Source of the DNA: Escherichia coli
Lineage (GTDB): Bacteria > Pseudomonadota > Gammaproteobacteria > Enterobacterales > Enterobacteriaceae
Assembly: GCF_030013595.1 (NCBI RefSeq)
Contig: NZ_CP122768.1
DNA length: 64,000 nucleotides
Reading direction: 5' to 3' (one strand)
Shown here: one piece after another, positions 1 to 64,000 of the stretch
How positions within the stretch are numbered: position 1 is the first letter of the stretch
How the letters are laid out: each line of letters opens with the position of its first letter
Translations under genes and position numbers: made by a program
Notes under the pieces: generated by a model
Told to the model about the DNA's origin: nothing
The model's input: only the letters and a program-made list of their open reading frames with translations
Database searches by the model: none

Positions 1-615
1 CGGCGCAAGCTGGCGCGAGAACAGGCCCATATAGGCGCACTCTTCCAGCACTACGGCATTATGCACCGCATCGGCGGCGTTTTTACCCCAGGCGAACGGG
101 CCGTGAGAATGCACCAGTACCGCCGGGATTTGCGCCGGACTCCTGCCGCGTTCTTCGAAAGTTTCAATGATCACTTCGCCGGTCTGGTATTCATACTCGC
201 CGTTGATCTCCTCTGCGGTCATCAGGCGCGTGCAGGGGATGGCACCATAGAAATAATCAGCGTGCGTGGTGCCCCAGGCGGGGAGATCCAGCCCGGCCTG
301 CGACCAGATGGTGGCGTGGCGCGAGTGGGTATGCACAATGCCACCGATTTCGGCATAGCGACGGTAAAGCGCCAGATGCGTTGGCGTATCGGACGAGGGC
401 TTTTTGCTACCTTCCACCACCTTGCCGCTGGCTATCTCAACCACCACCATATCGTCGGCGGTCATCACGTCGTACTCGACGCCGGAAGGTTTGATTACCA
501 TCCATTGCCGCGTTTCGTCTACCGCGCTGACATTGCCCCAGGTGAACGTCACCAGATGGTGAGCGGGAAGTGCCAGATTTGCCGCCAGCACGTCGGCTTT
601 CAGTTGCTCTAACAT
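1..615 (-). CDS. sgbE: L-ribulose-5-phosphate 4-epimerase, 5' portion only (gene runs off the window start)
   Basis: Minus-strand translation from the ATG near 615 reads [30 protein letters not shown]...; the listed + ORF 61..612 is its antisense shadow. Confidence 0.85.
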
Positions 616-1469
616 ATAAATCCAGCCTCCTGCATACGCGCTTCAATCCAGCGCCGCGCCTGAATAATCTCCAGCACCGGCTCTTTGGCTTTTTCGGTCC
701 ACATCTCAATCAGGAAAGAACCGCGATAGTTCAGTTCATGCAGCGTTTTGAAGATGCCAACGAAATCGACGCAGCCTTCGCCAAACGGCACATCACGGAA
801 CTGTCCGGGACTTTGCCCGGTGACTGGCAGGGTGTCTTTCAGATGGATTGCGGCAATACGGTCAATGCCCAGTTTCAGTTCGGCGGGAACATCATTGCCC
901 CAGGCGCTGAGGTTGCCGACGTCCGGGTAGACGGTGAACCACGGCGAGGCGAGCATCTCGTCCCACTTTTTCCATTTGCTGATGGAGTTCATAAACGCGG
1001 TATCCATAATCTCCACCGCCAGCATTACTTGTGATGCCGCCGCCTGTTCGACCGCCCACGCCAGCCCTTCAGCAAAACGTTGCTGGGTGCCTTCGTCGTG
1101 GTCTTCGTAATAGACGTCGTAACCTGCCAGTTGAATGGTGCGAATGCCGAGATCGCGCGCCAGGCGAATCGCTTTACTCATGATTTCCCGCGCCCGTTCG
1201 CGCACCGCCTTGTCCCGGCTGCCAAAGGGAAAGCGACGATGTGCGGACAGGCACATTGACGGAATGGCAACACCCGTTTCGATCATCGCGGCAACCAGCG
1301 AAGTCCTTTGTGTGGCGCTCCAGTCAAGGCGTGACAGACGCTCGTCAGTTTCATCCACCGACATTTCGACAAAATCAAAGCCGCAGCTTTTTGCCAGCAC
1401 CAGCCGCTCCGGCCAGGAGAGATCTTTCGCCAGCGCTTTTTCATAAATGCCTAACGGATGATTACGCAC
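609..1469 (-). CDS. sgbU: L-xylulose-5-phosphate 3-epimerase
   Basis: ORF 609..1559 trimmed to the GTG giving [13 protein letters not shown]... (286 aa), preceded by a GGGGAGG ribosome-binding site. Confidence 0.9.
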
Positions 1470-2124
1470 GCGCGCCTCCCCAGATGGCATCAATTTGCGC
1501 ATGGAAATCGCCAGCCACCTGCGCCGGATTTGCTGCGCCTGCCAGCGCCCGCCCGGCAATAAACGCTTTCACGCGGATATCTTTAAACAGCGGCAGGTCA
1601 GCAGGGGTAATCCCGCCGGTAATGGAAAGCTCAAGGCCGATATCGGAAAGTGCCTTCATGCGTGCCAGATCGGCTTCGCCCCACTGTTGCCCGCTGGCCT
1701 GTGCATCACGACCACGATGATAAATGGCCTGCCGCACGCCAATACGATGCCAGTCGCGGGCGTCGTCCAGCGTCCAGTTACCGAACAACTCGATCTGAAT
1801 TTCACCACCGCAGCGTTGCGCCATCGCGTGGCCTTTTTCCACCGTCGCGAGCGGCGCGGCGCAGATGATGGTCATCCAGTTGGCACCCGCGCCAAACGCC
1901 TGTTGCGCGAGCGTTTCACCAGCGTCGGCGACCTTCCAGTCAGCAACGATGATTTTGTCCGGGCATTGTTCGCGTAAGGCTTTCACCGCGCCAAGCCCTT
2001 CGTTTAAACAGAGAATGGTGCCTGCTTCGACGATATCGACGCTGTTTTTTAACAGCGTAACGTCGCGCTGTGCGTCTTCAAGTGATGAGTGGTCGAGGGC
2101 CAGTTGCAGAAGTGGTCGGCTCAT
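1462..2124 (-). CDS. sgbH: 3-keto-L-gulonate-6-phosphate decarboxylase
   Basis: 220-aa [22 protein letters not shown]..., OMP-decarboxylase-like; overlaps sgbU start by 8 nt. Confidence 0.9.
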
Positions 2125-3617
2125 AATGTGTGCTCCTTGATGCGGGCGTGAAAGCCCTGAAGTGCGGCAATGAGATGCTGATAGCGTTGGTATTTTTGTT
2201 GGTAAAGCTGATGGGCGGTCATATCCGGCAGCAGGGTGCGTACCGGGTGCTGTAAATCACGTTGGGCTTCGCTGAAATCGCGATAAACTCCGGTGCCGAC
2301 GCGGGCGGCAAGTGCCGCACCAAAGCAGCCGGTTTCTTCCACCTGCGGCAGCTCGATACGCAGACCGCTGACGTCCGCCAGCATTTGCATCCAGACATCG
2401 GAATGCGCCGGGCCGCCAGTGACGCGCAGGGTGTGCACATCAGTAAAACGTTCGCGCATCCGGTTGAGATGGGTCATATGGCTGAACACCACGCCTTCAT
2501 AAATGGCCTGCAACAGGTGTGCGCGGGTGTGAATGGCCTGCATCCCGTAGAAACCGCTGGTCATCTCGAGTCCGGCGTTGCTGCCGTACAGGAACGGCAG
2601 GAAAAAGAGATCGCCCCCGGCCTTTGGCAAGCTGGCAACGGCCTGGTTAATCTCATCAAACGAGATTTCTCCCCACTGTGCGGTAAACCATTCGAGGTTG
2701 CCGGAAGAGGTGGGGCTGGCTTCGTGAACGATAAATTGACCATCGTTAACGTAGCGACCATAGACATACGGATGCGCTTCACCGTCACGTAAACCACGGG
2801 TTATGCCGCTGGTCACCGCCCAGGTGCCCATCACCGCATTAAGGGTAAATTCGTCTTCGATCCCGGCACAGAGTGCGGTGGAAACCACATCAAACAGGCC
2901 GCCGACAATGGGCGTACCCGCTTTCAGACCGGTCAGTGCGGCTGTCTGAGCGGTGATTTCCCCGCAGATTTCGGCAGATCCGACAACAGGCGGCAGGGCG
3001 TGGTTGATTTCAGCGATCCCCAGCCAGTCGGTGAGACACGGGTCATATTTCCCGCGACTCATGTTGTAGAGGTTGGACTCGGAAATATTGCTCTCTTCAC
3101 AGCCTTTGACGCCGGTTAAACACCAGCGCAGATAGTCGTGCGTCATCATTACGCAGCCAATTTGCGCGTAGCGTTCCGGTTCGTGCTCTTTCAGCCAGCG
3201 TAACAGCGACACCGGATGCCCGGTCCACAAGGTTTGTCGGGTCAGCGGGTAGAGTTTTTCCGGGATGCCATCTTCCTGCCAGCGACGAACGATTTCCATC
3301 GCCCGGCGATCCGAGGACAAAATGGCGTTACCGAGCGGCTTGTCGTTTTTATCCAGCAAAAACAAGCCCTTTCCCTGTGCGGAGATACCGACACCGACAA
3401 TTTGTTCCCCGCTAACACCAGAATGAGTAAGCAGGGCGCGAATGACAGCCATGCAGCATTGCCACAGTTCTGCCATATCGCGCTCTGCCCAGCCTGGCTG
3501 CGGGCTTAATGCGCACAGCGGCAGGCGCTGCACGCCTGCCTCCCGGCCTTCGCGGTCATACAGCCCGGCTTTCAGCCAGCTACCGCCACAATCTAACCCC
3601 AGCCAGTATTGCGTCAT
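2121..3617 (-). CDS. lyxK: L-xylulose kinase (FGGY family)
   Basis: 498-aa ORF MTQYWLGLDCGGSWLKAGLYD...; 4-nt overlap with sgbH. Confidence 0.9.
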   Translation of the reverse strand: MTQYWLGLDCGGSWLKAGLYDREGREAGVQRLPLCALSPQPGWAERDMAELWQCCMAVIRALLTHSGVSGEQIVGVGISAQGKGLFLLDKNDKPLGNAILSSDRRAMEIVRRWQEDGIPEKLYPLTRQTLWTGHPVSLLRWLKEHEPERYAQIGCVMMTHDYLRWCLTGVKGCEESNISESNLYNMSRGKYDPCLTDWLGIAEINHALPPVVGSAEICGEITAQTAALTGLKAGTPIVGGLFDVVSTALCAGIEDEFTLNAVMGTWAVTSGITRGLRDGEAHPYVYGRYVNDGQFIVHEASPTSSGNLEWFTAQWGEISFDEINQAVASLPKAGGDLFFLPFLYGSNAGLEMTSGFYGMQAIHTRAHLLQAIYEGVVFSHMTHLNRMRERFTDVHTLRVTGGPAHSDVWMQMLADVSGLRIELPQVEETGCFGAALAARVGTGVYRDFSEAQRDLQHPVRTLLPDMTAHQLYQQKYQRYQHLIAALQGFHARIKEHTL

Positions 3618-3620
3618 GGT

Positions 3621-4607
3621 TTATTGCACCTCATCCACGGCTTTCAGCAGATCAGCACCCTGCGGAACATCTTTAACAAACATGTCGCGAACCTGATTCC
3701 CCAGTGCGTCGCTAAAGGCTTTGCGGTCGAGATCGGTGATGACTTCCACGCCCGCTTCTTTCATGCCGTCGATGATTTTTTGCTGATCTTCGGCAACCAG
3801 TTTGCGCTGGTAGTTACCCGCTTCCTGCGCAGATGAGATCAGCGCCTGCTGGAACTCCGGGGTTAAGCCGTCAAACTTCGCTTTGTTGATCACCACCAGA
3901 AGCGGGGAATAGGCGTGATGGGTCAGAGAAAGGTATTTCTGCACTTCGAAAAATTTTGCTGACCAGACGACGTTGATAGGGTGTTCCTGAGCGTCGATAG
4001 TGCGGGTTTCCAGCCCGGTATAGACTTCGGCAAACGGCATCGGAATCGGGTTAGCGCCAAAGACTTTGAATGCGGCGATATTCATCGGGCTATTGTTGGT
4101 GCGAATTTTCAGCCCTTTCAGGTCGGCGGGGGTTTTAACCGGTGCGCGCGAGTTGGTGACATCGCGCCAGCCGTTTTCCCAGTAAGCGAGCACTTTCAGA
4201 CCTTTACCTTCAAGGGAGACTTTCAGGTCATCACCGACTTTGCCGTCGAGCGTTTTATGCGCGTGGGCGGTATCGCGGAACAGGAAAGGGACATCAAGCA
4301 GGTTCATCACAGGTGACAATCCGGCAAAGTTATTCGAGCCGGACATTTCCATATCGATGGTGCCGCCACGCACGCCGCTGATCATCGCCTGCGCATTACC
4401 GAGGGTGCTATCCGGAAACAATTTTAATTTCAGTTCGCCTTTGGTTTTTTCCTGTAATAATTCATTGAATTTTTTCGCCGCAATATGTTGCGAGTCGGTT
4501 TGTGATGTTTCATAACCGAAACGTAAAGATTGTGCCGCCAGAGAAGATGTGCTGAACGCCGCCACTCCGGCAATTAATAATGCGTAGGTTACAGAGCGTA
4601 ATTTCAT
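3621..4607 (-). CDS. yiaO: TRAP transporter periplasmic substrate-binding protein (2,3-diketo-L-gulonate)
   Basis: 328-aa ORF with signal peptide MKLRSVTYALLIAGVAAFSTSSLA. Confidence 0.9.
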   Translation of the reverse strand: MKLRSVTYALLIAGVAAFSTSSLAAQSLRFGYETSQTDSQHIAAKKFNELLQEKTKGELKLKLFPDSTLGNAQAMISGVRGGTIDMEMSGSNNFAGLSPVMNLLDVPFLFRDTAHAHKTLDGKVGDDLKVSLEGKGLKVLAYWENGWRDVTNSRAPVKTPADLKGLKIRTNNSPMNIAAFKVFGANPIPMPFAEVYTGLETRTIDAQEHPINVVWSAKFFEVQKYLSLTHHAYSPLLVVINKAKFDGLTPEFQQALISSAQEAGNYQRKLVAEDQQKIIDGMKEAGVEVITDLDRKAFSDALGNQVRDMFVKDVPQGADLLKAVDEVQ

Positions 4608-4619
4608 GATATTTTCCTT

Positions 4620-5897
4620 TTAGTTAATCCATTTCAGAGGAGCGGTGATGAGTTCCGGAATAAATATAAAAACAACCAATAGTGAATATAAAACCAGTAC
4701 GTAAGGGAAAACGCCTCTTACCGCATCATCAAATTTCAGTTTCGCCACACCGGAAATAACATTAAGGACATTGCCGATGGGCGGTGTAATTAATCCTATG
4801 GAACAGTTAATGATAAACATGACACCGAAATAAATCGGATCGATTCCTGCCTCTTTAACTAAAGGCATTAATACCGGGGTAAGAATTAATACCGTCGGCG
4901 TTAAATCCATGACCATGCCGACAATCAGGATAGCCACCATAATGACGATAAACAGCAGACGCGGTGAATCGACCAGCGGTTGCAGTAAATCAGAAACCAT
5001 CATCGGCAGTTCAGCAATGGTGATCAGCCAGGCGGAAACTTGTGCCGAGGCCACCAGAAACATCACCACTGAGGTCGTTTTCGCTGCGCCAATGAGCACA
5101 TGCCAAAGTGTGGCGAAGGTCATTTCACGGTAAATAACTGTGGCGACAAACAGCGCATAGAAAGCAGCAACGGCCCCGGCTTCGGTAGGGGTAAACAGAC
5201 CGGAGCGAAACCCGCCAATAATGATGACTGGAAGAAACAGCGCCCAGATACCGGAGACAAAAGAGTGCCAGATTTCCTGCATCGTTGCTTTTTGCTGGCG
5301 GGGTAAATTAAGGCGACTGGCCTGCCACCACCAGGTAAGCATCAGCGTTGCGCCCATCATCATGCCAGGGGCAATGCCCGCCATAAACAGCTTACTGATG
5401 GATAATCCGCTGGAAACGCCGAAAATAATAAACGGAATGGAAGGGGGAATAATTGGCGCGATAATCCCGCCAGAGGCAATCAACCCCGCAGCCCGGTTGA
5501 CCGGGTAGTTAGCGCTGCGCATCATCGGCACCAGTAACGCGGCAACGGCGGCGGTATCTGCAACAGCAGAACCAGAAAGGCTCGCCATAATCATTGCCGC
5601 CAGCACGCCGACGTAGCCCAGCCCGCCAGGTTTATGCCCCACCAGTTTCATCGGCAGGTCAACAATGCGTTTCGACAAGCCGCCCGCATTCATGATTTCA
5701 CCCGCCAGCACAAAGAACGGTATCGCCAGCAGGGAGAAACTGTCGGCTCCGTTCACCAGCGTTTGTGCCATGATCTGGACATCAAACATCTCCAGCCAGA
5801 ACATTAACGCTGCGCCACATAACAACAGTGCCCAGGCAATAGGCAAACCGATAGCAATACCACCCAACAGACAGCCCAGAAAAATCAGCACAGCCAT
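4620..5897 (-). CDS. yiaN: TRAP transporter large permease subunit
   Basis: 425-aa highly hydrophobic ORF, DctM-like. Confidence 0.9.
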   Translation of the reverse strand: MAVLIFLGCLLGGIAIGLPIAWALLLCGAALMFWLEMFDVQIMAQTLVNGADSFSLLAIPFFVLAGEIMNAGGLSKRIVDLPMKLVGHKPGGLGYVGVLAAMIMASLSGSAVADTAAVAALLVPMMRSANYPVNRAAGLIASGGIIAPIIPPSIPFIIFGVSSGLSISKLFMAGIAPGMMMGATLMLTWWWQASRLNLPRQQKATMQEIWHSFVSGIWALFLPVIIIGGFRSGLFTPTEAGAVAAFYALFVATVIYREMTFATLWHVLIGAAKTTSVVMFLVASAQVSAWLITIAELPMMVSDLLQPLVDSPRLLFIVIMVAILIVGMVMDLTPTVLILTPVLMPLVKEAGIDPIYFGVMFIINCSIGLITPPIGNVLNVISGVAKLKFDDAVRGVFPYVLVLYSLLVVFIFIPELITAPLKWIN

Positions 5898-5899
5898 GA

Positions 5900-6373
5900 T
5901 TAAGCTCCTTGCGGTGGCGACGTTAGAGAATTGCTACGCGTGATGAGTTGATATAAATGACGCAGTTCAAAGAATGCGATAACGAGGCTGGTGGGCAGAC
6001 AAGCGGCATACATCAGGCCGATGGGCAAACCGAGGATCGGTGAATAATCGCTCCAGTCCTGAATTGTTTTTAGCGTTGCGCCCCAGGCCAGTGCGCCACA
6101 AATAAATAAGATTAAGGAATGGGTAACCAGAGCGACTCGTCGCTGCCATGCGGGGGAGAGTTTCTCCACCAGAAAGGTGACCTGAACGTGGGCGTTATCC
6201 ATAAAAGCCACAATCGCGCCAATAAATGTTAACCAGACAAATAAATAACGTGACAATTCATCTACAGATAAAATGCTTGTCTTAAAACCATATCTTAAAA
6301 TAATGTTTATAAACACAATACAGGAAAGTACGGCGAGATTAATCGCCAGTATTGCTTCAAGTATTTTTTTCAT
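5900..6373 (-). CDS. yiaM: TRAP transporter small permease subunit
   Basis: 157-aa membrane ORF immediately upstream of yiaN. Confidence 0.85.
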
Positions 6374-6490
6374 AGCTATTCCTTGAGGCTATGTTTGACA
6401 TAATTCAAGTTGCATGTGCAGCAACCTAAATTATTAATATAGTTAGAGCAATAACATTACCCAGGCGTTCTGGCGTAGACGATTATTCGA

Positions 6491-6961
<471 letters not shown>

Positions 6962-6969
6962 TTATCTCC

Positions 6970-7968
6970 TCATAACGCCTGGATTTTGGCCCACACGCTG
7001 TCATCAACGGTGATGCCGTTACGGCGGTTTTCGGCCAGCAGGGTAGTAAATTCGTGGCCGGGTAAGCGGATGGCCTGGTTTTCGTCAGCGCGTTCAGCGG
7101 TAGTAACGTAATCCATGATGCGTTGCAGCTTGGCATCGCGGGTGGGGCCGTCGATCAATTTATCCACTTCGATGGCGATAAAGATTTGCGAAACGCCGTA
7201 TTCGTCGCTGTTGTCCTGGGTGACTTCGGCAACCGATGCGCCGTCGGAAAGGAGAGTGGCGATCATATCCAGCACAATCGACATGCCAGAACCTTTCCAG
7301 TAGCCCATCGGTAAAATGCGGCGATTCTTCTCGATAACGCCAGGTTCTTTGGTCAAATTGCCCTCATCATCAAAGCCACCATCGACCGGGAGCTGACGGC
7401 CTGCCAGACGGTTAACTTCTAACATGCCGTAAGAGAACATCGACATCGACATATCGACCATGGTGATTGGGGTAGAAGGAATGGCGACGATCAGCGGGTT
7501 GGTGCCGATGCGACACTCTTTTGCGCCCCACGGCGGCATTACGGCGATGGAGTTGGTCCAGCAAATGCCAATATAGCCTTTTTCCGCCGCCTGCCAGCCG
7601 TAGCTGCCGCCGCGCATCCAGTGGTTGGCATTACGTAGTGCCACCAGACCAATACCATGATCGGCAGCCAGTTCGATGGCGCGATCCATCATCTTTTTCG
7701 CTGTCAGGTTACCGATCGAACGCTGGGCGTCCCACTGTTCAATTGCGCCGAGGCTGGTTATACGTTTGGGTTGGGCATCAGGAATGATATCGCCGTTTTC
7801 CAGTTGTTGAATGAAACGAGGGAAACGGTTGACGCCGTGAGAATAAACGCCGGATTCGGTGGTGCGGGCGAACATCTCGGCACAGGCATCAGCCGTTTCG
7901 CTGTCAACGCCGCGTGAAATTAAGACTCGATTAAAGGCTGCTTTTAACTGCTCAAATGTCACTTTCAT
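6970..7968 (-). CDS. yiaK: 2,3-diketo-L-gulonate reductase
   Basis: 332-aa [29 protein letters not shown]...; first gene of the operon. Confidence 0.9.
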
Positions 7969-8168
7969 CCCTGGCTTCCTTGTTTTTTTGATCGCTTTTT
8001 TGGCTTAAAATTTCAATATACGAAATCTGATTTCAAATATATCGATCGCTTTTTAACAAAGCAATCTGATTGATGAATTTCAAAAAACTTAAAAATCAAT
8101 TGGTTATAAATTATCTGTCGAGATCGTGAACTACGACACACTTTGCGCTACCATCAGGACGCGACAAA
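7969..8168. promoter_or_regulatory. yiaK / yiaJ divergent control region with AT-rich direct repeats
   Basis: 200-bp AT-rich spacer between divergent starts; repeated ATTTCAA(A)TATA-like motifs near 8009-8042 and 8076-8087. Confidence 0.4.
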
Positions 8169-9017
8169 ATGGGGAAAGAAGTGATGGGAAAAAAAGAGAA
8201 CGAGATGGCGCAGGAAAAAGAGCGTCCAGCCGGAAGCCAGAGTCTGTTTCGCGGGTTGATGCTGATTGAGATTTTGAGCAATTATCCAAACGGTTGTCCG
8301 TTGGCGCATCTTTCGGAACTGGCTGGTTTAAATAAGAGTACCGTCCATCGCTTATTGCAGGGATTACAGTCCTGCGGCTATGTGACCACCGCGCCCGCCG
8401 CAGGGAGTTACCGCCTGACTACCAAATTTATTGCCGTCGGGCAGAAGGCGCTGTCTTCGCTGAATATCATTCATATCGCCGCTCCGCATCTTGAGGCACT
8501 GAACATCGCCACTGGTGAAACCATTAACTTTTCCAGCCGCGAAGACGATCACGCTATTTTGATTTATAAGCTGGAACCCACAACCGGGATGCTGCGAACC
8601 CGTGCCTATATAGGCCAGCATATGCCGCTCTACTGTTCCGCAATGGGCAAGATCTACATGGCGTTTGGTCACCCGGACTATGTGAAGTCATACTGGAAAA
8701 GCCATCAGCATGAGATCCAGCCGTTAACCCGCAATACCATTACCGAGCTGCCCGCGATGTTCGACGAACTGACGCACATTCGTGAAAGTGGAGCGGCGAT
8801 GGACAGAGAAGAAAACGAACTCGGCGTCTCCTGTATTGCTGTTCCGGTGTTTGATATTCATGGGCGGGTGCCGTACGCCGTGTCGATTTCTCTTTCGACA
8901 TCACGTCTGAAACAGGTGGGGGAGAAAAATCTCCTGAAACCACTGCGTGAAACCGCGCAGGCTATTTCTAATGAACTGGGATTTACTGTCAGGGACGACC
9001 AGGGCGCGATCACATAA
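8169..9017 (+). CDS. yiaJ: IclR-family transcriptional repressor of the yiaK-S operon
   Basis: 282-aa ORF with N-terminal HTH (LSELAGLNKSTVHRLLQGL). Confidence 0.9.
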   Translation: MGKEVMGKKENEMAQEKERPAGSQSLFRGLMLIEILSNYPNGCPLAHLSELAGLNKSTVHRLLQGLQSCGYVTTAPAAGSYRLTTKFIAVGQKALSSLNIIHIAAPHLEALNIATGETINFSSREDDHAILIYKLEPTTGMLRTRAYIGQHMPLYCSAMGKIYMAFGHPDYVKSYWKSHQHEIQPLTRNTITELPAMFDELTHIRESGAAMDREENELGVSCIAVPVFDIHGRVPYAVSISLSTSRLKQVGEKNLLKPLRETAQAISNELGFTVRDDQGAIT

Positions 9018-9118
9018 CGCTTTGGACAAGTGCCAAAACTTTAACATTTCCTTCGTTGGATCAAAGCAGTAGAGACGCGCTCTCTGGCACTCTGCTGTTT
9101 TAGTGCAAAGGAGTGATC

Positions 9119-9592
9119 ATGAACCGGTTTATTATTGCGGATGCGACGAAATGTATCGGTTGCCGTACCTGTGAAGTGGCTTGCGCAGTGTCGCATCAGG
9201 AGAATCAGGATTGCGCTGCGTTGTCACCAGACGAGTTTATTTCCCGTATTCGTGTCATTAAAGACCACACATGGACCACGGCTGTAGCCTGCCATCAGTG
9301 TGAAGATGCACCGTGCGCGAATGTCTGCCCTGTTGACGCGATAAGCCGCGAACATGGGCATATTTTCGTTGAACAATCACGTTGCATTGGCTGTAAAAGC
9401 TGTATGCTGGCTTGCCCGTTTGGTGCGATGGAGGTCGTTTCTTCGCGCAAAAAGGCGAGGGCGATTAAGTGCGATCTGTGCTGGCATCGGGCGACGGGAC
9501 CGGCCTGTGTTGAAGCCTGCCCGACAAAGGCGTTGCAGTGCATGGATGTCGAGAAAGTGCAGCGGCATCGGCTACGGCAGCAGCCTGTTTGA
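9119..9592 (+). CDS. ysaA: 4Fe-4S ferredoxin-type protein
   Basis: ORF 9113..9592 trimmed to MNRFIIADATKCIGCRTCEVAC...; several CxxCxxC clusters. Confidence 0.85.
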   Translation: MNRFIIADATKCIGCRTCEVACAVSHQENQDCAALSPDEFISRIRVIKDHTWTTAVACHQCEDAPCANVCPVDAISREHGHIFVEQSRCIGCKSCMLACPFGAMEVVSSRKKARAIKCDLCWHRATGPACVEACPTKALQCMDVEKVQRHRLRQQPV

Positions 9593-9708
9593 AACGTTTT
9601 TCCGGCGTTTCTCAACGCAGGGATAGTGCGCTTTGTTTATGCCGGATGCGGCTAAAATGAACTGCACCCCAAATGTTGGACATAATCTGACATCTGAAGG
9701 TGCAGTTT

Positions 9709-10230
9709 ATGAAACATTCATTTGAAGTAAAACTTGCCGCTGTAAATCATTACCTGGCTGGTCATGCAGGCATCATTTCTACGGCAAAACTCTTTCAACT
9801 TTCTCACACCAGCCTCTCACACTGGATTAATCTTTTTCTTCTTCACGGTCCTCGTGCACTGGATTGCAGACACAAGCGTAGCTATTCTCCTGAAGATAAA
9901 CTTTGCGTGGTTCTTTATGCTCTCGGGCATTCTGAGTCTCTACCCCGGGTAGCTGCCCGGTTTAACATTCCCAGCCACAACACGGTTAAAAACTGGATAA
10001 AAGGCTACCGCAAATCTGGTAATGAGGCCTTTATCAGGCGCAGGAAGGAGAAAAGCATGACCCGTTCTGATGATACCCATGAAAACGAGGCAAACATGAC
10101 GCCGGAAGAGATGAAGAATGAGCTGCGTTATCTTCGCGCAGAAAATGCATATCTGAAAGCCATGCAGGAGCATCTCCTGGAAAAAAAGCGCCAGGAGCTG
10201 GAGAAAAAACGAAAGTCATCCGGAGCCTGA
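9709..10230 (+). CDS. insJ: IS150 OrfA (HTH DNA-binding protein)
   Basis: 173-aa ORF MKHSFEVKLAAVNHYLAGHAGIISTAKLF... ending in a leucine-zipper-like region. Confidence 0.85.
   Translation: MKHSFEVKLAAVNHYLAGHAGIISTAKLFQLSHTSLSHWINLFLLHGPRALDCRHKRSYSPEDKLCVVLYALGHSESLPRVAARFNIPSHNTVKNWIKGYRKSGNEAFIRRRKEKSMTRSDDTHENEANMTPEEMKNELRYLRAENAYLKAMQEHLLEKKRQELEKKRKSSGA
10183..10189 (+). promoter_or_regulatory. Programmed -1 ribosomal frameshift heptamer A AAA AAG
   Basis: Slippery A AAA AAG motif in the orfA frame (LEKKRQ) just before the orfA stop; the -1 frame continues into orfB. Position +/- 2 nt. Confidence 0.6.
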
Positions 10231-10334
10231 GGTGCGGACACTGCCAGTCTGACCTGTTAAAGGCTGCAGGGCTGGCCAGAAGCACGCTGTACTACCAGCT
10301 GTCACTGCAGAAGGCTAAGGACAAGTATGCTGAT

Positions 10335-11089
<755 letters not shown>

Positions 11090-11172
11090 AAACGCCTTAT
11101 CCGGCCTACAAATTCTACCAAATTCAATATATTGCAGAAATCATGTAGGCCTGATAAGCGTAGCGCATCAGG
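11090..11172. repeat. REP elements (BIME-like); the first REP is split by the IS insertion
   Basis: GCCGGATGCGGC (9640-9652) on the left flank and CGCCTTATCCGGCCTAC (11093-11109) on the right rejoin into a consensus-length REP; a second REP GTAGGCCTGATAAGCGTAGCGCATCAGGC lies at about 11143-11171. Confidence 0.6.
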
Positions 11173-11178
11173 CAATTT

Positions 11179-12432
11179 TTAGTGACTTTCAGCCCAGGCT
11201 CTTTCTATCTCTTCTGCCAGAATCTTCACTCCCGCCTCAATTTTCTCCGGCTCCGGCACGTAGTTCATGCGCATACATTGATGTGTATGTGGCCACGGTT
11301 TATCCAGCCCTGGGAAGAAGTTGTGCCCCGGCACCATCAGCACGCCCCGTGCTTTCAGGCGCTGGTAGAGCTGCTCGGTCGTAATTGGCAAATCCTTAAA
11401 CCATAGCCAGAGGAAAATGGCTCCTTCCGGTTTATGAATCAGGCAGCGATCTTCCGGTAAATAGCGGCGAATGATGGCGATAGTTTCCTGAACACGCTGG
11501 TAGTAAAACGGTTTGATGACTGTTTCAGACAGGCGCAGCAGATCGTTACGCTTAATCATTTCACTCATCATCGCCGGACCAATACCGCCAGGTGCCAGGC
11601 TGATAATGCCGTTCATATTGGTGATGGCGGTGATGATTTTTTCATTGGCGATGATAATGCCGCAGCGGGAGCCTGGTAGACCCAGCTTGGAAAGACTCAT
11701 GCACAGCACGATATTCGGATTCCATAGCGGGCGCGCTTCGCTGAAGATGATACCCGGGAACGGGACGCCATAAGCGTTATCAATCACCAGCGGAATGCCG
11801 TGTTGATTCGCCAGCGCGTCAAGCTTCAGCAACTCTTCGTCAGTAATCACATTGCCTGTTGGATTCGTCGGCCGGGAGACGCAAATCATCCCGGTTTCTT
11901 CGCCAATATGCAGATGCTCAAAATCGACGTGGTATTTAAACTGGCCTTCCGGCAGCAGTTCAATATTCGGACGCGCAGAGACAAACAGATCTTCTTCCAG
12001 TCCGGCGTCAGCGTAGCCAATGTATTCCGGTGCCAGCGGGAACAGCACTTTTTTGACCCGACCATCGGCACGGCGTCCGGCAAACAGATTAAATAAGTAG
12101 AAAAACGCGCTCTGGCTGCCGTTTGTTAGTGCAATATTCTGTGGTTCGATATCCCAACCCAACTTCTCGCGCAGCATTCCGGCAAGCAGTGTGAGTAGCT
12201 CCGTTTTCCCCTGTGGACCGTCGTAATTGCACAGTGCATCAGTCGCTTTGCCACTTTCCAGCATGTCGGTCAGTAGCGTCTGGAAGTAGTCCTGCATTTC
12301 CGGGATCTGCGCTGGATTACCGCCGCCGAGCATAATCGCGCCAGGCGTGCGTAAACCGTCGTTCAGATCTTCCATCAGCAGCGTAATGCCGGAGTGGCGG
12401 GTAAATTTGTCACCAAAAAGGGAGAATGTCAT
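11179..12432 (-). CDS. avtA: Valine-pyruvate aminotransferase (transaminase C)
   Basis: ORF 11179..12537 trimmed to MTFSLFGDKFTRHSGITLLMEDL... (417 aa). Confidence 0.9.
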   Translation of the reverse strand: MTFSLFGDKFTRHSGITLLMEDLNDGLRTPGAIMLGGGNPAQIPEMQDYFQTLLTDMLESGKATDALCNYDGPQGKTELLTLLAGMLREKLGWDIEPQNIALTNGSQSAFFYLFNLFAGRRADGRVKKVLFPLAPEYIGYADAGLEEDLFVSARPNIELLPEGQFKYHVDFEHLHIGEETGMICVSRPTNPTGNVITDEELLKLDALANQHGIPLVIDNAYGVPFPGIIFSEARPLWNPNIVLCMSLSKLGLPGSRCGIIIANEKIITAITNMNGIISLAPGGIGPAMMSEMIKRNDLLRLSETVIKPFYYQRVQETIAIIRRYLPEDRCLIHKPEGAIFLWLWFKDLPITTEQLYQRLKARGVLMVPGHNFFPGLDKPWPHTHQCMRMNYVPEPEKIEAGVKILAEEIERAWAESH

Positions 12433-12565
12433 AGCGGGATATCTGTCGAACTCTGTAGCAAGGAAGGTAACAATAACGCTACATTTGCTGGGGTGCAAAT
12501 CGCTCTGTTGAAGAGGGAGCGGTGCTTTATCCTGCAACGCTGATTAGAGCTGACATTTTATCCTG

Positions 12566-12604
12566 GTTGGCGGCTTCCCGAGGTACTGACGAACGGGAAG
12601 CCGG
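12566..12604 (-). terminator. Hairpin downstream of malS
   Basis: Inverted repeat CTTCCCG...CGGGAAG just after the malS stop. Confidence 0.45.
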
Positions 12605-12609
12605 AAAAG

Positions 12610-14640
12610 TCACTGTTGCCCAGCCCAGATGACCAGCACTTTATCGTCGCCATGCTCACGAACAAAGCCGTAGCCCTGCTTCAGCGAAAGTGTCGTTTGT
12701 TTGCCCGCGCCAATTGCGGGATGGCGGGCGCGAAACTGGCTGATTTTCTGCCAGTGCGCGACGCTGGCGGCAGATTTACCGCTAACATCCTGCCAGTTCA
12801 TATCCGAACGCGTACCTTGCAGCGGATCCGAACCGGTGGGGCCGAACGGACGCGAGGATTCATCACCATAAAAGATTTGTACCGCGCCTGGCGCTAATAA
12901 TAATAACTCTGCTGCTTTGTCGCCCCCTTCACGGAACAGGCGGGTATCATGCGATGAGAGGTAGCTCAACACGTTGAAATCCTGCAATTTCTCCGCCATT
13001 TTCTGCCAGGTCGTATCCATCTGCGCCAGACAATCGACTGCTTTAGCCGCCTGCTCCTGATAATCGAAATTGATCATCGCATCGAAGCCGTGGCGATAGT
13101 AGTCACTTTGCATCACGCCGTGGCCCCAGGCTTCACCGGTCATCCAGAACGGTTTGTCATCTAATGTTTTGTCGGGGTTAGCTTTTTTCCATTCGCGAAG
13201 TGCGGCGCTGGCTTCGGATTTCAGTTGCTGCCAGGCGGGCAACTCAACATGTTTGGCGGTGTCGACCCGAAAACCATCAATCCCATAGTCGCGGACCCAC
13301 TGACTTAACCAGTGGGTTAAGTAATCGCGAGGGGTAAAGCCGTCAATGTCTTTAGCGTGGGTATCCGTTTTGTTTTTATAGAACACTGGCAGACCAGAAG
13401 CGGTCGTTGATTCGGTTTTGATATCCGGCAAAAAGGCCAGCGACATAGTGAGATCGTCGAATCCAGGATTGTCGTAATCGCCGATATCGGTTCTGATCCA
13501 GTTTTTTCCCCACCATTTATCCCAGCCTGTTTTGTCGCTGAAATTAATGTAATCGTTAAAGCTATGCCAGGTTTGCCCGGCGGCAGGTTTCCAGTCGCTC
13601 CAGCGTTCACCCAACGTTTTTTTCACTTCGTCACCAGAAAGATATAACGCGCCAAACTGAAACTCCTGCATATCCGCCAGCGTGGCATAGCCAGTGTGGT
13701 TCATCACGACATCAAAGAGAATACGAATACCGCGCTGATGTGCGTTATCAACCAGCGTCCGTAGATCGGCTTCGCTGCCCATATTGGCATCAAGATTCGT
13801 CCAGTCCTGTGTGTAATAACCGTGGTAGGCATAATGCGGGAAGTCGCCTTTTGTACCGCCGCCGACCCAGCCGTGAATTTGCTCAAATGGGGCGCTTATC
13901 CATAAAGCATTGACGCCCAACTGCTTGAGGTAATCCAGTTTGTTGGTCAGGCCGAGTAAATCACCACCGTGGAAAGTGCCAATTTCTGCCATACCGTCTT
14001 TATGACGTCCGTAACTCTGGTCATTACTGGGATCGCCGTTTTCGAAACGATCTGTCAGCACAAAGTAAACTGTGGCGTTATGCCAGTAAAAAGGGGCAGG
14101 GGCGTCAGTTTCTGCCCGTTCCAGCAGGAGTAAACCGTTGCTGGTGGCAGCGGGTTGTAACGTTATTTGACCGTTCTTCACTATCGCAATTTGCTGGCTG
14201 TAATAATCCCGGACTGCGGCTCCCTCCGGAAAAGTGGCGCTGACATCCAGTGTGAGCGGTAATCCATCCCATTTCGGGCATTCACGGACCAGGCTTGCTA
14301 CCGGTTCGACGGCGTTCTGGATGGAAATCATCAATGTTGGTGTACCGGAGCGGGTGTCTATTTGCAGTGTATATTCGCCGTCCCTGAACAATCGCCATTG
14401 AGGCGGCGTGTTGCTACAAGGTTGCAGGGAAAGCATCTGATTGAGTTTTATCGCATCCACAGGCTGCCAGCACTGTTGGTCAAAATTTAGCGTTAGTGGA
14501 CGCGTACCTTTGGGCAACTGCGCGTGGCTGACAAATGTTCCCGTCCCCTGTTCGCTAAAGGCGGGAAACCCCGGAGAAGTCCAGCTGGCGGCAACGGCGA
14601 AGCCAGGAAGGAGTGTCAGAAAACAGGCGGCGAGTTTCAT
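12610..14640 (-). CDS. malS: Periplasmic alpha-amylase
   Basis: 676-aa ORF with signal peptide MKLAACFLTLLPGFAVA and a GH13 catalytic core. Confidence 0.9.
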   Translation of the reverse strand: MKLAACFLTLLPGFAVAASWTSPGFPAFSEQGTGTFVSHAQLPKGTRPLTLNFDQQCWQPVDAIKLNQMLSLQPCSNTPPQWRLFRDGEYTLQIDTRSGTPTLMISIQNAVEPVASLVRECPKWDGLPLTLDVSATFPEGAAVRDYYSQQIAIVKNGQITLQPAATSNGLLLLERAETDAPAPFYWHNATVYFVLTDRFENGDPSNDQSYGRHKDGMAEIGTFHGGDLLGLTNKLDYLKQLGVNALWISAPFEQIHGWVGGGTKGDFPHYAYHGYYTQDWTNLDANMGSEADLRTLVDNAHQRGIRILFDVVMNHTGYATLADMQEFQFGALYLSGDEVKKTLGERWSDWKPAAGQTWHSFNDYINFSDKTGWDKWWGKNWIRTDIGDYDNPGFDDLTMSLAFLPDIKTESTTASGLPVFYKNKTDTHAKDIDGFTPRDYLTHWLSQWVRDYGIDGFRVDTAKHVELPAWQQLKSEASAALREWKKANPDKTLDDKPFWMTGEAWGHGVMQSDYYRHGFDAMINFDYQEQAAKAVDCLAQMDTTWQKMAEKLQDFNVLSYLSSHDTRLFREGGDKAAELLLLAPGAVQIFYGDESSRPFGPTGSDPLQGTRSDMNWQDVSGKSAASVAHWQKISQFRARHPAIGAGKQTTLSLKQGYGFVREHGDDKVLVIWAGQQ

Positions 14641-14699
14641 GGCGGATGAGTCCTTATTGCTGCGATTTCAGACAGTTTGCCAGCGATAAGCCAGACAAA

Positions 14700-14735
14700 A
14701 CTCATCCCTGAGCGGTAAGTCCACAGGATGAGAAG
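14700..14735. promoter_or_regulatory. Candidate MalT boxes upstream of malS
   Basis: GGATGA-type hexamers in inverted orientation (CTCATCC near 14701, GGATGA near 14727) upstream of the MalT-dependent malS gene. Not verified. Confidence 0.35.
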
Positions 14736-14960
14736 CAAGGGTGAGCGATCGCGCGCAAAAAAACGGCTGAATTTTGCGATAAACCCCACATTTTCTGCGA
14801 TTTAGCGCCAATCTGAATCGTTAACTCGTGACATAGTTTCAGATTTGGACTATTCCTTGGGGTGCTCTTGACAGCTATTTTTGATATGATTTGAGATTCA
14901 ACTCTCAAATTTGTGAAAAATATAAGGTGTTGGAATGATTAAATCCGACCAGGAGACCTG

Positions 14961-15785
14961 ATGATTTTGACTCCCATACGACGATATGGGGCGATGATTC
15001 TTATGTTACTCACTCTGGTGTTTTCGAGTGAGGTGTTAGCGAAGACGCACACAACAACAGCGAGTCAAAAGTCCCACTTAACTAAAGCTAGTAATAAACA
15101 GGTAAGCAGTAAACAAGAGTATTCTCGCAATAGTGCAAAGAGTAGTTCACTTCCTGATTTGCGAAAATACCCTTCCGGAACACCAAGGAAAAAGGCGTTT
15201 CTCCGGACCGTAATGCCTTACATTACCAGCCAAAATGCAGCCATTACTGCGGAACGTAACTGGCTGATTTCAAAACAGTATCAGGGCCAATGGTCACCTG
15301 CTGAGCGTGCGCGTCTGAAAGACATCGCCAAACGCTACAAGGTGAAGTGGTCTGGTAATACGCGAAAAATCCCGTGGAATACCTTGCTCGAACGCGTAGA
15401 CATTATCCCCACCAGTATGGTGGCGACGATGGCTGCAGCAGAAAGCGGTTGGGGAACGTCGAAGCTGGCGCGCAACAACAACAATCTGTTCGGCATGAAA
15501 TGCATGAAAGGACGTTGTACTAATGCGCCGGGTAAAGTGAAGGGGTACTCACAGTTTAGTTCTGTCAAAGAATCGGTGAGCGCCTATGTTACTAACCTGA
15601 ATACGCATCCGGCTTACTCTTCGTTCCGTAAATCGCGTGCACAGCTGCGTAAAGCGGATCAGGAAGTGACTGCCACAGCGATGATTCACAAGCTGAAGGG
15701 CTACTCGACCAAAGGGAAGAGTTATAACAACTACCTGTTCGCAATGTACCAGGATAACCAACGGTTAATCGCGGCACATATGTAA
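14961..15785 (+). CDS. bax: Bax protein (putative glucosaminidase)
   Basis: 274-aa ORF MILTPIRRYGAMILMLLTLVFSSEVLA... Confidence 0.85.
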   Translation: MILTPIRRYGAMILMLLTLVFSSEVLAKTHTTTASQKSHLTKASNKQVSSKQEYSRNSAKSSSLPDLRKYPSGTPRKKAFLRTVMPYITSQNAAITAERNWLISKQYQGQWSPAERARLKDIAKRYKVKWSGNTRKIPWNTLLERVDIIPTSMVATMAAAESGWGTSKLARNNNNLFGMKCMKGRCTNAPGKVKGYSQFSSVKESVSAYVTNLNTHPAYSSFRKSRAQLRKADQEVTATAMIHKLKGYSTKGKSYNNYLFAMYQDNQRLIAAHM

Positions 15786-15799
15786 TTGCATTTCCTCGA

Positions 15800-15834
15800 G
15801 CCTTATCCGACTTGTCGGTCGGATAAGGTTTTTG
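15800..15834 (+). terminator. Rho-independent terminator of bax
   Basis: 11-bp perfect stem CCTTATCCGAC/GTCGGATAAGG followed by TTTTT. Confidence 0.6.
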
Positions 15835-15837
15835 CTC

Positions 15838-15868
15838 GCATCAGGTGATTGTGCTGAGTTACCTGATG
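15838..15868 (-). terminator. Hairpin downstream of xylR
   Basis: Inverted repeat CATCAGGT...ACCTGATG between the convergent bax and xylR ends. Confidence 0.4.
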
Positions 15869-15892
15869 CGACGCCGACAATTCTCATCATCG

Positions 15893-17071
15893 CTACAACA
15901 TGACCTCGCTATTTACATCGCGATACTCTTTTGGCGTCGTGTCATATGCTTTTTTAAAAACAGAGTAGAAATATTGCAGCGATGGATAACCGCACATTTG
16001 CGATATCTCATTGATCGACAAGGTGGTTGAAATCAGCAGACTGCGCGCTTTCTCCAGCTTCTCGGCATGAATCATGGCATGGATGGTTTCCCCCACCTCT
16101 TCTTTAAAACGCTTCTCAAGATTGGAGCGCGAGATCCCGACCGCATCCAGTACCTGATCCACTTTAATCCCTTTACAGGCGTGATTACGAATGTAATGCA
16201 TGGCCTGAATAACGGCGGGATCGGTCAGCGAGCGGTAATCTGTTGAGCGCCGTTCAATGACGCGAACTGGTGGGACCAAAATCCGCTGTAGCGGCATTTC
16301 TTCTTTATCTAATAATCGATGCAACAGTTTTGCCGCCTGATAGCCCATTTGCCGCGCGCCCTGAGCGACCGAAGAAAGGGCGACACGCGACAGATAGCGG
16401 GTCAGTTCTTCGTTATCGATGCCAATCACGCATAATTTTTCCGGTACGGGAATGTGTAGATGTTCACATACTTGTAGAATATGCCGCGCCCGGGCGTCAG
16501 TAACGGCAATAATCCCGGTTTGCGGTGGCAGCGTTTGTAGCCAGTCTGCCAGCCGATTTTGCGCGTGTTGCCAGTTCTCTGGCGCGGTTTCTAATCCCTG
16601 ATAAACCACTCCGCGATACTTTTCTTCGGCGACAAGCTGACGAAATGCATATTCGCGTTCAGTGGCCCAACGTTTACCGCTTGATTCCGGAAGACCATAA
16701 AAAGCAAAGCGGTTAACGCCTTTCTCTTTTAAATGCAAAAATGCGCTTTCAACCAGCGCATAGTTATCGGTGGCAATGTAATGAACGGGTGGGTAACTTT
16801 CTGCAAGGTGATACGAGCCACCAACCCCAACAATGGGGACGTCGACATCAGCCAGCGCTTGCTCGATTTGTTTGTCGTCGAAGTCGGCAATGACGCCATC
16901 TCCTAACCAGTCCTTGATTTTATCAATGCGGGCGCGGAAATCTTCTTCAATGAAAATATCCCATTCCGATTGTGACGCCTGTAAATATTCCCCTACGCCT
17001 TCTACTACCTGCCGGTCATAGGCTTTATTGGCATTGAACAGTAATGTGATGCGGTGACGTTTAGTAAACAT
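15893..17071 (-). CDS. xylR: Xylose operon activator (AraC/XylS family)
   Basis: 392-aa ORF with periplasmic-binding-like N-terminus and C-terminal AraC HTH. Confidence 0.9.
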   Translation of the reverse strand: MFTKRHRITLLFNANKAYDRQVVEGVGEYLQASQSEWDIFIEEDFRARIDKIKDWLGDGVIADFDDKQIEQALADVDVPIVGVGGSYHLAESYPPVHYIATDNYALVESAFLHLKEKGVNRFAFYGLPESSGKRWATEREYAFRQLVAEEKYRGVVYQGLETAPENWQHAQNRLADWLQTLPPQTGIIAVTDARARHILQVCEHLHIPVPEKLCVIGIDNEELTRYLSRVALSSVAQGARQMGYQAAKLLHRLLDKEEMPLQRILVPPVRVIERRSTDYRSLTDPAVIQAMHYIRNHACKGIKVDQVLDAVGISRSNLEKRFKEEVGETIHAMIHAEKLEKARSLLISTTLSINEISQMCGYPSLQYFYSVFKKAYDTTPKEYRDVNSEVML

Positions 17072-17104
17072 GGTTCTTTTCCTGCTGAATCATGCAAAAA
17101 CTCA

Positions 17105-17140
17105 AAACCGGTAATACGTTACCGGCTTTGAGAAAATTTT
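17105..17140 (-). terminator. Rho-independent terminator after xylH
   Basis: Hairpin AACCGGTAA...TTACCGGTT followed by a T-run on the minus strand. Confidence 0.5.
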
Positions 17141-17148
17141 TATCAAAA

Positions 17149-18330
17149 TCAAGAACGGCGTTTGGTTGCGGAGTCCATCCATACTGCCAGCAACAGAATC
17201 GCACCTTTAACGATATACTGCCAGAAGGTCGGTACATCCATCATACTCATGCCGTTATCCAGTGAAGCCATGATGAATGCCCCCATTACCGCTCCGGCCA
17301 CGCTCCCGACGCCGCCTGCCAGACTGGTGCCGCCAATCACGCATGCTGCAATTGCGTCCAGTTCGGCGATATTTCCCGCAGAAGGTGAACCAGCGCCAAG
17401 TCGAGAACTGAGGATTAATCCGGCGATGGCTACCATTAATCCGTTAATTGCGAACACGGCAAGTTTGGTGCGTTCAACGTTAATCCCGGAGAGCCGTGCT
17501 GCTTCCAGATTGCCGCCGATGGCATAAATGCGTCGTCCAAATGCCGTCCGCGTTGCCATAAACATTCCGCCGAGTAACAGCAACGTCAGCAGCAGAACAG
17601 GAGTGGGAACGCCACGGTAATCATTCAACAGCCAGATTGCGCCTAATACGATGATAGCGGTTAAAGCCTGGCGACCGACTACTGCGGTAGAGGCCGGAGA
17701 CTGCAAACCCAAAGCCTGACGGCGCATTCTTCCGCGCCATTGCCAGCCAACAAAAGCCATTAAGCCAAGCGCGCCAATGATGAAGCCGGTGCTGGCAGGT
17801 AGATAGCTTTGCCCAATTTGTGACATCGCGGCGCTGGTGGGGGATACAGTCGTGCCGTTGGTGATGCCAATGAGTATGCCGCGAAATGCCAACATGCCCG
17901 CGAGGGTGACAATAAATGAAGGGACTTTACGGTATGCGACCCACCATCCGTTCCAGGCACCGAGAAGCAGTCCCAGAACCAGTGTTACAATGATGGTCAG
18001 TGGCAAAGGCCAGCCTAACCAGACGTCACAAATCGCCGCGACGCCACCTAACAGCCCCATCATTGAGCCGACGGAAAGGTCGATTTCAGCAGAAATTATG
18101 ACGAACACCATTCCTACTGCGAGGATGCCGGTAATCGCGGTCTGGCGTAACAGGTTGGAGACGTTACGGGCGCTTAAGTAGGCACCATCGGTGGTCCAGG
18201 TAAAGAACAGCATGATTGCGATGATAGCTGCAATCATCACGAAGACCTGCAAATTCAGTGACTTCAGCCCGGAAAAGTCACCGGATGTCGGTACGGCCAA
18301 TTTCACTTCAGACGGATTGCTTTTCGACAT
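17149..18330 (-). CDS. xylH: Xylose ABC transporter permease
   Basis: 393-aa hydrophobic ORF. Confidence 0.9.
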
Positions 18331-19849
18331 GATGTTCGCTCCTCAATGCGGCTTCCATCACCTGCTCCTGAGTCAGGTTATGATTTATCAGGTTGGCTTT
18401 TAGTTTCCCTTCATGCATCACCAGTACACGATCGCTAAGGCCGAGCACTTCAGGTAATTCGGAAGAGATGACAATAACGGCAATACCCTGCTGGACGAGT
18501 TGGTTAATTAATTTGTAGATCTCGTATTTCGCGCCAATATCGATACCCCTGGTGGGCTCATCAAGAATGAGAATGCGCGGGTTGAGTAACAGGCAGCGAG
18601 CGAGGATCGCTTTTTGCTGATTACCGCCGCTCAAACGTCCAATAGCAAGGTCGGGTGACGACGTTTTAACTTTGAGTTGCTGGATTGATTCCAGAATACA
18701 TTTTTGCTCTGCCGCGTCATCAAGCTGGCTAATACCGCCGGTAAATTTATTGAGTGCGGCGAGGGTAATATTTTTACCAACCGCCATTACCGGAACGATG
18801 CCGTCGCGCTTTCTGTCTTCGGGTACCATCGCAATCCCTTGGGCGATGGCTTGCTGACAGTTACAAATATCTACCTGTTTGCCATCAATATAAATTTTTC
18901 CTTCCCATTGTCCGGGCCACACGCCAAACAGGCACTGAATGGTCTCGGTACGTCCGGCACCAACGAGTCCGGCAATACCCAGTATTTCGCCACGTTTCAG
19001 GGAAAACGAGACATCATTAACTCGTTTAATATGACGATTAACCGGATGCCATGCTGTCAGATGTTCAATACGTAATATTTCATCTCCGGTGGTATGTGGT
19101 TCATTAGGGTAAAGCGCGGTTAACTCTCGCCCGACCATCATGGTGATAATATCGTCTTCACTCATTCCGGCAGCATCACGCGTACCAATGTGCTGACCGT
19201 CGCGAATAACGCAAATCGTATCGGAAATCGCTTTGACTTCGTTGAGTTTGTGCGAAATATAAATACAGGCGATACCGTGCTGTTGTAGATCGCGAATAAT
19301 ATCCAGTAAAACCGACGTTTCCTGCTCAGTTAATGAGGCTGTCGGTTCATCGAGAATTAACAAGCGCACCTGTTTATTAAGTGCCTTGGCAATTTCAACC
19401 AGTTGTTGTTGCCCAAGCCCTAAATCGCCAACGCGGGTATCAGGTGAAATGGATAAACTGACCTGTGCGAGCAGCTTCTGACAGCGTAGCGTCATCAGGT
19501 CATAATCCATAATGCCATTGTGGGTTATTTCGTTACCCAAGAAGATATTTTCCAGCACGGTCAATTCTTTCACCAGGGCCAATTCCTGGTGAATGATGGC
19601 GATACCTTTGCGTTCGGTATCGCGGATGTGACTCGCCTGAATCTCTTCTCCCGCAAAAATAATTTCGCCTTCGTAGGAGCCATGGGGATAAATACCACAC
19701 AGCACTTTCATCAGCGTTGATTTACCAGACCCATTTTCCCCACAGAGTGAGACGATTTCGCCAGCATTCAACCGCAAGCTGACGTTATCAATCGCCTTCA
19801 CACTGCCGAAGGTTTTGGTAATGTTCTTCATTTCAAGTAGATAAGGCAT
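18308..19849 (-). CDS. xylG: Xylose ABC transporter ATP-binding protein
   Basis: 513-aa ORF with duplicated Walker A motifs ([18 protein letters not shown]); 23-nt overlap with xylH. Confidence 0.9.
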
Positions 19850-19926
19850 AACGACTCCACCTAAGCCAATTCATTCACGCGGCATGGAGAGAAATCACGC
19901 CCCCGCTCCTCGCCGGGGCGTAACGC

Positions 19927-20919
19927 TTACAGCTCGCTCTCTTTGTGGAATCCGTCTTTAACTACCGTTTCTTTGATGTTGTTTTTATTCACATCGATCG
20001 GTGTCAGCAGGCGGGAGGGAACATCTTTCAGACCATTATTCAGAGTGGTATCTGCTTTTGGTTCCTGACCATTGCCCAACTCAACGGCAATTTCTGCGGC
20101 AGTATTTGCCAACAATGTAATAGGTTTATACACCGTCATAGTTTGCGTACCGGCAGCAATACGTTTAATACCTGCGAGATCCGCATCCTGGCCGGAAATT
20201 GCTACTTTCCCTGATAAACCTTGCGCACTTAATGCCTGAATTGCCCCACCTGCGGTGGCATCGTTTGAGGCAACTACAGCATCAATTTTGTTATTATTGG
20301 CGGTTAGCGCGTTTTCCATAATTTTCAATGCGTTTTCCGGTAACCAGCCATCAACCCATTGGTCACCAACGACTTTAATTTTTCCGGAATCAACGTAAGG
20401 TTTTAACACTTTCATTTGCCCGGCGCGGAACAGCTTGGCGTTGTTATCTACCGGCGAGCCGCCCATCAGGAAGTAATTACCTTGCGGAACAATATCGACC
20501 AGGGCTTTTGCCTGCAGTTCACCGACTTTTTCGTTATCGAAAGAAATATAAAAATCGATATCCGCATCGTTAATCATACGGTCGTAAGCTAATACTTTAA
20601 TACCTTCTTGTTTGGCTTCTTTTACAACGTTACTTAATACCTGACCGTTATACGGAATAATGACAAGAACATCGACGCCCCGGTTAATCATGTTTTCAAT
20701 CTGCGACATTTGTGTTTCTTCATTGCCATTTGCAGACTGTACAAATACTTTCGCGCCGAGAGATTCTGCCTTTTTCACAAAAATATCTCGATCTTTTTGC
20801 CAGCGTTCAAGACGGAGATCATCAATCGCCATACCTATTTTGACTTCTTTGGCGTGTGCCGCAACGTTGGTAAGCAGAAGTGAGGTGCAAAGGGTGAGTA
20901 GAATGTTCTTTATTTTCAT
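19927..20919 (-). CDS. xylF: D-xylose ABC transporter periplasmic binding protein
   Basis: ORF 19927..20997 trimmed to MKIKNILLTLCTSLLLTNVAAHAKEV... (330 aa). Confidence 0.9.
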   Translation of the reverse strand: MKIKNILLTLCTSLLLTNVAAHAKEVKIGMAIDDLRLERWQKDRDIFVKKAESLGAKVFVQSANGNEETQMSQIENMINRGVDVLVIIPYNGQVLSNVVKEAKQEGIKVLAYDRMINDADIDFYISFDNEKVGELQAKALVDIVPQGNYFLMGGSPVDNNAKLFRAGQMKVLKPYVDSGKIKVVGDQWVDGWLPENALKIMENALTANNNKIDAVVASNDATAGGAIQALSAQGLSGKVAISGQDADLAGIKRIAAGTQTMTVYKPITLLANTAAEIAVELGNGQEPKADTTLNNGLKDVPSRLLTPIDVNKNNIKETVVKDGFHKESEL

Positions 20920-21284
20920 GGTGTAGGGCCTTCTGTAGGTAGAGGACAGCTTTAATAAGTAACAATCACCGCGATAAACGTAACCAATTTTTAGCAACTA
21001 AACAGGGGAAAACAATTACAGATTTTTATCTTTCGATTACGATTTTTGGTTTATTTCTTGATTTATGACCGAGATCTTACTTTTGTTGCGCAATTGTACT
21101 TATTGCATTTTTCTCTTCGAGGAATTACCCAGTTTCCTCATTCCATTTTATTTTGCGAGCGAGCGCACACTTGTGAATTATCTCAATAGCAGTGTGAAAT
21201 AACATAATTGAGCAACTGAAAGGGAGTGCCCAATATTACGACATCATCCATCACCCGCGGCATTACCTGATTATGGAGTTCAAT
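20920..21284. promoter_or_regulatory. xylF / xylA divergent promoter region with a CRP-like site
   Basis: AT-rich divergent intergenic region; TGTGA-N6-TCA CRP-like motifs near 21171-21192. XylR and CRP control here is established knowledge; exact sites not verified. Confidence 0.5.
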
Positions 21285-22607
21285 ATGCAAGCCTATTTTG
21301 ACCAGCTCGATCGCGTTCGTTATGAAGGCTCAAAATCCTCTAACCCGTTAGCATTCCATCACTATAATCCCGACGAACTGGTGTTGGGCAAGCGTATGGA
21401 AGAGCACTTGCGATTTGCCGCCTGCTACTGGCACACCTTCTGCTGGAACGGGGCGGACATGTTTGGAGTGGGGGCGTTTAATCGTCCGTGGCAGCAGCCT
21501 GGTGAGGCACTGGCGTTGGCGAAGCGTAAAGCAGATGTCGCATTTGAGTTTTTCCACAAGTTACATGTGCCATTTTATTGCTTCCACGATGTGGATGTTT
21601 CCCCTGAGGGCGCGTCGTTAAAAGAGTACATCAATAATTTTGCGCAAATGGTTGATGTCCTGGCAGGCAAGCAAGAAGAGAGCGGCGTGAAGCTGCTGTG
21701 GGGAACCGCTAACTGCTTTACAAACCCTCGCTACGGTGCGGGTGCTGCGACGAACCCAGATCCAGAAGTCTTTAGTTGGGCGGCAACTCAAGTTGTTACA
21801 GCGATGGAAGCAACCCATAAATTGGGCGGTGAAAACTATGTCCTGTGGGGCGGTCGTGAAGGTTACGAAACGTTGTTAAATACCGACTTGCGTCAGGAGC
21901 GTGAACAGCTGGGCCGCTTTATGCAAATGGTGGTTGAGCATAAACATAAAATCGGCTTCCAGGGTACGTTGCTTATCGAACCGAAACCGCAAGAACCGAC
22001 CAAACATCAATATGATTACGATGCTGCGACAGTCTATGGCTTCCTGAAACAGTTTGGTCTGGAAAAAGAGATTAAACTGAACATTGAAGCTAACCACGCG
22101 ACGCTGGCAGGTCACTCTTTCCATCATGAAATAGCCACCGCCATTGCGCTTGGCCTGTTCGGTTCTGTCGACGCTAACCGTGGCGATGCACAACTGGGCT
22201 GGGATACCGACCAGTTCCCGAACAGTGTGGAAGAGAATGCGCTGGTGATGTATGAAATTCTCAAAGCAGGCGGTTTCACCACCGGCGGTCTGAACTTCGA
22301 TGCCAAAGTACGTCGTCAAAGTACTGATAAATATGATCTGTTTTACGGTCATATCGGCGCGATGGATACGATGGCGTTGGCGCTGAAAATTGCAGCACGC
22401 ATGATTGAAGATGGCGAGCTGGATAAACGCATCGCGCAGCGTTATTCCGGCTGGAATAGCGAATTAGGCCAGCAAATCCTGAAAGGCCAAATGTCACTGG
22501 CAGATTTAGCCAAATATGCTCAGGAACACAATTTGTCTCCGGTGCATCAGAGTGGTCGCCAGGAGCAACTGGAAAATCTGGTAAACCATTATCTGTTCGA
22601 CAAATAA
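21285..22607 (+). CDS. xylA: Xylose isomerase
   Basis: ORF 21273..22607 trimmed to [24 protein letters not shown]... (440 aa). Confidence 0.95.
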
Positions 22608-22678
22608 CGGCTAACTGTGCAGTCCGTTGGCCCGGTTATCGGTAGCGATACCGGGCATTTTTTTAAGGAACGATCGAT

Positions 22679-24133
22679 ATGTATATCGGGATAGATCTTG
22701 GCACCTCGGGCGTAAAAGTTATTTTGCTCAACGAGCAGGGTGAGGTGGTTGCTTCGCAAACGGAAAAGCTGACCGTTTCGCGCCCGCATCCACTCTGGTC
22801 GGAACAAGACCCGGAACAGTGGTGGCAGGCAACTGATCGCGCAATGAAAGCCCTGGGCGATCAGCATTCTCTGCAGGACGTTAAAGCATTGGGTATTGCC
22901 GGCCAGATGCACGGTGCAACCTTACTGGATGCCCAGCAACGGTTATTACGCCCTGCCATTTTGTGGAACGACGGGCGCTGTGCACAAGAGTGCACTTTGC
23001 TGGAAGCGCGAGTTCCGCAATCACGGGTGATTACCGGTAACCTGATGATGCCCGGATTTACTGCGCCTAAATTGCTATGGGTTCAGCGGCATGAGCCGGA
23101 GATATTCCGTCAAATCGACAAAGTATTATTACCGAAAGATTACTTGCGTCTGCGTATGACGGGGGAGTTTGCCAGCGATATGTCTGACGCAGCTGGCACC
23201 ATGTGGCTGGATGTCGCAAAGCGTGACTGGAGTGACGACATGCTGCAGGCTTGCCACTTATCTCGTGACCAGATGCCCGCATTATACGAAGGCAGCGAAA
23301 TTACTGGTGCTTTGCTACCTGAAGTTGCGAAAGCGTGGGGTATGGCGGCGGTGCCAGTTGTCGCAGGCGGTGGTGATAATGCAGCTGGTGCGGTTGGTGT
23401 AGGAATGGTTGATGCTAATCAGGCAATGTTATCGCTGGGGACGTCGGGGGTCTATTTTGCTGTCAGCGAAGGGTTCTTAAGCAAGCCAGAAAGCGCCGTA
23501 CACAGCTTTTGCCATGCGCTACCGCAGCGTTGGCATTTAATGTCTGTGATGCTGAGTGCAGCGTCGTGTCTGGATTGGGCTGCGAAATTAACGGGCCTGA
23601 ACAATGTCCCGGCTTTAATCGCGGCTGCTCAACAGGCTGATGAAAGTGCCGAGCCAGTTTGGTTTCTGCCTTATCTTTCCGGCGAGCGTACACCACACAA
23701 TAATCCCCAGGCGAAGGGGGTTTTCTTTGGTTTAACTCATCAACATGGCCCCAATGAACTGGCGCGAGCAGTGCTGGAAGGCGTGGGTTATGCGCTGGCA
23801 GATGGCATTGATGTCGTGCATGCCTGCGGCATTAAACCGCAAAGTGTTACGTTGATTGGTGGCGGGGCGCGTAGTGAGTACTGGCGTCAGATGCTGGCGG
23901 ATATCAGCGGTCAGCAACTCGATTACCGCACGGGGGGGGATGTGGGGCCAGCACTGGGCGCAGCAAGGCTGGCGCAGATTGCGGCGAATCCAGAGAAATC
24001 GCTCATTGAGTTGTTGCCACAACTGCCGTTAGAACAGTCGCATTTACCAGATGCGCAGCGTTATGCCGCTTATCAGCCACGACGTGAAACGTTCCGTCGC
24101 CTCTATCAGCAACTTCTGCCATTAATGGCGTAA
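22679..24133 (+). CDS. xylB: Xylulokinase
   Basis: 484-aa ORF MYIGIDLGTSGVKVILLNEQGEVV..., FGGY kinase. Confidence 0.95.
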   Translation: MYIGIDLGTSGVKVILLNEQGEVVASQTEKLTVSRPHPLWSEQDPEQWWQATDRAMKALGDQHSLQDVKALGIAGQMHGATLLDAQQRLLRPAILWNDGRCAQECTLLEARVPQSRVITGNLMMPGFTAPKLLWVQRHEPEIFRQIDKVLLPKDYLRLRMTGEFASDMSDAAGTMWLDVAKRDWSDDMLQACHLSRDQMPALYEGSEITGALLPEVAKAWGMAAVPVVAGGGDNAAGAVGVGMVDANQAMLSLGTSGVYFAVSEGFLSKPESAVHSFCHALPQRWHLMSVMLSAASCLDWAAKLTGLNNVPALIAAAQQADESAEPVWFLPYLSGERTPHNNPQAKGVFFGLTHQHGPNELARAVLEGVGYALADGIDVVHACGIKPQSVTLIGGGARSEYWRQMLADISGQQLDYRTGGDVGPALGAARLAQIAANPEKSLIELLPQLPLEQSHLPDAQRYAAYQPRRETFRRLYQQLLPLMA

Positions 24134-24300
24134 ACGTTATCCCCTGCCTGACCGGGTGGGGATAATTCACATCTATATATCTCAGTAATTAATTAATATT
24201 TAGTATGAATTTATTCTGAAAATCATTTGTTAATGGCATTTTTCAGTTTTGTCTTTCGTTGGTTACTCGTAATGTATCGCTGGTAGATATGGAGATCGTT

Positions 24301-24642
24301 ATGAAAACCTCAAAAACTGTGGCAAAACTATTATTTGTTGTCGGGGCGCTGGTTTATCTGCTTGGGCTATGGATCTCATGCCCATTGTTAAGTGGAAAAG
24401 GCTATTTTCTTGGCGTGTTAATGACAGCAACTTTTGGTAACTATGCATATCTTCGCGCAGAAAAACTCGGGCAACTGGATAATTTTTTTACCCATATCTG
24501 CCAGTTAGTCGCGTTAATCACTATCGGTCTCTTGTTTATCGGTGTTTTAAATGCACCTATCAATGCTTATGAAATGGTGATCTACCCCATCGCCTTTTTT
24601 GTCTGCTTGTTTGGTCAAATGCGTTTGTTTCGCTCGGCATGA
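24301..24642 (+). CDS. yiaB: Inner membrane protein YiaB
   Basis: ORF 24259..24642 trimmed to MKTSKTVAKLLFVVGALVYLLG... (113 aa). Confidence 0.8.
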   Translation: MKTSKTVAKLLFVVGALVYLLGLWISCPLLSGKGYFLGVLMTATFGNYAYLRAEKLGQLDNFFTHICQLVALITIGLLFIGVLNAPINAYEMVIYPIAFFVCLFGQMRLFRSA

Positions 24643-24686
24643 GCAACATAAAGCTCTTACACATTCAGGAATGAAGGAATACTGTG

Positions 24687-25124
24687 ATGGACAACAAAAT
24701 ATCAACCTATTCACCGGCCTTTAGTATTGTGTCATGGATAGCTCTCGTTGGTGGTATCGTTACCTATCTGTTAGGGCTATGGAATGCAGAGATGCAGTTA
24801 AATGAAAAAGGATATTATTTTGCCGTACTGGTATTAGGACTGTTTTCTGCGGCGTCTTATCAAAAGACCGTTCGGGACAAGTATGAAGGCATACCGACCA
24901 CTTCCATTTATTATATGACCTGCCTGACTGTCTTTATTATCTCTGTTGCATTACTGATGGTAGGTCTGTGGAATGCGACATTATTACTCAGCGAGAAAGG
25001 TTTTTATGGACTAGCTTTCTTCTTAAGCTTGTTTGGTGCAGTAGCGGTGCAGAAGAATATTCGTGATGCCGGAATAAACCCACCAAAAGAAACACAGGTT
25101 ACCCAGGAAGAATACAGCGAATAA
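24687..25124 (+). CDS. yiaA: Inner membrane protein YiaA
   Basis: 145-aa [26 protein letters not shown]..., paralog of YiaB. Confidence 0.8.
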
Positions 25125-25130
25125 TTCACA

Positions 25131-25166
25131 TAAGCCCGGTCAGTCCAATGTGACCGGGCCTTTATT
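25131..25166. terminator. Bidirectional hairpin between yiaA and wecH
   Basis: Inverted repeat GCCCGGTCA...TGACCGGGC followed by CTTTATTT. Confidence 0.5.
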
Positions 25167-26161
25167 TAACTCACTAGTCTGTTTCTGTCGATTCGTTGTA
25201 CCAGCATAGAAAGTAACAAACTCGCTGCCAACGTCGCGCAAAAGATCCAAATAATATCGAGTATTGGCCAGTTTTTAAGCTCAATCCCCCGGGTGCGCAG
25301 TGCATGGATAATCAAGGCGTGGAATCCGTATATACCCAACGAATGGCGGGAGATTAAGCCAAGTCCGCGAACGGTACGCGTATCCAGCGTGTTTTTAACC
25401 AGAGTCAATAGCGTGATTGCGCAGATAAAAACCATCGGCCCACAGTAAAGATACCAGGTATCGGCAAAATTTCCGCGCCACTGCAATTCATATAATGTCC
25501 CGCGAGAGATAATAAAAACCCCCGTCGCAAACAGTGCGGCGCACACCCACGACAGTGCTTTATGCTGTGTGTCCATCATCCCTATAGCGCGGCCCAACAT
25601 GCCATACAGGATGTAGTAAAAAGTATCGCCATTGATATATAAGTTAATTGGCAGCCATTCAAAACCGTCAATTTTCTGCGGCACTGTGTTTGGGTTAGCG
25701 ATAATACCAATCACCACCATTAGCACCAGCAACATTTTTCCGCCGGCGTTCTTCACCTGAATCAGCGGTGAAACCAGATAAATCACCGCAATCGCGAAGA
25801 AAAACCACAAGTGGTAAAACACTGGCTTTTGCAGCAGGTTTTTCAGCGCTAACTCCATATTGATGGAGGTAAACAGCGCAATGTAGAGCAGTGCGATTGC
25901 GCTATAAAAAAGCAGACATAAGCCGATACGCAAGAAATGGCGCGGCTGGGCGCTGCGTTCGCCAAAAAAGAGATAGCCGGAAATCATGAAAAATAGCGGG
26001 ACGCTGACACGAGAGGCAGAATTCAGAACATTGGCGATATCCCAGGTGACGGAGCTAACACTATGAGCATTGGTCACATACCAGGTAGTGGTGTGAATCA
26101 TCACCACCATTAAACACGCTATCCCTCGCAGGTTATCAATCCAGTAAATTTTGGGCTGCAT
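25166..26161 (-). CDS. wecH: O-acetyltransferase (acyltransferase-3 family)
   Basis: 331-aa multi-pass membrane [28 protein letters not shown]... Confidence 0.85.
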
Positions 26162-26335
26162 CTGTGTCTCTGTATCTGGTTAAAAAAAGTCTGACCGATA
26201 AATCATTCTGTTGGCGCACTGGAATAATCTGAGTTTTATCACTACAGCTTATAGAGGCTTAAGGAAATTCGTAAGATATCAGCCACTATACCGATATAAA
26301 TAATAAGACTCACCTGCAAACCAGACGGTAATTTA

Positions 26336-26644
26336 ATGATGATGAACTCTTTCTTTCCGGCAATGGCGCTTATGGTGCTTATGGCGCTAGTGGGTTGTTC
26401 TACACCGCTACCCGTGCAGAAAGCACAACGGGTAAAGGTTGATCCTCTGCGTTCGTTGAATATGGAAGGGCTATGCAAAGATCAGGCGGCAAAACGCTAT
26501 AATACAGGTGCGCAAAAAATCGACGTCATCGCCTTCGAACAGTTTCAGGGAAGCTATGAAATGCGCGGTTATACCTTCCGTAAAGAGCAGTTTGTCTGTT
26601 CTTTTGACGCAGATGGCCATTTTTTGCATCTTTCCATGCGTTAA
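26336..26644 (+). CDS. ysaB: Lipoprotein YsaB
   Basis: About 100-aa ORF with lipobox (ALVGCSTP); the start is ambiguous among the first three Met codons. Confidence 0.75.
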   Translation: MMMNSFFPAMALMVLMALVGCSTPLPVQKAQRVKVDPLRSLNMEGLCKDQAAKRYNTGAQKIDVIAFEQFQGSYEMRGYTFRKEQFVCSFDADGHFLHLSMR

Positions 26645-26738
26645 GCCCTGCTTTTTCCCGTTTCGTACTGTATATCTTCCATCCAGCGGGTATACTGATC
26701 CCTTCCTTTAAATCCACACGTATCCAGCACGAAATAAT

Positions 26739-27650
26739 ATGCAAAAGTTTGATACCAGGACCTTCCAGGGCTTGATCCTGACCTTACAGGATTACTGGGC
26801 TCGCCAGGGCTGCACCATTGTTCAACCATTGGACATGGAAGTCGGCGCGGGAACCTCTCACCCAATGACCTGTCTGCGCGCGCTGGGGCCAGAACCGATG
26901 GCGGCTGCGTATGTTCAGCCTTCTCGTCGCCCGACCGATGGTCGCTACGGCGAAAACCCCAACCGTTTACAGCACTACTATCAGTTCCAGGTGGTCATCA
27001 AGCCATCGCCGGACAATATTCAGGAGCTGTACCTTGGTTCTCTGAAAGAGCTGGGTATGGACCCGACTATTCACGACATCCGTTTCGTGGAAGATAACTG
27101 GGAAAACCCGACGCTGGGTGCCTGGGGGCTGGGCTGGGAAGTGTGGCTGAACGGCATGGAAGTGACGCAGTTCACTTACTTCCAGCAGGTTGGTGGTCTG
27201 GAGTGTAAACCGGTTACCGGCGAGATCACCTACGGTCTGGAACGTCTGGCAATGTACATTCAGGGCGTAGACAGCGTTTACGACCTGGTCTGGAGCGACG
27301 GCCCGCTGGGTAAAACCACCTATGGCGACGTGTTCCATCAGAACGAAGTGGAGCAGTCCACTTACAACTTCGAATACGCGGATGTGGACTTCCTGTTCAC
27401 CTGCTTCGAGCAGTACGAGAAAGAAGCCCAGCAGCTGCTGGCGCTGGAAAATCCGCTGCCGCTGCCAGCCTATGAGCGTATTCTGAAAGCCGCCCACAGC
27501 TTCAACCTGCTGGATGCGCGTAAAGCCATCTCCGTCACTGAGCGTCAGCGCTATATTCTGCGCATTCGCACCCTGACCAAAGCAGTGGCAGAAGCATACT
27601 ACGCTTCCCGTGAAGCCCTCGGCTTCCCGATGTGCAACAAAGATAAGTAA
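26739..27650 (+). CDS. glyQ: Glycine--tRNA ligase alpha subunit
   Basis: 303-aa [28 protein letters not shown]... Confidence 0.95.
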
Positions 27651-27659
27651 GAGGCGGCT

Positions 27660-29729
27660 ATGTCTGAGAAAACTTTTCTGGTGGAAATCGGCACTGAAGA
27701 GCTGCCACCAAAAGCACTGCGCAGCCTGGCTGAGTCCTTTGCTGCGAACTTCACTGCGGAGCTGGATAACGCCGGCCTCGCACACGGCACCGTTCAATGG
27801 TTTGCTGCTCCGCGTCGTCTGGCGCTGAAAGTAGCTAACCTGGCGGAAGCGCAACCGGATCGTGAAATCGAAAAACGCGGCCCGGCGATTGCTCAGGCGT
27901 TCGACGCTGAAGGCAAACCGAGCAAAGCGGCAGAAGGCTGGGCGCGTGGTTGCGGTATTACCGTAGACCAGGCTGAGCGTCTGACTACCGATAAAGGTGA
28001 ATGGCTGCTGTATCGCGCCCACGTGAAGGGCGAAAGCACTGAAGCACTGTTGCCGAATATGGTTGCGACTTCGCTGGCGAAACTGCCGATCCCGAAACTG
28101 ATGCGTTGGGGTGCAAGCGACGTGCACTTCGTGCGTCCGGTGCACACCGTGACCCTGCTGCTGGGCGACAAAGTTATTCCGGCTACCATTCTGGGCATTC
28201 AGTCCGATCGCGTGATTCGCGGCCACCGCTTTATGGGCGAGCCGGAATTCACTATCGACAATGCCGATCAGTATCCGGAAATTCTGCGTGAGCGCGGGAA
28301 AGTCATCGCCGATTACGAAGAACGTAAGGCGAAGATTAAAGCCGATGCCGAAGAAGCGGCGCGTAAGATTGGCGGTAACGCTGACTTAAGCGAAAGCCTG
28401 TTGGAAGAAGTGGCTTCGCTGGTGGAGTGGCCGGTTGTGCTGACCGCGAAATTTGAAGAGAAATTCCTCGCTGTGCCGTCTGAAGCGCTGGTTTACACCA
28501 TGAAAGGTGACCAGAAGTACTTCCCGGTGTACGCGAACGACGGCAAACTGCTGCCGAACTTTATCTTCGTTGCCAACATCGAATCGAAAGATCCGCAGCA
28601 AATTATCTCTGGTAACGAGAAAGTCGTTCGTCCACGTTTGGCGGATGCCGAGTTCTTCTTCAACACTGACCGTAAAAAACGTCTGGAAGATAACCTGCCG
28701 CGCCTGCAAACCGTGTTGTTTCAGCAACAGCTGGGTACACTGCGCGACAAAACTGACCGCATCCAGGCGCTGGCTGGCTGGATTGCTGAACAGATTGGCG
28801 CTGACGTTAACCACGCAACCCGTGCGGGCCTGCTGTCCAAGTGCGACCTGATGACCAACATGGTCTTCGAGTTCACCGACACCCAGGGCGTTATGGGGAT
28901 GCACTACGCGCGTTACGATGGCGAAGCGGAAGATGTTGCAGTGGCGCTGAACGAGCAGTATCAGCCGCGCTTTGCCGGTGATGACCTGCCGTCTAACCCG
29001 GTAGCCTGTGCGCTGGCGATTGCTGACAAGATGGATACTCTGGCGGGTATCTTCGGTATCGGCCAGCATCCGAAAGGCGACAAAGACCCGTTTGCGTTGC
29101 GTCGTGCCGCACTTGGCGTACTGCGTATTATCGTTGAGAAGAACCTCAACCTTGATCTGCAAACGCTGACCGAAGAAGCAGTGCGTCTGTATGGCGATAA
29201 GCTGACTAATGCCAACGTGGTTGATGATGTTATCGACTTTATGCTCGGTCGCTTCCGCGCCTGGTATCAGGACGAAGGTTACACCGTTGACACCATCCAG
29301 GCGGTACTGGCACGTCGTCCGACGCGTCCGGCTGATTTCGATGCCCGAATGAAAGCGGTATCGCACTTCCGTACCCTGGATGCAGCTGCAGCACTGGCGG
29401 CGGCGAACAAGCGTGTATCTAACATTCTGGCGAAATCTGACGAAGTGCTGAGCGACCGCGTGAATGCCTCTACTCTGAAAGAGCCGGAAGAAATTAAACT
29501 GGCGATGCAGGTTGTGGTGCTACGTGACAAGCTAGAGCCGTACTTTGCTGAAGGTCGTTACCAGGATGCGCTGGTCGAACTGGCTGAGCTGCGTGAACCG
29601 GTTGATGCCTTCTTCGATAAAGTGATGGTCATGGTTGATGACAAAGAATTGCGTATCAACCGTTTGACCATGCTGGAGAAACTGCGCGAACTGTTCCTGC
29701 GCGTTGCGGATATTTCGCTGTTACAGTAA
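27660..29729 (+). CDS. glyS: Glycine--tRNA ligase beta subunit
   Basis: 689-aa [27 protein letters not shown]... Confidence 0.95.
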
Positions 29730-29743
29730 TAACGCCATTATTA

Positions 29744-29773
29744 AAAAGCCTGCCATCTGGCAGGCTTTTTTAT
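29744..29773 (+). terminator. Rho-independent terminator of glyQS
   Basis: AGCCTGCC-ATCT-GGCAGGCT hairpin followed by TTTTTT. Confidence 0.7.
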
Positions 29774-29947
29774 CGCTAAATAATAGAGCAACCTTTAATA
29801 ATCTTCTGCTGAATAAAGATTGTCTCATATATTAATTTTATGAGATTTTTTTAGGATTATATCAAGGAGAAGAAACGAACTTATTAAGCTAGAATAGCTG
29901 CGGGTGCTTGAGACTGTTTGTCTCAGGTATTCACCGAAAGGCAGACA

Positions 29948-30012
29948 GAGAAAAGCCCCACCTGACTATAAATCAAAGTGAGGCTACCCTATGCCTGAAC
30001 ACCATAAGGTTA
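29948..30012 (-). ncRNA. sokA: Candidate Sok-type antisense RNA of the hokA locus (approximate ends)
   Basis: Minus strand opposite the mokA start and leader carries a TTGATT -35-like element and a short hairpin plus U-tract; placement is by analogy with hok/sok. Confidence 0.35.
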
Positions 30013-30203
30013 GCCTCTTACTCGTTGGAAATCAACACAGGAGGCTGGGAATGCCGCAGAAATATAGATTACTTTCTTTAATAGTGATTTGTTGCACGCT
30101 TTTATTTTTCACCTGGATGATAAGAGATTCACTGTGTGAATTGCATATTAAACAGGGGAGTTATGAGCTGGCGGCATTTTTAGCCTGCAATTTGAAAGAG
30201 TAA
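29991..30203 (+). CDS. mokA: Mok-type overlapping reading frame, in-frame N-terminal extension of hokA
   Basis: 70-aa ORF MPEHHKVSLLLVGNQHRRLGMPQKY... whose last 50 codons are hokA. Confidence 0.5.
   Translation: MPEHHKVSLLLVGNQHRRLGMPQKYRLLSLIVICCTLLFFTWMIRDSLCELHIKQGSYELAAFLACNLKE
30051..30203 (+). CDS. hokA: Hok-family type I toxin (small membrane peptide)
   Basis: 50-aa ORF MPQKYRLLSLIVICCTLLFFTWMIRDSLCELHIKQGSYELAAFLACNLKE; single transmembrane helix. Confidence 0.8.
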   Translation: MPQKYRLLSLIVICCTLLFFTWMIRDSLCELHIKQGSYELAAFLACNLKE

Positions 30204-30335
30204 GAGTCTTCGGCGGGAAGTTATTCCCGTCTTTCTTACGGCGTTGCGCATTCTCATTGCACCCAAATTTATTTTTCACAAAAATAATAATAGATTTTAT
30301 TACGCGATCGATTATTTATTTCCTGAAAAACAAAT

Positions 30336-30367
30336 AAAAAAATCCCCGCCAAATGGCAGGGATCTTA
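30336..30367 (-). terminator. Rho-independent terminator of cspA
   Basis: Minus-strand hairpin ATCCCTGCC...GGCGGGGAT followed by TTTTTTT, just after the cspA stop. Confidence 0.6.
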
Positions 30368-30390
30368 GATTCTGTGCTTTTAAGCAGAGA

Positions 30391-30603
30391 TTACAGGCTG
30401 GTTACGTTACCAGCTGCCGGGCCTTTAGCGCCGCTTTCGATGGTGAAGGACACTTTCTGACCTTCGTCCAGAGATTTGTAACCATCGTTCTGGATAGCAG
30501 AGAAGTGTACGAACACGTCTTTAGAGCCATCGTCAGGAGTGATGAAGCCGAAGCCTTTGTCAGCGTTGAACCATTTTACGATACCAGTCATTTTACCGGA
30601 CAT
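30391..30603 (-). CDS. cspA: Major cold-shock protein CspA
   Basis: 70-aa [41 protein letters not shown]... Confidence 0.95.
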
Positions 30604-30762
30604 AGTGTATTACCTTTAATAATTAAGTGTGCCTTTCGGCGATATGGCGTGCTTTACAGATTTTGAAGCGTTAAAGGAATGTGCACTACGAGGGGTATCA
30701 ACGATAACTCTTGAAGGGACTTGCCTTACTACACTGCTTTAATGGTCTGTACGTCAAACCGT
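30604..30762 (-). promoter_or_regulatory. cspA long 5' untranslated leader (cold-box region)
   Basis: About 159 nt between the inferred start ACGGTTTGACGTACAGACC and the ATG; long-leader architecture of cspA is established knowledge. Confidence 0.65.
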
Positions 30763-30800
30763 TGATGTGCATTAAGCCACGCATTGGCGGGTGATGCAAC
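30763..30800 (-). promoter_or_regulatory. cspA sigma-70 promoter
   Basis: Minus-strand TTGCAT (-35) and CTTAAT (-10) with 17-bp spacing, AT-rich upstream. Confidence 0.6.
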
Positions 30801-30883
30801 AATTATTTTTCATATTTATGATTAATCGGTTGGAAAACGGTCCTGTCATCAGGACCGTAAACAGCAATAAAGTGGATAAAAGT

Positions 30884-31174
30884 CTATTCCATCAACTGCT
30901 TACTTAATGCCGGGTTGGCTTGAATCAAACGCATCAATTTTAGTTCGGCACTTGAAGGCTTCACGCGTCTGGATTCCCATTCCTTTACCATGGCGACTGA
31001 TACGCCCAAAACCCGGGCGAAATCATCGATTTTTAATCCTGTCCCTTTTCGTAACTGCTCAATTTCGGTACAGGATGTTGTTCTGTGCGTCAGGGTAATT
31101 TTCTGCGTTTCATCTTTAAAAACAATCTGTTCCAGGCTGCTCAACAGCTCATGCATTGGATCTTTATATTCCAT
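30884..31174 (-). CDS. yiaG: HTH-type (XRE-like) transcriptional regulator YiaG
   Basis: 96-aa ORF with HTH motif LKIDDFARVLGVSVAMVKEWE. Confidence 0.85.
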   Translation of the reverse strand: MEYKDPMHELLSSLEQIVFKDETQKITLTHRTTSCTEIEQLRKGTGLKIDDFARVLGVSVAMVKEWESRRVKPSSAELKLMRLIQANPALSKQLME

Positions 31175-31607
31175 TGAAAACTCCTCAAATCACACTGCGG
31201 GATCGTGAATTGCATCGAAGCTCATTAAGAATAGTCGGGAAAAGCAGACACAGCGGGGTGAAGTCAGGGCATGCTCTGGCTATGATTCGATTCAGCCAGT
31301 CATTTAGCGTGACTTATAGCCACCTAACGATCTGATAAATGCCGATATATCTCTTACCACTCCCGGTTTGTAAAGATTTCGAAAATCTAATGTTCTGCGA
31401 AGGCGTAAATCTCTGGCTACAAAAAAAGCAACGGCACCATCATTTTTTAACAATGAAACAACAAATTAACCTTGTTTCATTTTCTCCATGATTTTACCAG
31501 GAAGATTACGTAGAAAGGGTATCCTGCAAGCCTGTCCTGGACTATCCTTGTCACGTCAGACACGCGTGTGTCGTTGTGCGCTTTTTTTGGGTGAAAGGAG
31601 TAAGAAA

Positions 31608-32318
31608 ATGGCGACAGGAAAGTCCTGCTCTCGCTGGTTTGCGCCTCTTGCGGCGTTATTAATGGTAGTTAGCCTGAGTGGGTGTTTTGATAAAGAAGGC
31701 GATCAGCGTAAAGCGTTTATCGACTTCCTGCAGAATACAGTGATGCGTAGCGGTGAACGTCTACCTACCCTGACTGCCGATCAGAAAAAACAATTTGGTC
31801 CTTTTGTCTCTGATTACGCGATTCTGTATGGTTATTCTCAGCAGGTGAATCAGGCGATGGATTCCGGTCTGCGCCCGGTCGTAGACAGCGTTAACGCAAT
31901 TCGCGTACCGCAGGATTACGTTACGCAAAGCGGCCCACTGCGTGAAATGAACGGTTCTCTGGGCGTACTGGCGCAACAGCTGCAAAATGCGAAGTTGCAG
32001 GCCGATGCTGCGCACTCTGCGCTAAAACAGAGCGATGACCTGAAACCGGTCTTTGATCAGGCATTCACCAAAGTGGTAACGACGCCAGCTGATGCATTGC
32101 AACCGTTGATTCCGGCGGCACAAACTTTCACGCAACAACTGGTGATGGTTGGAGACTACATTGCTCAGCAAGGTACTCAGGTGAGCTTTGTCGCAAATGG
32201 CATCCAGTTCCCGACGTCACAGCAGGCAAGTGAATATAACAAACTGATTGCGCCATTACCGGCACAGCATCAGGCGTTTAATCAGGCCTGGACTACAGCA
32301 GTTACTGCAACCCAATAA
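31608..32318 (+). CDS. yiaF: Lipoprotein YiaF
   Basis: ORF 31488..32318 trimmed to MATGKSCSRWFAPLAALLMVVSLSGC... (236 aa). Confidence 0.85.
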   Translation: MATGKSCSRWFAPLAALLMVVSLSGCFDKEGDQRKAFIDFLQNTVMRSGERLPTLTADQKKQFGPFVSDYAILYGYSQQVNQAMDSGLRPVVDSVNAIRVPQDYVTQSGPLREMNGSLGVLAQQLQNAKLQADAAHSALKQSDDLKPVFDQAFTKVVTTPADALQPLIPAAQTFTQQLVMVGDYIAQQGTQVSFVANGIQFPTSQQASEYNKLIAPLPAQHQAFNQAWTTAVTATQ

Positions 32319-32367
32319 AGAGTAAAAGCCCGAGCGATTATCGGGCTTTACTCCACGCAGTCGCGGC

Positions 32368-33342
32368 TTAGTCCGCGACGTGCGGATTCACACAGTTCTT
32401 CTCAACCTTTCCTTGTAACGCATCAATCAAATTATCCACGGCACAGGCGGCCATGCCATAACGCGTCTCATGAGTGGCAGATCCAATATGCGGTACTGCG
32501 ACGACGTTGGCCATTGAGAGCAACGGCGAATCTACAGACAGTGGCTCTTGTTCGAAGACATCCAGCCCGGCAGCGTGAATTTCCCCTTTCTGCAATGCAG
32601 CAATCAGTGCATTTTCATCAACCACCGGGCCACGTCCGGCATTAATGAATATGGCGGAGGATTTCATTTTGGCGAATTGTTCTGCGCCAAACAGATGATG
32701 CGTTTCATCAGTTAACGGCAGGATCAGGCAAACGAAATCTGACTCTTGTAACAGTGTATCCAAATCGCAGTAGCGGGCGTTGAAGCGTTCTTCTGCTTCT
32801 TTATGGTGGCGGCGCGCGTTATAGAGGATGGGCATGTTGAAACCAAAGTGCGCACGTTGTGCCAGCGCCATACCGATCCGTCCCATCCCGACAATGCCCA
32901 GTGTTTTATGGTGAACGTCAGTGCCGTACCAGTCCGGGCCTATGCTCGCGGTCCATTCGCCTGCTTTTACCCGTTCTGCTACCTCCACAACCCGACGAGC
33001 GGTAGACAACACCAGTGCCATCAGCGTATCGGCGACGGTTTCTGTTAATACGGTTGGCGTGTGCATCAGCAGAATTTTTCGGGCGGTAAGCGCATCGACA
33101 TCAAAATTGTCATAGCCGACAGAGATCGTTGATGTGGCACGCAGTTTCGGCATTTTTTCCAGCAATGCGGCATCAACATTCTCGTTTGAACCCAGTAAAC
33201 CTTCAGCTTCGGCAAAAATTGCTGCATTTTGTTCGACGGTTTGTGGGCTGAGGTTTGCCACCTGGTGAACGGTGAAATGCTCTTGCAGGCGTTGCAGTAA
33301 ATCATCAGGTAAGGCTTTGTAGAGGATAACGGACGGCTTCAT
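32368..33342 (-). CDS. ghrB: Glyoxylate/hydroxypyruvate reductase B (2-ketoaldonate reductase)
   Basis: ORF trimmed to [23 protein letters not shown]... (324 aa); NAD-binding GxGxxG (GIVGMGRIG). Confidence 0.9.
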
Positions 33343-33410
33343 GCTTCTCTCCATTCACTGATAAGGCGATCACCTTAGCCTGAAATATGATGAAGGAAAA
33401 CTGAAGAATG

Positions 33411-33438
33411 CCAGGTGATTTCTGCATCACCTGGCATG
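33411..33438. terminator. Hairpin between ghrB start and yiaD end
   Basis: Inverted repeat GCCAGGTGAT...ATCACCTGGC immediately downstream of yiaD. Confidence 0.4.
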
Positions 33439-33445
33439 AAAGGGA

Positions 33446-34105
33446 TTACAGCGGGCTTAAGGTAATTTCTACACGGCGGTTTTGCGCCTTACCTTCTGCG
33501 GTGCTGTTGCTGGCGATTGGGTTAGCCGGGCCAAGGCCCTGAGTACGGATGCGGCTGGCGTCCACGCCCTGGGTGATCAACGCGCTGGCAACGGAATCCG
33601 CACGCTGCTGGGAGAGACGCATGTTCAGGTCGTGACCACCCGTGCTGTCGGTATAACCAATCACGTTAACCGCCGTTTTCGGATACTCTTTCAGCACCAT
33701 TGCCACGCCGGTCAGGGTGTTAGCGCCTGCCGGTTTCAGGGTCGCGCTGCTGCTGTCGAAGGTCACATTGTTCGGCATATTGAGGATAATGTTATCCCCG
33801 CTGCGGGTTACGCTAACACCAGTGCCGCGCATTTTGTCACGTAGCTTCGCTTCCTGCACATCCATGTAATAACCCACGCCGCCGCCCAGAGCTGCGCCTG
33901 CTGCTGCGCCAATCAGCGCGCCTTTACCGCGATCTTTCTTCGAAGAAGAGAGCGCACCAATACCCGCGCCCACGAGAGAGCCCAGACCTGCGCCAATAGC
34001 AGATTTACCTGCTTCGCGTTCGCCGGTGTAAGGGTTAGTTGTGCAGCCAGATACCGCCAGAGCGCCACTCACTACTGCGGCAATAAGATAAACACGTTTC
34101 TTCAT
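33446..34105 (-). CDS. yiaD: OmpA-family outer-membrane lipoprotein
   Basis: 219-aa ORF with lipobox (LAVSGCTT), Gly-rich region and C-terminal OmpA-like domain. Confidence 0.9.
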   Translation of the reverse strand: MKKRVYLIAAVVSGALAVSGCTTNPYTGEREAGKSAIGAGLGSLVGAGIGALSSSKKDRGKGALIGAAAGAALGGGVGYYMDVQEAKLRDKMRGTGVSVTRSGDNIILNMPNNVTFDSSSATLKPAGANTLTGVAMVLKEYPKTAVNVIGYTDSTGGHDLNMRLSQQRADSVASALITQGVDASRIRTQGLGPANPIASNSTAEGKAQNRRVEITLSPL

Positions 34106-34257
34106 TGTTAATCCTTAATAACCTTTTTATTCTTTGCCACGGGTTCCGTGGCGGGAGATTATGCCGCGTGAACATGAAGATTATTCCTGGGAATACTCGG
34201 AAATTTGTAAGTAATATTTAACTGCTCAATACATCTAACCTTTCAGGAGTCTTCGGT

Positions 34258-36591
34258 TTGGCCAACTCATCCTCACGATATTCCGTTCTGACTGCCGCCC
34301 ACTGGGGGCCCATGCTGGTTGAAACCGACGGCGAAACCGTGCTTAGCTCGCGTGGCGCGTTAGCCACAGGAATGGAAAACTCCTTGCAGAGCGCGGTTCG
34401 CGACCAGGTTCACAGCAATACGCGGGTACGATTTCCAATGGTGCGCAAAGGTTTTCTCGCGTCACCGGAAAACCCGCAAGGCATTCGCGGGCAGGATGAA
34501 TTTGTTCGTGTGAGTTGGGATGAGGCGCTGGAGCTTATTCACCAACAACATAAACGTATTCGTGAGGCTTATGGTCCGGCATCGATTTTTGCTGGTTCCT
34601 ACGGCTGGCGTTCAAACGGCGTGCTGCATAAGGCCTCGACATTATTACAACGCTATATGGCGCTGGCAGGCGGTTATACCGGGCATCTGGGGGATTATTC
34701 GACCGGTGCAGCACAGGCGATCATGCCGTATGTCGTGGGGGGCAGCGAAGTTTATCAACAGCAAACCAGTTGGCCGTTGGTGCTGGAACATAGCGATGTC
34801 GTGGTGCTGTGGAGTGCTAACCCACTCAATACGCTGAAAATTGCGTGGAATGCATCTGATGAGCAGGGGCTTTCTTACTTTTCTGCACTGCGTGACAGTG
34901 GGAAAAAGCTGATCTGCATTGATCCAATGCGATCGGAAACCGTTGAGTTCTTTGGCGATAAAATGGAGTGGGTGGCACCGCACATGGGCACCGATGTTGC
35001 GCTGATGCTGGGGATCGCCTATACGCTGGTGGAAAATGGTTGGCACGACGAAGCGTTTCTGGCGCGTTGCACCACAGGTTATGCCGTCTTCGCCTCTTAT
35101 TTGCTGGGCGAGAGTGACGGAATAGCCAAAACCGCCGAATGGGCGGCAGGGATTTGTGGTGTTGGCGCAGCGAAAATCCGCGAACTGGCGGCTCTTTTCC
35201 ATCAAAACACCACCATGCTGATGGCTGGCTGGGGAATGCAGCGTCAACAGTTTGGTGAGCAAAAACATTGGATGATCGTCACGCTGGCGGCAATGTTGGG
35301 GCAAATCGGCACACCCGGCGGCGGTTTTGGTCTTTCTTATCATTTTGCCAATGGTGGTAACCCCACGCGGCGTTCTGCGGTGCTCTCTTCCATGCAGGGC
35401 AGCTTGCCTGGCGGCACCGATGCGGTAGATAAAATCCCTGTTGCCCGCATTGTTGAAGCACTGGAAAACCCTGGTGGCGCATATCAACACAACGGTATGA
35501 ACCGACATTTCCCGGATATTCGTTTTATCTGGTGGGCGGGCGGTGCCAACTTTACTCATCATCAGGATACCAATCGCCTGATCCGTGCCTGGCAAAAGCC
35601 GGAGCTGGTGGTGATCTCTGAATGCTTCTGGACGGCGGCGGCGAAACACGCGGATATCGTTCTGCCTGCGACCACTTCGTTTGAGCGTAATGATCTCACC
35701 ATGACCGGCGATTACAGCAATCAGCATCTGGTGCCGATGAAACAAGTGGTGCCGCCACGTTATGAAGCGCGTAATGATTTTGATGTCTTTGCCGAGTTGA
35801 GTGAACGTTGGGAGAAGGGCGGCTATGCGCGGTTTACGGAAGGAAAAAGTGAGCTGCAATGGCTGGAAACGTTTTATAACGTTGCCCGGCAGCGCGGGGC
35901 AAGCCAGCAGGTTGAATTGCCGCCATTTGCTGAGTTCTGGCAAGCCAACCAGTTAATTGAGATGCCGGAAAACCCGGACAGCGAGCGGTTTATTCGCTTC
36001 GCCGATTTTCGCCGCGATCCGCAGGCGCATCCATTAAAAACCGCCAGCGGCAAGATTGAAATCTTCTCGCAGCGTATTGCCGATTACGCTTATCCGGATT
36101 GCCCTGGGCATCCAATGTGGCTGGAGCCGGACGAATGGCAGGGCAATGCCGAACCGGAACAGTTGCAGGTACTTTCTGCTCATCCGGCACATCGTCTGCA
36201 CAGCCAGCTGAATTACAGTTCTCTGCGCGAATTGTACGCGGTGGCAAATCGTGAGCCTGTCACCATTCATCCTGACGATGCCCAGGCGCGCGGCATACAA
36301 GATGGCGATATTGTTCGGTTGTGGAACGCACGCGGGCAAATTCTTGCCGGAGCGGTCATTAGCGAGGGAATTAAACCTGGCGTGATTTGTATTCATGAAG
36401 GGGCTTGGCCGGATCTGGATTTAACCGCTGACGGTATTTGTAAAAACGGCGCGGTGAACGTTCTGACCAAAGATCTCCCCAGCTCGCGGCTGGGGAATGG
36501 CTGTGCGGGTAATACGGCGCTGGCATGGCTGGAAAAATACAACGGTCCGGAACTGACACTTACAGCGTTTGAACCACCGGCCAGCTCATAA
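34258..36591 (+). CDS. bisC: Biotin sulfoxide reductase (molybdopterin oxidoreductase)
   Basis: 777-aa [28 protein letters not shown]...; apparent TTG start. Confidence 0.9.
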
Positions 36592-37000
36592 TCCAGGTGG
36601 GTAGTTGGGTTTCATCCTGCCATGCGCAGTCGACAATGTGAAAACCCTGCGCATGGTAGAAATCTATCGCCGGTTGATTTTTTTGATAAACCTCCAGCAT
36701 CAGATGGGGATGGCGCTGCTGCACATACTGCATCAGCGCCTTACCAATACCGCGTCTGACGGCCTTCGGTGCGACAAACATTGCAGCCAGAAATCGGCCT
36801 TCCATAATGCTGACAAAACCGAGAAACTTACCGTCTTCTTCCCAGACCCAGTTTTGCGCGTTGGCAAGATAGGCATCCCGCACCAGCGGAATGCAATCAC
36901 GCCAGTAATTCGCTTTTATAAAGGGATGCCCCCAGGTTGTACTTTCCAGCCACAGTTCGAGGATCGCGGGGAGTTCTGAACGTTGCGCTTCCCGAATCAT
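36560..37000 (-). CDS. yiaC: GNAT-family N-acetyltransferase
   Basis: 146-aa [30 protein letters not shown]... Confidence 0.85.
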
Positions 37001-37560
37001 GGTTTATTTCCCGGATAGCAACAGCAGCCAACCACATGATCATTCACCAGCCCACATGCCTGCATAAAGGAGTAACAGATTGTGGTACCAACAAACTTAA
37101 AACCACGCTTTTTCAGGGCTTTAGATAGAGCGTCGGAGGCGGGCGTAGATGTAGGGATTTCGCTCAACGTTGTGGCTTGTGTCACCTGTGGTTGATGATT
37201 GACAAACGACCAGACAAAGTCGGCAAACGGTTCGCCGTTCTGTTCCATTTGCAGGTACGCCCGCGCATTACCAATAATTGCCTGAATTTTCCCGCGATGG
37301 CGGATAATCCCGGCGTCCTGTACCAGTCTTTCGACATCCTCTTCCTGCATTGCAGCCACCTTCACCGGATCGAACTGATGAAAGCTGGCGCGATAGTTTT
37401 CGCGTTTTTTGAGGACGGTGATCCACGATAACCCAGCCTGCTGCCCTTCAAGGCAGATCATTTCGAACAGTTTTTTACTGTCAGTTTCAGGCACGCCCCA
37501 TTCATTATCATGGTAGGCAATATAAAGCGGGTCCTGACTCACCCAGCCGCAACGTTCCAT
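36997..37560 (-). CDS. tag: DNA-3-methyladenine glycosylase I
   Basis: ORF 36997..37797 trimmed to MERCGWVSQDPLYIAYHDNEWGVP... (187 aa); 4-nt overlap with yiaC. Confidence 0.9.
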   Translation of the reverse strand: MERCGWVSQDPLYIAYHDNEWGVPETDSKKLFEMICLEGQQAGLSWITVLKKRENYRASFHQFDPVKVAAMQEEDVERLVQDAGIIRHRGKIQAIIGNARAYLQMEQNGEPFADFVWSFVNHQPQVTQATTLSEIPTSTPASDALSKALKKRGFKFVGTTICYSFMQACGLVNDHVVGCCCYPGNKP

Positions 37561-37717
37561 ACTTTCCCTCGCTATGTACCCGATCGTAAAAATTTCAGCC
37601 GCTTTTCTTGACGCATCGGTGAAAAAGTCAATATTTAATACAGGGCTACTATGCCCGATATCCTTCATACAATGACAATAATATTGCCGAATTCGGCTCT
37701 TCCCTGGAGTCGTGTTA

Positions 37718-38416
37718 ATGATCATAAAAAAAAGCGGTGGTCGCTGGCAGCTAAGCCTGCTGGCGAGTGTGGTAATCAGTGCCTTTTTTCTCAACACAGC
37801 TTACGCCTGGCAACAAGAATATATCGTTGATACGCAACCCGGACATTCCACAGAGCGTTACACCTGGGATAGCGATCATCAACCTGATTACAACGATATT
37901 TTGTCGCAACGTATTCAAAGTAGCCAAAGGGCGCTGGGACTGGAAGTCAATCTGGCGGAAGAAACTCCTGTGGATGTGACCAGCAGTATGAGTATGGGCT
38001 GGAATTTTCCTTTATATGAGCAGGTTACAACCGGCCCGGTCGCGGCATTACATTACGATGGCACAACCACCTCGATGTATAACGAGTTTGGCGACAGTAC
38101 TACCACGCTGGCCGATCCGTTATGGCATGCCAGCGTGAGTACCTTAGGCTGGCGTGTTGACTCCCGGCTTGGCGATCTCCGACCCTGGGCGCAAATCAGC
38201 TATAACCAGCAATTTGGCGAGAATATCTGGAAGGCGCAATCAGGCCTGAGCCGGATGACGGCGACAAACCAGAACGGCAACTGGCTGGATGTCACCGTAG
38301 GCGCTGATATGTTGCTCAATCAAAATATTGCCGCCTATGCGGCGCTATCTCAGGCAGAAAATACCACTAACAATAGCGACTATCTGTATACGATGGGGGT
38401 TAGTGCCAGATTTTAA
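37718..38416 (+). CDS. yhjY: Outer-membrane beta-barrel (autotransporter-like) protein YhjY
   Basis: ORF 37712..38416 trimmed to MIIKKSGGRWQLSLLASVVISAFFLNTAYA... (232 aa), ending in aromatic F. Confidence 0.8.
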   Translation: MIIKKSGGRWQLSLLASVVISAFFLNTAYAWQQEYIVDTQPGHSTERYTWDSDHQPDYNDILSQRIQSSQRALGLEVNLAEETPVDVTSSMSMGWNFPLYEQVTTGPVAALHYDGTTTSMYNEFGDSTTTLADPLWHASVSTLGWRVDSRLGDLRPWAQISYNQQFGENIWKAQSGLSRMTATNQNGNWLDVTVGADMLLNQNIAAYAALSQAENTTNNSDYLYTMGVSARF

Positions 38417-38530
38417 CGTAACAGTCACAATTAAAACCATTGAGTAACAATAGTTGTGGCGATAGTGGGTGCTAACTTACCAAATAATAAATTTGGTGAA
38501 TAATTGTCACGTCATTCATTCCTGAACTAA

Positions 38531-38561
38531 GGCATTTCATTCCGTTCTGATGGCATTTCAT
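38531..38561 (+). promoter_or_regulatory. Direct repeats GGCATTTCAT-N11-GGCATTTCAT in the yhjX promoter
   Basis: Two perfect 10-bp direct repeats with an 11-bp spacer about 85 bp upstream of yhjX; this is the architecture reported for the YpdB (LytTR regulator) site. Confidence 0.6.
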
Positions 38562-38644
38562 GCCGTTTTCCCCCAGGCATAAAGTGCACTTCGTTATGGT
38601 TGTCAGCAGAGATTTTTCCTTTTTATTACTGCAGGAATACTGCC

Positions 38645-39853
38645 ATGACACCTTCAAATTATCAGCGTACCCGCTGGTTGACACTCATCGGTACTATCAT
38701 TACCCAGTTTGCGCTGGGGTCGGTTTATACCTGGAGCCTGTTTAATGGCGCGCTTTCCGCCAAGCTGGATGCGCCGGTAAGCCAGGTCGCTTTCTCTTTC
38801 GGCTTGTTAAGTCTGGGGCTGGCAATTTCATCTTCTGTTGCGGGGAAATTACAGGAACGTTTTGGCGTTAAACGCGTCACTATGGCTTCCGGCATTTTGC
38901 TGGGATTAGGCTTCTTCCTGACAGCGCATTCTGACAACCTGATGATGCTGTGGTTAAGCGCCGGTGTGCTGGTCGGTCTGGCGGATGGCGCGGGTTACCT
39001 GCTGACGCTCTCTAACTGCGTGAAGTGGTTCCCGGAGCGTAAAGGTCTGATCTCCGCGTTCGCTATCGGTTCTTATGGTCTGGGTAGCCTGGGTTTCAAA
39101 TTTATCGACACGCAGCTGCTCGAAACGGTGGGTCTGGAAAAAACTTTTGTGATTTGGGGAGCGATTGCGCTGGTGATGATTGTTTTCGGCGCAACGTTAA
39201 TGAAAGACGCACCAAAACAGGAAGTGAAAACCAGCAATGGTGTCGTGGAGAAAGATTACACGCTGGCAGAGTCGATGCGTAAACCGCAGTACTGGATGTT
39301 AGCGGTAATGTTCCTGACTGCCTGCATGAGCGGCCTGTACGTGATTGGGGTAGCGAAAGATATCGCCCAAAGTCTGGCACACCTTGATGTGGTTTCCGCA
39401 GCCAATGCAGTCACTGTTATTTCCATCGCCAACCTTTCAGGTCGTCTGGTTCTGGGGATACTGTCTGACAAAATCGCCCGAATCCGTGTTATCACCATTG
39501 GTCAGGTGATTTCGCTGGTGGGTATGGCGGCCCTGCTGTTTGCACCATTGAATGCAGTGACGTTCTTTGCAGCGATTGCCTGCGTGGCGTTTAACTTTGG
39601 CGGCACTATCACGGTGTTCCCGTCACTGGTCAGTGAGTTCTTCGGCCTCAATAACCTGGCGAAAAACTACGGTGTGATTTATCTCGGTTTCGGTATCGGC
39701 AGCATTTGTGGGTCGATTATCGCCTCACTGTTTGGCGGCTTCTATGTGACCTTCTACGTGATTTTCGCCCTGCTGATTCTGTCACTGGCGCTCTCTACGA
39801 CGATTCGTCAGCCAGAGCAGAAAATGTTGCGTGAGGCGCATGGCTCCCTTTAA
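38645..39853 (+). CDS. yhjX: MFS transporter (pyruvate-inducible)
   Basis: ORF 38600..39853 trimmed to MTPSNYQRTRWLTLIGTIITQFALG... (402 aa). Confidence 0.85.
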   Translation: MTPSNYQRTRWLTLIGTIITQFALGSVYTWSLFNGALSAKLDAPVSQVAFSFGLLSLGLAISSSVAGKLQERFGVKRVTMASGILLGLGFFLTAHSDNLMMLWLSAGVLVGLADGAGYLLTLSNCVKWFPERKGLISAFAIGSYGLGSLGFKFIDTQLLETVGLEKTFVIWGAIALVMIVFGATLMKDAPKQEVKTSNGVVEKDYTLAESMRKPQYWMLAVMFLTACMSGLYVIGVAKDIAQSLAHLDVVSAANAVTVISIANLSGRLVLGILSDKIARIRVITIGQVISLVGMAALLFAPLNAVTFFAAIACVAFNFGGTITVFPSLVSEFFGLNNLAKNYGVIYLGFGIGSICGSIIASLFGGFYVTFYVIFALLILSLALSTTIRQPEQKMLREAHGSL

Positions 39854-39935
39854 TCATCTGCCGCGAGCTACTGGGCTTTAGCCTTAGTGTGAATCAAACG
39901 CTTCAACGCAATGTATAAACAATGACGCGTAAAAT

Positions 39936-39962
39936 TTGGGCCAGTTAACTGGCCCTTTTTAC
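39936..39962 (+). terminator. Rho-independent terminator of yhjX
   Basis: GGGCCAGTTAACTGGCCC hairpin followed by TTTTT. Confidence 0.6.
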
Positions 39963-40176
39963 TGCTTTTTGTAACGCTAAAGTCTCTTTTCAAACTTGCA
40001 TTTTTGTAAATTTGTGCTTCGTGCACACTCTTTCCCCACACTTTTTCCCTTTGCTGTGGTCTACTTATTCGCGCGTGTAGATTTTACTTATCTGACTACC
40101 TCCGCACTTTTCCCCTGCCGGGCCTGAAAAGCCGTTAAGCAGGGTGTTATCACCTGTTTGTCCAGGGTTTGTTTGC

Positions 40177-41868
40177 ATGAGATACATCAAATCGATTACA
40201 CAGCAGAAGCTGAGCTTTTTGCTTGCAATCTATATTGGCCTTTTTATGAATGGCGCGGTTTTTTACCGCCGCTTCGGCAGCTATGCGCACGATTTTACCG
40301 TCTGGAAAGGCATTTCTGCTGTTGTTGAACTGGCTGCCACCGTACTGGTAACCTTCTTTTTACTGCGTCTTCTTTCGCTGTTTGGCCGCCGTAGCTGGCG
40401 TATTCTGGCGTCGCTGGTGGTGCTCTTTTCCGCAGGTGCCAGCTATTACATGACCTTCCTTAATGTGGTCATTGGTTATGGCATCATCGCTTCCGTCATG
40501 ACCACCGATATCGACCTGTCAAAAGAAGTTGTTGGTCTGAACTTTATTCTCTGGTTAATCGCCGTTAGCGCATTGCCTCTTATCCTTATCTGGAATAACC
40601 GCTGTCGCTACTCCTTGCTCCGACAACTGCGAACCCCAGGGCAGCGTATTCGCAGCCTGGCGGTCGTCGTACTGGCGGGTATTATGGTTTGGGCACCGAT
40701 TCGTTTGCTGGATATCCAGCAGAAGAAAGTGGAGAGGGCGACCGGTGTTGATTTGCCCAGCTATGGCGGCGTCGTAGCGAACTCTTATCTGCCATCAAAC
40801 TGGCTTTCGGCATTGGGGCTGTATGCCTGGGCGCGGGTCGATGAATCTTCCGATAATAATTCATTGCTTAATCCGGCGAAGAAATTCACTTATCAGGCAC
40901 CGCAAAACGTTGATGACACTTATGTCGTGTTTATCATCGGTGAAACCACGCGTTGGGACCATATGGGTATTTTCGGCTATGAGCGTAATACCACGCCGAA
41001 ACTGGCCCAGGAGAAAAATCTGGCGGCGTTCCGTGGTTACTCCTGTGATACCGCAACCAAACTCTCACTGCGTTGCATGTTTGTACGCCAGGGGGGCGCG
41101 GAAGATAATCCGCAGCGCACATTAAAAGAACAGAACATTTTCGCGGTTCTGAAGCAGTTAGGATTCAGTTCTGACCTCTACGCTATGCAGAGCGAAATGT
41201 GGTTCTACAGCAACACGATGGCGGACAACATTGCTTATCGTGAGCAGATTGGTGCGGAGCCACGTAATCGTGGCAAGCCGGTAGATGATATGTTGCTGGT
41301 AGACGAAATGCAGCAATCGCTGGGGCGCAACCCGGATGGTAAGCATCTGATCATTCTGCATACCAAAGGTTCGCATTTTAACTACACCCAGCGTTACCCG
41401 CGCAGCTTCGCGCAGTGGAAGCCGGAATGTATTGGTGTTGATAGCGGCTGTACCAAAGCGCAGATGATCAACTCCTATGACAACTCGGTGACCTATGTGG
41501 ATCACTTTATCTCCAGCGTGATTGATCAGGTTCGCGATAAGAAAGCGATTGTGTTCTACGCAGCTGACCACGGTGAGTCAATTAATGAACGCGAGCACCT
41601 GCACGGCACGCCGCGTGAACTGGCACCGCCGGAGCAGTTCCGCGTGCCGATGATGGTCTGGATGTCAGATAAATATCTGGAAAATCCGGCCAATGCGCAG
41701 GCATTTGCGCAGCTGAAAAAAGAAGCCGACATGAAAGTGCCACGCCGTCATGTAGAGCTGTACGACACCATCATGGGTTGTCTTGGCTATACTTCACCGG
41801 ATGGTGGAATTAACGAAAACAACAACTGGTGCCACATCCCGCAGGCAAGAGAGGCGGCGGCTAACTAA
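40177..41868 (+). CDS. eptB: Kdo2-lipid A phosphoethanolamine transferase
   Basis: ORF 40144..41868 trimmed to [26 protein letters not shown]... (563 aa). Confidence 0.9.
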
Positions 41869-41917
41869 GAGGCCTGCTGACTTTCTCGCCGATCAAAAGG
41901 CATTTTGCTATTAAGGG

Positions 41918-41950
41918 ATTGACGAGGGCGTATCTGCGCAGTAAGATGCG
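41918..41950 (+). promoter_or_regulatory. proK promoter
   Basis: TTGACG (-35) and TAAGAT (-10) with about 17-bp spacing, roughly 10 bp upstream of the tRNA 5' end. Confidence 0.5.
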
Positions 41951-41959
41951 CCCCGCATT

Positions 41960-42036
<77 letters not shown>

Positions 42037-42042
42037 AATTCG

Positions 42043-42072
42043 AAATGCCTGCTCAGCGAGCAGGCTTTTTTG
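42043..42072 (+). terminator. Rho-independent terminator of proK
   Basis: GCCTGCTC-AGCG-AGCAGGC hairpin followed by TTTTTT. Confidence 0.65.
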
Positions 42073-42124
42073 CATTTGTAGCTCATGAGGATGAGAACCT
42101 CCGGGGGCAGGGAGGTTCGACTCG

Positions 42125-42232
42125 ACGTAGGCCTGATAAGACGCGCCAGCGTCGCATCAGGCAACGGCACCGCACTTATTGTTGGATGCGGCGTGAACAC
42201 CTTATTCGACCTACACACCACACATTTCCCTG
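42125..42232. repeat. REP elements (BIME-like) downstream of proK
   Basis: GTAGGCCTGATAAGACGCGCCAGCGTCGCATCAGGC plus a degenerate second REP (GGATGCGGCGTGAACACCTTATTCGACCTAC). Confidence 0.55.
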
Positions 42233-42744
42233 CCAAATTTTCGCCCCATATCTCACTATCCATTAACGGATTTGTGACAGAAACCATTGTCTTTTTTTAT
42301 ATTTGCTTAAATCTTTTTTTGCGTTACTTATGGCTGGCGCTGGCATTTTCCGCTGTGCGTTTTAGCGTTCATGGTATTAATCGCTCAGATATCCACCTTT
42401 TCCTCAGATTTTTTTCACTAAATGCATAAAACTTAATCACCAATTGTTGCTAAATATTAAGCTGATTGTTCTGGTCATGTTGGAGTAGCACAAATTTCTC
42501 TGCTGCAAATAGCTGTTTGAAGTTTTTTTAATCTTTGTTTGTGGATTCTCACCGTTGGTGTAAATCCCGGTTGGCTGTATTGACGTTTTCACATTCTGTT
42601 GACAGATTGTAGGTCACGAGGGGCATTTTATGGAGGATCCGCACTGTTACACTGATGTTAATTAGTACGGCATCCCCACCTCATAACGTTGACCCGACCG
42701 GGCAAAAAACAAAAAAGGTCAGGCAGCGACAACCCACTGCAAAG

Positions 42745-42772
42745 GGTTAAAACAACAAACATCACAATTGGA
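42745..42772 (+). promoter_or_regulatory. CA-rich element in the dppA leader (candidate GcvB sRNA pairing site)
   Basis: AAAACAACAAACATCACAA just upstream of the dppA ribosome-binding site; GcvB control of dppA is established knowledge, the exact pairing is not verified. Confidence 0.45.
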
Positions 42773-42780
42773 GCAGAATA

Positions 42781-44388
42781 ATGCGTATTTCCTTGAAAAA
42801 GTCAGGGATGCTGAAGCTTGGTCTCAGCCTGGTGGCTATGACCGTCGCAGCAAGTGTTCAGGCTAAAACTCTGGTTTATTGCTCAGAAGGATCTCCGGAA
42901 GGGTTTAACCCGCAGTTGTTTACCTCCGGTACTACCTATGACGCCTCTTCCGTGCCGCTTTATAACCGCCTGGTTGAATTTAAAATCGGCACCACCGAAG
43001 TGATCCCGGGCCTCGCTGAAAAGTGGGAAGTCAGCGAAGACGGTAAAACCTATACCTTCCATCTGCGTAAAGGTGTGAAGTGGCACGACAACAAAGAATT
43101 CAAACCGACGCGCGAACTGAACGCCGATGACGTGGTGTTCTCGTTCGATCGTCAGAAAAACGCGCAAAACCCGTACCATAAAGTTTCTGGCGGTAGCTAC
43201 GAATACTTTGAAGGCATGGGCTTGCCGGAGCTGATCAGCGAAGTGAAAAAGGTGGACGACAACACCGTTCAGTTTGTGCTGACTCGACCGGAAGCGCCGT
43301 TCCTCGCTGACCTGGCAATGGACTTCGCCTCTATTCTGTCAAAAGAATATGCTGACGCGATGATGAAAGCCGGTACACCGGAAAAACTGGACCTCAACCC
43401 AATCGGCACCGGTCCGTTCCAGTTACAGCAGTACCAAAAAGATTCCCGTATCCGCTACAAAGCGTTTGATGGCTACTGGGGCACCAAACCGCAGATCGAT
43501 ACGCTGGTTTTCTCTATTACCCCTGATGCTTCCGTGCGTTACGCGAAATTGCAGAAGAATGAATGCCAGGTGATGCCGTACCCGAACCCGGCAGATATCG
43601 CTCGCATGAAGCAGGATAAATCCATCAATCTGATGGAAATGCCGGGGCTTAACGTCGGCTATCTTTCATATAACGTGCAGAAAAAACCACTTGATGACGT
43701 GAAAGTTCGCCAGGCTCTGACCTACGCGGTGAACAAAGACGCTATCATCAAAGCGGTTTATCAGGGCGCGGGCGTGGCAGCGAAAAACCTGATCCCGCCA
43801 ACCATGTGGGGCTATAACGACGACGTTCAGGACTACACCTACGATCCCGAAAAAGCGAAAGCCTTGCTGAAAGAAGCGGGCCTGGAAAAAGGCTTCTCCA
43901 TCGACCTGTGGGCAATGCCGGTACAACGTCCGTATAACCCGAATGCTCGACGCATGGCAGAGATGATTCAGGCAGACTGGGCGAAAGTGGGCGTGCAGGC
44001 CAAAATTGTCACCTACGAATGGGGTGAGTATCTCAAGCGTGCGAAAGATGGCGAGCATCAGACGGTAATGATGGGCTGGACTGGCGACAACGGGGATCCG
44101 GATAACTTCTTCGCCACCCTGTTCAGCTGCGCCGCCTCTGAACAAGGCTCCAACTACTCAAAATGGTGCTACAAACCGTTTGAAGATCTGATTCAACCGG
44201 CGCGTGCTACCGACGACCATAACAAACGCGTTGAACTGTACAAGCAAGCGCAGGTGGTGATGCACGATCAGGCTCCGGCACTGATCATCGCTCACTCCAC
44301 CGTGTTTGAACCGGTACGCAAAGAAGTTAAAGGCTATGTGGTTGATCCATTAGGCAAACATCACTTCGAAAACGTCTCTATCGAATAA
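42781..44388 (+). CDS. dppA: Dipeptide ABC transporter periplasmic binding protein
   Basis: 535-aa ORF MRISLKKSGMLKLGLSLVAMTVAASVQA... Confidence 0.95.
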   Translation: MRISLKKSGMLKLGLSLVAMTVAASVQAKTLVYCSEGSPEGFNPQLFTSGTTYDASSVPLYNRLVEFKIGTTEVIPGLAEKWEVSEDGKTYTFHLRKGVKWHDNKEFKPTRELNADDVVFSFDRQKNAQNPYHKVSGGSYEYFEGMGLPELISEVKKVDDNTVQFVLTRPEAPFLADLAMDFASILSKEYADAMMKAGTPEKLDLNPIGTGPFQLQQYQKDSRIRYKAFDGYWGTKPQIDTLVFSITPDASVRYAKLQKNECQVMPYPNPADIARMKQDKSINLMEMPGLNVGYLSYNVQKKPLDDVKVRQALTYAVNKDAIIKAVYQGAGVAAKNLIPPTMWGYNDDVQDYTYDPEKAKALLKEAGLEKGFSIDLWAMPVQRPYNPNARRMAEMIQADWAKVGVQAKIVTYEWGEYLKRAKDGEHQTVMMGWTGDNGDPDNFFATLFSCAASEQGSNYSKWCYKPFEDLIQPARATDDHNKRVELYKQAQVVMHDQAPALIIAHSTVFEPVRKEVKGYVVDPLGKHHFENVSIE

Positions 44389-44397
44389 TTAAAAGCC

Positions 44398-44452
44398 ATA
44401 CCCGGTGGCGCTGTGCCTCTGCGTGCAGCGCCATCCGGCAGCAATACTTCAT
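44398..44452 (+). repeat. REP-like stem-loop in the dppA-dppB intergenic region
   Basis: Imperfect palindrome CCGGTGGCGCTG...CAGCGCCATCCGG. Confidence 0.4.
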
Positions 44453-44538
44453 TCCCTGTCCGACAAGGGTGGGAATTGATTTGTGAGCAATACAGACACG
44501 CAGTTCCAGGCTGCGGGTCACTACAGAGAATCCGGGTT

Positions 44539-64000: not shown

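Follow-up and report, generated by a model that had tools for sequence, protein, structure and literature searches.

The ATTTCAA repeats of the divergent yiaK/yiaJ spacer in Escherichia coli: probable boxes of the YiaJ (PlaR) operator and a tract beside an IHF-type core

The divergent spacer and its repeated motif

What are the repeated A/T-rich motifs that lie between yiaK and yiaJ in Escherichia coli, and is there more to them than the low GC content of the DNA in which they stand? In the present study, this question was addressed for the spacer of 200 bp (positions 7969-8168) that separates the two genes in a stretch of 64 kb, hereafter the window. To the left, yiaK (6970-7968, minus strand) is the first gene of the repressed operon; to the right, yiaJ (8169-9017, plus strand), which the K-12 annotation names plaR, encodes an IclR-family repressor. 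The open reading frames, the Pfam domains (Ldh_2 for YiaK, HTH_IclR and IclR_C for YiaJ) and the RefSeq annotation all agree with the initial annotation of this DNA, which had described an AT-rich spacer of 200 bp between yiaK and a divergently transcribed yiaJ of the IclR type. The GC content of the spacer is 33.5%, compared with 51% for the window. Of 5426 complete E. coli genomes, 4979 contain this kilobase, with its genes annotated as yiaK and yiaJ.

Several features of the strain and of the gene boundary were also observed. The annotated ATG of yiaJ at 8169 is AAG in the GTDB representative of E. coli (L001), and the alignments of orthologues to YiaJ start at residues 2-9. Judging from the sequence, the true start of yiaJ is probably the ATG at 8184 (Met6), with GGGGAAAGAAG before it. 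Over positions 8001-8110, an identity to the window of at least 99% was found in only 20 of 4538 genomes, and an identity of 90-95% in 2766; these counts indicate a fast evolution of the spacer outside the boxes described below and a minority haplotype in this strain. Positions 8066-8075 and 8086-8092 are polymorphic within E. coli (CTGATTGATG vs. CCACGCTGTG in the GTDB representative).

All three motif copies listed in the initial annotation were recovered, at most one base from where they had been placed: copy 1 (ATTTCAATATA, 8010-8020), copy 2 (ATTTCAAATATA, 8030-8041) and copy 3 (AATTTCAAAAAAC, 8076-8088, plus strand). The word ATTTCAA occurs three times in the spacer, compared with 13 times on both strands of the entire 64 kb. 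When the spacer was shuffled 5000 times with its dinucleotides preserved, this word reached at least three copies in 8 shuffles. A 7-mer of at least three letters, whatever its sequence, did so in 145 of the 5000 (2.9%), and some 6-mer was present three times in 22% of them. Measured against chance, repetition by itself is borderline and constitutes weak evidence. An inverted pair of the form GAAAY-N3-RTTTC, i.e. GAAA(C/T)-N3-(G/A)TTTC, has its sole match in the 64 kb at 8022-8034 (GAAATctgATTTC) and was seen in 38 of the 5000 shuffled spacers. The decisive evidence that the motifs are real is their conservation.

A probable three-box operator over the inferred yiaK promoter

A scan for YiaJ in species-representative genomes gave 80 loci across Enterobacterales, with Escherichia, Citrobacter, Klebsiella, Enterobacter, Serratia, Yersinia, Rahnella, Pectobacterium, Brenneria, Hafnia, Edwardsiella and Budvicia among the genera sampled. 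In a MAFFT alignment of 46 orthologous spacers, the block at 8007-8049, TAAATTTCA(A/C)TATgCGAAATctgATTTCAAATATA..CGATC, which holds copies 1 and 2, is nearly invariant, and no other part of the yiaK-proximal half is conserved to this degree; the sequence next to it has diverged. The 34-nt core of this block (AAATTTCACTATGCGAAATCTGATTTCAAATATA) stands upstream of the yiaJ orthologue, on the same strand, in 78 of the 80 loci, mostly with 0-2 mismatches. Thus, the motif comparison across Enterobacteriaceae that had been proposed as a check finds copies 1 and 2 near-invariant in the orthologous spacers. Among seven E. coli haplotypes sampled, none departs from ATTTCA at any of the three copies, although the spacer as a whole is fairly polymorphic. 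The core was absent from two of the 80 loci, namely L024, a Klebsiella metagenome-assembled genome, and L054 (Intestinirhabdus alba). The spacer of the former is only 143 bp; in the latter, both the block and a neighbouring yiaK are missing.

The block is also kept in 19 loci (L022, L027, L033, L041, L045, L048, L049, L067-L069, L071, L072 and L074-L080) in which the gene divergent from yiaJ is not yiaK and encodes the ATPase of a sugar ABC transporter (~510 aa). These loci include Kosakonia, Phytobacter, Raoultella ornithinolytica, Serratia, Yersinia, Pectobacterium, Brenneria and Edwardsiella, and the ATPase gene lies ~30-125 nt to the left of the block. The block thus accompanies the regulator and its divergent promoter and not yiaK. 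The divergent ATPase is ~35% identical to the product of a xylG-like gene elsewhere in the window (18347-19852).

Three boxes were recognised in the conserved block. Box 1 (ATTTCA, 8010-8015, plus strand) is the core of copy 1 and box 3 (ATTTCA, 8030-8035, plus strand) the core of copy 2, and the two are direct repeats with a spacing of 20 bp, i.e. ~2 helical turns. Copies 1 and 2 had been listed correctly in the initial annotation, but the inverted box between them, box 2 (cGAAAT, an inverted ATTTCg, 8021-8026, minus strand), had been overlooked. Box 2 is common to two palindromes, forming GAAAT-N3-ATTTC with box 3 and ATTTC-N7-GAAAT with box 1. Of the repeat unit originally proposed, ATTTCAA(A)TATA, the ATTTCA box stands and the 'TATA' tails do not, as they are not equivalent: the tail of copy 1 is the spacer of the outer (everted) palindrome, and that of copy 2 is the likely -10 hexamer of yiaK. 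The fourth box that a symmetric tetramer site would contain is poor on either side (GGCTT at 8002-8006 and cGATCg at 8043-8048). When the 37 distinct versions of the core are compared, exact copies of box 1 are present in 34, of the GAAAT of box 2 in 28 and of box 3 in 32, and the N3 spacer between boxes 2 and 3 varies more than the boxes, a pattern expected of a palindrome recognised by a protein.

Other repeated or conserved words were observed around these boxes. An exact direct repeat, GATCGCTTTTT, occupies 7990-8000 and 8044-8054, and in other genera it appears as an inverted pair, GATCGC ... GCGATC, roughly symmetric around 8018-8019. Outside the boxes, good conservation across Enterobacteriaceae was also seen for a CTTTTTT run (7994-8000), which would read as AAAAAAG at ~+29 to +35 of the yiaK leader. 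Another exact repeat, AATCTGATT (8024-8032 and 8063-8071), was discarded, being unconserved even among E. coli.

The block coincides with the inferred yiaK promoter. An automatic scan for the sigma-70 consensus called no promoter in the spacer at its threshold, and the hexamers were therefore assigned by hand from sequence and conservation. The candidate -10 is TATATT (8041-8036, minus strand), read from the sequence, which is the 'ATATA' tail of copy 2, and the positions that yield its TAnnnT are conserved in the orthologous blocks. The candidate -35 is TTGCTT (8064-8059, minus strand), assigned from the sequence and the alignment and replaced by TTGATC in most other genera; the two hexamers are 17 nt apart. 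Ibanez and colleagues, in 2000, reportedly found the 5' end of yiaK 60 nt upstream of its ATG. Taken together with the position 7 nt downstream of the -10, this figure places the likely transcription start at ~8028 on the minus strand, 60 nt 5' of the ATG at 7968. On this numbering, box 1 would cover ~+14 to +19 of the yiaK transcript and box 3 ~-2 to -7 of the promoter, such that the operator block overlaps the inferred -10 and start of yiaK. The TATATT of copy 1 was considered as a duplicated -10 and dropped, since it has no -35 upstream and is CATAGT in most genera. The assignment is consistent with the PlaR box reported to overlap the experimentally identified yiaK promoter (PMC6958661).

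The same locus has been examined in several reports. Shimada et al. (2019; PMC6958661) described a palindromic PlaR box, ATnTGAAACnnnGTTCAnTT, overlapping the yiaK promoter, and obtained the highest gSELEX and EMSA signal on this spacer, the EMSA probe being, according to the primers in the supplement, the entire spacer. In that study, yiaK was derepressed in a plaR mutant, PlaR was released by ascorbate and galacturonate, and PlaR and KdgR had targets in common. Using ChIP-exo, Gao et al. (2018; PMC6237786) reported two peaks of YiaJ within the spacer, of which one overlies the position of RNA polymerase. Binding of YiaJ to the spacer and repression of yiaK are thus taken from the literature, and the observations of the present study concern the anatomy of the sequence, its conservation and the fixed spacing of its elements. 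A search of the open-access literature for footprint positions in the spacer found nothing relevant.

The sequence at 8018-8038 (ATACGAAATCTGATTTCAAAT) corresponds to the PlaR box at the same locus and agrees with ATnTGAAACnnnGTT(T)CAnTT at 13 of its 17 specified positions, compared with 14 of 17 in K-12. The published box of 21 bp comprises boxes 2 and 3 only; box 1 lies outside it and is equally conserved. Suvorova and Gelfand (2021; PMC8222616) distinguished two types of IclR-family motif and described three-box sites in which one pair of boxes fits each type, and they interpreted tandem sites 18-22 bp apart as binding by a tetramer; these three-box and tandem sites are predictions by positional weight matrix. 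In the spacer, boxes 1 and 2 (ATTTCAa-TAT-aCGAAAT) fit their group 1 (GKTYCRY-W3-4-RYGRAMC) and boxes 2 and 3 (cGAAATc-T-gATTTCA) their group 2 (TGRAACA-N-TGTTYCA); both the sharing of box 2 by the two pairs and the 20 bp between boxes 1 and 3 correspond to the three-box and tandem architecture. Sites are given there for b3574/b3575, with equivalents in Shigella, Salmonella, Klebsiella, Citrobacter and Enterobacter. Those listed for b3575 in Supplementary Table 1 are ataTTTGAAATCAagTTTCgCAtaT at -73 and, 20 bp away, cATaTTGAAATttTAagcCAaAAaa at -53, together with AgTTTCgcATATTGAAATT at -60, which includes box 1, and a weak site at -127, TtTTatgTcTtTTGAAATT (score 4.02), which is copy 3.

Compared with related systems, the A/T-rich GAAA/TTTC group represented in the spacer differs from the GTNCG-type group to which the PcaU, PobR and HmgR boxes belong. 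The KdgR box of gamma-proteobacteria (RWWGAAACGNCGTTTCAKKA) likewise has GAAA...TTTC half-sites and is read by an IclR-family helix-turn-helix; however, the operator in the spacer has GAAAT/ATTTC half-sites, a spacer of 3 nt and an additional upstream box, and it is tied to yiaJ orthologues, not to pectin-utilisation genes.

Thus, PlaR/KdgR-type boxes with a phylogenetic footprint were found in a divergent spacer beside the regulator gene and across an inferred promoter. Copies 1 and 2 are very probably boxes of the YiaJ (PlaR) operator, with copy 3 belonging to the tract that flanks an IHF-type core. The initial annotation had suggested operator or architectural-protein sites, and copies 1 and 2 bear out the first of these options, matching the PlaR box (PMC6958661) and the predicted sites (PMC8222616). 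It had also considered that the motifs are not explained by annotation; this is true of gene annotation, but the literature does account for them.

Two other explanations of boxes 1-3 are very improbable in the light of these data. An A/T-rich word might simply recur by chance in a spacer of 33% GC, and the frequency with which some 7-mer or 6-mer is tripled in the shuffled spacers is in keeping with this; however, boxes 1-3 are near-invariant in 78 loci whose flanking spacer has diverged, and they agree with IclR-family motifs that were derived independently, so that for copies 1 and 2 chance is refuted by conservation. Likewise, boxes 1 and 2 might be conserved for a structure of the nucleic acid itself, either a DNA cruciform or a hairpin of the yiaK 5' leader RNA (AUUUCG-N5-UGAAAU), and the minimum-free-energy fold of the leader does pair the two boxes. 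That hairpin amounts to only -3.5 kcal/mol and is weaker than in shuffled sequences (z = +1.18; 180 of 200 fold at least as well), the DNA fold is not better than shuffles either (z = +0.37), and an Rfam search gave no match. Moreover, of the putative stem pairs, 8015:8021 would be an A:C mismatch in 29 of the 37 sequences and 8016:8020 can pair in only 49%.

The third copy and the IHF-type core

Copy 3 stands in another context. It occupies a T/A tract at ~-48 to -60 of yiaK, directly 5' of a predicted IHF-type core, AATCAATTGGTTA (8094-8106, plus strand; consensus WATCAANNNNTTR), which is centred at ~-72 of yiaK. This core is the sole match in the spacer and one of five on both strands of the 64 kb, and 44 of 61 orthologous spacers retain it without change. 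A run of A6 (8082-8087) is present on its 5' side; copy 3 sits 7-18 nt 5' of the core, and the offset between tract and core is fixed at 17 nt across loci. IHF sites typically carry an A/T tract 5' of the core, and Ibanez and colleagues are said to have reported, in 2000, an involvement of IHF at the yiaK-S promoter. Similar to IHF sites of the lambda H' type, the core in the spacer is exact and follows A6 and a T/A tract to which copy 3 belongs; the A-tract is 7 nt away from this core, a slightly shorter distance than in H'.

The conservation of the three repeats is therefore not uniform: the near-invariance of copies 1 and 2 extends to copy 3 only in part. Among the 49 loci that keep the IHF core, TTTCA is found at the position of copy 3 in ~19, and the rest have TTTTA or TTTGA. 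The latter words characterise Citrobacter, Klebsiella and other genera, in which the T-tract/A-tract is kept. In addition, copy 3 has no inverted partner at either N3 or N7 spacing, and the combination of a conserved TTTCA with an inverted partner that marks the YiaJ boxes does not occur here. From this sequence context, we infer that copy 3 belongs to the A/T tract at an IHF-type site and is not an equivalent copy of the operator. The possibility of an architectural-protein site, raised in the initial annotation, is thus supported for copy 3, which lies in the A/T tract by a conserved IHF-type core.

Two alternative roles for copy 3 were weighed against this reading. A functional distal YiaJ box, auxiliary or autoregulatory and perhaps looping across the IHF bend, has some plausibility but is doubtful on balance. 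Copy 3 shares ATTTCAA with boxes 1 and 3 and does not vary among the seven sampled E. coli spacers, the weak b3575 site (score 4.02) has a similar counterpart in Enterobacter cloacae SCF1 (PMC8222616), and the two ChIP-exo peaks of YiaJ in the spacer (PMC6237786) would allow for a further YiaJ site, which might be copy 3. Nevertheless, an inverted partner is missing, TTTTA or TTTGA replaces TTTCA in Citrobacter, Klebsiella and others with the remaining architecture fixed, and copy 3 is 67 and 47 bp from boxes 1 and 3, respectively, out of helical phase. Copy 3 might also belong to an A/T-rich UP-like element that serves the yiaK promoter from -48 to -60 and is contacted by the alpha subunit of RNA polymerase only. 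Its position relative to the inferred -35 and the conservation of a T-tract/A-tract, not of a specific word, are consistent with such an element, but the exact IHF core next to it is conserved at the fixed offset of 17 nt and a tract on the 5' side is typical of IHF sites; taken as the whole explanation, the UP-like element appears unlikely. The UP-like reading and the reading of copy 3 as an IHF tract are compatible and not mutually exclusive.

Spacing of the control elements and regulation of yiaK

Beyond the IHF-type core, the order away from the yiaK promoter continues from the core at ~-72 to a predicted CRP-like site at ~-104.5. This site, cGTGA-N6-aCACA (8125-8140), agrees with 8 of the 10 core positions of TGTGA-N6-TCACA, and a match of at least 8/10 is found in 59 of 61 orthologous spacers. 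Another CRP-like match, at 8069-8084, takes in copy 3 and was rejected; at 7/10 it is at chance level, the window having 168 matches of this quality on one strand, and it is unconserved. The CRP-like site falls within a near-invariant element of 34 nt, GATCGTGAACTnnnnCACACTTTGCGCTACCATC (8122-8155, plus strand), which has 0-1 mismatch in 58 loci, including Edwardsiella with a YiaJ only 73% identical. Of the 58 loci, 55 have precisely 114 bp between this element and the operator core, and all 58 have 113-115 bp; the intervening sequence varies. The first half of the element is CRP-like; the invariant CTTTGCGCTACCATC half might, from its sequence, be the yiaJ promoter, with TACCAT as the -10, or a leader element. 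The fixed spacing of operator, IHF core and CRP-like site points to a phased nucleoprotein complex.

An excess of Dam sites was observed in the same region. GATC is present at 7990, 8044 and 8122, i.e. three times in the 200-bp spacer vs. 0.75 expected at the rate of the window, and 3-5 times in 46 of 61 orthologous spacers. One of these GATC sites lies within the CRP-like site and another flanks the operator. The excess might result from methylation or protein competition, or the sites might simply be part of degenerate outer boxes (gCGATC). A search of open-access papers for Dam or GATC linked to yiaK found nothing relevant.

Herein, we propose a simple scheme for the regulation of yiaK. YiaJ would bind boxes 1-3 as a dimer of dimers, covering ~-10 to +20 of the yiaK promoter as judged from the sequence, and by analogy with other IclR-type proteins the direct spacing of 20 bp would place the two dimers of a tetramer on one face of the DNA. 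Bound YiaJ would occlude RNA polymerase at the yiaK promoter, and the position of the operator over the -10 and start fits repression of this kind. The binding of an effector, ascorbate or galacturonate according to the literature, would then release YiaJ. In this scheme, we infer the contacts at single boxes, the promoter hexamers, the tetramer geometry and the occlusion, as well as the role of copy 3.

A more elaborate arrangement can be imagined, in which box 2 is shared alternately by two mutually exclusive dimer registers (N7 or N3), copy 3 serves as a lineage-specific fourth box in Escherichia and Enterobacter, and these, with the IHF bend and the CRP-like element at 114 bp, build a stereospecific complex for repression and autoregulation. 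This arrangement is speculative and improbable; it exceeds the PlaR box of 21 bp and follows the idea of 'alternative dimerization' (PMC8222616).

Returning to copies 1 and 2 as boxes of the YiaJ operator, every element of the motif finding is already in the literature and the spacer is an ordinary control region. The yiaK promoter has been studied since 2000 and its local repressor has been characterised, and the significance of the finding is small. In the present study, two modest additions were obtained. The spacing of operator, IHF core and CRP-like site is exact to the base pair in 55 species representatives. Furthermore, box 1 is as conserved as the palindrome, which means that the PlaR operator, whether for its definition, for use in a biosensor or for a scan of the regulon, is better taken as a three-box unit of 26 bp (8010-8035).

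Follow-up and report, generated by a model that had tools for sequence, protein, structure and literature searches.

Predicted frameshift cassette of an Escherichia coli IS1397 copy, with a slip site displaced from the IS150-group position

Between ysaA and avtA, a 64-kb stretch of Escherichia coli DNA (contig NZ_CP122768.1; the window hereafter, meaning the whole of the stretch that was analysed) carries an insertion sequence whose transposase is divided between two overlapping reading frames. The locus raises the question of how a complete enzyme would be made from such a pair, and whether this copy can still make one. The reading favoured here is that the region is very probably the recoding cassette of an intact IS1397, in which a -1 slip on the heptamer A_AAA_AAG would lead to the OrfAB transposase. 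The signal itself is ordinary, being already annotated in RefSeq and published in a catalogue of E. coli frameshift sites, and for that reason the analysis adds little beyond the annotation of the window.

Identity, insertion site and state of the element

The element occupies positions 9658-11089 on the + strand, measures 1,432 bp and is the single IS1397 copy in the 64-kb window. IS1397 belongs to the IS150 group of the IS3 family, and the identity of the element was set by RefSeq-annotated copies together with NCBI protein names. At the same ysaA-avtA site, a RefSeq copy annotated as IS1397 is 100% identical over the full 1,432 bp; it bears the label 'IS3-like element IS1397 family transposase', with a two-part CDS and the remark 'programmed frameshift'. 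Because it matches IS1397-annotated copies at 100%, the element is, by its sequence, IS1397 and not IS150. The hallmarks of the IS3 family are all present at 9658-11089, namely imperfect inverted repeats (IRs) of the form 5'-TG...CA-3', a length within the range of ~1.2-1.55 kb, two overlapping ORFs of which the second lies in the -1 frame (the overlap being 109 nt), and a target duplication of 3 bp, where 3-4 bp is expected. The IRs read TGAACTG.../...CAGTTCA, with no differences among the five copies compared. A megablast search of 5,426 complete E. coli genomes found full-length IS1397 in 1,707 of them and up to 40 matching places per genome; 1,327 records are at least 99% identical. The coordinates of all features are given in Table 1.

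Table 1. Coordinates of the features of the IS1397 copy and of its insertion site (positions in the window)
Feature	Position	Strand	Details
Left half of split REP/palindromic unit	9641-9657		GCCGGATGCGGCTAAAA; pairs with 11093-11105 in the empty site
Left target-site duplication	9655-9657		AAA, 3 bp; from the empty-site comparison with strain A10
Left inverted repeat (IRL)	9658-9682	+	starts 5'-TG; 25-nt arm, 84% complementary to 11065-11089
orfA	9709-10230	+	173 aa, helix-turn-helix DNA-binding protein; 0 frame (mod3=1); ATG at 9709, stop TGA at 10228-10230
orfB frame	10122-11057	+	-1 frame (mod3=0); opens after TGA at 10119-10121, ends at TAA 11055-11057
Homologue of Y-L-K-K site	10147-10161	+	GCA TAT CTG AAA GCC (A-Y-L-K-A), not slippery; from ungapped alignment and motif scan
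SD-like AGGAG, putative upstream stimulator	10166-10170	+	GGAG (10167-10170) starts 15 nt before the heptamer
Slippery A_AAA_AAG	10182-10188	+	orfA codons GAA AAA AAG (10180-10188); X_XXZ_ZZN register
Predicted 38-nt hairpin, putative downstream stimulator	10192-10229	+	3-nt spacer; includes the orfA stop UGA
Second A-run	10204-10209	+	GAG AAA AAA CGA; A6, in the hairpin loop; no in-register X_XXZ_ZZN
First canonical start in the orfB frame	10335-10337	+	GTG; 213 nt into the open frame; residue 210 of the fusion
Right inverted repeat (IRR)	11065-11089	+	ends CA-3'; 25-nt arm pairing with 9658-9682
Right target-site duplication	11090-11092		AAA, 3 bp; from the empty-site comparison with strain A10
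Right half of split REP/palindromic unit	11093-11105		CGCCTTATCCGGC; pairs with 9641-9657 in the empty site

Strain A10 has no insertion at this site, which there reads GCCGGATGCGGCTAAAACGCCTTATCCGGC; joining the two flanks in the window gives a sequence 3 bp longer. The uninterrupted site, GCCGGATGCGG-CTAAAA-CGCCTTATCCGGC, folds into a REP hairpin, and from the difference of 3 bp IS1397 is placed in the loop of that hairpin with a 3-bp duplication of AAA. Transposition of IS1397 into REPs has been proven experimentally (PMC1525189), and the window copy behaves like the element as reported there, i.e. by insertion into a REP loop. A search for joined flanks and for junctions in the 5,426 E. 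coli genomes found the ysaA-avtA site empty in ~4,492 and occupied in 22, the latter being mostly swine isolates. As judged from sequence comparison, the insertion at ysaA-avtA is recent, and the intergenic BIME between these genes is a polymorphic insertion site.

Whether this copy is alive was also at issue, the sequence-only reading having called the element transposition-competent rather than decayed. That opinion fits the intact IRs, the 3-bp duplication, the full-length ORFs and the rarity and polymorphism of the insertion. Decay does occur in this element, as in the E. coli UM146 copy, a pseudogene with a 1-bp deletion in orfA at the equivalent of window position 9855, and the window copy might by analogy be an immobile relic whose products are limited to OrfA and perhaps a shortened OrfB started at the GTG at 10335. 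Comparison with four other IS1397 copies, however, revealed no disabling change, the heptamer and IRs being invariant, and the copy is 100% identical to other full-length copies. Furthermore, its duplication is clean, its site is occupied in so few genomes and empty in so many, IS1397 is found at as many as 40 places in a genome, and the element's transposition into REPs is an experimental fact (PMC1525189). The relic reading is accordingly accorded next to no probability, and the window copy looks competent and is probably mobile. For annotation, 9658-11089 can be treated as one intact, probably mobile IS1397.

Several other features were observed in and around IS1397 insertions. In UM146 (locus L002) the IS1397 copy lies downstream of rrf, with a frameshifted IS110-family transposase gene ~240 bp further. 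In E. coli K-12 MG1655, a 65-bp fossil of the IS1397 right end sits between yhhI and yhhJ (window 11025-11089 corresponding to positions 401-465 of locus L085, 95% identical), and among E. coli genomes that lack a full-length copy, about 1,800 besides K-12 have the same fossil. The fossil adjoins a REP half, TAAACGCCTTATCCGGCC, directly after the ISEc1 transposase gene yhhI, and appears to be the remnant of an old insertion of IS1397 into a REP, truncated afterwards. In the window, directly to the right of the insertion sequence and before avtA, two REPs (arms 11096-11110 and 11144-11158) are separated by a spacer that holds a match to the Rfam sRNA family ES036 (CssrF) at 11110-11152 (+), with a score of 38.9 bits vs a gathering score of 37.6.

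Reading frames, heptamer and fused transposase

The product of orfA has the Pfam domain HTH_28 (E=9e-18), and the exact protein falls in a cluster of 2,287 members. The orfB frame encodes HTH_21, rve (2-102 of 102, E=3.8e-21) and rve_2, and its translation contains the sequence contexts of the catalytic triad, WVTDITEF, LHSDQGWHY and DNAVMENFFGHLKEE. Within orfA the heptamer stands in register, its six A's belonging to a run of seven (10181-10187), and its last base lies 42 nt ahead of the end of the stop codon of orfA, in agreement with the earlier remark that orfA ends shortly after A AAA AAG. From the heptamer onwards the -1 frame is free of stops up to 11055. The same reading had described orfB as open for about 200 nt, without an ATG, ahead of its first start codon; the open frame and the lack of ATG are borne out, with the amendments that the frame opens at 10122, not 10131, and that the first start is a GTG. 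The first ATG of the frame is at 10455, and there is no usable start for an independent full-length OrfB. An independent start of the kind seen in IS911, where AUU follows an SD-like sequence, was considered and rejected, there being no start-like codon suitably spaced after GGAG in the -1 frame.

When the two frames are joined at the heptamer, as join(9709..10188, 10188..11057), the product is an OrfAB of 449 aa with the junction LLEKK|APGAGEK, and letter for letter it is the NCBI protein 'IS3-like element IS1397 family transposase' on 71 contigs. Against NCBIfam NF033516 the fusion scores 387 bits (cut-off 160) in one stretch, residues 62-442 covering 1-369 of the 369 profile positions, and it unites the Pfam set HTH_28, HTH_21, rve and rve_2. 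The expectation that an in-silico -1 fusion would give one continuous IS3 transposase is thereby borne out, and neither of the two defects that had been named as fatal to it is found, i.e. no stop interrupts the -1 frame between heptamer and orfB, and all five copies compared have the same heptamer. Both the heptamer and the fusion are solid observations. As a bare string, AAAAAAG is not rare, with 24 occurrences on both strands of the 64-kb window vs 15.8 expected, and it is its position that is the non-chance part; the significance of the heptamer comes from its in-frame place in the 109-nt orfA/orfB overlap and from the same arrangement in relatives, not from rarity.

The sequence-only reading had seen in this layout the classic architecture for producing OrfAB by programmed -1 frameshifting, and the description is upheld, in that an IS3-type orfA/orfB pair is joined at A_AAA_AAG; that frameshifting takes place, and how efficiently, is what we infer from it. 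Most ribosomes translating orfA would halt at the UGA at 10228-10230 and release the 173-aa DNA-binding OrfA. A minority would slip back by one base while decoding AAA-AAG (10183-10188) within A_AAA_AAG and would read on in the -1 frame, starting with GCG (10188-10190) and ending at 11057, with as their product the 449-aa OrfAB transposase, in which the helix-turn-helix domain is combined with HTH_21 and the DDE core. The internal SD-like GGAG, 15 nt before the heptamer, probably aids the slippage, and a modest hairpin, 3 nt after it, may also do so. For annotation, orfA and orfB would then represent one programmed-frameshift transposase gene plus OrfA, not a broken gene.

Much of this is in keeping with the published survey of Sharma et al. 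2014, in which the IS1397 orfA constitutes cluster A_AAA_AAG_5, one of those for which -1 PRF 'can be safely inferred', and is not listed as demonstrated (PMC4066793). In that work A_AAA_AAG ranks among the most efficient motifs in E. coli, and IS150 is called a proven frameshift case, citing Vogele et al. 1991 (PMC4066793).

The same protein could in principle be reached at the level of transcription, if RNA polymerase were to add an extra A on the A7 run at 10181-10187 and so give rise to single-frame OrfAB mRNAs with no ribosomal slip. Many IS clusters may use such transcriptional realignment, and AAAAAAA is avoided in genes partly on that account (PMC4066793); the run of seven A's in IS1397 is one longer than the heptamer needs. 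To a polymerase, however, neither the exact X_XXZ_ZZN register nor the spaced GGAG would be of consequence, nor would the terminal G, which provides the optimal codon for the A site, and most relatives keep A6G rather than longer runs. For the RNA polymerase of E. coli to slip efficiently, a run must be some nine bases long or longer, and the A7 run falls below that length. Transcriptional slippage is on these grounds considered very improbable, and ribosomal slippage at the heptamer is retained as the preferred mechanism.

It might also be that ribosomes slip wholly or partly not at the heptamer but at the second A-run (10204-10209), by single-tRNA slippage on A_AAA. The resulting fusion, ...LEKKRQELEKK-TKVIRSL..., would have the same length as that from the first site, and the two are distinguished by their predicted junction peptides, LLEKKAPGAGEK for the first site and LEKKTKVIR for the second A-run. 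No stop interrupts the -1 frame across either run, A_AA.A figures among the usable tetramers, albeit as a weak one (PMC4066793), and one NCBI entry is annotated with exactly that join. On the other side, the first-site join appears on 71 contigs vs this 1, and the second run contains no in-register heptamer and, being part of the loop of the predicted hairpin, would be without a downstream structure. Moreover, the run reads AAAAAG in the 97% variant L003, whose transposase nevertheless carries a programmed-frameshift annotation. As the main route, or a substantial part of it, slippage at the second A-run is extremely improbable; low-level slippage there, in addition to that at A_AAA_AAG, is possible.

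Putative stimulators around the heptamer

In the scheme of Sharma et al. 2014, an SD-like sequence counts as a stimulator candidate when it lies 6-17 nt before the motif (PMC4066793), and the spacing of GGAG at 10167-10170 falls within that range. A stimulatory role for GGAG is plausible, with its conservation confounded by Gln-Glu coding. The same four bases also form part of a perfect hairpin, CAGGAG-CAU-CUCCUG at 10165-10179, which ends 2 nt before the heptamer. As this hairpin would be inside the ribosome during slippage, it probably has no role there, and it could mask GGAG in untranslated mRNA.

Downstream, the minimum free energy (MFE) fold predicts a 38-nt hairpin made up of a basal stem CAGG/CCUG, a 2x2 internal loop and an upper stem CUGGA/UCCGG of five pairs, the last of these stems being extended by the predicted pairs G10203-C10217 and A10204-U10216 across a bulged A10218. 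With an MFE of -12.4 kcal/mol it ranks within the top 3.7% of windows of 38 nt along the insertion sequence; the fold of the entire 141-nt region is no more stable than those of shuffled sequences (z = -1.24). A second common allele of the cassette replaces a U.G pair in the upper stem by U-A, and in the 97% E. coli variant one A-U pair of the basal stem is lost, perhaps accompanied by a shift of register. The hairpin is without covariation support, the E. coli copies being too alike for covariation, and Sharma et al. 2014 give an aln_div of 0.02 for the IS1397 cluster (PMC4066793). The prediction of a downstream stem-loop had been proposed as a check, and a 38-nt hairpin does turn up, albeit one that is modest, shows no covariation and loses a pair in one variant. 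As a stimulator, the predicted hairpin is an unproven and weakly supported candidate.

Both candidates coincide with published ones. Table S8 of the survey records, for the IS1397 cluster, an SD in 100% and a hairpin in 100%, of 38 nt, with a spacer of 3 and a first stem of 4 bp (PMC4066793). The GGAG and the 38-nt hairpin were recovered here independently, with the same hairpin size, spacer and first stem as in that table, and IS911 and IS1397 are the IS clusters listed with both stimulators (PMC4066793). A search of all families of Rfam release 15, with E up to 10, over positions 9550-11250 gave no match to a frameshift-element family, and a scan for promoters and terminators gave nothing informative.

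The slip site relative to IS150 and other relatives

The sequence-only reading had proposed a comparison with IS150, and it is in this comparison that the IS1397 cassette departs from expectation. The architecture is indeed shared, for IS150 (insJ/insK) belongs to the same group and likewise combines orfA and orfB in the 0 and -1 frames, A_AAA_AAG, a downstream hairpin, which in IS1397 is a predicted one, and a DDE OrfAB. However, the two fused transposases are 41.7% identical, and the codons of IS1397 at the IS150 position, TAT CTG AAA GCC, are not slippery. IS150 slips at M-Y-L-K-K (TAT CTA AAA AAG), which is followed after a 6-nt spacer by a 48-nt hairpin with a 10-bp stem, GCCTTAGCTC/GAGCTAAGGC, and it has no SD; this layout agrees with Table S8 (PMC4066793). 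In IS1397, by contrast, GGAG lies upstream, the predicted hairpin is shorter, interrupted and only 38 nt in size, and the heptamer is found at L-E-K-K, 9 codons (27 nt) downstream of the family slip position. A 9-codon deletion in the hairpin loop of IS1397 was entertained as the source of the difference and dropped, the alignment being ungapped, which means that it is the position of the heptamer that differs, and not the loop.

The family slip position is defined by a scan of 100,044 representative genomes, which yielded 80 related loci of 38-57% amino acid identity from Bacillota, Pseudomonadota and others. Of these loci, 66 have in their orfA/orfB overlap an in-frame heptamer, scored as A_AAA_AAG in 57 instances and as A_AAA_AAA in 9, and at every locus having both the E-N-x-Y-L-K motif and a heptamer, the heptamer spans Y-L-K-K. 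The Y-L-K-K slip site is conserved in IS150 and about 60 relatives, and GGAG at a spacing of 15 nt is present in most relatives of the IS150 group. A consensus of 26 sequences places a 10-bp stem, GCCUUAGUUC...GAACUAAGGC, 6 nt after the heptamer, within a hairpin of ~66 nt. Across these 26 relatives the stem is 97.7% paired, with compensatory changes in 5 of its 10 pairs, and its covariation score was reached by 0 of 500 shuffles, slid controls being far lower. The family-type 10-bp stem is absent from IS1397, in which the spacer between heptamer and hairpin is 3 nt, vs 6 nt both in the 26-sequence consensus and in IS150.

Some relatives in the survey take other forms. Four loci from Pseudomonas asuensis, P. 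oryzihabitans and P. rhizoryzae (L005, L009, L045 and L048) have one continuous ORF of ~1.4 kb, reading ENAYLKQARSL..., with no orfA stop, and by their sequences are natural in-frame OrfAB transposases that would need no frameshift. Two further loci, from Pseudomonas endophytica and P. saliphila (L066 and L077), have two ORFs, read Y-L-K-E where Y-L-K-K is usual, and contain no X_XXZ_ZZN heptamer in the overlap. A protein of 189 aa (P0174), 76% identical to residues 130-306 of the fusion, was taken up as a natural in-frame fusion (LLEKSARSWRKTKVIQ...) and set aside, for it has further frame errors downstream; being one A short in each A-run, it is probably a homopolymer sequencing artefact.

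The closest relative found is an IS3-family element on a plasmid of Pantoea sp. SO10 (NZ_CP040096.1, 41159-42522), with 53% amino acid identity. Like IS1397, it has a displaced slip site (Y-L-K-V-M...L-E-K-K), an A7G run and GGAG 15 nt before the heptamer; its downstream hairpin, AGCGG/CCGCU with a 9-nt loop, differs from that of IS1397. Positions 10157-10215 of the window and 755-813 of the Pantoea locus (L088) are near-identical at the nucleotide level over the stretch that extends from -25 to +27 relative to the heptamer, a similarity that points to strong constraint by dual coding, recoding signals or both. Intermediates between the two elements did not appear in the searches made: when homologous proteins were sought with the IS1397 fusion, the matches were all near-identical copies from E. 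coli; with the Pantoea relative as query, the same IS1397 copies came up at 53%, and nothing in between; and a search of the representative library with the fusion gave, fragments apart, relatives of at most 53% identity. A single contig scan of representative genomes did not bring up ISKpn1, a sister element known from the literature.

More distant systems offer parallels to the arrangement in IS1397. In both dnaX and IS911, an SD-like sequence lies ~10-12 nt upstream of A_AAA_AAG and a stem-loop lies just downstream, a layout like that predicted for IS1397. The dnaX gene is nevertheless unrelated to IS1397, and frameshifting there shortens the product relative to that of the 0 frame instead of lengthening it, whereas IS911 belongs to another subgroup of the IS3 family and the stimulators of IS1397 are putative.

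Taken with the family survey, the displaced heptamer makes it likely that the whole recoding cassette was rebuilt in the IS1397 lineage, 27 nt downstream of the position typical of the IS150 group. By this account, the ancestral Y-L-K-K heptamer and its covarying 10-bp stem would have been lost, and a new A_AAA_AAG would have arisen in an A-rich Glu/Lys stretch, with GGAG at an unchanged spacing. A new, shorter hairpin would re-use roughly the region of the old 3' arm. Such a move of the cassette may already be covered in specialist reviews of the IS3 family. The displaced slip site is of small interest for the evolution of recoding signals; if the reconstruction is true, IS1397 would provide a natural example of a frameshift signal that has migrated within a dual-coding overlap while its modular geometry was kept.

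Follow-up and report, generated by a model that had tools for sequence, protein, structure and literature searches.

Three long same-strand gene overlaps in the xyl, bcs and sgb operons of Escherichia coli: start codons, conservation and expected coupling

Three pairs of adjacent genes in a 64,000-nucleotide stretch of Escherichia coli DNA (the window) overlap by more than the usual 1 or 4 nt: xylG/xylH by 23 nt, bcsZ/bcsC by 19 nt and sgbH/sgbU by 8 nt. Very probably these are genuine, annotated operon overlaps with correctly chosen start codons, and they are best read as lineage-specific arrangements kept by dual-coding constraint, not as devices for especially tight translational coupling. 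The evidence comes from comparison of the three junctions across genomes, from the ribosome-binding sites and alternative starts around each downstream initiation codon, and from published work on coupling as a function of the distance between stop and start.

The overlaps in the window and in existing annotation

The window is a segment of the E. coli chromosome. A 3-kb query had matches in 5,416 of the 5,426 complete genomes of E. coli, the best of them (99.9%) in a pig isolate, and the orientation of the window is opposite to the K-12 coordinates 3.685-3.750 Mb. Direct reading of the coding strands, in agreement with the ORF lists, confirmed the three overlaps at the lengths proposed in the first-pass annotation. 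In each pair both genes lie on the same strand, the downstream start is 5' of the upstream stop, and the reading frames differ, as seen in the sequence, the ORF lists and the annotations (Table 1).

Table 1. Coordinates in the window of the overlaps, coding sequences and ribosome-binding sites discussed in the text.
Feature	Position	Strand	Detail or basis
xylG/xylH 23-nt overlap	18308-18330	-	xylH ATG 18330-18328; xylG TGA 18310-18308
xylH CDS, 393 aa, xylose ABC transporter permease	17149-18330	-	ORF and annotation
xylG CDS, 513 aa, xylose ABC transporter ATPase	18308-19849	-	ORF and annotation
xylH Shine-Dalgarno GAGGAG, within xylG coding sequence	18339-18344	-	8 nt upstream of ATG
bcsZ/bcsC 19-nt overlap	61520-61538	+	bcsC ATG 61520-61522; bcsZ TAA 61536-61538
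bcsZ CDS, 368 aa, periplasmic endoglucanase	60432-61538	+	ORF; start mapped from closest-strain PGAP annotation and K-12 length
BcsC signal peptide coding region, 23 aa, followed by APTAQQ	61520-61588	+	Translation
sgbH/sgbU 8-nt overlap	1462-1469	-	sgbU GTG 1469-1467; sgbH TAA 1464-1462
sgbU CDS, 286 aa, L-xylulose/L-ribulose-5-phosphate 3-epimerase	609-1469	-	K-12 and closest-strain annotation
sgbU Shine-Dalgarno GGGAGG	1475-1480	-	5 nt upstream of GTG; anti-SD duplex -11.3 kcal/mol
sgbU/sgbE 7-nt overlap (ATGTTAG)	609-615	-	K-12 and NZ_CM149870.1 annotation, sequence

The same overlaps are found in the RefSeq annotation of K-12 MG1655, in which xylG occupies 3732201-3733742 and xylH begins at 3733720, bcsZ begins at 3689155 and bcsC extends to 3689173, and sgbH extends to 3749239 and sgbU begins at 3749232. 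The closest strain, NZ_CM149870.1 (annotated by PGAP), is collinear with the window over the first ~25 kb only, and its sgbU, sgbH, xylH and xylG coordinates are identical to those of the window. Entries for these genes in Table S2 of Huber et al. (2023) likewise give -23 for xylG-xylH, -19 for bcsZ-bcsC, -8 for sgbH-sgbU and -7 for sgbU-sgbE. All three overlaps are already annotated and catalogued for E. coli and are an ordinary feature.

Among the co-directional overlaps in the window, six measure 4 nt and one measures 1 nt, followed by one each of 7, 8, 19 and 23 nt. The 1-nt overlap, bax/baxL, is annotated in K-12 only. The 7-nt overlap, sgbU/sgbE, is a fourth non-canonical case that the first-pass annotation did not contain, and an AGGAGG site lies 10 nt upstream. 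The overlaps studied here belong to a minority class. In the survey of 1,695 species by Huber et al. (2023), overlaps of 10-60 nt were ~4-fold rarer than the 4/1/8-nt class. Each overlap follows from two well-supported ORFs, so that chance is hardly at issue. Canonical 4-nt (ATGA) and 1-nt (TGATG/TAATG) overlaps, of which trpB-trpA is an example and lyxK/sgbH, dppD/dppF, bcsE/F/G and tag/yiaC are the canonical examples in the window, are likewise formed by co-directional operon neighbors with the start 5' of the stop in a different frame. In contrast, the overlaps studied here measure 8, 19 and 23 nt, and their stop and start codons share no bases.

Other features were recorded in this region. 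The convergent genes yiaC and bisC overlap at their 3' ends by 32 nt in K-12 and in the closest strain (37898-37929 in the latter, with window coordinates shifted by ~1.3 kb). A transposase gene of the IS3-family element IS1397, with a programmed frameshift, occupies positions 9709-11057 of the window between ysaA and avtA; it is also present in NZ_CM149870.1, and none is found at the K-12 site. From about 25166 the window is free of the ISVsa5 insertion that splits wecH in NZ_CM149870.1, and it also lacks the ISKpn26 insertion that this strain carries near bcsE. The annotations of K-12 and of the closest strain both list bcsQ, which lies upstream of bcsA (at ~54.7-55.5 kb in the window by mapping), as a pseudogene containing an internal stop.

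Start codons at the three junctions

Long apparent overlaps may arise from mispredicted starts, a recognised source of such cases (Huber et al. 2023 mentions annotation errors), and the first-pass annotation had offered this as the alternative to real overlaps. Under that reading the overlaps would be annotation artefacts and the true starts would lie downstream, at the GTG of xylH codon 9, at Met18 or Met20 of bcsC and at a later start in sgbU. For xylH the geometry is inviting, as the in-frame GTG at 18306, one base past the xylG stop, would give a non-overlapping spacing of +1. The comparisons below make mis-chosen starts extremely improbable.

A xylH start further upstream is impossible, because an in-frame TGA lies five codons upstream of the ATG. 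The Shine-Dalgarno sequence ahead of the ATG is predicted to form an anti-SD duplex of -8.5 kcal/mol, whereas the downstream alternatives, GTG at codon 9 (-0.1 kcal/mol) and TTG at codon 11 (-1.9 kcal/mol), have no usable Shine-Dalgarno sequence. Nearly all XylH homologues in other genera are 393 aa long with the N-terminus MSKSNPSE. Comparison of the proteins showed these first eight residues to be nearly invariant and residues 9-25 to be freely variable.

The xylG/xylH junction was compared using one genome per species, giving 80 loci from ~30 genera of Enterobacteriaceae, or 81 with the window. The placement of the ATG and the TGA, and with it the 23-nt overlap, was identical in 79 of the 81 loci; in the other two, from two species of Buttiauxella, a new TAA reduced the overlap to 14 nt. 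The AGGAG motif was invariant in all 81. Codon 9 of xylH, the candidate downstream start, was GTG, ATC, ATG, CTG, GCG, CTT or GTA depending on the genus and is thus not conserved as a start, in contrast to the upstream ATG, AGGAG and the eight N-terminal codons.

The sequence of the overlap itself also bears the marks of two reading frames. Third-codon-position entropy within the 23 nt was 0.38 bits in the xylG frame and 0.43 bits in the xylH frame, as against 1.01 bits in the upstream xylG flank and 1.36 bits in the downstream xylH flank, a signature expected if both frames are translated. In the xylG frame, the xylH Shine-Dalgarno sequence is formed by an AGG (Arg) and an AGC/AGT (Ser) codon, and AGG was never exchanged for a synonymous codon. 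AGG is the rarest arginine codon of E. coli. The C-terminal tail of XylG is conserved as well (...RSE(H/R)HVEKQSV). Within the species, the 55-nt xylG/xylH junction was identical in 4,582 E. coli genomes, and the remaining 833 with a match showed 95-99% identity. As judged from these comparisons, the annotated ATG is the correct xylH start.

The bcsC start is similarly bounded. Given in-frame TGA codons at -15 and -27, no start 5' of the ATG at 61520 is possible. The next in-frame ATG codons, Met18 and Met20, are both missing in Klebsiella, and initiation at either would remove the charged and hydrophobic parts of the BcsC signal peptide. The N-terminus MRK[FL][TS]L... is conserved in Escherichia, Salmonella, Klebsiella, Enterobacter and Cronobacter. 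A review describes signal-peptide cleavage of BcsC, which resides in the periplasm and the outer membrane; in structural work the mature N-terminal domain was represented by residues 21-179 and 24-709, and the PDB chains that match BcsC begin at query residues 20-24. The ATG...TAA arrangement with its 19-nt overlap was kept in all four loci compared (Salmonella diarizonae, Klebsiella, Cronobacter condimenti and one further locus), and the 55-nt bcsZ/bcsC junction was identical in 5,159 E. coli records. The annotated ATG, needed for the signal peptide, is by these sequence criteria the correct bcsC start. Its ribosome-binding site is poor, with an AGGA that abuts the ATG and a GGGG further upstream (-5.6 kcal/mol, awkward spacing), so that some reliance on the translation of bcsZ is conceivable.

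Two variants of this junction were encountered. Eleven E. coli plasmid records (e.g. NZ_CP142679.1, 50181-50235) carry a bcsZ/bcsC junction ~96% identical to the chromosomal one, which indicates that some bcs operons are plasmid-borne. In Salmonella (loci L083 and L086, ~1525-1595), the part of bcsC that encodes the signal peptide is interrupted after codon 9 by 66 inserted nucleotides. The insertion folds as a REP-like hairpin, and the predicted N-terminus reads MRKFTLSLMHAFLPAGGRNALPGKRGVSRALLGLSLGMALTPLAGA, then ATS; the 19-nt bcsZ/bcsC overlap is still present in these genes.

For sgbU, the GTG is preceded by the strong Shine-Dalgarno sequence listed in Table 1, and the other in-frame candidates upstream (ATG -7 and -11; TTG -8 and -30) have weak sites. 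No in-frame start occurs between codons 2 and 23. The alignment of SgbU with UlaE (crystal structure 3CQH) begins at residue 3, and the conserved fold starts at residue 3-5. Homologues across Enterobacterales are mostly 286 aa long with a conserved N-terminus (13 aa), and a GGAGG- or GGGG-type motif precedes sgbU in other genera too. These features argue for the GTG as the correct sgbU start.

Unlike the start, the end of sgbH is not fixed. In a cross-genus sample of five loci, the sgbH/sgbU spacing, -8 in E. coli, was -1 (TAATG) in Kluyvera and Mangrovibacter, -4 in Hafnia, +1 in Yersinia and +2 in Erwinia; the position of the sgbU start is retained and the sgbH stop drifts between genera. 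The E. coli state looks like the outcome of losing an ancestral TAATG, with the sgbH frame running on to the next stop. The resulting junction, GTGCGTAA, has exactly the form NTGNNTGA/TAA of the -8 nt overlaps, which rank third in frequency in E. coli as well as in prokaryotes at large (Huber et al. 2023).

Two proteins from ENA metagenome assemblies (P0248 and P0250) are single ORFs of 473 and 457 aa in which the SgbH (OMP decarboxylase) and SgbU domains are fused. Programmed frameshifting into SgbH-SgbU fusions was considered and rejected, as neither a slippery motif nor conservation supported it; the fusion ORFs are most likely assembly indels at the 8-nt overlap.

Every comparative test supported the chosen starts, and the independent annotations (K-12 RefSeq and PGAP) agree with them, so the suspicion of misplaced starts raised by the first-pass annotation was not upheld. 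Conservation of the overlap among orthologues, which it had proposed to check, was seen for xylG/xylH (79/81) and bcsZ/bcsC (four loci); in sgbH/sgbU the start is kept and the stop drifts. The reading of the overlaps as artefacts of mis-chosen starts appears largely refuted, and all three downstream starts are correct on comparative and sequence evidence. In standard media the xyl, bcs and sgb operons show little or no expression. A literature search found neither start-site profiling nor N-terminal proteomics that covered xylH, bcsC or sgbU, and nothing relevant on the xylG/xylH overlap or start codon, and xylH, bcsC, sgbU, xylG and bcsZ were all absent from the TRAINSPOTTER N-terminomics supplements.

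Lineage distribution and maintenance of the overlaps

The spacing between MglA-type ATPase genes (COG1129) and xylH had a median of -0.4 with quartiles of -3.4 and +11.9 (n=514 syntenic pairs). Two distant XylGH loci had spacings of -4 and +13; a third outgroup locus runs off the contig end, so that its junction is absent from the sequence. The junctions of paralogous sugar ABC transporters in K-12 were +14 (araGH), +15 (mglAC), +4 (rbsAC), +10 (ytfRT) and -22 (alsAC). The family median and the other K-12 paralogues indicate that a long overlap is not a family trait. The alsA/alsC overlap is likewise an ATPase-to-permease junction of the same transporter family, with an independent sequence, and other long same-strand overlaps of similar length and independent sequence occur in K-12 at otsB/otsA (-26), alsE/alsK (-17) and ytfT/yjfF (-14). 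The -23 state is thus, as far as these comparisons indicate, specific to the Enterobacteriaceae lineage, unusual but not exceptional.

The lineage-specific reading follows from the presence of -23 throughout Enterobacteriaceae as against -4 and +13 in the distant orthologues, and from the drift of the sgbH stop. Once established, the long overlaps would be held in place by dual-coding constraint; for xylG/xylH, the -23 spacing is plausibly held because most changes must suit two frames. The Buttiauxella variant at -14 shows that shortening of this overlap is possible.

The near-invariance of the -23 and -19 spacings could also reflect selection for the arrangement itself, beyond dual-coding lock-in. 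The overlap geometry would then be a selected device for tuning expression, in which, for example, xylG ribosome traffic over AGGAG sets the XylG:XylH ratio; in a variant of this idea, burial of the bcsC start could hold down the synthesis of BcsC. The spacing is indeed nearly invariant, a rare AGG arginine codon always builds the xylH Shine-Dalgarno sequence in the 81 loci, and several genera share an identical bcsZ/bcsC overlap. However, dual-coding constraint alone predicts equal conservation, the two Buttiauxella loci tolerate the 14-nt version, and the K-12 paralogous sugar ABC transporter pairs range from -22 to +15. Selected geometry is therefore considered quite unlikely. For the conserved 23-nt xylG/xylH junction in particular, in which the ATG precedes the xylG stop by 20 nt, it is equally doubtful that it is a selected translational control element and not a frozen dual-coding accident. 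If it were one, interplay between elongating xylG ribosomes and xylH initiation could set the ratio of XylG to XylH synthesis, and the conserved bcsZ/bcsC junction of 19 nt, where the ribosome-binding site is badly spaced, might act similarly.

Overlap length and translational coupling

The first-pass annotation had taken the long overlaps as a sign of tight translational coupling. Published reporter work does not support this equation. In their review, Brown and Wade (2025) place the most efficient coupling at -4 to +3 nt and note that coupling suffers more from a longer overlap than from a wider spacing; in the systematic series described there, overlaps beyond -4 brought a progressive loss of coupling, with none left at -25. 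That review also stresses the dependence of coupling on sequence context, and the distance series were obtained with other gene pairs and synthetic constructs. Huber et al. (2023) regard -8 to +6/+10 nt as the window indicative of termination-reinitiation, which excludes xylG/xylH (-23) and bcsZ/bcsC (-19) and includes sgbH/sgbU (-8) and sgbU/sgbE (-7). The published data predict weak reinitiation at xylG/xylH and bcsZ/bcsC, and of the three pairs only sgbH/sgbU would be a good candidate for tight coupling. The search for published coupling tests of xylG/xylH, bcsZ/bcsC or sgbH/sgbU found none.

It is accordingly rather unlikely, if slightly less so than selected geometry, that the -23 and -19 overlaps confer especially tight coupling through terminating ribosomes that move back to reinitiate. 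For this view, XylG and XylH belong to the same transporter as subunits, and complex subunits are overrepresented among overlapping pairs (Huber et al. 2023). Conservation is high for both geometries, and the weak bcsC ribosome-binding site could tie bcsC to the ribosomes translating bcsZ. Yet the reporter optimum lies at -4 to +3, with efficiency that drops as overlap grows and none at -25, and the distant XylGH orthologues stand at -4 or +13 with a family median of about -0.4. Membership in one heteromeric complex was found for one pair of the three: the corresponding entries in Table S2 of Huber et al. (2023) mark XylG/XylH as a complex and BcsZ/BcsC and SgbH/SgbU as not, and neither biochemistry nor cryo-EM detected an interaction between BcsZ and BcsC.

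Folding analyses also gave no sign that upstream translation is required to open the downstream starts. In silico, 110-nt folds at the three junctions were no better than shuffled sequences (z +0.38, +0.35 and +0.94), that is, no stable RNA structure masks any of the starts, and dependence on upstream translation of the RNA-unfolding type is not indicated. In the classic case of coupling at a long overlap, the coat and lysis genes of phage MS2 (-50 nt), the downstream start likewise lies well inside the upstream gene. Coupling of MS2 lysis needs the terminating ribosome and RNA structure near the lysis start, whereas the junctions studied here have no unusually stable structure and each has a Shine-Dalgarno sequence of its own.

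The preferred reading, of dual-coding overlaps that are not specialised for coupling, suggests the following model. Initiation at xylH would occur mainly by Shine-Dalgarno-directed binding of 30S or 70S ribosomes within the 3' end of xylG. Initiation at bcsC is probably directed in the same way within the 3' end of bcsZ, and would be inefficient and possibly aided by bcsZ traffic. At both junctions the contribution of ribosomes terminating 19-23 nt downstream is likely weak. At sgbU, the -8 spacing belongs to a class in which termination-reinitiation coupling is plausible.

These results have very little importance beyond annotation quality control: the three non-canonical overlaps are, by the comparative evidence, correctly annotated, and no start codon needs revision. 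Overlap length should not be taken as coupling strength. Across 81 species, xylG/xylH provides a clean example of dual-coding constraint, and sgbH/sgbU illustrates how a stop codon can drift while the start stays fixed.

Follow-up and report, generated by a model that had tools for sequence, protein, structure and literature searches.

A wild-type, IS-free hokA/mokA/sokA allele at the usual glyS-cspA site of Escherichia coli, with predicted R1-like RNA control

Main finding

The segment between glyS and cspA in the 64,000-nucleotide stretch of Escherichia coli DNA analysed here (the window) very probably carries the chromosomal hokA/mokA/sokA type I toxin-antitoxin locus in its wild-type, IS-free form and at its usual site, with a control mechanism that, judged from sequence and RNA folding, resembles that of plasmid R1. 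IS-free hokA is common and has been known since 1999, and the window adds no novel element, mechanism or arrangement to what has been described; it does provide a handy natural template for asking whether chromosomal hok loci do anything. Below, we set out the evidence for the identity of the locus, for the conservation of its RNA control elements and for its relation to the IS150-disrupted alleles typified by K-12, and we weigh whether a structurally intact locus of this kind is also an active one.

Identity and setting of the locus

The spacer between the end of glyS (29729) and the end of cspA on the − strand (30391) measures 661 bp. A preliminary description of this DNA had put it at about 660 bp and free of any insertion sequence, and both points stand: the whole 666-bp stretch is collinear, end to end, with IS-free genomes and contains no insertion sequence. 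One RefSeq genome is 100% identical over the 666 bp, and its ORF is annotated as hokA (WP_001135727.1). Strain HCP5S3_I2 matches the window without a difference over these 666 bp. The placement of hokA between glyS and cspA is the same as in K-12 and E. coli C. Two nested reading frames occupy the + strand:

29991 to 30203, + strand: mokA frame, 70 codons, with a stop codon common to hokA; open in all IS-free alleles examined
30051 to 30203, + strand: hokA, the last 50 codons of the mok frame, encoding a 50-aa Hok/Gef toxin (MPQKYRLLSLIVICCTLLFFTWMIRDSLCELHIKQGSYELAAFLACNLKE)

These coordinates bear out the earlier proposal of a 70-codon mok frame with hokA as its final 50 codons, in that mok begins upstream of hokA, in the same frame and with the same stop, as is characteristic of hok/sok-type loci. 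The product scores 126.5 bits against the NCBIfam HokA equivalog NF007290 (cut-off 89) and matches Pfam PF01848 (HOK_GEF) at 1.7e-22 over positions 1-42 of the 42-position model. Together with the Rfam RF01794 match described below and the flanking genes shared with K-12, these results confirm the assignment to hokA/mokA/sokA, and a chance-ORF reading of hokA is ruled out by the NF007290, PF01848 and RF01794 matches. The boundaries first given, 29940-30240, needed revision: the elements placed there are present, but the true unit is wider, with its leader starting at 29902 and its fbi element at 30251-30264.

Several neighbouring features were recorded as well. A 23-codon ORF on the − strand (30180-30251, MRNAVRKTGITSRRRLLLFQIAG) is homologous to K-12 YsaE (b4793), runs antisense to the hokA 3′ end and 3′ UTR as far as the first base of fbi, differs from K-12 at 4 nt and is labelled a hypothetical protein by RefSeq in IS-free genomes. 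Over the glyS terminator hairpin, an Rfam STnc370 match on the − strand (29737-29803) stays below threshold (48.3 bits against a gathering score of 54) and is probably the glyS terminator only. The gene at 30391-30603 (WP_000014594.1) is named cspA in some genomes and cspE in others by RefSeq/PGAP; we call it cspA because the Rfam cspA thermoregulator matches at 501 bits. Elsewhere in the window, between yhjV-like and bcsG-like genes, lie two tandem type I toxin-antitoxin units of the ldrD/rdlD type (50074-50832), each with a 35-aa Ldr ORF on the + strand (50242-50349 and 50725-50832) and an Rfam rdlD match on the − strand (50128-50193 and 50611-50676). A single Ldr copy is present at this place in K-12 W3110 and E. 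coli C, and since two Ldr genes are annotated in the matching region of many other genomes, the tandem looks like ordinary copy-number variation.

Control elements of the hokA mRNA and the predicted fold switch

The Rfam model RF01794, named "sok", matched at 124 bits (gathering score 59) along its full length (1-157) to 29902-30053 on the + strand. This match, whose end coincides with the hokA AUG, lies on the strand that is sense for mok/hok, and hence detects the hok leader and not the antisense RNA strand. In and around this leader, the elements known from R1-type hok mRNAs were placed as follows:

29890 to 29895, + strand: candidate hokA promoter −10 element TAGAAT, 6 nt upstream of the leader start and aligned with TATGAT of R1-type hok
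29902 to 30053, + strand: 5′ leader of the hokA mRNA, bounded by the start of tac and the hokA AUG (RF01794)
29902 to 29913, + strand: tac, GGGUGCUUGAGA, predicted to pair with fbi in the full-length RNA and, after 3′ truncation, with ucb; invariant in 9 alleles
29909 to 29925, + strand: 5′ local hairpin UGAGAC-UGUU-GUCUCA, counterpart of the R1 metastable hairpin
29953 to 29961, + strand: ucb (anti-SD), AAGCCCCAC, predicted partner of the mok SD region in the full-length RNA and of tac after 3′ truncation; its AGCCCC is shared with the R1 type
29980 to 29983, + strand: mok Shine-Dalgarno (SD) sequence GAGG, 7 nt upstream of the mok AUG and sequestered by ucb in the full-length fold
30040 to 30044, + strand: hokA Shine-Dalgarno sequence GGAGG (GGGGG in E. 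coli C, UTI89 and others)
30212 to 30231, + strand: GC-rich 3′ hairpin, a terminator-like site stable in all folds; counterpart of the hairpin that ends processed R1 hok mRNA
30251 to 30264, + strand: fbi, UUCUCAUUGCACCC, complementary to the mRNA 5′ end and invariant in all alleles compared

Folds were computed for 29902-30266 as the full-length RNA and for 29902-30233 as the 3′-truncated RNA. In the full-length fold (z = −7.0), 11 bp of tac/fbi pairing and the pairing of ucb with the mok SD are found in both the MFE and the centroid structures, whereas the truncated RNA (z = −6.2) is predicted to switch to a tac/ucb stem in which ucb releases the mok SD. The two-state switch of the R1 type, from tac/fbi to tac/ucb upon 3′ truncation, is therefore reproduced at the level of in silico folding. 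A local terminator hairpin just after fbi was searched for, and none of note was found; the cspA terminator hairpin (30339-30366) has no T-run after it on the + strand.

On the opposite strand, the antisense partner was delimited by two elements:

29945 to 30003, − strand: Sok-A antisense RNA, about 58 nt, with a putative 5′ end and a 3′ end taken from the K-12 annotation
30007 to 30035, − strand: candidate Sok-A promoter, with −35 TTGATT (30035..30030), a 17-bp spacer and −10 TAACCT (30012..30007), placed by positional homology

The − strand from 30003 to 29940 spans the mok start and forms a hairpin followed by CUUUUCUCU (−27.6 kcal/mol, z = −4.6), and the annotated sokA remnant of K-12 maps without mismatch to 29945-29979 on the same strand. 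Of the preliminary picture of a Sok RNA crossing the mok start, the hairpin and U-tract are well supported by these data, while the promoter-like element is backed by homology and is not called by a generic scan. More specifically, TTGATT-17-TAACCT occupies the position of the antisense-strand TTGCGC-17-TATCCT of R1-type loci, inside the conserved block GTAAGAGGCTA.CCT; TTGCGC and TATCCT are what we take to be the actual R1 Sok promoter hexamers. A generic sigma-70 scan of 29700-30420 called no promoter for hokA or for Sok, and the two promoters are therefore placed by homology only.

From sequence and folding, we infer a mechanism in four stages and an outcome. A weak promoter would give rise to a hokA mRNA with its 5′ end at 29902. 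In the full-length RNA, tac would pair with fbi (30251-30264) and ucb would mask the mok ribosome-binding site, so that no translation takes place. Trimming of the 3′ end back to the hairpin at 30212-30231 would release tac to pair with ucb, a pairing expected to expose the mok start, with hokA translation being coupled to that of mok. Antisense Sok-A (about 30003 to 29945) would pair with the mok start region and lead to decay of the mRNA, such that HokA synthesis and damage to the inner membrane would follow only when Sok-A is exhausted.

Conservation of the control elements among alleles

The window was aligned with six IS-free alleles (UTI89, O55:H7, O145, 2015C-3101, KE47 and FP4) and two IS-deleted reconstructions, and later checks added E. 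coli C and two more IS-free genomes. The tac, 5′ hairpin, ucb, 3′ hairpin core and fbi elements are invariant in the alignment, as is the Sok promoter region, which shows no variation among the alleles compared. The IS-free alleles compared do not differ in tac, ucb, dcb or fbi, nor in the SD and AUG of mok. Ten IS-free alleles, E. coli C among them, have an intact mok frame together with intact tac, ucb and fbi; every IS-free allele also retains the 20-codon mok-specific part and an open hokA. Two allele classes are distinguished near the mok start, and it is there and in the AT-rich flanks that variation is concentrated. The RNA control architecture is evidently conserved: the pairing elements are invariant across divergent alleles and the surrounding spacer is variable, a pattern hard to explain without selection on RNA function.

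The same comparison bears on loss of function by small changes. Inactivating point mutations in the hokA leader or fold-back elements had been named beforehand as a finding that would speak against a functional locus; we looked for such changes in the pairing elements against the IS-free alleles and found none, with tac, ucb, SD and fbi untouched, and the allele alignments rule out inactivation by this route. A broader form of the idea, in which the locus is disabled by a point mutation such as F15C in the transmembrane helix or by changes in the 3′ UTR, seems to us very improbable. It draws on the fact that HokA C15 (F15C) is a minority allele, with the exact 61-mer found in 283 of 5426 genomes, and on three changes relative to E. 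coli C, namely two at 30246-30247 and a G-U pair replacing G-C at 30230. Yet the reading frame shows no stop, frameshift or loss of the start codon, the conserved Cys29 and Cys46 are retained, the HokA score lies well above the equivalog cut-off, and the predicted folds still switch, their tac, ucb, SD and fbi elements being unchanged.

IS150 insertions and the frequency of allele states

The contrast drawn earlier with K-12, where an IS150 copy was said to sit in hokA, proved correct, as a 1443-bp IS150 is annotated there. Alignment of the window with the K-12 hokA region located the insertion exactly, since BLAST aligns 29730-29979 and 30019-30395 with nothing between:

29980 to 30018, no strand assigned: 39-bp segment absent from K-12, with IS150 (1443 bp) in its place

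Missing from K-12 as a result are the SD and AUG of mok and nine more of its codons, along with the −10 hexamer and 5′ portion of Sok, and the intact hokA ORF of K-12 is separated from promoter and leader. The K-12-type disrupted allele, defined by IS150 in the Sok/mok-start segment together with the 39-bp deletion, is not what the window carries, and the K-12 junction is absent from it. In other respects, K-12 MG1655 hokA/mokA/sokA (b4455, b4647 and b4614) is the same locus with the same flanking genes, flanks that are 97-98% identical and a hokA ORF that is intact in both; HokA of the window differs from that of MG1655 by F15C, E36G and K47N.

A second type of insertion, exemplified by strain 23CRST022, has IS150 after window position 29980 in the orientation opposite to that of K-12, with an AAGTG repeat on both sides and no deletion; this allele belongs to the same class as the window around the mok start, and its sequence is intact apart from IS150. 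The K-12-type insertion, for its part, has the 39-bp deletion and no target repeat, and the left junctions of the two types are nearly identical. IS150 has entered the 40-bp Sok/mok-start segment independently at least twice, a recurrence that could stem from an IS150 hot-spot or from selection against an active locus.

To place these states in the population, we counted them over 5426 complete E. coli genomes:

121-bp core uninterrupted: 2800 of 5426 genomes
K-12-type junction: 1663 of 5426 genomes
opposite-orientation IS150 junction: about 1026 of 5426 genomes

IS-free is thus the commonest state of E. coli hokA, found in about half of the genomes, and both IS150 insertion types together account for ∼49%; hokA is wholly absent from a few genomes. 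The counts confirm K-12 as atypical: what E. coli most often carries is a wild-type hokA with the full set of R1-like RNA control elements. Two unusual arrangements were also seen: in strain GZ2408C, hokA is gone and an IS150 remnant followed by IS1 lies between glyS and cspA, and strain 43905 has ∼394 extra bp between hokA and cspA, with a 372-bp ORF annotated as yidD by RefSeq.

Is the intact locus active?

PMC3562002 places hokA/sokA in E. coli C, and PMC7232551 reports that hokA of AIEC NRG857c is free of IS, adding that in K-12 the loci have lost activity through IS elements, point mutations or rearrangement. Among intact alleles, that of E. coli C has been studied best, and we compared it with the window using the E. 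coli C genome record, not the clone of 1999. It likewise has a 661-bp spacer, no IS and the same mok frame, and its tac, ucb, mok SD and AUG, Sok region and fbi are identical. Over the whole spacer, the two sequences show 17 small differences, of which 6 fall within the transcribed unit; none of these 6 affects a regulatory pairing element. Those in the transcribed unit are:

30042: hok SD GGAGG in the window, GGGGG in E. coli C; also alters Mok (R18G)
30094: HokA C15 in the window, F15 in E. coli C
30194: synonymous difference from E. coli C
30230: 3′ hairpin G-U pair in the window, G-C in E. coli C
30246-30247: two positions that differ from E. coli C, between the 3′ hairpin and fbi

Pedersen & Gerdes (1999, Mol Microbiol 32:1090) worked on IS-free hokA from E. 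coli C. As that work is cited in a 2026 bioRxiv Hok survey, hokA (E. coli C), hokB (K-12) and hokC (ECOR24) were without post-segregational killing (PSK), the same three loci were without rifampicin activation, and the missing rifampicin activation led the authors to deem chromosomal hok/sok inactive. The 2026 survey also reports that over-expressed HokA is toxic. Because the IS-free locus of E. coli C is reported, in the cited form of the 1999 study, to lack PSK and rifampicin activation, R1-like activity is disfavoured even for intact alleles, and no feature of the window predicts an outcome differing from that of the E. coli C allele.

The suggestion that absence of an IS means the locus may be functional is accordingly only partly supported. 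The locus is structurally intact, with its pairing elements in place, and its toxin type is competent, as shown by the toxicity of over-expressed HokA; the step from "no IS" to "functional" is nevertheless weaker than implied, given that the IS-free state is common and that the E. coli C allele was negative in both assays.

We lean towards the view that the locus is intact in sequence but silent, either a conserved relic or a non-killing module, HokA being kept subtoxic by mRNA processing, by the relative half-lives of Sok and hok RNA or by the level of expression. This would agree with the lack of PSK and of rifampicin activation seen with the E. coli C allele, as cited from the 1999 work, and with the weak, non-consensus promoter region upstream of 29902. 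It would also agree with the intact hokA ORF of IS150-disrupted lineages such as K-12; because the ORF persists in such lineages, its integrity says little about use. What sits less easily with silence is the invariance of the long-range pairing elements across divergent alleles while the spacer varies, which would be difficult to account for if RNA function were not under selection.

The opposite view, that the locus is an active killer module in which loss of Sok-A, through transcription arrest or promoter deletion, triggers HokA synthesis and cell death as in R1 hok/sok, appears rather unlikely to us. In its favour, no regulatory pairing is disrupted, the window has the canonical hok SD GGAGG where E. 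coli C has GGGGG, over-expressed HokA is toxic, and R1 hok in single chromosomal copy is lethal without Sok. Moreover, the two kinds of IS150 insertion in the Sok/mok-start segment, present in about half of genomes, could be the mark of selection against an active locus, although repeated IS150 insertion could be no more than target preference. Against an active locus, hokA of E. coli C, likewise IS-free and distinct from the window at 6 positions of the transcribed unit, showed neither PSK nor rifampicin activation in the citations of Pedersen & Gerdes 1999. A stronger and decidedly doubtful version holds that intact hokA alleles are active and costly in nature and have repeatedly been silenced by selection, contrary to the inert view of 1999; in that case, the present allele, with its GGAGG SD and C15, would kill without Sok-A.

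Comparison with plasmid R1 hok/mok/sok (parB)

Compared with the R1 system, whose two-state hok mechanism is summarised in PMC9841398, the hokA locus found here differs in several respects. It is chromosomal, whereas the R1 locus is plasmid-borne, and its HokA is a distant paralogue of R1 Hok, scoring 53 bits against the Hok-subfamily model, below the cut-off of 73. Its leader is shorter than that of the R1 type (an 18-nt gap), unlike in R1 no terminator hairpin was recognised after fbi, and hokA loci are reported to lack PSK.

These differences contrast with the shared design of the two systems, which have the same gene layout, a Hok/Gef toxin and the same predicted switch from tac/fbi to tac/ucb. 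The leader blocks GCTTGAG, GGCAGA, AGCCCC, GAGGC and AGG.TAGCCTCTTAC are conserved between the window and the R1 type. Two of the differences between them are compensatory: the 5′ hairpin has GAGAC...GTCTC in the window and GAGGC...GCCTC in the R1 type, and tac/fbi pairs as GGGUGC/GCACCC in the window and as GGCGC/GCGCC in R1.

Follow-up and report, generated by a model that had tools for sequence, protein, structure and literature searches.

The window, a stretch of 64,000 nucleotides of Escherichia coli DNA (contig NZ_CP122768.1), carries on its minus strand what is almost certainly the promoter and long 5' untranslated leader of cspA, a locus that has long been studied and is already fully described. 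The promoter (PcspA) is a composite one, built from an AT-rich UP element, a TTGCAT hexamer, a 17-bp spacer ending in TGn and a weak CTTAAT hexamer. The biology of this locus is not new, the region being among the best-studied regulatory regions of E. coli, and its value here is that of a calibration point. The features of the region, with the evidence for each, were as follows.

30832-30858, minus: hairpin resembling a terminator, belonging to the upstream gene yiaG, ACGGTCCTGATGACAGGACCGTTTTCC (sequence, conservation)
30831-30800, minus: AT-rich UP-element region 5' of the -35 hexamer (81% A+T over 32 nt)
30799-30794, minus: -35 hexamer TTGCAT (sequence; named as the PcspA -35 in PMC2613000)
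30793-30777, minus: spacer CACCCGCCAATGCGTGG, exactly 17 nt, last bases TGG (sequence)
30779-30777, minus: the extended -10 motif TGn (here TGG), which closes the spacer (sequence)
30776-30771, minus: -10 hexamer CTTAAT (sequence; named as the PcspA -10 in PMC2613000)
30770-30763, minus: discriminator GCACATCA, 8 nt (sequence)
A30762 or A30763, minus: probable transcription start (published leader lengths, identity to K-12)
30762-30604, minus: cspA 5' untranslated leader, 159 nt (sequence; inside the Rfam RF01766 match)
30760-30744, minus: cold-box stem-loop GGTTTG-ACGTA-CAGACC with a 6-bp stem (Rfam consensus structure, minimum-free-energy folds at 37°C)
30756-30746, minus: 11-nt cold-box core TGACGTACAGA (core as reportedly defined)
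30640-30628, minus: 'upstream box' GCCGAAAGGCACA, a small GCC/GGC hairpin 11 nt 5' of the Shine-Dalgarno sequence (conservation, Rfam structure)
30616-30613, minus: Shine-Dalgarno sequence AAGG, 9 nt before the ATG (sequence)
30603-30391, minus: cspA coding sequence, 70 codons and stop (ORF; NCBIfam NF007679 CspA)
30591-30577, minus: 'downstream box' ATGACTGGTATCGTA, in the cspA coding sequence
30366-30336, minus: intrinsic terminator of cspA, with a 12-bp stem and then a T-run (terminator scan, 30366-30339; end of the Rfam match, 30336)

Identity of the locus

Alignment of 581 nt with the genome of K-12 MG1655 showed no differences from -139 through the ATG, and a single synonymous change (GAC/GAT) in the coding sequence. 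The K-12 gene at the matching position is cspA (b3556), located between yiaG and hokA. The -35 hexamer, TGn, -10 hexamer, cold box, upstream box, Shine-Dalgarno sequence and terminator are the same in both strains, which differ by one base in a T-run downstream from the terminator. Of 5,426 complete E. coli genomes, 5,422 carried the 601-nt region, which had an identity of at least 99% in 4,857 records.

The 70-aa ORF has the CspA sequence, with NF007679 CspA as its best NCBIfam match (172 bits). The Rfam family RF01766 (cspA thermoregulator), which represents the 428-nt cspA mRNA of Giuliodori et al. 2010, covers 30763-30336 over its full length (model positions 1-428 of 428, not truncated) with 501 bits (gathering score 78) and E = 1e-142. 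The match showed no difference of substance; the model spans the whole mRNA, beyond the leader, and starts one base upstream from A30762.

The hexamers are those published for PcspA: the -35 sequence TTGCAT and the -10 sequence CTTAAT, with a requirement for TGn (PMC2613000). The requirement of TGn for PcspA activity is attributed to Phadtare and Severinov 2005 in a passage of PMC2613000 and is also mentioned in a passage of 10.1101/2021.03.08.434349. The position given for PcspA, NC_000913 3717854-3717919 (PMC2613000), maps to about 30821-30756 of the window, ending at about +7 counted from A30762, with a genome-version offset of about 1,977 bp that we infer. Identity to K-12, the RF01766 match and the published hexamers and leader thus bear out the cold-shock architecture that the original prediction had assigned to this promoter and leader.

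Many complete E. coli genomes carry this cspA gene in their RefSeq (PGAP) annotation under the name 'cspE, transcription antiterminator/RNA stability regulator CspE'. On NF049933, the NCBIfam equivalog for CspE, the CspA protein reaches 124 bits, just over the cutoff of 120, while its true best model, NF007679 CspA, at 172 bits, is of the 'subfamily' type; presumably the equivalog name takes precedence over the subfamily name. The cspE label on a bona fide cspA gene (30603-30391, minus) is a systematic misnaming.

Promoter elements and transcription start

The TTGCAT and CTTAAT hexamers with their 17-bp spacing had been predicted with no strand given; both are present, on the minus strand. The AT-rich upstream DNA that had been predicted together with them was also found: the A+T content is 91% in the 22 nt at 30823-30802, compared with 49% across the window. 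This segment, however, lies mostly outside the interval 30604-30800 for which it had been claimed. The -10 hexamer departs from the consensus at its first two positions, and the TG is placed exactly one base before it, as in TGnTATAAT.

The upstream border of the promoter region is formed by the terminator-like hairpin of yiaG, with arms ACGGTCCTG and CAGGACCGT around an ATGA loop, followed by TTTTCC; this structure directly abuts the cspA UP element. A terminator scan made no call at 30832-30858 because the T-run is short, with only 4 T.

Conservation was analyzed in an alignment of seven sequences: the window, Escherichia albertii, Escherichia whittamii and four Salmonella loci. The last four were obtained by an exact-protein look-up (identical CspA) and were taken for Salmonella from the cueP gene downstream. 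The numbers of invariant positions and the identity to Salmonella were as follows.

-35 hexamer: 6 of 6 invariant; identity to Salmonella 100%
TGn: TG invariant, n varies; identity to Salmonella 67%
-10 hexamer: 5 of 6 invariant (TTAAT; first base C or G); identity to Salmonella 83%
Spacer excluding TGn: 5 of 14 invariant; identity to Salmonella 66%
Discriminator: 5 of 8 invariant, plus a 1-nt length difference between species; identity to Salmonella 62%
Distal UP region: 6 of 34 invariant; identity to Salmonella 26%
Proximal 9 nt of the UP region: 7 of 9 invariant
Leader: 149 of 165 invariant; identity to Salmonella 91%

Conservation of the leader far exceeds that of the promoter spacer. In the UP element the proximal part, AAAATAA, is conserved between Escherichia and Salmonella and the distal part is not. 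The yiaG hairpin has 20 of its 27 columns invariant in Escherichia and Salmonella (83% conserved to Salmonella), unlike the DNA between this hairpin and the -35 hexamer, which is not conserved to Salmonella. The Salmonella enterica locus thus shares with the window the CspA protein, the -35 hexamer, the TG, the TTAAT and most of the leader, but has GTTAAT as its -10 hexamer, a discriminator of 7 nt rather than 8, an untranslated leader of 163-164 nt (counted from ACGG), an unrelated distal UP region, and cueP in place of hokA downstream.

The same promoter elements recur at the K-12 paralogues cspB, cspG and cspI, which have TTGC at -35 and TG-n-(G/C)TTAAT. Their transcripts carry GGTTTG at the 5' end and the GCCnAAnGGC hairpin, and have long untranslated leaders (160, 155 and 145 bases, respectively; PMC6719143). 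As the first base of its -10 hexamer, cspA has C in Escherichia and G in Salmonella, and cspB, cspG and cspI also have G. The GCCnAAnGGC motif is common to cspA and the three paralogues and is invariant in the orthologues, and the leader in the window carries it as the conserved GCCGAAAGGC hairpin. The mean column identity of cspA with cspB, cspG and cspI was only 67%, in a paralogue alignment that can be trusted only within the conserved boxes; the orthologues available share 91% identity. The cold-box loop and its 3' arm are mostly missing from cspI in that paralogue alignment. The cold-box loop is ACGTA in cspA compared with AAGAA in cspB.

A scan of 100,044 species genomes with the cspA-leader 21-mer GTACAGACCATTAAAGCAGTG, a pattern too strict to reach other genera, returned five Escherichia loci and one other. 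The additional match, in a Succinivibrionaceae metagenome-assembled genome (L007 5034-5054, minus), was rejected: we take it for a chance match, and neither for a cspA leader nor for contamination, since that sequence has no other similarity to the window and about 0.5 matches were expected. It falls in a 272-aa ORF which, judged by its motifs, encodes a Dam-like DNA methyltransferase.

The hexamers themselves do not set this promoter apart from the rest of the window. The exact string TTGCAT-N17-CTTAAT occurs once, with 0.01 occurrences expected, but this count tests only a remembered string. Compared with the sigma-70 consensus the site scores 7/12 (TTGCAT vs TTGACA, 3/6; CTTAAT vs TATAAT, 4/6), and sites scoring at least 7/12 with a spacing of 16-18 bp numbered 2,149 on both strands of the window, against about 2,122 in random sequence. 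A generic sigma-70 scan of 30000-31500 made no call at PcspA, because CTTAAT lacks the A at position 2 and TTGCAT matches only 3/6; its sole call was an unrelated site at 31141-31170 (plus strand). A composite signature, defined as TTG at -35, a TG separated from the -10 by one base, 4/6 or more matches at -10 and 85% A+T or more in the upstream 22 nt, was found once in the window, at PcspA, against 0.03 expected. The core hexamers alone are therefore at chance level and only the composite is unique in the window.

These numbers lend some weight to the idea that TTGCAT/CTTAAT is itself a chance match, and that cspA transcription has another source, for example yiaG read-through or a -10 framed otherwise, as TAATGC would be: about 2,150 sites in the window match the consensus equally well, the generic scan passes over PcspA, the usual second-position A is absent and, numbered literally from A30762, T30774 and A30773 are at -12 and -11. 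Such an explanation is extremely improbable. The composite signature is found nowhere else in the window, the TG stands exactly where it does in TGnTATAAT, TGn is required according to published mutagenesis (PMC2613000), and between yiaG and the promoter stands a conserved terminator-like hairpin. Moreover, an invariant -35, TG and TTAAT next to a variable spacer and discriminator, with the same elements recurring at cspB, cspG and cspI, is what one would expect where a genuine promoter drives a functional RNA leader, and this excludes a chance match.

The promoter had also been put forward as a positive control for the readability of promoter-scale signals in the window. The coordinates and the reading of the reverse strand were right, but readability as such did not hold, given hexamers at chance level and a consensus scan that misses PcspA. 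Identification of the site rests on knowing cspA, and the control tests recall, not signal. Promoter calls made elsewhere in the window without such prior knowledge should not inherit its confidence.

The predicted leader of about 159 nt agrees with the sequence: the first base of ACGGTTTGACGTACAGACC is A30762, and 30762-30604 comprises exactly 159 nt, with the cspA ATG next at 30603-30601. In the alignment, conservation becomes high from TCAACGG on, three bases before A30762. Identity to K-12 and the literature would put the start of transcription at the AA of TCAACGG, leaving an ambiguity of one base. A 159-base 5' untranslated region containing the conserved cold box is described in PMC6719143, which also notes a downstream box; a 160-nt leader, a 187-nt fragment (leader plus 27 nt) and a 428-nt transcript are used in PMC6386945 and PMC9947658. 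The comparison with the published start, which had been proposed as a check, thus came out in favor of the predicted position to within that one base. The 428-nt transcript, 30763-30336, consists of a 160-nt leader, a 213-nt coding sequence (stop codon counted) and 55 nt of 3' untranslated region, at the end of which lies the terminator. For cspA mRNA made in vitro, the T7 template starts GGGTTTGACGTACAGACC and the template of the transcripts is given as GGTTTGACGTACAGACC (PMC2948425). The downstream box sits in the first 9 codons (PMC6386945).

From this same promoter the dominant start might be A30763 (AACGG..., 160-nt leader) rather than A30762 (ACGG..., 159-nt leader), a choice to which we give slightly less than an even chance. 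A30763 is preceded by C30764, so that a pyrimidine at -1 meets a purine at +1, and it lies 8 nt past the -10 hexamer, compared with 9 nt for A30762. Start-site selection favors a purine 7-8 nt after the -10. Salmonella and E. whittamii have a discriminator 1 nt shorter, so that in them AACGG begins, with its first A, at the canonical 7th position. The RF01766 model begins at 30763, and the Gualerzi and Marzi laboratories use the 160-nt leader and the 428-nt transcript. The numbering of the Inouye laboratory, on the other side, gives 159 nt (PMC6719143), and starts may be heterogeneous over the two neighboring A residues.

The name 'upstream box' for the 13-nt element reportedly goes back to Yamanaka and colleagues in 1999, with the numbering +123 to +135. 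This numbering fits +1 = A30762, which also speaks for the 159-nt leader. The 11-nt cold-box core is said to have been defined by Jiang and co-workers in 1996, and the core UGACGUACAGA was reportedly implicated by them in autoregulation. Parts of the literature cite Xia et al. 2002 alongside this autoregulation.

The distance from the -10 hexamer to the conserved 5' end of the transcript differs by one base among close relatives: the discriminator leading to AACGG has 8 nt in E. coli (GCACATCA) and 7 nt in both E. whittamii (GCACTCA) and Salmonella (GTGCTCA). This difference may relate to the 159/160-nt ambiguity.

Folding of the leader and cold induction

The cold box can be compared with its published form: the 6-bp stem-loop was found at 30760-30744, as described in PMC9411577. 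Its hairpin had a probability of 0.95-0.99 at 37°C in the folds of the 187-nt and 428-nt RNAs.

The leader alone folded at 37°C with -27.2 kcal/mol and was no more stable than shuffled sequences (z = 0.07). The 428-nt transcript was more stable than its shuffles (z = -3.5; none of 100 shuffles as stable). That the fold of the whole mRNA and not that of the leader is significant agrees with the published view of the whole mRNA as the thermosensor (PMC9947658).

Base-pair probabilities were computed from 5 to 42°C with an equilibrium model, which cannot represent the published kinetic trapping. The modeled 187-nt fragment showed a sharp switch with a midpoint near 25°C. At 20°C and below, nucleotides 4-20 (the cold box) paired with a distal segment, nucleotides 100-118 (P of about 0.54-0.64), and the Shine-Dalgarno sequence was 0.32 unpaired. 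At 30°C and above, the local 6-bp cold-box hairpin prevailed (P = 0.81-0.95) and the Shine-Dalgarno sequence was 0.02-0.09 unpaired, the value at 37°C being 0.02. The direction of change is the one described in PMC9411577 and PMC9947658. According to passages of PMC9411577 that report Zhang et al. 2018, the cold box forms a 6-bp stem-loop at 37°C, and at 10°C it pairs with distant downstream sequence while the start-codon region becomes looser; the cold form is confined to temperatures below 20°C (PMC9947658).

The same model gave no switch for the 160-nt leader, in which the long-range form was favored at all temperatures, none for the 428-nt RNA, in which the hairpin form was favored at all temperatures, and none between 10 and 37°C for the 191-nt Salmonella equivalent. 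Support for the thermosensor from equilibrium folding is thus not robust, the modeled switch being confined to the 187-nt fragment. The original prediction had proposed folding of the leader at 37°C versus 10°C: the published switch was recovered in the 187-nt fragment but not in the leader as such.

The behavior of the 187-nt fragment, which toggles between two folds near 25°C with a more accessible Shine-Dalgarno sequence in the cold, is what would be seen if the leader alone were a simple equilibrium RNA thermometer whose own folds at 10 and 37°C explain cold induction. We regard this as unlikely. Besides the lack of stability over shuffles and the absence of a modeled switch in the three other RNAs, published probing shows that RNA in the 37°C form, in which the leader pairs with coding nucleotides 232-326, keeps this form once moved to the cold (PMC9947658), which argues for a switch that is kinetic or co-transcriptional and involves the whole mRNA; mRNA stabilization and CspA binding contribute too.

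The cspA mRNA also differs from the known thermometers. Heat-sensing thermometers of the ROSE and fourU types open by melting as the temperature rises and work as reversible zippers. They have in common with cspA a cis-acting structure of the 5' untranslated region that sets access to the Shine-Dalgarno sequence and AUG according to temperature. The cspA mRNA, in contrast, can be translated better in the cold, adopts alternative global folds that include the coding region and is further regulated by mRNA decay and by CspA.

Cold induction of CspA in this strain, judged from its identity to K-12, would proceed as described in the literature. PcspA is expected to be strong at all temperatures and to depend on the UP element and TGn; the UP element is reported as required in passages of PMC6386945, citing Mitta et al. 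1997, and of 10.1101/289264. Induction would be mainly post-transcriptional. The mRNA should be very unstable at 37°C and stabilized in the cold, the published half-life being about 12 s at 37°C and far longer at low temperature (10.1101/289264, PMC9411577); RNase E cuts it mainly in the 3' untranslated region, just before the terminator (PMC2948425). In the 37°C form the cold box would be a local 6-bp hairpin, with the Shine-Dalgarno sequence and AUG occluded. Below about 20°C the whole mRNA would fold differently, the 5' cold-box region pairing distally and the ribosome-binding site being more open, so that RNA made in the cold would adopt an open, translatable fold. CspA would bind its own mRNA and help ribosomes to advance on the closed 37°C form.

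Two further readings go beyond what is described for cspA. The -10 hexamer xTTAAT is invariant in Escherichia, Salmonella and the four cold-inducible paralogues except for its first base, and has a T at the second position, where the consensus has a normally essential A. The odd hexamer could be a selected feature of cold-shock promoters, beyond a weak hexamer rescued by TGn, but we give this only a slim chance; it might, for example, tune promoter opening or the choice of start site at low temperature. A smaller possibility still is that the different temperature responses of the E. coli and Salmonella leaders in the folding model go back to a real difference in the set-point of the thermosensor.

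Other features of the window

Downstream from cspA lies a hokA/mokA toxin locus (29902-30203, plus strand), where the Rfam 'sok' model scored 124 bits at 29902-30053 and a 70-aa mokA-like ORF contains the 50-aa hokA. In K-12 MG1655, IS150 adjoins hokA and sokA is a pseudogene; in the window hokA has no adjoining IS150, an arrangement shared by most other E. coli loci compared. The DNA of the window thus does not come from K-12.

Just past the end of glyS, at 29737-29803 (minus strand), the model of the enterobacterial sRNA STnc370 gave a sub-threshold match (48 bits, gathering score 54). In essence the matching sequence is a GC-rich hairpin flanked by runs of A and T, and looks like a bidirectional terminator between glyS and hokA.

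Two copies of the rdlD antitoxin RNA were found on the minus strand, at 50128-50193 and 50611-50676, about 480 bp apart (87 and 82 bits). The pair implies tandem ldr/rdl type I toxin-antitoxin units; K-12 presumably has a single ldrD/rdlD at the corresponding locus.

Rfam matches above threshold were also obtained for a tRNA (41960-42033, plus strand), for naRNA4, a REP-derived nucleoid-associated RNA (42130-42211, minus strand), and for the ES036 sRNA (11110-11152, plus strand).

Follow-up and report, generated by a model that had tools for sequence, protein, structure and literature searches.

The closest described counterpart of the bisC locus considered here is that of Escherichia coli K-12 (b3551, NP_418007.3), which encodes a biotin sulfoxide/free methionine-S-sulfoxide reductase. 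The periplasmic DMSO/TMAO reductases (DorA, PDB 1dms and 1eu1; TorA, 1tmo; and 7l5i) have the fold family and the HWG motif in common with BisC, but they carry a Tat signal of ~30–45 residues and begin at an ATG located far upstream, as seen in Vibrio, Haemophilus and Rhodobacter loci. For sgbU, the related protein is its paralog UlaE (PDB 3cqh), with which it shares an N-terminal motif. For the insertion sequence IS1397, the comparison is with the −1 frameshifting elements of the IS3 family (IS150, IS911 and IS3), in which orfA and orfB overlap and orfB lies in the −1 frame. TTG starts are found in ~3–4% of E. coli genes. The AUU start of infC is a non-canonical codon that is discriminated against by IF3, for autoregulation. 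UUG, like AUG and GUG, is a canonical start codon and initiates at 10–100% of the level of AUG, and non-ATG starts were reported to make up ~17% of those in E. coli (bioRxiv 10.1101/063800); the infC AUU start is cited in the same work.

The window analyzed is a 64,000-nt stretch of an E. coli chromosome that extends from the sgb/yia operon to bcs. It is 99.9% identical to the pig isolate HCP5S3_I2 and 95–99% identical to most E. coli. Of the 47 annotated CDS starts that we mapped on the window, all but two are ATG (45); the exceptions are the GTG of sgbU and the TTG of bisC. The first-pass annotation had described non-ATG initiation in several genes, and this holds for bisC and sgbU, but for only these 2 of the 47 annotated starts. 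Compared with the ~17% expectation the window has fewer non-ATG starts (binomial P of two or fewer among 47 = 0.009). The non-ATG starts of bisC and sgbU are already known and present in the reference annotations; they are correct but ordinary. Overall, the original observation was confirmed in part, and its interpretation was supported in part. Two ordinary Shine-Dalgarno (SD)-led initiations at canonical alternative codons, together with one programmed ribosomal frameshift, very probably account for all that was described. The codons, SD motifs, annotations, domain boundaries and conservation that enter this explanation are observed. For automatic re-calling of starts, the practical consequence is to retain the TTG of bisC as well as the GTG of sgbU, and to model IS1397 as a frameshifted orfAB, without seeking a start for orfB.

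The bisC CDS (positions 34258–36591, + strand) encodes a 777-aa biotin sulfoxide reductase, and sequence, annotation and orthologs identify the TTG at 34258–34260 (+) as its initiation codon. An SD motif, CAGGAG (34244–34249, +), is separated from the TTG by an 8-nt spacer and forms a duplex with the 16S rRNA 3′ end at −6.9 kcal/mol. An in-frame TAA (34219–34221, +) closes the reading frame 13 codons before the TTG, and between this stop and the ATG at codon 19 (34312) the TTG is the sole ATG, GTG or TTG in frame. It is the annotated bisC start in RefSeq (PGAP, strain HCP5S3_I2), in the curated K-12 genome (b3551, 777 aa) and in five further E. coli genomes that we sampled. The K-12 leader, SD and TTG are identical to those of the window, the CDS is also 2334 nt and the domain architecture is the same; the start site is thus without difference, in a different strain. 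We searched the literature for direct evidence, at the protein level or from ribosome profiling, of where BisC begins or is initiated, and found none. Further upstream, a promoter-like sequence (TTGCCA-17-GATTAT; 34134–34162, +) was noted as a consensus match only, and the leader alignment places both of its hexamer regions within blocks that are conserved across genera. A riboswitch or leader RNA at bisC (e.g., a Moco riboswitch) was rejected, given that an Rfam search of positions 33950–34450 with permissive thresholds returned just two chance-level matches (E > 2).

The N-terminal region of the protein fits initiation at the TTG. Three Pfam domains were detected in BisC, all above the curated cut-offs: Molybdopterin_N (residues 12–52), Molybdopterin (56–517) and Molydop_binding (636–741). 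The Molybdopterin_N match spans the full 41-position profile and is preceded by just 11 residues, with no Tat signal peptide, whereas the loci of the periplasmic relatives have 40–100 extra upstream codons. With these three domains and no Tat signal, BisC is by its sequence a member of the DMSO reductase family, of the cytoplasmic BisC type. Its alignment to solved DMSO/TMAO reductases begins at residues 6–10. Against chains in the mature form, residue 9 of BisC pairs with residue 7 of 1dms, and its residue 10 with residue 8 of 1eu1. BisC, which uses TTG, begins about where the mature chains of the periplasmic enzymes begin. The alignments place its predicted N-terminus within ~2 residues of the mature N-terminus of the periplasmic DMSO reductases, and BisC would be in effect the signal-less form of these proteins.

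The first-pass annotation allowed that a downstream in-frame ATG with a better ribosome-binding site could be the real start. For bisC, pairing energy alone favors such a codon, the ATG at codon 19 (34312–34314, +), and spacing and orthologs are against it. The GGGGG that precedes this ATG pairs with the anti-SD at −7.8 kcal/mol, compared with −6.9 kcal/mol for the TTG site. However, just 3 nt separate the end of the G-run from the ATG, and the run corresponds to invariant Trp-Gly codons. Among 54 orthologous loci, codon 19 is ATG in 38 and encodes Ile, Val or Leu in 16, and on this ortholog codon identity we rejected it as the main start. Residues 12–18 (LTAAHWGP, alignment columns 12–19) are invariant in all 47 bisC sequences compared, and lie both in the Pfam N-terminal domain and in the region aligned to solved structures; a start at codon 19 would delete this conserved strand. 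The ATG at codon 39 (34372–34374, +) was also rejected as a start. It is ATG in 1 of the 54 loci (the window itself), being confined to E. coli, has an SD pairing of −1.7 kcal/mol and is inside Molybdopterin_N.

A 759-aa BisC that starts at codon 19, with the TTG forming part of an upstream leader, has some history in addition to the preferred start codon and the strong G-run pairing. The 18 nt before this ATG were used as the bisC 5′ UTR in a 2012 study, and the annotation at that time evidently began there (PMC3310771). In the same study, this 18-mer was among the “C-rich RBSs” that were inefficient in E. coli in vivo, and the gsk-derived C-rich RBS alone was singled out as more than twofold above background (PMC3310771). 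The current K-12 and PGAP annotations both use the TTG. Along with the variable codon 19, the poor placement of the G-run and the loss of invariant residues, these points leave almost no likelihood for a start at codon 19. The earlier annotation misled at least one experimental study, in which coding sequence served as the “bisC 5′ UTR” (PMC3310771).

We also considered dual initiation in E. coli, in which the TTG would yield the full-length protein and the ATG at codon 19 a minor, N-terminally truncated isoform. The G-run and the true SD have similar anti-SD energies, and E. coli tables from initiation profiling commonly list in-frame starts internal to genes. The accessible part of the INRI-seq supplement, however, does not mention bisC in its text, nor does it include bisC in its table of alternative translation initiation sites (TISs). 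Moreover, a 3-nt spacing is poor, the ATG is not conserved and the truncated BisC would lose the conserved strand. We thus consider dual initiation improbable, if somewhat less so than a start at codon 19 alone. With the TTG as the start of bisC, the 30S subunit would be positioned on the mRNA by CAGGAG, 8 nt 5′ of the UUG at 34258, and initiator fMet-tRNA would read this UUG. As for the actual N-terminal residues, we infer that the protein starts Met-Ala-Asn, and initiation at this codon would produce a 777-residue cytoplasmic molybdoenzyme.

The GTG start of sgbU, also claimed in the first-pass annotation, is upheld by annotation, by a strong SD and by the edge of the region conserved with UlaE. 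The sgbU CDS (609–1469, − strand; 286 aa) has its GTG at 1467–1469 (−), and this codon is annotated as the start in both RefSeq and K-12 (b3582). The SD, GGGGAGG (1475–1481, −), lies 5 nt upstream and pairs at −11.3 kcal/mol, the best of all start candidates in the sgbU frame. The first ATG downstream of the GTG is codon 36. SgbU matches the Pfam AP_endonuc_2 TIM barrel over residues 25–277, and the UlaE crystal structure (3cqh) aligns from SgbU residue 3. The stop codon of sgbH (TAA, 1462–1464, −) lies within GTGCGTAA, and sgbH and sgbU overlap by 8 nt, in a coupling geometry; K-12 has the same GTG and the same overlap. Translation of sgbU would begin at GUG 1469, with GGGGAGG sitting inside the end of sgbH. 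As the GUG overlaps the sgbH stop (GUGCGUAA) in a geometry typical of translational coupling, the two genes are probably coupled.

It had been stated that the longest in-frame ORFs matching the known N-termini of bisC and sgbU begin with these TTG and GTG codons. The bisC TTG does open its ORF, but the longest ORF in the sgbU frame opens at a TTG at 1559 and includes ATGs at 1502 and 1490, 10 and 6 codons before the GTG. It could be argued that sgbU starts upstream, inside sgbH, with ATG 1502 or, in the strain of the window, ATG 1490 as its first codon. ATG 1502 is shared by the window and K-12 and is preceded by GGTGG (−5.9 kcal/mol). On the other hand, ATG 1490 is ACG in K-12, the SD of the GTG is by far the best, both reference annotations pick the GTG, and UlaE homology is found only from residue 3 after it. 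All five substitutions that separate K-12 from the window over the 60 nt preceding the GTG are synonymous for sgbH and non-synonymous in the sgbU frame. This stretch evolves as sgbH coding sequence, as judged by its substitution pattern, and an upstream start is very improbable. K-12 differs from the window in having a further GTG in the sgbU frame, 6 nt before the annotated start, where the window has GCG. An initiation peak seen in vitro was attributed to this K-12 GTG, as an alternative TIS (PMC9825163 Table S3). For sgbU in the window, the start remains the GTG at 1467–1469.

The third case, orfB of an insertion sequence, had been misclassified as an example of non-ATG initiation. The element is IS1397 of the IS3 family (9658–11089, + strand; 1432 bp), bounded by the terminal inverted repeats TGAACTGCACCCCAAA and TGAACTGAACCCCAAAA. 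The ATG of orfA, and hence of the OrfAB fusion, is at 9709–9711 (+). The orfB reading frame (10122–11057, +) is in the −1 frame relative to orfA: orfA codons start at positions 1 mod 3 and orfB codons at positions 0 mod 3. OrfB was said to have no ATG at all, but its frame contains seven in-frame ATGs, the first at 10455 (codon 112); it is merely the first 71 codons that have no ATG, GTG or TTG. A slippery heptamer, A AAA AAG (10182–10188, +), occurs in the orfA zero frame as the predicted −1 frameshift site, 40 nt before the orfA stop and within the orfA/orfB overlap. Joining the two frames at the heptamer gives 449 aa, the length of the RefSeq join 9709..11057, which is annotated “programmed frameshift.” Pfam detected HTH_28 and HTH_Tnp_1 in OrfA and HTH_21, rve (DDE) and rve_2 in OrfB.

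IS1397 resembles the other IS3-family systems in several features: its frames overlap, it carries the heptamer A AAA AAG and TG…CA inverted repeats, and its ORFs encode HTH and DDE (rve) domains. It differs from them in that the downstream stimulatory structure has no statistical support in this copy: the hairpin predicted 4 nt downstream of the heptamer has z = −1.28 relative to shuffled sequence, which is not significant. A distinguishing property of IS1397 is its specificity for REP/BIME targets (PMC1525189), and this copy shows it. Ribosomes that initiate at the orfA AUG (9709) would slip −1 on A AAA AAG, with an efficiency that we infer, to make the 449-aa OrfAB transposase. OrfB would not be initiated independently, and needs no start codon of its own because ribosomes would slip into it from orfA. 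A separate OrfB might in addition be translated from an internal GTG at 10335, which is the first canonical start in the orfB frame, falls where the HTH_21 match begins and has an upstream AAGGA motif (−5.7 kcal/mol). This SD-like motif is, however, 12 nt upstream of the GTG, and RefSeq models the frameshifted fusion only. A separate OrfB is therefore unlikely, though it is the most plausible of the alternative starts that we considered, and the frameshifted OrfAB is the preferred product.

The one feature of these starts that stands out is the conservation of the bisC TTG across species. The ortholog set was obtained by a DNA-pattern scan of genome contigs and comprises 54 loci in Enterobacteriaceae, representing at least 14 genera. 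At the start position, 53 of the 54 have TTG, one has TTA and none has ATG or GTG. The CAGGAG hexamer is kept in 48 of the 54, with a GGAG-to-start distance of 6–10 nt. Unlike the start codon, Leu11 within the gene is encoded by all six Leu codons among the same loci. For 82 four-fold sites, a neighbor-joining tree of 47 bisC sequences gives a mean of 12.0 parsimony changes, and these sites are saturated. They have a mean of 5.7 purine/pyrimidine changes and only two of the 82 have none, while position 1 of the start codon has zero such changes. The conservation of the bisC TTG is far beyond chance.

Within E. coli, a 41-mer with the TTG matched 5,080 of 5,426 complete genomes, and at least 5,080 therefore keep the TTG, as the 41-mer was designed so that every 28-nt seed spans this codon. 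Versions of the 41-mer with ATG, GTG or TTA had no match in the complete E. coli genomes for the haplotypes queried. About 340 genomes have haplotypes that break every 28-nt seed and fall outside the 41-mer count; the variant-haplotype genomes that we sampled all carry the TTG.

Genome-wide, selection favors start-codon switches to AUG (PMC5622118). At bisC, AUG or GUG never occurs in the orthologs of at least 14 genera, nor in at least 5,080 genomes of E. coli, and a near-consensus SD is always paired with the UUG. On this basis, we tentatively raise the possibility that the UUG is actively maintained as a weak start, not merely tolerated, through selection for a low BisC set-point. With TTG at the start of ~3–4% of E. 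coli genes, a few invariant-TTG cases like bisC would be expected by chance. The bisC UUG is, like the AUU of infC, a conserved sub-optimal start codon, but unlike that AUU it is canonical, and any regulatory role of the bisC codon would be hypothetical. Low BisC synthesis could match a limited supply of the bis-MGD cofactor or avoid the build-up of apo-enzyme. If the weak start is selected, a TTG-to-ATG change would be deleterious. The family-wide invariance of the bisC TTG is the one mildly notable point, and offers a modest case in which possible selection for a sub-optimal start codon can be tested.

The bisC gene of the window opens with TTG (34258-34260, + strand), as the first-pass annotation had proposed, and this start is borne out by the reading frame, PGAP annotation and the curated K-12 record. 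The TTG begins an ORF of 777 codons running to 36591. The frame is closed upstream by an in-frame TAA (34219, +), and from this stop to codon 19 (34312) the TTG is the sole ATG, GTG or TTG. Counting the TTG as codon 1, the next in-frame candidates are ATG19 (34312), GTG28 and ATG39. A Shine-Dalgarno (SD) sequence, CAGGAG (34244-34249, +), lies 8 nt before the TTG. In the pig isolate HCP5S3_I2, which by megablast is 99.9% identical to the window over 33900-36700 and 100% identical over 1-12600, the PGAP bisC CDS begins at the same base; PGAP also uses this TTG in five more genomes, sampled for divergent leader haplotypes. The curated K-12 gene (b3551, NP_418007.3, 2334 nt) has a leader and TTG identical to those of the window. 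The TTG start is already in the reference annotation.

Orthologs were collected from one genome per species with a degenerate DNA pattern encoding (F/Y)PMVRKGF, BisC residues 59-66. This motif is 3' of every candidate start, which keeps the scan neutral with respect to the N-terminus. The matches included 54 signal-less BisC-type loci from Escherichia, Salmonella, Citrobacter, Klebsiella, Raoultella, Enterobacter, Kosakonia, Kluyvera, Phytobacter, Pluralibacter, Pseudescherichia, Superficieibacter, Trabulsiella and Buttiauxella. The start-homologous codon (13-15 codons before the His of HWG) is TTG in 53 of the 54, TTA in one, and ATG or GTG in none. CAGGAG occurs upstream in 48/54 loci, with GGAG 6-10 nt from the start. 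Residues 2-10 vary freely and all six leucine codons are found at the internal Leu11; in the multiple alignment of the leader, the SD and the TTG stand out as isolated invariant islands. Codon 19 is ATG in only 38/54 loci (Ile, Val or Leu in the others, including Citrobacter and Salmonella), and codon 39 is ATG solely in the window E. coli. Given this variability neither downstream ATG can be the conserved start, and both were ruled out as such by codon identity in the 54 loci.

The protein was also compared with known domains and structures. The 41-position Pfam model Molybdopterin_N aligns full length to BisC residues 12-52, and alignments to DMSO and TMAO reductases of solved structure set in at residues 6-10. 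In the two chains whose entries represent mature proteins, residue 7 of 1dms corresponds to BisC residue 9 and residue 8 of 1eu1 to residue 10, so TTG-initiated BisC is almost co-terminal with the mature enzymes; its N-terminus nearly coincides with the one that signal cleavage leaves in the periplasmic reductases. Initiation at Met19 or Met39 would remove part of the conserved N-terminal domain, and these starts were rejected.

The real start might instead have been a downstream ATG with a better ribosome binding site. On pairing energy with the 16S anti-SD alone ATG19 is not worse, as its upstream GGGGG pairs at -7.8 kcal/mol versus -6.9 at the TTG site, but only 3 nt separate this G-run from the ATG, and the run simply represents the invariant Trp-Gly codons. 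In Barendt et al. (PMC3310771), the bisC-labelled sequence tested as a ribosome binding site is the K-12 sequence directly before ATG19. The supplementary oligo “E._coli_bisC_5'_UTR” carries GCCGCCCATTGGGGGCCC as the native bisC 5' UTR; this stretch is in fact coding and corresponds to codons 13-18 of the ORF that begins at the TTG. We infer that an older bisC annotation began at ATG19, and an outdated start was thus carried into a published experiment. The study singles out only a gsk-derived sequence as >2-fold above background, and the sequence before ATG19 would appear to be a poor ribosome binding site in vivo. Minor internal initiation at ATG19 in E. coli, favored by the pairing energy and disfavored by the placement of the G-run, seems very improbable.

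Several individual loci depart from the common arrangement. The sole TTA is in the E. coli SCPM-O-B-8794 draft (NZ_JAATUR010000010.1); it would abolish canonical initiation, leaving ATG19 as the next available start, and the ORF is otherwise open to the limit of the locus. With two haplotypes tested, the TTA start was found in no complete E. coli genome, and it reflects either loss of the start by mutation in this strain or an error in sequencing. In the river-water isolate E. coli KOr021 (NZ_CP091703.1) the SD is CAGGTG rather than CAGGAG (position homologous to 34248), by its sequence a weakened SD before an already weak start codon. Citrobacter amalonaticus AUH_CA_2023_1 has the usual GCAGGAG-N7-TTG, and its frame shifts ~35 codons in, indicating either a pseudogene or an assembly indel error. 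Klebsiella-type bisC leader and N-terminal sequences also occur on a 445-bp contig labelled Prolixibacteraceae bacterium JC049 and an 809-bp contig labelled Flammeovirga aprica, the latter identical to K. pneumoniae (L083) over the compared stretch (27 nt of leader and 21 codons). Both contigs probably represent contamination of Bacteroidota assemblies.

The divergent yiaD-bisC intergenic region contains a perfect inverted repeat, GCCACGG-GTT-CCGTGGC (34136-34152), that overlaps a promoter-like -35 hexamer. Its arms appear to co-vary across genera (GTCAC...GTGAC in Klebsiella/Raoultella, GCCTCG...CGAGAC in Superficieibacter). The region holds another palindrome, ATTCC-TG-GGAAT (34183-34194), which is kept as TTCC-N-GGAA. 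Both are possible regulator-binding sites or hairpins common to the two genes. In most genera, including Klebsiella, Raoultella, Kluyvera, Kosakonia, Pluralibacter, Enterobacter and Buttiauxella (e.g., loci L083, L052, L084, L017, L033 and L008), a CACCTGCA motif located 8-14 nt 5' of the SD is conserved; Escherichia, Salmonella and some Citrobacter lack it. The CCUG in this motif could base-pair with CAGG in the SD.

For sgbU, the proposed GTG start (1469-1467, minus strand) stands, being annotated in RefSeq and K-12 (b3582), and overlaps the sgbH stop within GTGCGTAA. It does not open the longest ORF, since the frame is open upstream to TTG 1559, with in-frame ATGs at 1502 and 1490. The SD GGGGAGG, 5 nt upstream of the GTG, is the best of all candidates (-11.3 kcal/mol). 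ATG 1490 is ACG in K-12. Over the 60 nt leading up to the GTG, K-12 and the window differ at five positions; every one of these changes is silent when read as sgbH and non-silent when read as sgbU, so this stretch evolves as sgbH only. SgbU aligns to the UlaE crystal structure from its residue 3 and enters the TIM-barrel domain at residue 25; downstream of the GTG, no ATG occurs before codon 36. An in vitro initiation map of K-12 places an alternative start at an in-frame GTG that precedes the annotated one by 6 nt (PMC9825163, Table S3). This extra GTG, two codons 5' of the start (K-12 3749226-3749228; GAGGTGCGCGTG), is GCG in the window strain (1470-1475 region, minus), and therefore the alternative start does not exist there.

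The third example, an insertion-sequence orfB without any ATG, is best explained by frameshifting, not non-ATG initiation. The element is IS1397 (IS3 family, 9658-11089), for which RefSeq gives a single joined CDS (9709..11057) noted as “programmed frameshift.” The start codon of orfA is the ATG at 9709, and the orfB frame, -1 relative to orfA, is open from 10122. Taken literally the claim fails, as this frame has seven in-frame ATGs; it holds in spirit for the 5' end, where no canonical start precedes GTG 10335 (codon 72) and no ATG occurs before 10455 (codon 112). A -1 slip at the heptamer A AAA AAG (10182-10188, in the orfA frame) would give a protein of 449 aa, as long as the RefSeq join implies, with HTH domains contributed by OrfA and HTH_21 and rve by OrfB. 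The hairpin predicted downstream of the heptamer was not significant. IS1397 lies within a REP/palindromic unit (GCCGGATGCGGCTAAAA, 9641-9657; AAACGCCTTATCCGGCCTAC, 11090-11109), with a 3-bp AAA repeat on each side, matching its reported REP/BIME target specificity (PMC1525189). K-12 has no IS at this position.

By megablast the window is E. coli chromosome, matched by 5,422 genomes, the majority at 95-99% identity. The RefSeq gene order of HCP5S3_I2 runs sgbE, sgbU, sgbH, lyxK, yiaO-K, yiaJ, ysaA, IS1397, avtA and onward through xyl, glyQS, cspA, yiaG, yiaF, ghrB, yiaD, bisC, yiaC and tag to dpp and bcs. Among 47 annotated starts mapped on the window, 45 are ATG, one GTG and one TTG. E. coli overall uses ATG for 83%, GTG for 14% and TTG for 3% of starts (10.1101/063800), so two non-ATG starts compare with ~8 expected (binomial P(<=2) = 0.009). 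If anything, non-ATG starts are under-represented, probably without biological significance. The core observation of the first-pass annotation thus stands, its interpretation holding for bisC and sgbU and failing for orfB. All of these start codons and the IS1397 frameshift are already in reference annotations, and the finding is of low interest overall.

The invariance of the bisC TTG was evaluated on a neighbour-joining tree of 47 sequences, using 82 four-fold degenerate sites in codons of invariant residues. These sites averaged 12.0 parsimony changes, none having zero; for purine/pyrimidine changes only, the kind needed to turn TTG into ATG or GTG, the mean was 5.7 per site, with zero in 2/82. 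The first base of the start codon had zero changes (empirical p ~0.02, Poisson p ~0.003). A 41-mer built so that all of its 28-nt seeds include the TTG matched 5,080 of 5,426 complete E. coli genomes, leaving out ~340 whose flank haplotypes escape it, and its ATG, GTG or TTA versions matched none. Genome-wide, selection favors AUG, selection on starts is weak, and stronger SDs tend to accompany non-AUG starts (Belinky et al., PMC5622118). bisC shares the strong SD, but the drift toward AUG is not seen. The pattern hints that the bisC TTG may be kept by selection for a weak start. As ~3-4% of genes use TTG, however, a few such cases should arise by chance alone, and selection is put forward only as a tentative reading.

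Follow-up and report, generated by a model that had tools for sequence, protein, structure and literature searches.

The direct repeats upstream of yhjX in an Escherichia coli contig very probably represent the published YpdB/PyrR operator and are accompanied by a conserved third in-phase block

Two identical 10-mers stand a short distance upstream of yhjX in the stretch of 64 kb of Escherichia coli DNA analysed here (the window). Are they the binding site for the response regulator, of the LytTR type, that induces yhjX with pyruvate, as had been proposed from the letters alone, and does the conserved part of the promoter end with these two repeats?

The repeat pair and its genomic setting

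The sequence-only reading had suggested a search of the window for the 10-mer pair as a check on its proposal of two identical 10-mers with an 11-nt gap at 38531-38561. The exact-match search confirmed the pair and showed it to be unique: GGCATTTCAT is present on the plus strand at 38531-38540 and 38552-38561, separated by an 11-bp spacer, and these two exact copies are the only ones in the 64 kb, where about 0.27 would be expected by chance. The sequence of 38527-38565 reads ctaaGGCATTTCATtccgttctgatGGCATTTCATgccg. Even when three mismatches are allowed, the pattern GGCATTTCAT-N11-GGCATTTCAT occurs a single time in the window, and none of 100 shuffled sequences matched it. The proximal repeat ends 83 nt before the ATG of yhjX (38645) and the distal repeat starts 114 nt before it, so the distance of about 85 bp given earlier is fair. 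The wording of one helical turn plus one base for the spacing is less fortunate, since the meaningful geometry is the start-to-start period of 21 bp, which corresponds to two helical turns and thus places the distal site (A) and the proximal site (B) on the same face of the helix. Two direct repeats of 9-11 nt, 11-13 nt apart, are likewise found in generic LytTR operators such as the AgrA P2/P3 boxes, the ComE boxes, PlnC/PlnD and the VirR boxes (PMC4847170); here both copies are exact and on one strand, and the 11-bp spacer falls in that range, with its period of about 21 bp.

By structure alone, a perfect 10-mer pair at short range is not strongly more than chance would give. In an exhaustive count we recovered six exact direct repeats of at least 10 nt with a spacing of 11-40 bp in the window, against about 1.7 expected from Markov-1 simulations. 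The other five, of 10-11 nt and with a spacing of 18-34 bp, are located at 4867, 47094, 2502, 52039 and 17181 (ATTAATACCG, TGGCGCTGGTG, AATGGCCTGCA, CCACCCGTCG and ATACTGCCAG, respectively). Tandem Repeats Finder returned nothing on 38400-38660, even at a minimum score of 30, and a repeat-family search did not list the GGCATTTCAT pair as a family. What the latter did report was another and weaker family (TCATTCATTCCTGA / TCATTCCGTTCTGA, spaced by 25 bp) together with three inverted pairs that resemble chance matches, and we discarded both. Short perfect direct repeats being not rare in the window, and the two 21-bp units matching at 16 of 21 positions in E. coli as they would after a duplication, the pair could be a chance duplication or the relic of a 21-bp tandem duplication without any regulatory role. 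The significance of the pair therefore rests on its identity to a published motif, on its position and on its conservation across genera, and it is there that this explanation meets its difficulties.

The position is well defined. Of 5426 complete E. coli genomes, 5422 contain a match to the 501 bp around the site, always on the chromosome and essentially in a single copy, with yhjY and yhjX as the annotated genes. A RefSeq record of 100 % identity has the gene order bisC-yiaC-tag-yhjY-yhjX-eptB, which is the same in K-12 MG1655, and annotates yhjX as a CDS of 402 aa at 38645-39853 on the plus strand. The encoded protein belongs to the MFS transporters, in the oxalate/formate antiporter family (TIGR00890 with 478.7 bits; Pfam MFS_1), and the annotated CDS together with these two assignments places the repeats upstream of a yhjX orthologue's promoter. 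The name used by RefSeq/PGAP for YhjX is "L-lactate MFS transporter" (equivalog NF049980, 343 bits with a cut-off of 320). In the experimental literature, YhjX is treated as a putative pyruvate transporter or exporter and its function is regarded as unsettled (PMC9765748 among the sources). Several open reading frames called mechanically run over the repeats (38560-38745 on the plus strand, 38472-38684 on the minus strand and a TTG-extended yhjX frame from 38600); we rejected them since the start conserved among the genera is the annotated ATG at 38645.

Identity with the operator characterised in K-12

We compared the site with the operator of YpdB (PyrR) studied in K-12 (Fried, Behr & Jung 2013; Behr, Heermann & Jung 2016, PMC4847170). 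The stretch 38508-38565 is identical at 57 of 58 positions to the K-12 oligonucleotide CGCGTCATTCATTCCTGAACTAAGGCATTTCATTCCGTTCTGATGGCATTTCATGCCG (PMC4847170, Table 1), the fragment bound by YpdB-D53E in surface plasmon resonance (SPR), which supports the earlier assignment to the LytTR-type, pyruvate-responsive regulator of yhjX. The only mismatch, at 38509 (A here, G in K-12), is outside the repeats and 2 nt upstream of a further block, called 'a' and described below. The 10-mers, the sequence of the 11-bp spacer and the downstream gene are the same in both, and so are the flanks with the exception of this SNP. Over the 228 bp between yhjY and yhjX there are six differences from K-12 in all (38433, 38442, 38444, 38509, 38570 and 38605), none of which is in the repeats or in any other conserved block. 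We therefore consider the repeat pair to be almost certainly the already published YpdB/PyrR operator of yhjX, which makes the proposal correct and not new.

A good deal is known about this operator from K-12. The SPR fragment is described as spanning every nucleotide that YpdB protects in DNase I footprinting, and on it the phosphomimetic YpdB-D53E displayed two binding events, one with a KD of 1.2 nM and slow on and off rates and the other with a KD of 21 nM and fast on and off rates (PMC4847170). Transversions in site A abolished the binding altogether, while those in site B left a single event of 23 nM, and from this a sequential "AB-BA" mechanism was proposed, in which A is bound first and B only afterwards (PMC4847170). 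The same paper describes yhjX as the sole direct target of YpdB, reports that nucleotides flanking the repeats affect expression in vivo and names external pyruvate as the signal sensed by YpdA (PMC4847170). According to later papers, Fried et al. 2013 showed that the repeats are required for pyruvate-dependent induction in vivo (PMC4847170). The level of yhjX mRNA rises 678-fold with 3 mM pyruvate (PMC7660256), the induction of yhjX by pyruvate via this system is also documented elsewhere (PMC5552118), and the yhjX promoter of uropathogenic E. coli is driven by a non-cognate pair, BtsS-YpdB, on pyruvate derived from acid or serine (PMC9765748).

In the current annotation of K-12 the genes of the system are called pyrS/pyrR, and PyrR carries the Pfam domains Response_reg and LytTR. 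Among 5426 complete E. coli genomes, 5422 carry the pyrR gene; it lies outside the 64-kb window and, judging from its prevalence in the species, is very likely present in this very genome.

Binding and induction at the sequence of this window are carried over from the K-12 papers and would proceed in the following way. External pyruvate would activate the kinase YpdA/PyrS, with BtsS also feeding into the pathway in uropathogenic strains. Phosphorylated YpdB would first occupy the distal site A with high affinity and slow on and off rates and would then bind cooperatively to the proximal site B with roughly tenfold lower affinity and fast rates, the 21-bp period presumably letting the two protomers sit on the same side of the helix. 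As a result yhjX, whose product is an MFS transporter linked to the transport of pyruvate, would be induced several hundred-fold. The two-repeat site as such adds nothing new, being an operator that has been dissected by experiment, that belongs to a well-studied circuit for the sensing of pyruvate and that virtually every E. coli possesses; it has its value as a positive control, as a real regulatory site that could be recognised by eye.

Conservation across Enterobacteriaceae

A search with YhjX provided 80 orthologous loci from 80 species in about 25 genera of Enterobacteriaceae. We permitted spacers of 9-13 bp, and in every one of the 80 loci the two members of the best GGCATTTCAT pair turned out to be separated by 11 bp. 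When 79 distinct promoters were anchored without gaps on the repeat pair, the conserved unit appeared as 13 nt, [G/T]GCAtTTCAT[T/G]CC, of which positions 2-4 and 6-13 vary little or not at all, and this 13-mer would be the functional unit of recognition. Site A (38531-38543, plus strand) is made up of GGCATTTCAT at 38531-38540 and the 3′ extension TCC; its designation as the high-affinity YpdB/PyrR site is based on the exact match, the 79 promoters and the published SPR (PMC4847170). Site B (38552-38564, plus strand) consists of GGCATTTCAT at 38552-38561 followed by GCC and is the promoter-proximal site of lower affinity, occupied only after A (PMC4847170). The spacer TCCGTTCTGAT (38541-38551, plus strand) is conserved in its first 3 nt and variable in the remainder, with just 0.2-1.0 bits in columns 14-20 of the 79 promoters.

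These results bear on the explanation by chance or by a relic of duplication. The repeats are identical to an experimentally bound motif (PMC4847170), they are nearly invariant over about 25 genera while the spacers have been randomised, and they occur once per genome and always upstream of yhjX. An absence of any regulatory role is already refuted by the published binding and mutagenesis on the same repeat sequence (PMC4847170), and we regard this explanation as extremely improbable.

Directly 3′ of site B we noticed an invariant TTTT tract (38566-38569, plus strand), conserved in 78-79 of the 79 promoters in each column and in at least 95 % of sequences in a gapped alignment. As to its role we can offer guesses, namely a flank contact of YpdB, a bending element or an UP-like element.

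The 13-mer of site B, GGCAT-TTC-ATGCC (38552-38564), is a near-palindrome with the arms GGCAT and ATGCC. One would not expect such symmetry in a head-to-tail LytTR half-site, and because of it the "inverted" copy downstream, described in the next section, has an ambiguous orientation.

An additional in-phase block and an inverted copy of the 13-mer

The published account of the operator comprises two sites (PMC4847170). In this promoter we recognise, in addition, the 13-nt unit, a third block in phase with A and B and an inverted copy; the conserved 3-nt extension and the third block also go beyond the sequence-only reading.

The third block, 'a' (cGTCATTCATTCC, 38510-38522, plus strand), is a degenerate copy located exactly 21 bp upstream of A. 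It shares with A, in register, the G at position 2 and TTCATTCC, and it can alternatively be read as A minus one T, plus one mismatch. Among the 79 distinct promoters the block is as conserved as A and B (G in 78, C in 76, each base of TTCAT in 78, the two bases of CC in 78 and 72), and its flanks are near-random. Scored with a position weight matrix (PWM) built from the 13-mers of A and B only, it reaches 2.35, which is rank 48 of 127,976 window positions; the orthologous 'a' blocks have a median score of 5.8, a value reached by 0.08 % of background positions. The block is situated within the fragment described as covering the DNase I-protected nucleotides (PMC4847170). In the literature search its sequence was recovered only from the oligonucleotide table of that paper, where it is not treated as a site. 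An auxiliary role of block 'a' in the operator is possible, judging from its conservation and phase.

The inverted copy, TGCACTTTATGCC, is a degenerate fourth copy on the minus strand (38576-38588), between site B and the putative -10 element. Its PWM score of 13.2 is the fourth best in the window, and it has one change in the otherwise invariant TTCAT core, which reads TTTAT in E. coli. On the minus strand at +23/+24 from the start of B, a score of at least 8 was obtained in 30 of 81 loci. A perfect consensus stands at this offset in Yokenella, Kosakonia, Phytobacter, Pseudescherichia and others (at +24 in at least five loci); across the 81 loci scored, Enterobacter, Lelliottia, Klebsiella oxytoca and most Citrobacter had no such copy.

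Taken together, the two elements raise the question whether the operator is larger than two sites. YpdB/PyrR might contact three in-phase 13-mers (a, A and B) with a 21-bp period, the first of them being weak and either occupied after the others or serving to stabilise a complex that is bent or of higher order, and in some genera the inverted copy between the -35 and -10 positions might add auto-limitation and in this way contribute to the pulsed expression. This would refine the two-site explanation, and we find it plausible without favouring it. Block 'a' matches A and B in its conservation over the 79 promoters, with exact 21-bp spacing and near-random neighbours, it belongs to the top 0.04 % of window positions by the matrix derived from A and B only, the DNase I-protected fragment starts 2 nt upstream of it and flanking nucleotides influence the expression in vivo (PMC4847170), and the inverted copy is perfect at a fixed offset in several genera. 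However, in the published SPR experiments no binding was seen when 'a' and B were intact and A was mutated, and a single binding event was seen when 'a' and A were intact and B was mutated (PMC4847170); 'a' is thus not an independent or a B-like cooperative site at protein concentrations up to 50 nM. Moreover, the GCA that is invariant at positions 2-4 is missing from block 'a', whose score is low, the inverted copy is missing in many genera, degenerate in E. coli and 24 rather than 21 bp from B, and the primary paper of 2013 may already describe 'a'.

The fullest form of this idea, an a-A-B array of three in-phase 13-mers (38510-38564) with an inverted core-promoter copy in some genera, on which YpdB/PyrR would form a higher-order DNA-bending complex with self-limited activation in those genera, is put forward tentatively and we hold it to be rather doubtful. 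If true, the self-limited activation would help to explain the pulsed expression of yhjX. The three- or four-site architecture is a modest lead.

Another factor, either a transcription factor or the alpha-CTD of RNA polymerase, might share the promoter with YpdB and be served by block 'a', the T-tract or the near-palindromic 13-mers. The two-site model leaves the conservation of 'a' and TTTT unexplained, and the near-palindromy of the B 13-mer is unusual for a head-to-tail LytTR site. However, no known consensus fits these elements, 'a' shares eight contiguous bases with A in register, and the literature has yhjX as the target of a single regulator (PMC4847170), which makes a second factor improbable in our view. 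A CRP-like reading of TGTCACGTCATTCA, which overlaps block 'a', was rejected, as its left half is not conserved in other genera. The published operator of YpdB/PyrR, to which the third in-phase block probably contributes as well, remains our reading of the locus.

The core promoter and the leader

The columns of the promoter were examined in two gapped alignments, one covering 22 genera and the other 76 distinct sequences. Among the elements that stood out downstream of the repeats were TAtnnT at 38595-38600 and TT at 38590-38591. We propose the former, TATGGT in the window (38595-38600, plus strand), as the -10 element: its first T, its A and its final T are conserved in at least 95 % and its third T in at least 85 % of the 76 distinct sequences, and the conservation extends across the 22 genera. 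No hexamer resembling the -35 consensus is present 17 bp upstream of it, where the sequence is CCCAGG (38572-38577). A CAG at 38607-38609 (plus strand) is again conserved in at least 95 % of the 76 sequences. The transcription start is likely near A 38608, 7-8 nt after the -10 element, which would give a leader of 37 nt. Relative to such a start, B would be at -56 to -44, A at -77 to -65, 'a' at -98 to -86, the T-tract at -42 to -39 and the inverted copy at -32 to -20. From the proximal repeat to the conserved -10 there are 34 nt when counted from the 10-mer and 31 nt when counted from the 13-mer. The last step of the mechanism would thus act on a promoter with TATGGT as its -10 element and no -35 element, a start near 38608 and B at about -50, and a promoter of this kind would depend on its activator. 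In this respect too it would be like generic LytTR operators, which are located upstream of activator-dependent promoters and in which flanks matter (PMC4847170).

A different -10 element, TAAAGT at 38580-38585, could be paired with the TTCATG of site B as its -35, so that B would overlie the -35 position; this element is less conserved than TATGGT. A scan with the sigma-70 consensus predicted no promoter at the expected place and had its only prediction at 38477-38504, upstream of the repeats, which is no more than was obtained with shuffled sequences. In the literature searched, there was no paper joining yhjX, YpdB and "transcription start site", from which a published start for yhjX could have been taken.

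The Shine-Dalgarno sequence of yhjX is AGGA at 38632-38635 (plus strand). It is overlapped by a palindrome, TATTACTGCAGGAATA (38624-38639), and the hairpin of minimum free energy has GGA at its stem-loop junction. The predicted fold of the yhjX 5′UTR is no better than those of shuffled sequences (z = -0.46). CsrA is reported to act post-transcriptionally on yhjX.

Variation within E. coli

At least 28 contiguous bases of the 31-mer spanning both repeats were present in 5386 of 5426 genomes, once per genome and always upstream of yhjX. Among the matches listed, which were evenly spaced, about two-thirds had the perfect 31-mer and most of the others matched from base 2 onward, as would be consistent with the TGCATTTCAT variant of site A. 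This variant, aligned to 38531, was found in three of nine sampled strains (ST2747, Eco-15 and FDAARGOS_1285), and probably about a third of E. coli genomes carry it. In FDAARGOS_1285, site B has the sequence GGTATTTCAT (aligned to 38554), and the altered base is invariant across genera. Strain DX6 (NZ_CP126345.1, 1634-2414) has an IS1 inserted into site B, where the target duplication is of 9 bp (TGGCATTTC); the insertion separates 'a' and A from the regenerated B and the core promoter. Natural variants of this kind, with IS1 in B or with changes at invariant positions, are ready-made tests of the AB-BA model.

Comparison with related LytTR systems

A close comparison is with the site of BtsR (YehT) in the promoter of btsT (yjiY), which belongs to a paralogous LytS/LytTR system sensing pyruvate and likewise consists of a direct repeat placed upstream of one transporter gene, with a motif conserved across the Enterobacteriaceae (PMC5552118). 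BtsS/BtsR is the high-affinity pyruvate response, whereas YpdA/YpdB is the low-affinity one (PMC7660256). The two operators differ in motif, and the spacer of the BtsR site is longer than that of the yhjX operator. BtsR recognises ACC[G/A]CT[C/T]A with a spacer of 13 bp. The operators of the LytTR family as a whole have no shared consensus, and the yhjX operator is set apart by its near-palindromic 13-mer and by the conservation of the third in-phase block.

A lone consensus 13-mer and the bax region

A perfect consensus 13-mer, TGCATTTCATGCC, was also found at 15492-15504 on the minus strand, where it is situated within an ORF of 274 aa (14961-15785) that encodes a protein of the glucosaminidase family and is probably bax. 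By a rough estimate from 2 allowed 13-mers and 128,000 positions, about 0.004 matches would be expected by chance. No partner copy was found near this 13-mer. In NZ_CM149870.1, which is 100 % identical around yhjX, bax is 1338 bp farther from yhjX than it is in the window (offsets 182303 vs 183641), and this suggests either an insertion in NZ_CM149870.1 or a deletion in the window, between bax and yhjY (approximately 15800-38300).

Follow-up and report, generated by a model that had tools for sequence, protein, structure and literature searches.

Promoters of the alternative sigma factor sigma-E (RpoE) have been described by Rhodius et al. 2006 (PMC1312014) as a -35 element of consensus GGAACTTTT and a -10 element of consensus (T/C)GGTCAAAA, separated by a spacer of 15–19 nt with a strong preference for 16, and followed by a discriminator of 5–6 nt and a purine start that lies 25–28 nt, preferably 26–27 nt, from the -35 element. 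One of the genes ascribed to this sigma factor is eptB, whose product modifies the outer Kdo of lipopolysaccharide with phosphoethanolamine and influences polymyxin and Ca2+ resistance. Bury-Moné et al. 2009 (PMC2731931) tabulate it within the sigma-E regulon with an 8.5-fold induction and flag it as also found by Kabir 2005 and Rhodius 2006, and reviews list it as transcribed by RpoE (PMC6358824, PMC4651636). A genomic SELEX study (PMC5493296) reported a strong RpoS-holoenzyme peak in the eptB–yhjX spacer (intensity 48.9), and eptB and yhjX are absent from its RpoE table. The promoter and leader examined here are the same locus as those studied in K-12 (Moon and Gottesman 2009; Moon et al. 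2013; Kwiatkowska et al. 2018; Adams et al. 2021), and sigma-E membership and control by the small RNAs MgrR and ArcZ are already published, with no new Escherichia coli biology in them. We take sigma-E dependence and small-RNA control from this literature, whereas the position of the promoter relative to the published 5' ends, its sigma-E-like geometry, its conservation, the complementarity between leader and MgrR and the finding that no sigma-70 consensus is present come from our own analysis. An earlier reading of the DNA from its letters alone (the first-pass annotation) had mentioned reported envelope-stress and small-RNA control of eptB in K-12, which these reports of RpoE induction and of MgrR and ArcZ control bear out.

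We analysed a 64-kb stretch of E. coli DNA (the window; coordinates refer to its plus strand unless stated), in which the RefSeq annotation gives the gene order yhjY, yhjX, eptB, tRNA-Pro, the K-12 map running the opposite way. The coding sequence of eptB, a Kdo2-lipid A phosphoethanolamine transferase of 563 aa, occupies 40177–41868 according to both the open reading frame list and RefSeq. Upstream, yhjX has its stop at 39853 and is followed by an intrinsic terminator at 39938–39962, found by a terminator scan: a GGGCCAGTTAACTGGCCC stem-loop at 39938–39955, with a 7-bp stem containing six G–C pairs and a 4-nt loop, and a T5 tail that runs to 39962. This terminator is the upstream boundary of the eptB regulatory spacer, which extends from there to the eptB ATG and fits 39963–40176 exactly. 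Its composition is 39.3% T, 25.7% C, 18.7% G and 16.4% A (65% pyrimidine), placing it at the 99.5th percentile for T and the 99.94th for pyrimidine among all 214-nt windows in the 64 kb; the T-rich region noted in the first-pass annotation thus stands, with correct coordinates. Four parts add up to this T-richness, namely the terminator tail, the T-rich flank and spacer of the -35 element, an upstream element rich in A and T, and the U-rich Hfq modules in the leader.

The 501 bases around the spacer are 100% identical to several complete genomes and find a match in 5,422 of 5,426 E. coli genomes. Compared with MG1655, the window carries only four substitutions and no indels across 39940–40200, at 40022, 40112 and 40136–37, none of them in the -35 and -10 blocks or in the MgrR site, and K-12 data can therefore be transferred directly. 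A 43-codon open reading frame at 39996–40127 was rejected as a gene: it starts upstream of the transcription start, is without a Shine–Dalgarno sequence and has no codon-like conservation.

Two independent published constructs locate the start of transcription. The RNA employed by Kwiatkowska et al. 2018 (PMC6239178) comprised the initial 133 nt of the eptB mRNA, in which a U-rich AUUUUACUUAUCU is numbered +11 to +23 and an ACU5 motif +36 to +42. These motifs map to 40081–40093 and 40106–40112 and set +1 at G40071 (K-12 3710581), from which a 106-nt leader and exactly nine codons make up the 133 nt. The oligonucleotide with which Adams et al. 2021 (PMC7815308) cloned the eptB 5' UTR begins GCGTGTAGATTTTAC, which corresponds to G40073 (K-12 3710579). 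These starts are 2 nt apart, and with 40073 the discriminator would be 8 nt long, more than sigma-E prefers. From the constructs of these secondary sources we infer a start at 40071–40073; eptB does not figure in the transcription start supplements of Kim et al. 2012.

Against this start, the spacer very probably contains a single promoter that combines the optimum geometry for sigma-E with degenerate hexamers, together with a leader under small-RNA control. The true eptB promoter is at 40037–40067. Its -35 element, CACACTTTT (40037–40045), matches the sigma-E consensus at six of nine positions and keeps ACTTTT; its -10 region, TGTGGTCTACTTA (40055–40067), has TCTAC as a core (40060–40064) with the consensus TGGTC before it. 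Laid out in full, CACACTT (40037–40043) is followed by 16 nt, TCTAC, 6 nt and G40071, so that the spacer (16), the discriminator (6), the distance from -35 to +1 (27 nt) and the purine start all take the values preferred by sigma-E, and TGGTC and CTTTT are shared as well. The differences lie in the hexamers themselves. CACACTT matches GGAACTT at four of seven positions, the missing GGA being replaced by CAC here and by GAC or GCC in other genera, and in the -10 element, TGGTCTACTT, TGGTC and TCTA match sigma-E while the last core base is C, not A, giving TCTAC where sigma-E promoters carry TCAAA, TCTAA or TCTGA. On a matrix built from 13 sigma-E promoters, the -35 sub-score is +4.6 bits (training promoters -0.9 to 13.1) and the -10 sub-score +2.1 bits (training promoters -0.6 to 10.9). 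The sequence reading fits the account from Moon and colleagues in 2013, in which the eptB promoter is reportedly without the expected sigma-E motifs, and in vitro transcription is said to have revealed a direct action of sigma-E from a start shared with sigma-70.

Conservation points to the same bases. Scanning one genome per species yielded 80 enterobacterial eptB loci, and 70 of these have a single exact GGTCTAC upstream of eptB, while most others carry it with one or two substitutions. With columns anchored on this motif (78 distinct sequences, more than 20 genera), ACTTTT (40040–45) is 96–100% conserved and T.GTGGTCTACTTA (40055–67) 83–100% per base, except for G40056 at 82%, in columns surrounded by others of less than 0.5 bit. 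The spacer between -35 and -10 is 16 nt in all 77 orthologues scored. In some genera the -35 element comes nearer to consensus, reading CAACTTTT in Atlantibacter and TAACTTTT in Franconibacter, and the promoter blocks are kept in E. coli strain GN4738 though its upstream DNA and leader have otherwise diverged.

Some lineages have a rearranged neighbourhood. The lpf operon for long polar fimbriae is found directly upstream of eptB in roughly 500 E. coli genomes, including O157:H7; the junction is at about 39994, the sequence to its left being replaced and the eptB promoter being kept from about -77. The -10 core TCTAC (40060–64) also forms an inverted repeat across the start with GTAGA at 40077–81 (+7 to +11), and GTAGA is present at +6 or +7 in 29 of the 78 loci, compared to 0.5% of random 24-nt windows; the repeat could be an operator, part of the first stem-loop of the leader, or the result of shared ancestry.

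The sigma-E matrix was derived from 13 K-12 promoters in the MG1655 record (degP, bamD, bamE, greA, lptA, rpoH, fkpA, micA, rybB, plsB, sbmA, micL and rpoE), and the three small RNAs among them offer an independent confirmation, their annotated 5' ends lying 5–6 nt from the -10 elements. Scored by leave-one-out, the 13 promoters range from 5.2 to 20.5 bits (median 16.4). At 8.3 bits, the eptB promoter is within this range of real sigma-E promoters and is the best site of the region, the next reaching 3.9; among the 127,940 positions of the window it comes 38th. Its score is nevertheless not above chance, as 8.3 bits are attained in 6.7% of dinucleotide shuffles of the region and shuffled windows contain about 43 matches of at least that score compared to the 38 observed, and we rejected the scan as a stand-alone test. 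Sites of at least 8.3 bits occur at about 3.4e-4 per position, and the chance that one falls at one of the few offsets that the mapped start allows is about 1e-3. It is thus the position of the match relative to the mapped start, not the score alone, that makes the sigma-E assignment convincing. The matrix scan put forward as a check in the first-pass annotation would thus, used alone, have missed the promoter.

Higher-scoring matches lie elsewhere in the window. The best of all (15.5 bits; CGAACCT, 16 nt, TCAGA) is at 41373 on the minus strand, antisense within eptB, and is compatible with chance, shuffles predicting 0.83 such matches per window. Another (12.7 bits, 38523–38558, plus strand) is upstream of yhjX and overlaps a direct repeat GGCATTT(CAT), which resembles the repeats bound by YpdB (LytTR) in the yhjX promoter; this match is unlikely to be a site for sigma-E.

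The same -10 block can be read in two ways, as GGTCTAc for sigma-E and as an extended -10-like TG-g-TCTACT for sigma-70 or sigma-S, and from this double reading we infer that it may serve both sigma-E and sigma-70 holoenzymes. A stricter version would make the conserved block a sigma-70/sigma-S extended -10 promoter and the induction by sigma-E indirect, for example through less MgrR or stabilisation of the mRNA. Like extended -10 (TGn) promoters, the eptB block has a TG one base before a -10-like hexamer, at the correct -15/-14 position, and no usable -35; TCTACT matches TATAAT at four of six positions and lies 5–7 nt from the mapped starts. The -10 preferred by sigma-S is TATACT, which TCTACT matches at five of six positions. 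RpoS holoenzyme binds the eptB spacer in vitro with no RpoE-holoenzyme peak listed (PMC5493296), the chief argument for holoenzymes of the sigma-70 family as principal readers, and the sigma-E matrix score, as set out above, does not exceed chance. TCTACT, however, does not have the A at -11 that extended -10 promoters require, the -10 base that matters most, and for this reason fails a sigma-70 consensus scan. The invariant ACTTTT, moreover, resembles the -35 of sigma-E promoters rather than TTGACA, the spacer and discriminator have exactly the lengths that suit sigma-E best (PMC1312014), and the reviews have sigma-E acting directly at initiation. The 2013 account is said to agree on this last point. 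We therefore consider this alternative unlikely and retain a direct sigma-E promoter as the preferred reading.

A canonical sigma-70 promoter (TTGACA, 16–18 nt, TATAAT, with A2 and T6 in the -10) is not found before eptB, in agreement with the first-pass annotation. The consensus scan of 39700–40400 returned no site (0.7 expected in shuffles), a looser scan of the region gave pairs with at most 8 of 12 matches, none positioned at the mapped start, and no hexamer at the eptB start carries both A2 and T6. The further possibility raised there, that the start maps to a standard sigma-70 promoter elsewhere in the region, is countered by the published ends at 40071–73, where there is no sigma-70 pair. 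It is very improbable, too, that most eptB mRNA is supplied by a cryptic sigma-70 promoter inside the leader or by read-through from yhjX. The leader does contain the best sigma-70-like pair of the region (CTGAAA at 40124, an 18-nt spacer and TGtTATCAC at 40145–53; 8 of 12 matches and a TG motif), but its -10 is without T at position 6 and the sequence at 40124–40153 is not conserved outside Escherichia. Read-through might be favoured by a yhjX terminator stem of just 7 bp, against which stand its six G–C pairs and T5 tail. The published eptB 5' ends, the 133-nt regulatory fragment and the northern and Term-seq 5' fragments, moreover, all begin at 40071–73.

The weakest candidate is the one proposed in the first-pass annotation, GTAACGC (39971–77) with TCAAAC (39990–95) as an alternative-sigma promoter, which would imply a leader of about 175 nt and which we find scarcely credible: TCAAAC does match the sigma-E -10 core and GTAAC resembles GGAAC, but the pair is separated by 12 nt (15–19 for sigma-E), scores -10.8 bits or worse on the matrix, falls 76–100 nt upstream of the mapped start with no 5' end reported at it, lies in a non-conserved part of the spacer (39963–39995; at most 0.4 bit per column in 78 loci, save one C) and is largely replaced by the lpf insertion in the roughly 500 O157:H7-type genomes that keep eptB and its real promoter. 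The general idea of an alternative sigma factor survives, on the 8.5-fold induction (PMC2731931) and the reviews, and the element chosen for it does not.

Between this stretch and the promoter lies a second conserved footprint, at 40000–40030 or about -71 to -41, comprising ATTTTTGTAAAT at 40000–40011 (about -71 to -60) and GTGCACACTC at 40021–40030, with up to 1.9 bits per column across the 78 loci. GTGCACACTC reads GATCACAYTC in most genera, the core of ATTTTTGTAAAT is ATTTACAAAAAT in Salmonella and the Citrobacter freundii group, and almost every genus keeps TTTTGTAAAT at about -65 with GATCACAYTC after it. To our knowledge, the consensus sequences of CRP, CpxR, PhoP, ArcA, OmpR and IHF do not fit the element in spacing or sequence. 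When each locus was folded separately and compared with shuffles, the element formed the centre of a 13–20-bp hairpin in 40 of 77 loci (dG -15.5 kcal/mol or stronger, z -3.5 to -9), whose arms are lineage-specific yet still complementary and which begins 20–45 nt past the stop codon of yhjX or an osmC-like gene, whichever lies upstream. There is no U-tract after the hairpin in these loci; the E. coli arms are degraded, and E. coli has a canonical terminator apart from the element. When arm complementarity was tested in a fixed register around TTTGTAAA, the real arms did no better than re-dealt ones, owing to an offset of 1–2 nt between them. We tentatively raise the possibility, itself rather doubtful, that 40000–40030 is an undescribed functional cis-element of the eptB promoter, such as an operator or UP-like site, or else the remnant of a terminator or insulator hairpin; the latter reading is prompted by perfect hairpins of 13–20 bp with covarying arms, in about half of the genera, directly after the upstream gene.

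Downstream of the promoter, the eptB 5' UTR (40071–40176) has a length of 104–106 nt and, from PMC6239178 and a minimum-free-energy fold, contains two U-rich Hfq-binding motifs, AU1 (40081–93) and AU2 (40106–12), and a G+C-rich hairpin at about 40112–40144. These are followed by a Shine–Dalgarno-like CCAGGG (40162–67) and a predicted MgrR pairing site across the AUG (40168–40185). In a 30-nt sliding duplex search, MgrR nt 54–68 and eptB +98 to +115 are predicted to form a duplex of -22 kcal/mol; TTGCATGA of this site is invariant in 70 UTRs, and the 3' part of the leader, CCAGGGTTTGTTTGCATGAGATACAT, is highly conserved in the 70 leaders. The predicted site agrees with the Term-seq 3' end reported at K-12 3710464, directly downstream of the MgrR pairing site (PMC7815308), which corresponds to 40188 in the window, 12 nt into the eptB open reading frame. 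With AU1 and AU2 at their published positions and a duplex predicted over the AUG, the leader has the features of an Hfq-dependent 5' UTR repressed by small RNAs. The placement of an ArcZ site by the same search is uncertain. Whole-length RNAduplex runs of MgrR or ArcZ against the leader gave meaningless global hybrids and were discarded in favour of the sliding search. Rfam covariance models matched nothing in 39700–40400 at E-values up to 1, and RNAalifold on the 70 leaders returned no consensus structure, the MAFFT alignment being poor in the central leader.

The leader varies between lineages in several respects. AU2, which is important for Hfq-assisted annealing of MgrR (PMC6239178), reads ACUUUUC here (40112) and ACUUUUU in K-12; the allele of the window is common to about 680 genomes at ≥99% identity. 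Raoultella and an Enterobacter species carry an insertion of about 120 nt in the eptB 5' UTR, between the conserved +1 region and the G+C hairpin and within 240 nt upstream of the ATG. We presume this insertion to be ERIC-like (enterobacterial repetitive intergenic consensus). The protein encoded at 40177–41865 is 90% identical to that of Citrobacter amalonaticus, 78% to that of E. albertii and 79–80% to those of E. whittamii and cryptic-clade Escherichia, and the promoter and leader DNA of E. albertii, E. whittamii and the cryptic clades is nearly the same as in the window. This divergence of the coding region within Escherichia, despite a near-identical promoter and leader, suggests an allelic replacement of the eptB coding region.

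Put together, the promoter and the leader would operate as follows. The weak promoter match would keep basal eptB transcription low, and the release of sigma-E under envelope stress would raise initiation. The U-rich leader of 104–106 nt would then bind Hfq, and PhoP-dependent MgrR, and ArcZ, would pair with it across the start codon and silence translation, so that EptB would be produced only if transcription driven by sigma-E outpaces the small RNA.

In this sense eptB is a classic example of an alternative sigma factor working against silencing by small RNAs, to which our analysis adds the precise placement of the promoter in the window. The degenerate sigma-E-type core of this promoter ranks with the best-conserved non-coding DNA of the eptB locus in Enterobacteriaceae. 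That a sigma-E matrix scan alone would miss such a promoter is a caution for regulon prediction.

Follow-up and report, generated by a model that had tools for sequence, protein, structure and literature searches.

The GC-rich hairpin that follows the tRNA gene proK in the stretch of Escherichia coli DNA analysed here (64,000 nucleotides in all, referred to as the window) is, as judged by sequence alignment, the 5' head of a repeat unit of the RtT family (Rfam RF00391), cut at position 42125 against the first of two REP sequences, REP1. REP1 and its partner, REP2, form an ordinary inverted REP pair, and it is very probable that a truncated RtT head and such a pair, placed end to end, jointly explain the structure. 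RtT is a tRNA-linked tandem repeat that was first described 3' of tyrT (RtT RNA, rttR; Bosl and Kersten, 1991, as cited in PMC3318445). The family and its link to tRNA genes are already known, as is the kind of element encountered here, and the proK-dppA spacer of the window is an ordinary, polymorphic and non-coding one; a search of the full-text literature for RtT at proK specifically returned nothing. An earlier, sequence-only reading of this DNA had proposed a non-coding repeat structure downstream of the proK terminator, a view that was borne out and is now refined by the identity of the hairpin as a truncated RtT head.

The truncated head, the REP pair and their setting

The region corresponds to the eptB-proK-dppA interval of E. 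coli, with eptB ending at 41868 and dppA starting at 42781 (Table 1). A 951-bp query from this spacer matched 5425 of the 5426 complete E. coli genomes, with 80% or more of its length covered in 4765 of the 5426 at 95-99% identity, and tRNA-Pro, eptB and dppA were found annotated under the matches. The promoter-like site 5' of proK was recognized by consensus match, and its placement just ahead of the tRNA fits that of a proK promoter. Within 41850-42800, the stem at 42047-42065 with its run of TTTTTT was the sole terminator-like site detected by scanning, and this intrinsic terminator sits between the proK tRNA and the RtT head.

Table 1. Features of the proK-dppA spacer in the window, with the basis on which each was assigned.
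Feature	Position	Strand	Basis
proK promoter-like site (TTGACG, 17-nt spacer, TAAGAT)	41919-41947	+	consensus scan, 9/12 matches
proK, tRNA-Pro(CGG)	41960-42036	+	ARAGORN; Rfam tRNA, 60.7 bits; tRNA-Pro in orthologous RefSeq records
Single copy of 108-bp segment, T-loop (AATCC) through terminator to GGTTCGACTCGA	42018-42125	+	present twice in L001
proK intrinsic terminator (8-bp stem, 3-nt loop, TTTTTT)	42047-42071	+	terminator scan; folding energy -16.2 kcal/mol
Truncated RtT-unit head: GAGGAT-GA-GAACCTCC, loop, GGAGGTTCGA, CTCGA	42087-42125	+	alignment to annotated RtT sRNA
Head hairpin, GAACCTCC / GGAGGTTC, 8 bp, 8-nt loop	42095-42118	+	inverted-repeat search, folding
REP1 (GCCTGATGCGACGCTGGCGCGTCTTATCAGGCCTACG)	42126-42162	-	37/37 identical to published REP query
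REP pair as unit (BIME-like), Rfam naRNA4	42130-42211	-	65.3 bits vs gathering 59.5
Linker between REPs (AACGGCACCGCACTTAT)	42163-42179	.	linker comparison across strains
REP2, degenerate	42180-42214	+	29/35 identical to published REP TGCCGGATGCGGCGTAAACGCCTTATCCGGCCTAC

The hairpin had been described as a GC stem of 8-9 bp; eight of these pairs stood, while the ninth did not, as it would set G opposite G. Its arms (42095-42102 and 42111-42118) constitute a perfect inverted repeat in which five of the eight pairs are G-C, the only match of its kind within the 64-kb window (none was expected by chance). The structure begins 23 nt past the T-run of the terminator and folds with an energy of -17.6 kcal/mol; its z-scores are -2.5 (+ strand) and -3.5 (- strand). 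A further complementarity of 8 nt exists between the loop region GGCAGGGA (42106-42113) and TCCCTGCC (42227-42234), which bracket the REP pair, and the minimum-energy fold computed for 42037-42240 includes this pairing. It was set aside as probably due to chance, being short, and since TCCCTGCC is retained in locus L003, where the final repeat unit is complete and REP1 is lacking.

The assignment to RtT follows from the sequence surrounding the stem. The head is identical to that of the annotated RtT sRNA in the orthologous loci L001 and L003 (alignment A1). Its first part, GAGGAT-GA-GAACCTCC, is the antisense of the T-arm of tRNA-Pro, which lies 62 nt upstream; complementarity to tRNA positions 42008-42024 extends over 15 of the 17 bases. 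Its second part, GGAGGTTCGA, is a sense copy of the 5' half of the same T-arm, matching at 10 of 10 positions. The head motif that the window shares with the RtT/tyrT-type repeat, GGATGAGAA-N-GGTTCGAYTCGA at 47-67 nt past the 3' end of a tRNA, occurs here as GGATGAGAACCTCCGGGGGCAGGGAGGTTCGACTCGA at 42089-42125, 52 nt past proK, and this spacing is equal in at least 48 Pro-linked heads. What remains of a full RtT unit is only its first ~39 nt; the structured body and the pseudo-tRNA 3' end (..ATCC..CCA) are missing, and the head runs straight into REP1. The fragment consequently scored 16.5 bits (E = 4.6) on the Rfam RtT model against a gathering score of 45, which rules out full Rfam membership for it, and because it falls below this threshold, the RtT assignment rests on the alignment to full units; the full unit at proK in K-12 scored 101.3 bits on RF00391.

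The two REP units in opposite orientation that had been proposed next to the hairpin were confirmed both by consensus search and by covariance model. REP1 shows no mismatch to the REP consensus, an agreement not expected by chance, and its hairpin is predicted to be stable (-21.9 kcal/mol, z = -6.5). REP2 carries six mismatches in 35 positions and forms a weak hairpin (-8.8 kcal/mol, z = -1.6), with a less decayed form of it present in E. albertii. REP1 presumably resembles the Z2 type and REP2 the Y type. The naRNA4 model (RF02564) describes a REP-linker-REP unit, and its gathering score is passed by the pair on the - strand (Table 1), with 40.8 bits being recorded on the + strand. As is usual for REPs, the pair is extragenic, lying between proK and dppA, and multi-copy, the 951-nt query having matched E. 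coli genomes at 12 places in the median, with short matches, for example to query positions 280-313, accounting for the additional ones. The interval 42095-42232, originally given in full as repeat, holds as such through 42214, whereas its last 18 bases (42215-42232) belong to no repeat.

The arrangement is thus like that of REP/BIME elements of E. coli in having a REP identical to the published sequence (the query was that given in the IS621 bridge-RNA paper, PMC11208160), a decayed REP in inverted orientation and a short linker; it is unlike them in comprising a single pair rather than a long cluster, with one partner bearing six substitutions. Likewise, sequence and structure of the pair reach the family threshold of naRNA4/REP325 (PMC4550694), but REP325 consists of a transcribed, six-fold cluster within the yjdMN operon, whereas the window holds a single pair, which matches the model on the - strand; the nucleoid role proposed for naRNA4 has since been questioned (10.64898/2026.03.23.713779). 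Two versions of the linker were observed to segregate among the window and the four loci compared with it (L001, L011, L048, and L076): AACGGCACCGCACTTAT is found in the window, in E. albertii (L011) and in the GTDB representative of E. coli (L048), and AATGTGCC(G/A)GCC in K-12 and E. whittamii. From the sequences, this distribution suggests that exchange or conversion has taken place between REP pairs.

REP1 also carries a natural target of the insertion sequence IS621, ATCAGGCCTAC, at 42127-42137 on the - strand (PMC11208160). In E. coli 2013C-3513 (L005, 1712-3004), IS621, an IS110-family element with a bridge-RNA recombinase, is inserted exactly at the REP1 target, the layout being GTAG, the IS, and then GCCTGAT. 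A second copy of ATCAGGCCTAC is present in the window at 11145 (- strand), adjoining a match to Rfam ES036 at 11110-11152. Other matches above Rfam thresholds in the window were a cspA thermoregulator at 30336-30763 (- strand), a sok antitoxin RNA at 29902-30053 (+ strand) and two rdlD antitoxin RNAs at 50128-50193 and 50611-50676 (- strand).

Copy number of RtT units and the origin of the window allele

A complete unit at proK starts within the T-loop of the tRNA (AATCC...) and consists, in order, of the last 19 nt of the tRNA, the terminator, the head (GAGGAT-GA-GAACCTCC, loop, GGAGGTTCGACTCGA), a structured, G+C-rich body of ~45 nt, and the tRNA 3' end once more. The locus resembles the RtT/tyrT-type repeat in the location of the unit boundary within the T-loop, in its position in the 3' flank of a tRNA gene, and in its tandem organization with variable copy number. 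It differs in the letters of the arms, which are those of tRNA-Pro in the window and in Pro-type units (CCTCC/GGAGG) and those of tRNA-Tyr in the tyrT RtT (CTTC/AAGG), and in that each Pro-type unit contains an intrinsic terminator, unlike the tyrT type.

The polymorphism behind the hairpin was revealed by comparison with the orthologous region of other E. coli, as the sequence-only reading had recommended. In the K-12-like locus L001, the spacer is 168 bp longer than in the window, and the extra DNA is annotated in RefSeq as 'RtT sRNA'. The three-way alignment A1 places a gap of 168 columns in the window, corresponding to exactly one missing unit relative to L001, while two full units are present at proK in L003 and L006. 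Across the 5426 complete E. coli genomes, the RtT unit body was found in 2668, at one to four places in each, and the window has none; about half of E. coli are, like the window, without it.

In L001 one copy of a perfect 108-bp direct repeat (period 168) lies on each side of the unit, and therefore one unequal exchange or one replication slip gives the window allele. The window, K-12 and E. albertii agree in that the last head of the array ends after GGTTCGACTCGA and is fused directly to REP1; E. albertii has one full unit followed by this same junction of truncated head and REP1, and E. whittamii has two full units. Among the matches listed, full units 3' of tRNA-Pro were also found in Citrobacter, Enterobacter, Siccibacter, Franconibacter, and others. 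These observations are best explained by two steps: an old event would have fused REP1 to a truncated head, the junction being common to E. albertii, and one full 168-bp unit would later have been lost by recombination or slippage between the 108-bp direct repeats. Because E. albertii possesses the junction of truncated head and REP and the outgroups carry full units, the zero-unit allele is probably a derived deletion, by parsimony over few outgroups. Copy number clearly changes repeatedly, with the direction of deletion drawn from these few outgroups, and the direct repeats would be the driving force behind both gain and loss of units. The head itself is near-unchanged since the split from E. 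albertii, which could reflect either gene conversion among units or some constraint.

In the window allele, the truncated head is most likely a vestige without a function of its own. Were rare transcripts to read through the proK terminator, the hairpins of the head and of REP1 would fold, and by analogy with REPs such as REP325, for which partial termination and stabilisation of mRNA have been reported (10.64898/2026.03.23.713779), they could hinder 3' exonucleases and promote termination ahead of the dppA control region.

Rival readings and the overlapping reading frames

Two other accounts of the hairpin deserve consideration. It might be an independent functional RNA or DNA structure serving proK, such as a back-up terminator, a processing site or a protein-binding stem, with its likeness to RtT being secondary. 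The perfect 8-bp stem, its stability on both strands, its closeness to the terminator T-run and its identity in E. albertii are in keeping with such a role. Yet the reading as a terminator was ruled out, as no T-run follows the stem on either strand (GACTCGACG comes next) and the terminator scan of 41850-42800 was silent at this site. Moreover, every full RtT unit at proK has these same 39 nt as its head, and the head recurs, with the RtT body behind it, at over 40 tRNA-Pro loci, such that an independent structure is improbable. The tRNA T-loop is a classical crossover region of integrases, and the T-arm-like pieces might be viewed as an attL/attR-type scar, that is, a partial duplication of the tRNA left by integrase-mediated insertion and excision at proK. 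The 10/10 sense copy of the T-arm in GGAGGTTCGA and the unit boundaries within the T-loop would agree with this. Against it, neither an integrase nor an island was seen at proK in any of the alleles examined, the pieces recur as strictly periodic tandem units of 168 bp with a conserved structured body, and the T-arm is also copied in antisense within the head, a feature foreign to att scars; an integration scar is hence highly improbable. The truncated RtT head remains the preferred reading.

A third account holds that a genuine small protein, akin to the 'protamine-like' tpr of the tyrT repeat, is encoded by either ORF 42085..42429 or ORF 41919..42266, which overlap the repeats. It is scarcely credible, in line with the earlier judgement that these listed ORFs are almost certainly spurious. 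ORF 42085..42429 begins two codons ahead of the ATG at 42091, which is positionally homologous to the start of tpr in GGATGAGAA, and in E. coli, E. albertii, and E. whittamii the frame of the ORF runs over 42217-42429, a T-rich portion, for 70 codons without interruption to a common stop; in the IS621-bearing strain, PGAP has called a hypothetical protein of 166 aa (WP_000469071.1) in this frame. Nevertheless, neither the length nor the C-terminus of the product is preserved from one allele to another: the ORF encodes 114 aa in the window, and the same start leads to 59, 115, 171, 54, 57, and 91 aa in other alleles. The frame from the GGATGAGAA ATG varies in both phase and length across alleles and genera, with head loops of 14, 15, and 16 nt in Pro-type units shifting it. 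Over 42217-42429, 17 codons differ non-synonymously from E. albertii and four synonymously, and because of this ratio the frame looks non-coding. The conservation that would have spoken for translation was thus not observed.

The family searches agree with this. ORFs 41919..42266, which passes through the tRNA gene on the same strand, 42085..42429, and 42027..42287 (- strand) gave no match at curated Pfam or NCBIfam thresholds, the only one listed being DUF7460 for ORF 42085..42429 at a sub-threshold level (E 0.085, 13.4 bits vs a cut-off of 27), and no RefSeq gene is annotated over the ORFs in a near-identical strain. Taken with the variation in frame and length and the pattern of substitutions, this led to the rejection of a coding reading for all three. 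Nor is the model for such a protein itself conserved: among the matches listed, 66 of 95 Tyr-type heads reach a stop after five codons. The tpr ORF of the tyrT RtT unit in K-12 (L004, 1116-1900) was not found to be conserved outside E. coli (L009-L124), and most genera read GACTAAGG in the head, giving that stop. The stretch 42217-42429 is probably DNA of the dppA upstream control region; a promoter-like site (GTGACA, 18-nt spacer, TATATT) was noted at 42274-42303.

Matching of RtT heads to their tRNA genes

The design of the family was surveyed by a scan of one genome per species for exact GGATGAGAA heads, which yielded at least 120 stretches; the survey of tRNA types, with tRNAs identified by ARAGORN, is a sample of these. 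At least 76 heads were of a Tyr type (CTTC..AAGG) and located directly after tRNA-Tyr, and at least 48 were of a Pro type (CCTCC..GAGG) and located directly after tRNA-Pro (41 CGG and 7 TGG), with no head behind the 'wrong' tRNA among the matches listed. The tyrT RtT units of K-12 follow the same design as the Pro-type units with the letters of tRNA-Tyr. RtT-like tandem units were also observed outside the Enterobacterales, in Neptuniibacter (L064, L065, and L079), Amphritea (L056), and an uncultured bacterium (L075). Those of Neptuniibacter follow tRNA-Lys(TTT) and have arms that match its T-arm; those of Amphritea, where the stretch fetched is without a tRNA, finish in the same Lys-type 3' end; and the uncultured bacterium, which is G+C-rich, shows a further variant of this matching. 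The bodies of these units are recognizably related (GGCCC[GA]AAGGGC, GTAATCC). RtT-family RNAs have previously been reported to adjoin Asn and Lys tRNA genes in Pasteurellaceae (PMC4986893), and RtT differences have been noted between Erwinia strains (PMC7542023).

With 77 distinct full RtT units, the head hairpin was paired in 507 of 611 cells, shifted controls giving 28-57%. For the outer helix, which joins the 5' arm to the pseudo-tRNA 3' end, the figure was 669 of 770 cells, and shifted controls over both helices gave 28-65%. The two-sided changes in these helices follow tRNA type, and with both arms being copies of the tRNA and few lineages being independent, the pairing may arise by construction and not by selection. 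Antisense and sense copies of the T-arm were found at tRNA-Tyr, tRNA-Pro(CGG), tRNA-Pro(TGG), and tRNA-Lys, in both Enterobacterales and Oceanospirillales. They form the basis for a proposal, to which only a small likelihood is attached, that RtT units go beyond passive duplication, that the arms of RtT are re-tailored to the tRNA they follow and that the truncated head could pair with read-through pre-tRNA-Pro, affecting its processing. If so, the adjacent tRNA gene might serve as the template for the units; alternatively, the units might work through base pairing with the 3' half of the tRNA or through mimicry of it.

For E. coli, the findings identify the proK-dppA spacer as a repeat locus of variable copy number, ranging from zero to at least two full RtT units, with up to four bodies per genome, and knowledge of this variation helps in annotation and typing and in the avoidance of mis-assembly. 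The stretch is sometimes made into hypothetical proteins by gene callers, which its identity as a repeat explains. REP1 in the window represents an unoccupied natural target of IS621, and this bears on where the element can land. As for the RtT family, the window illustrates the matching of arms to tRNA only as a fragment; heads that mirror the T-arm of their own tRNA across several tRNA families might merit a dedicated study.
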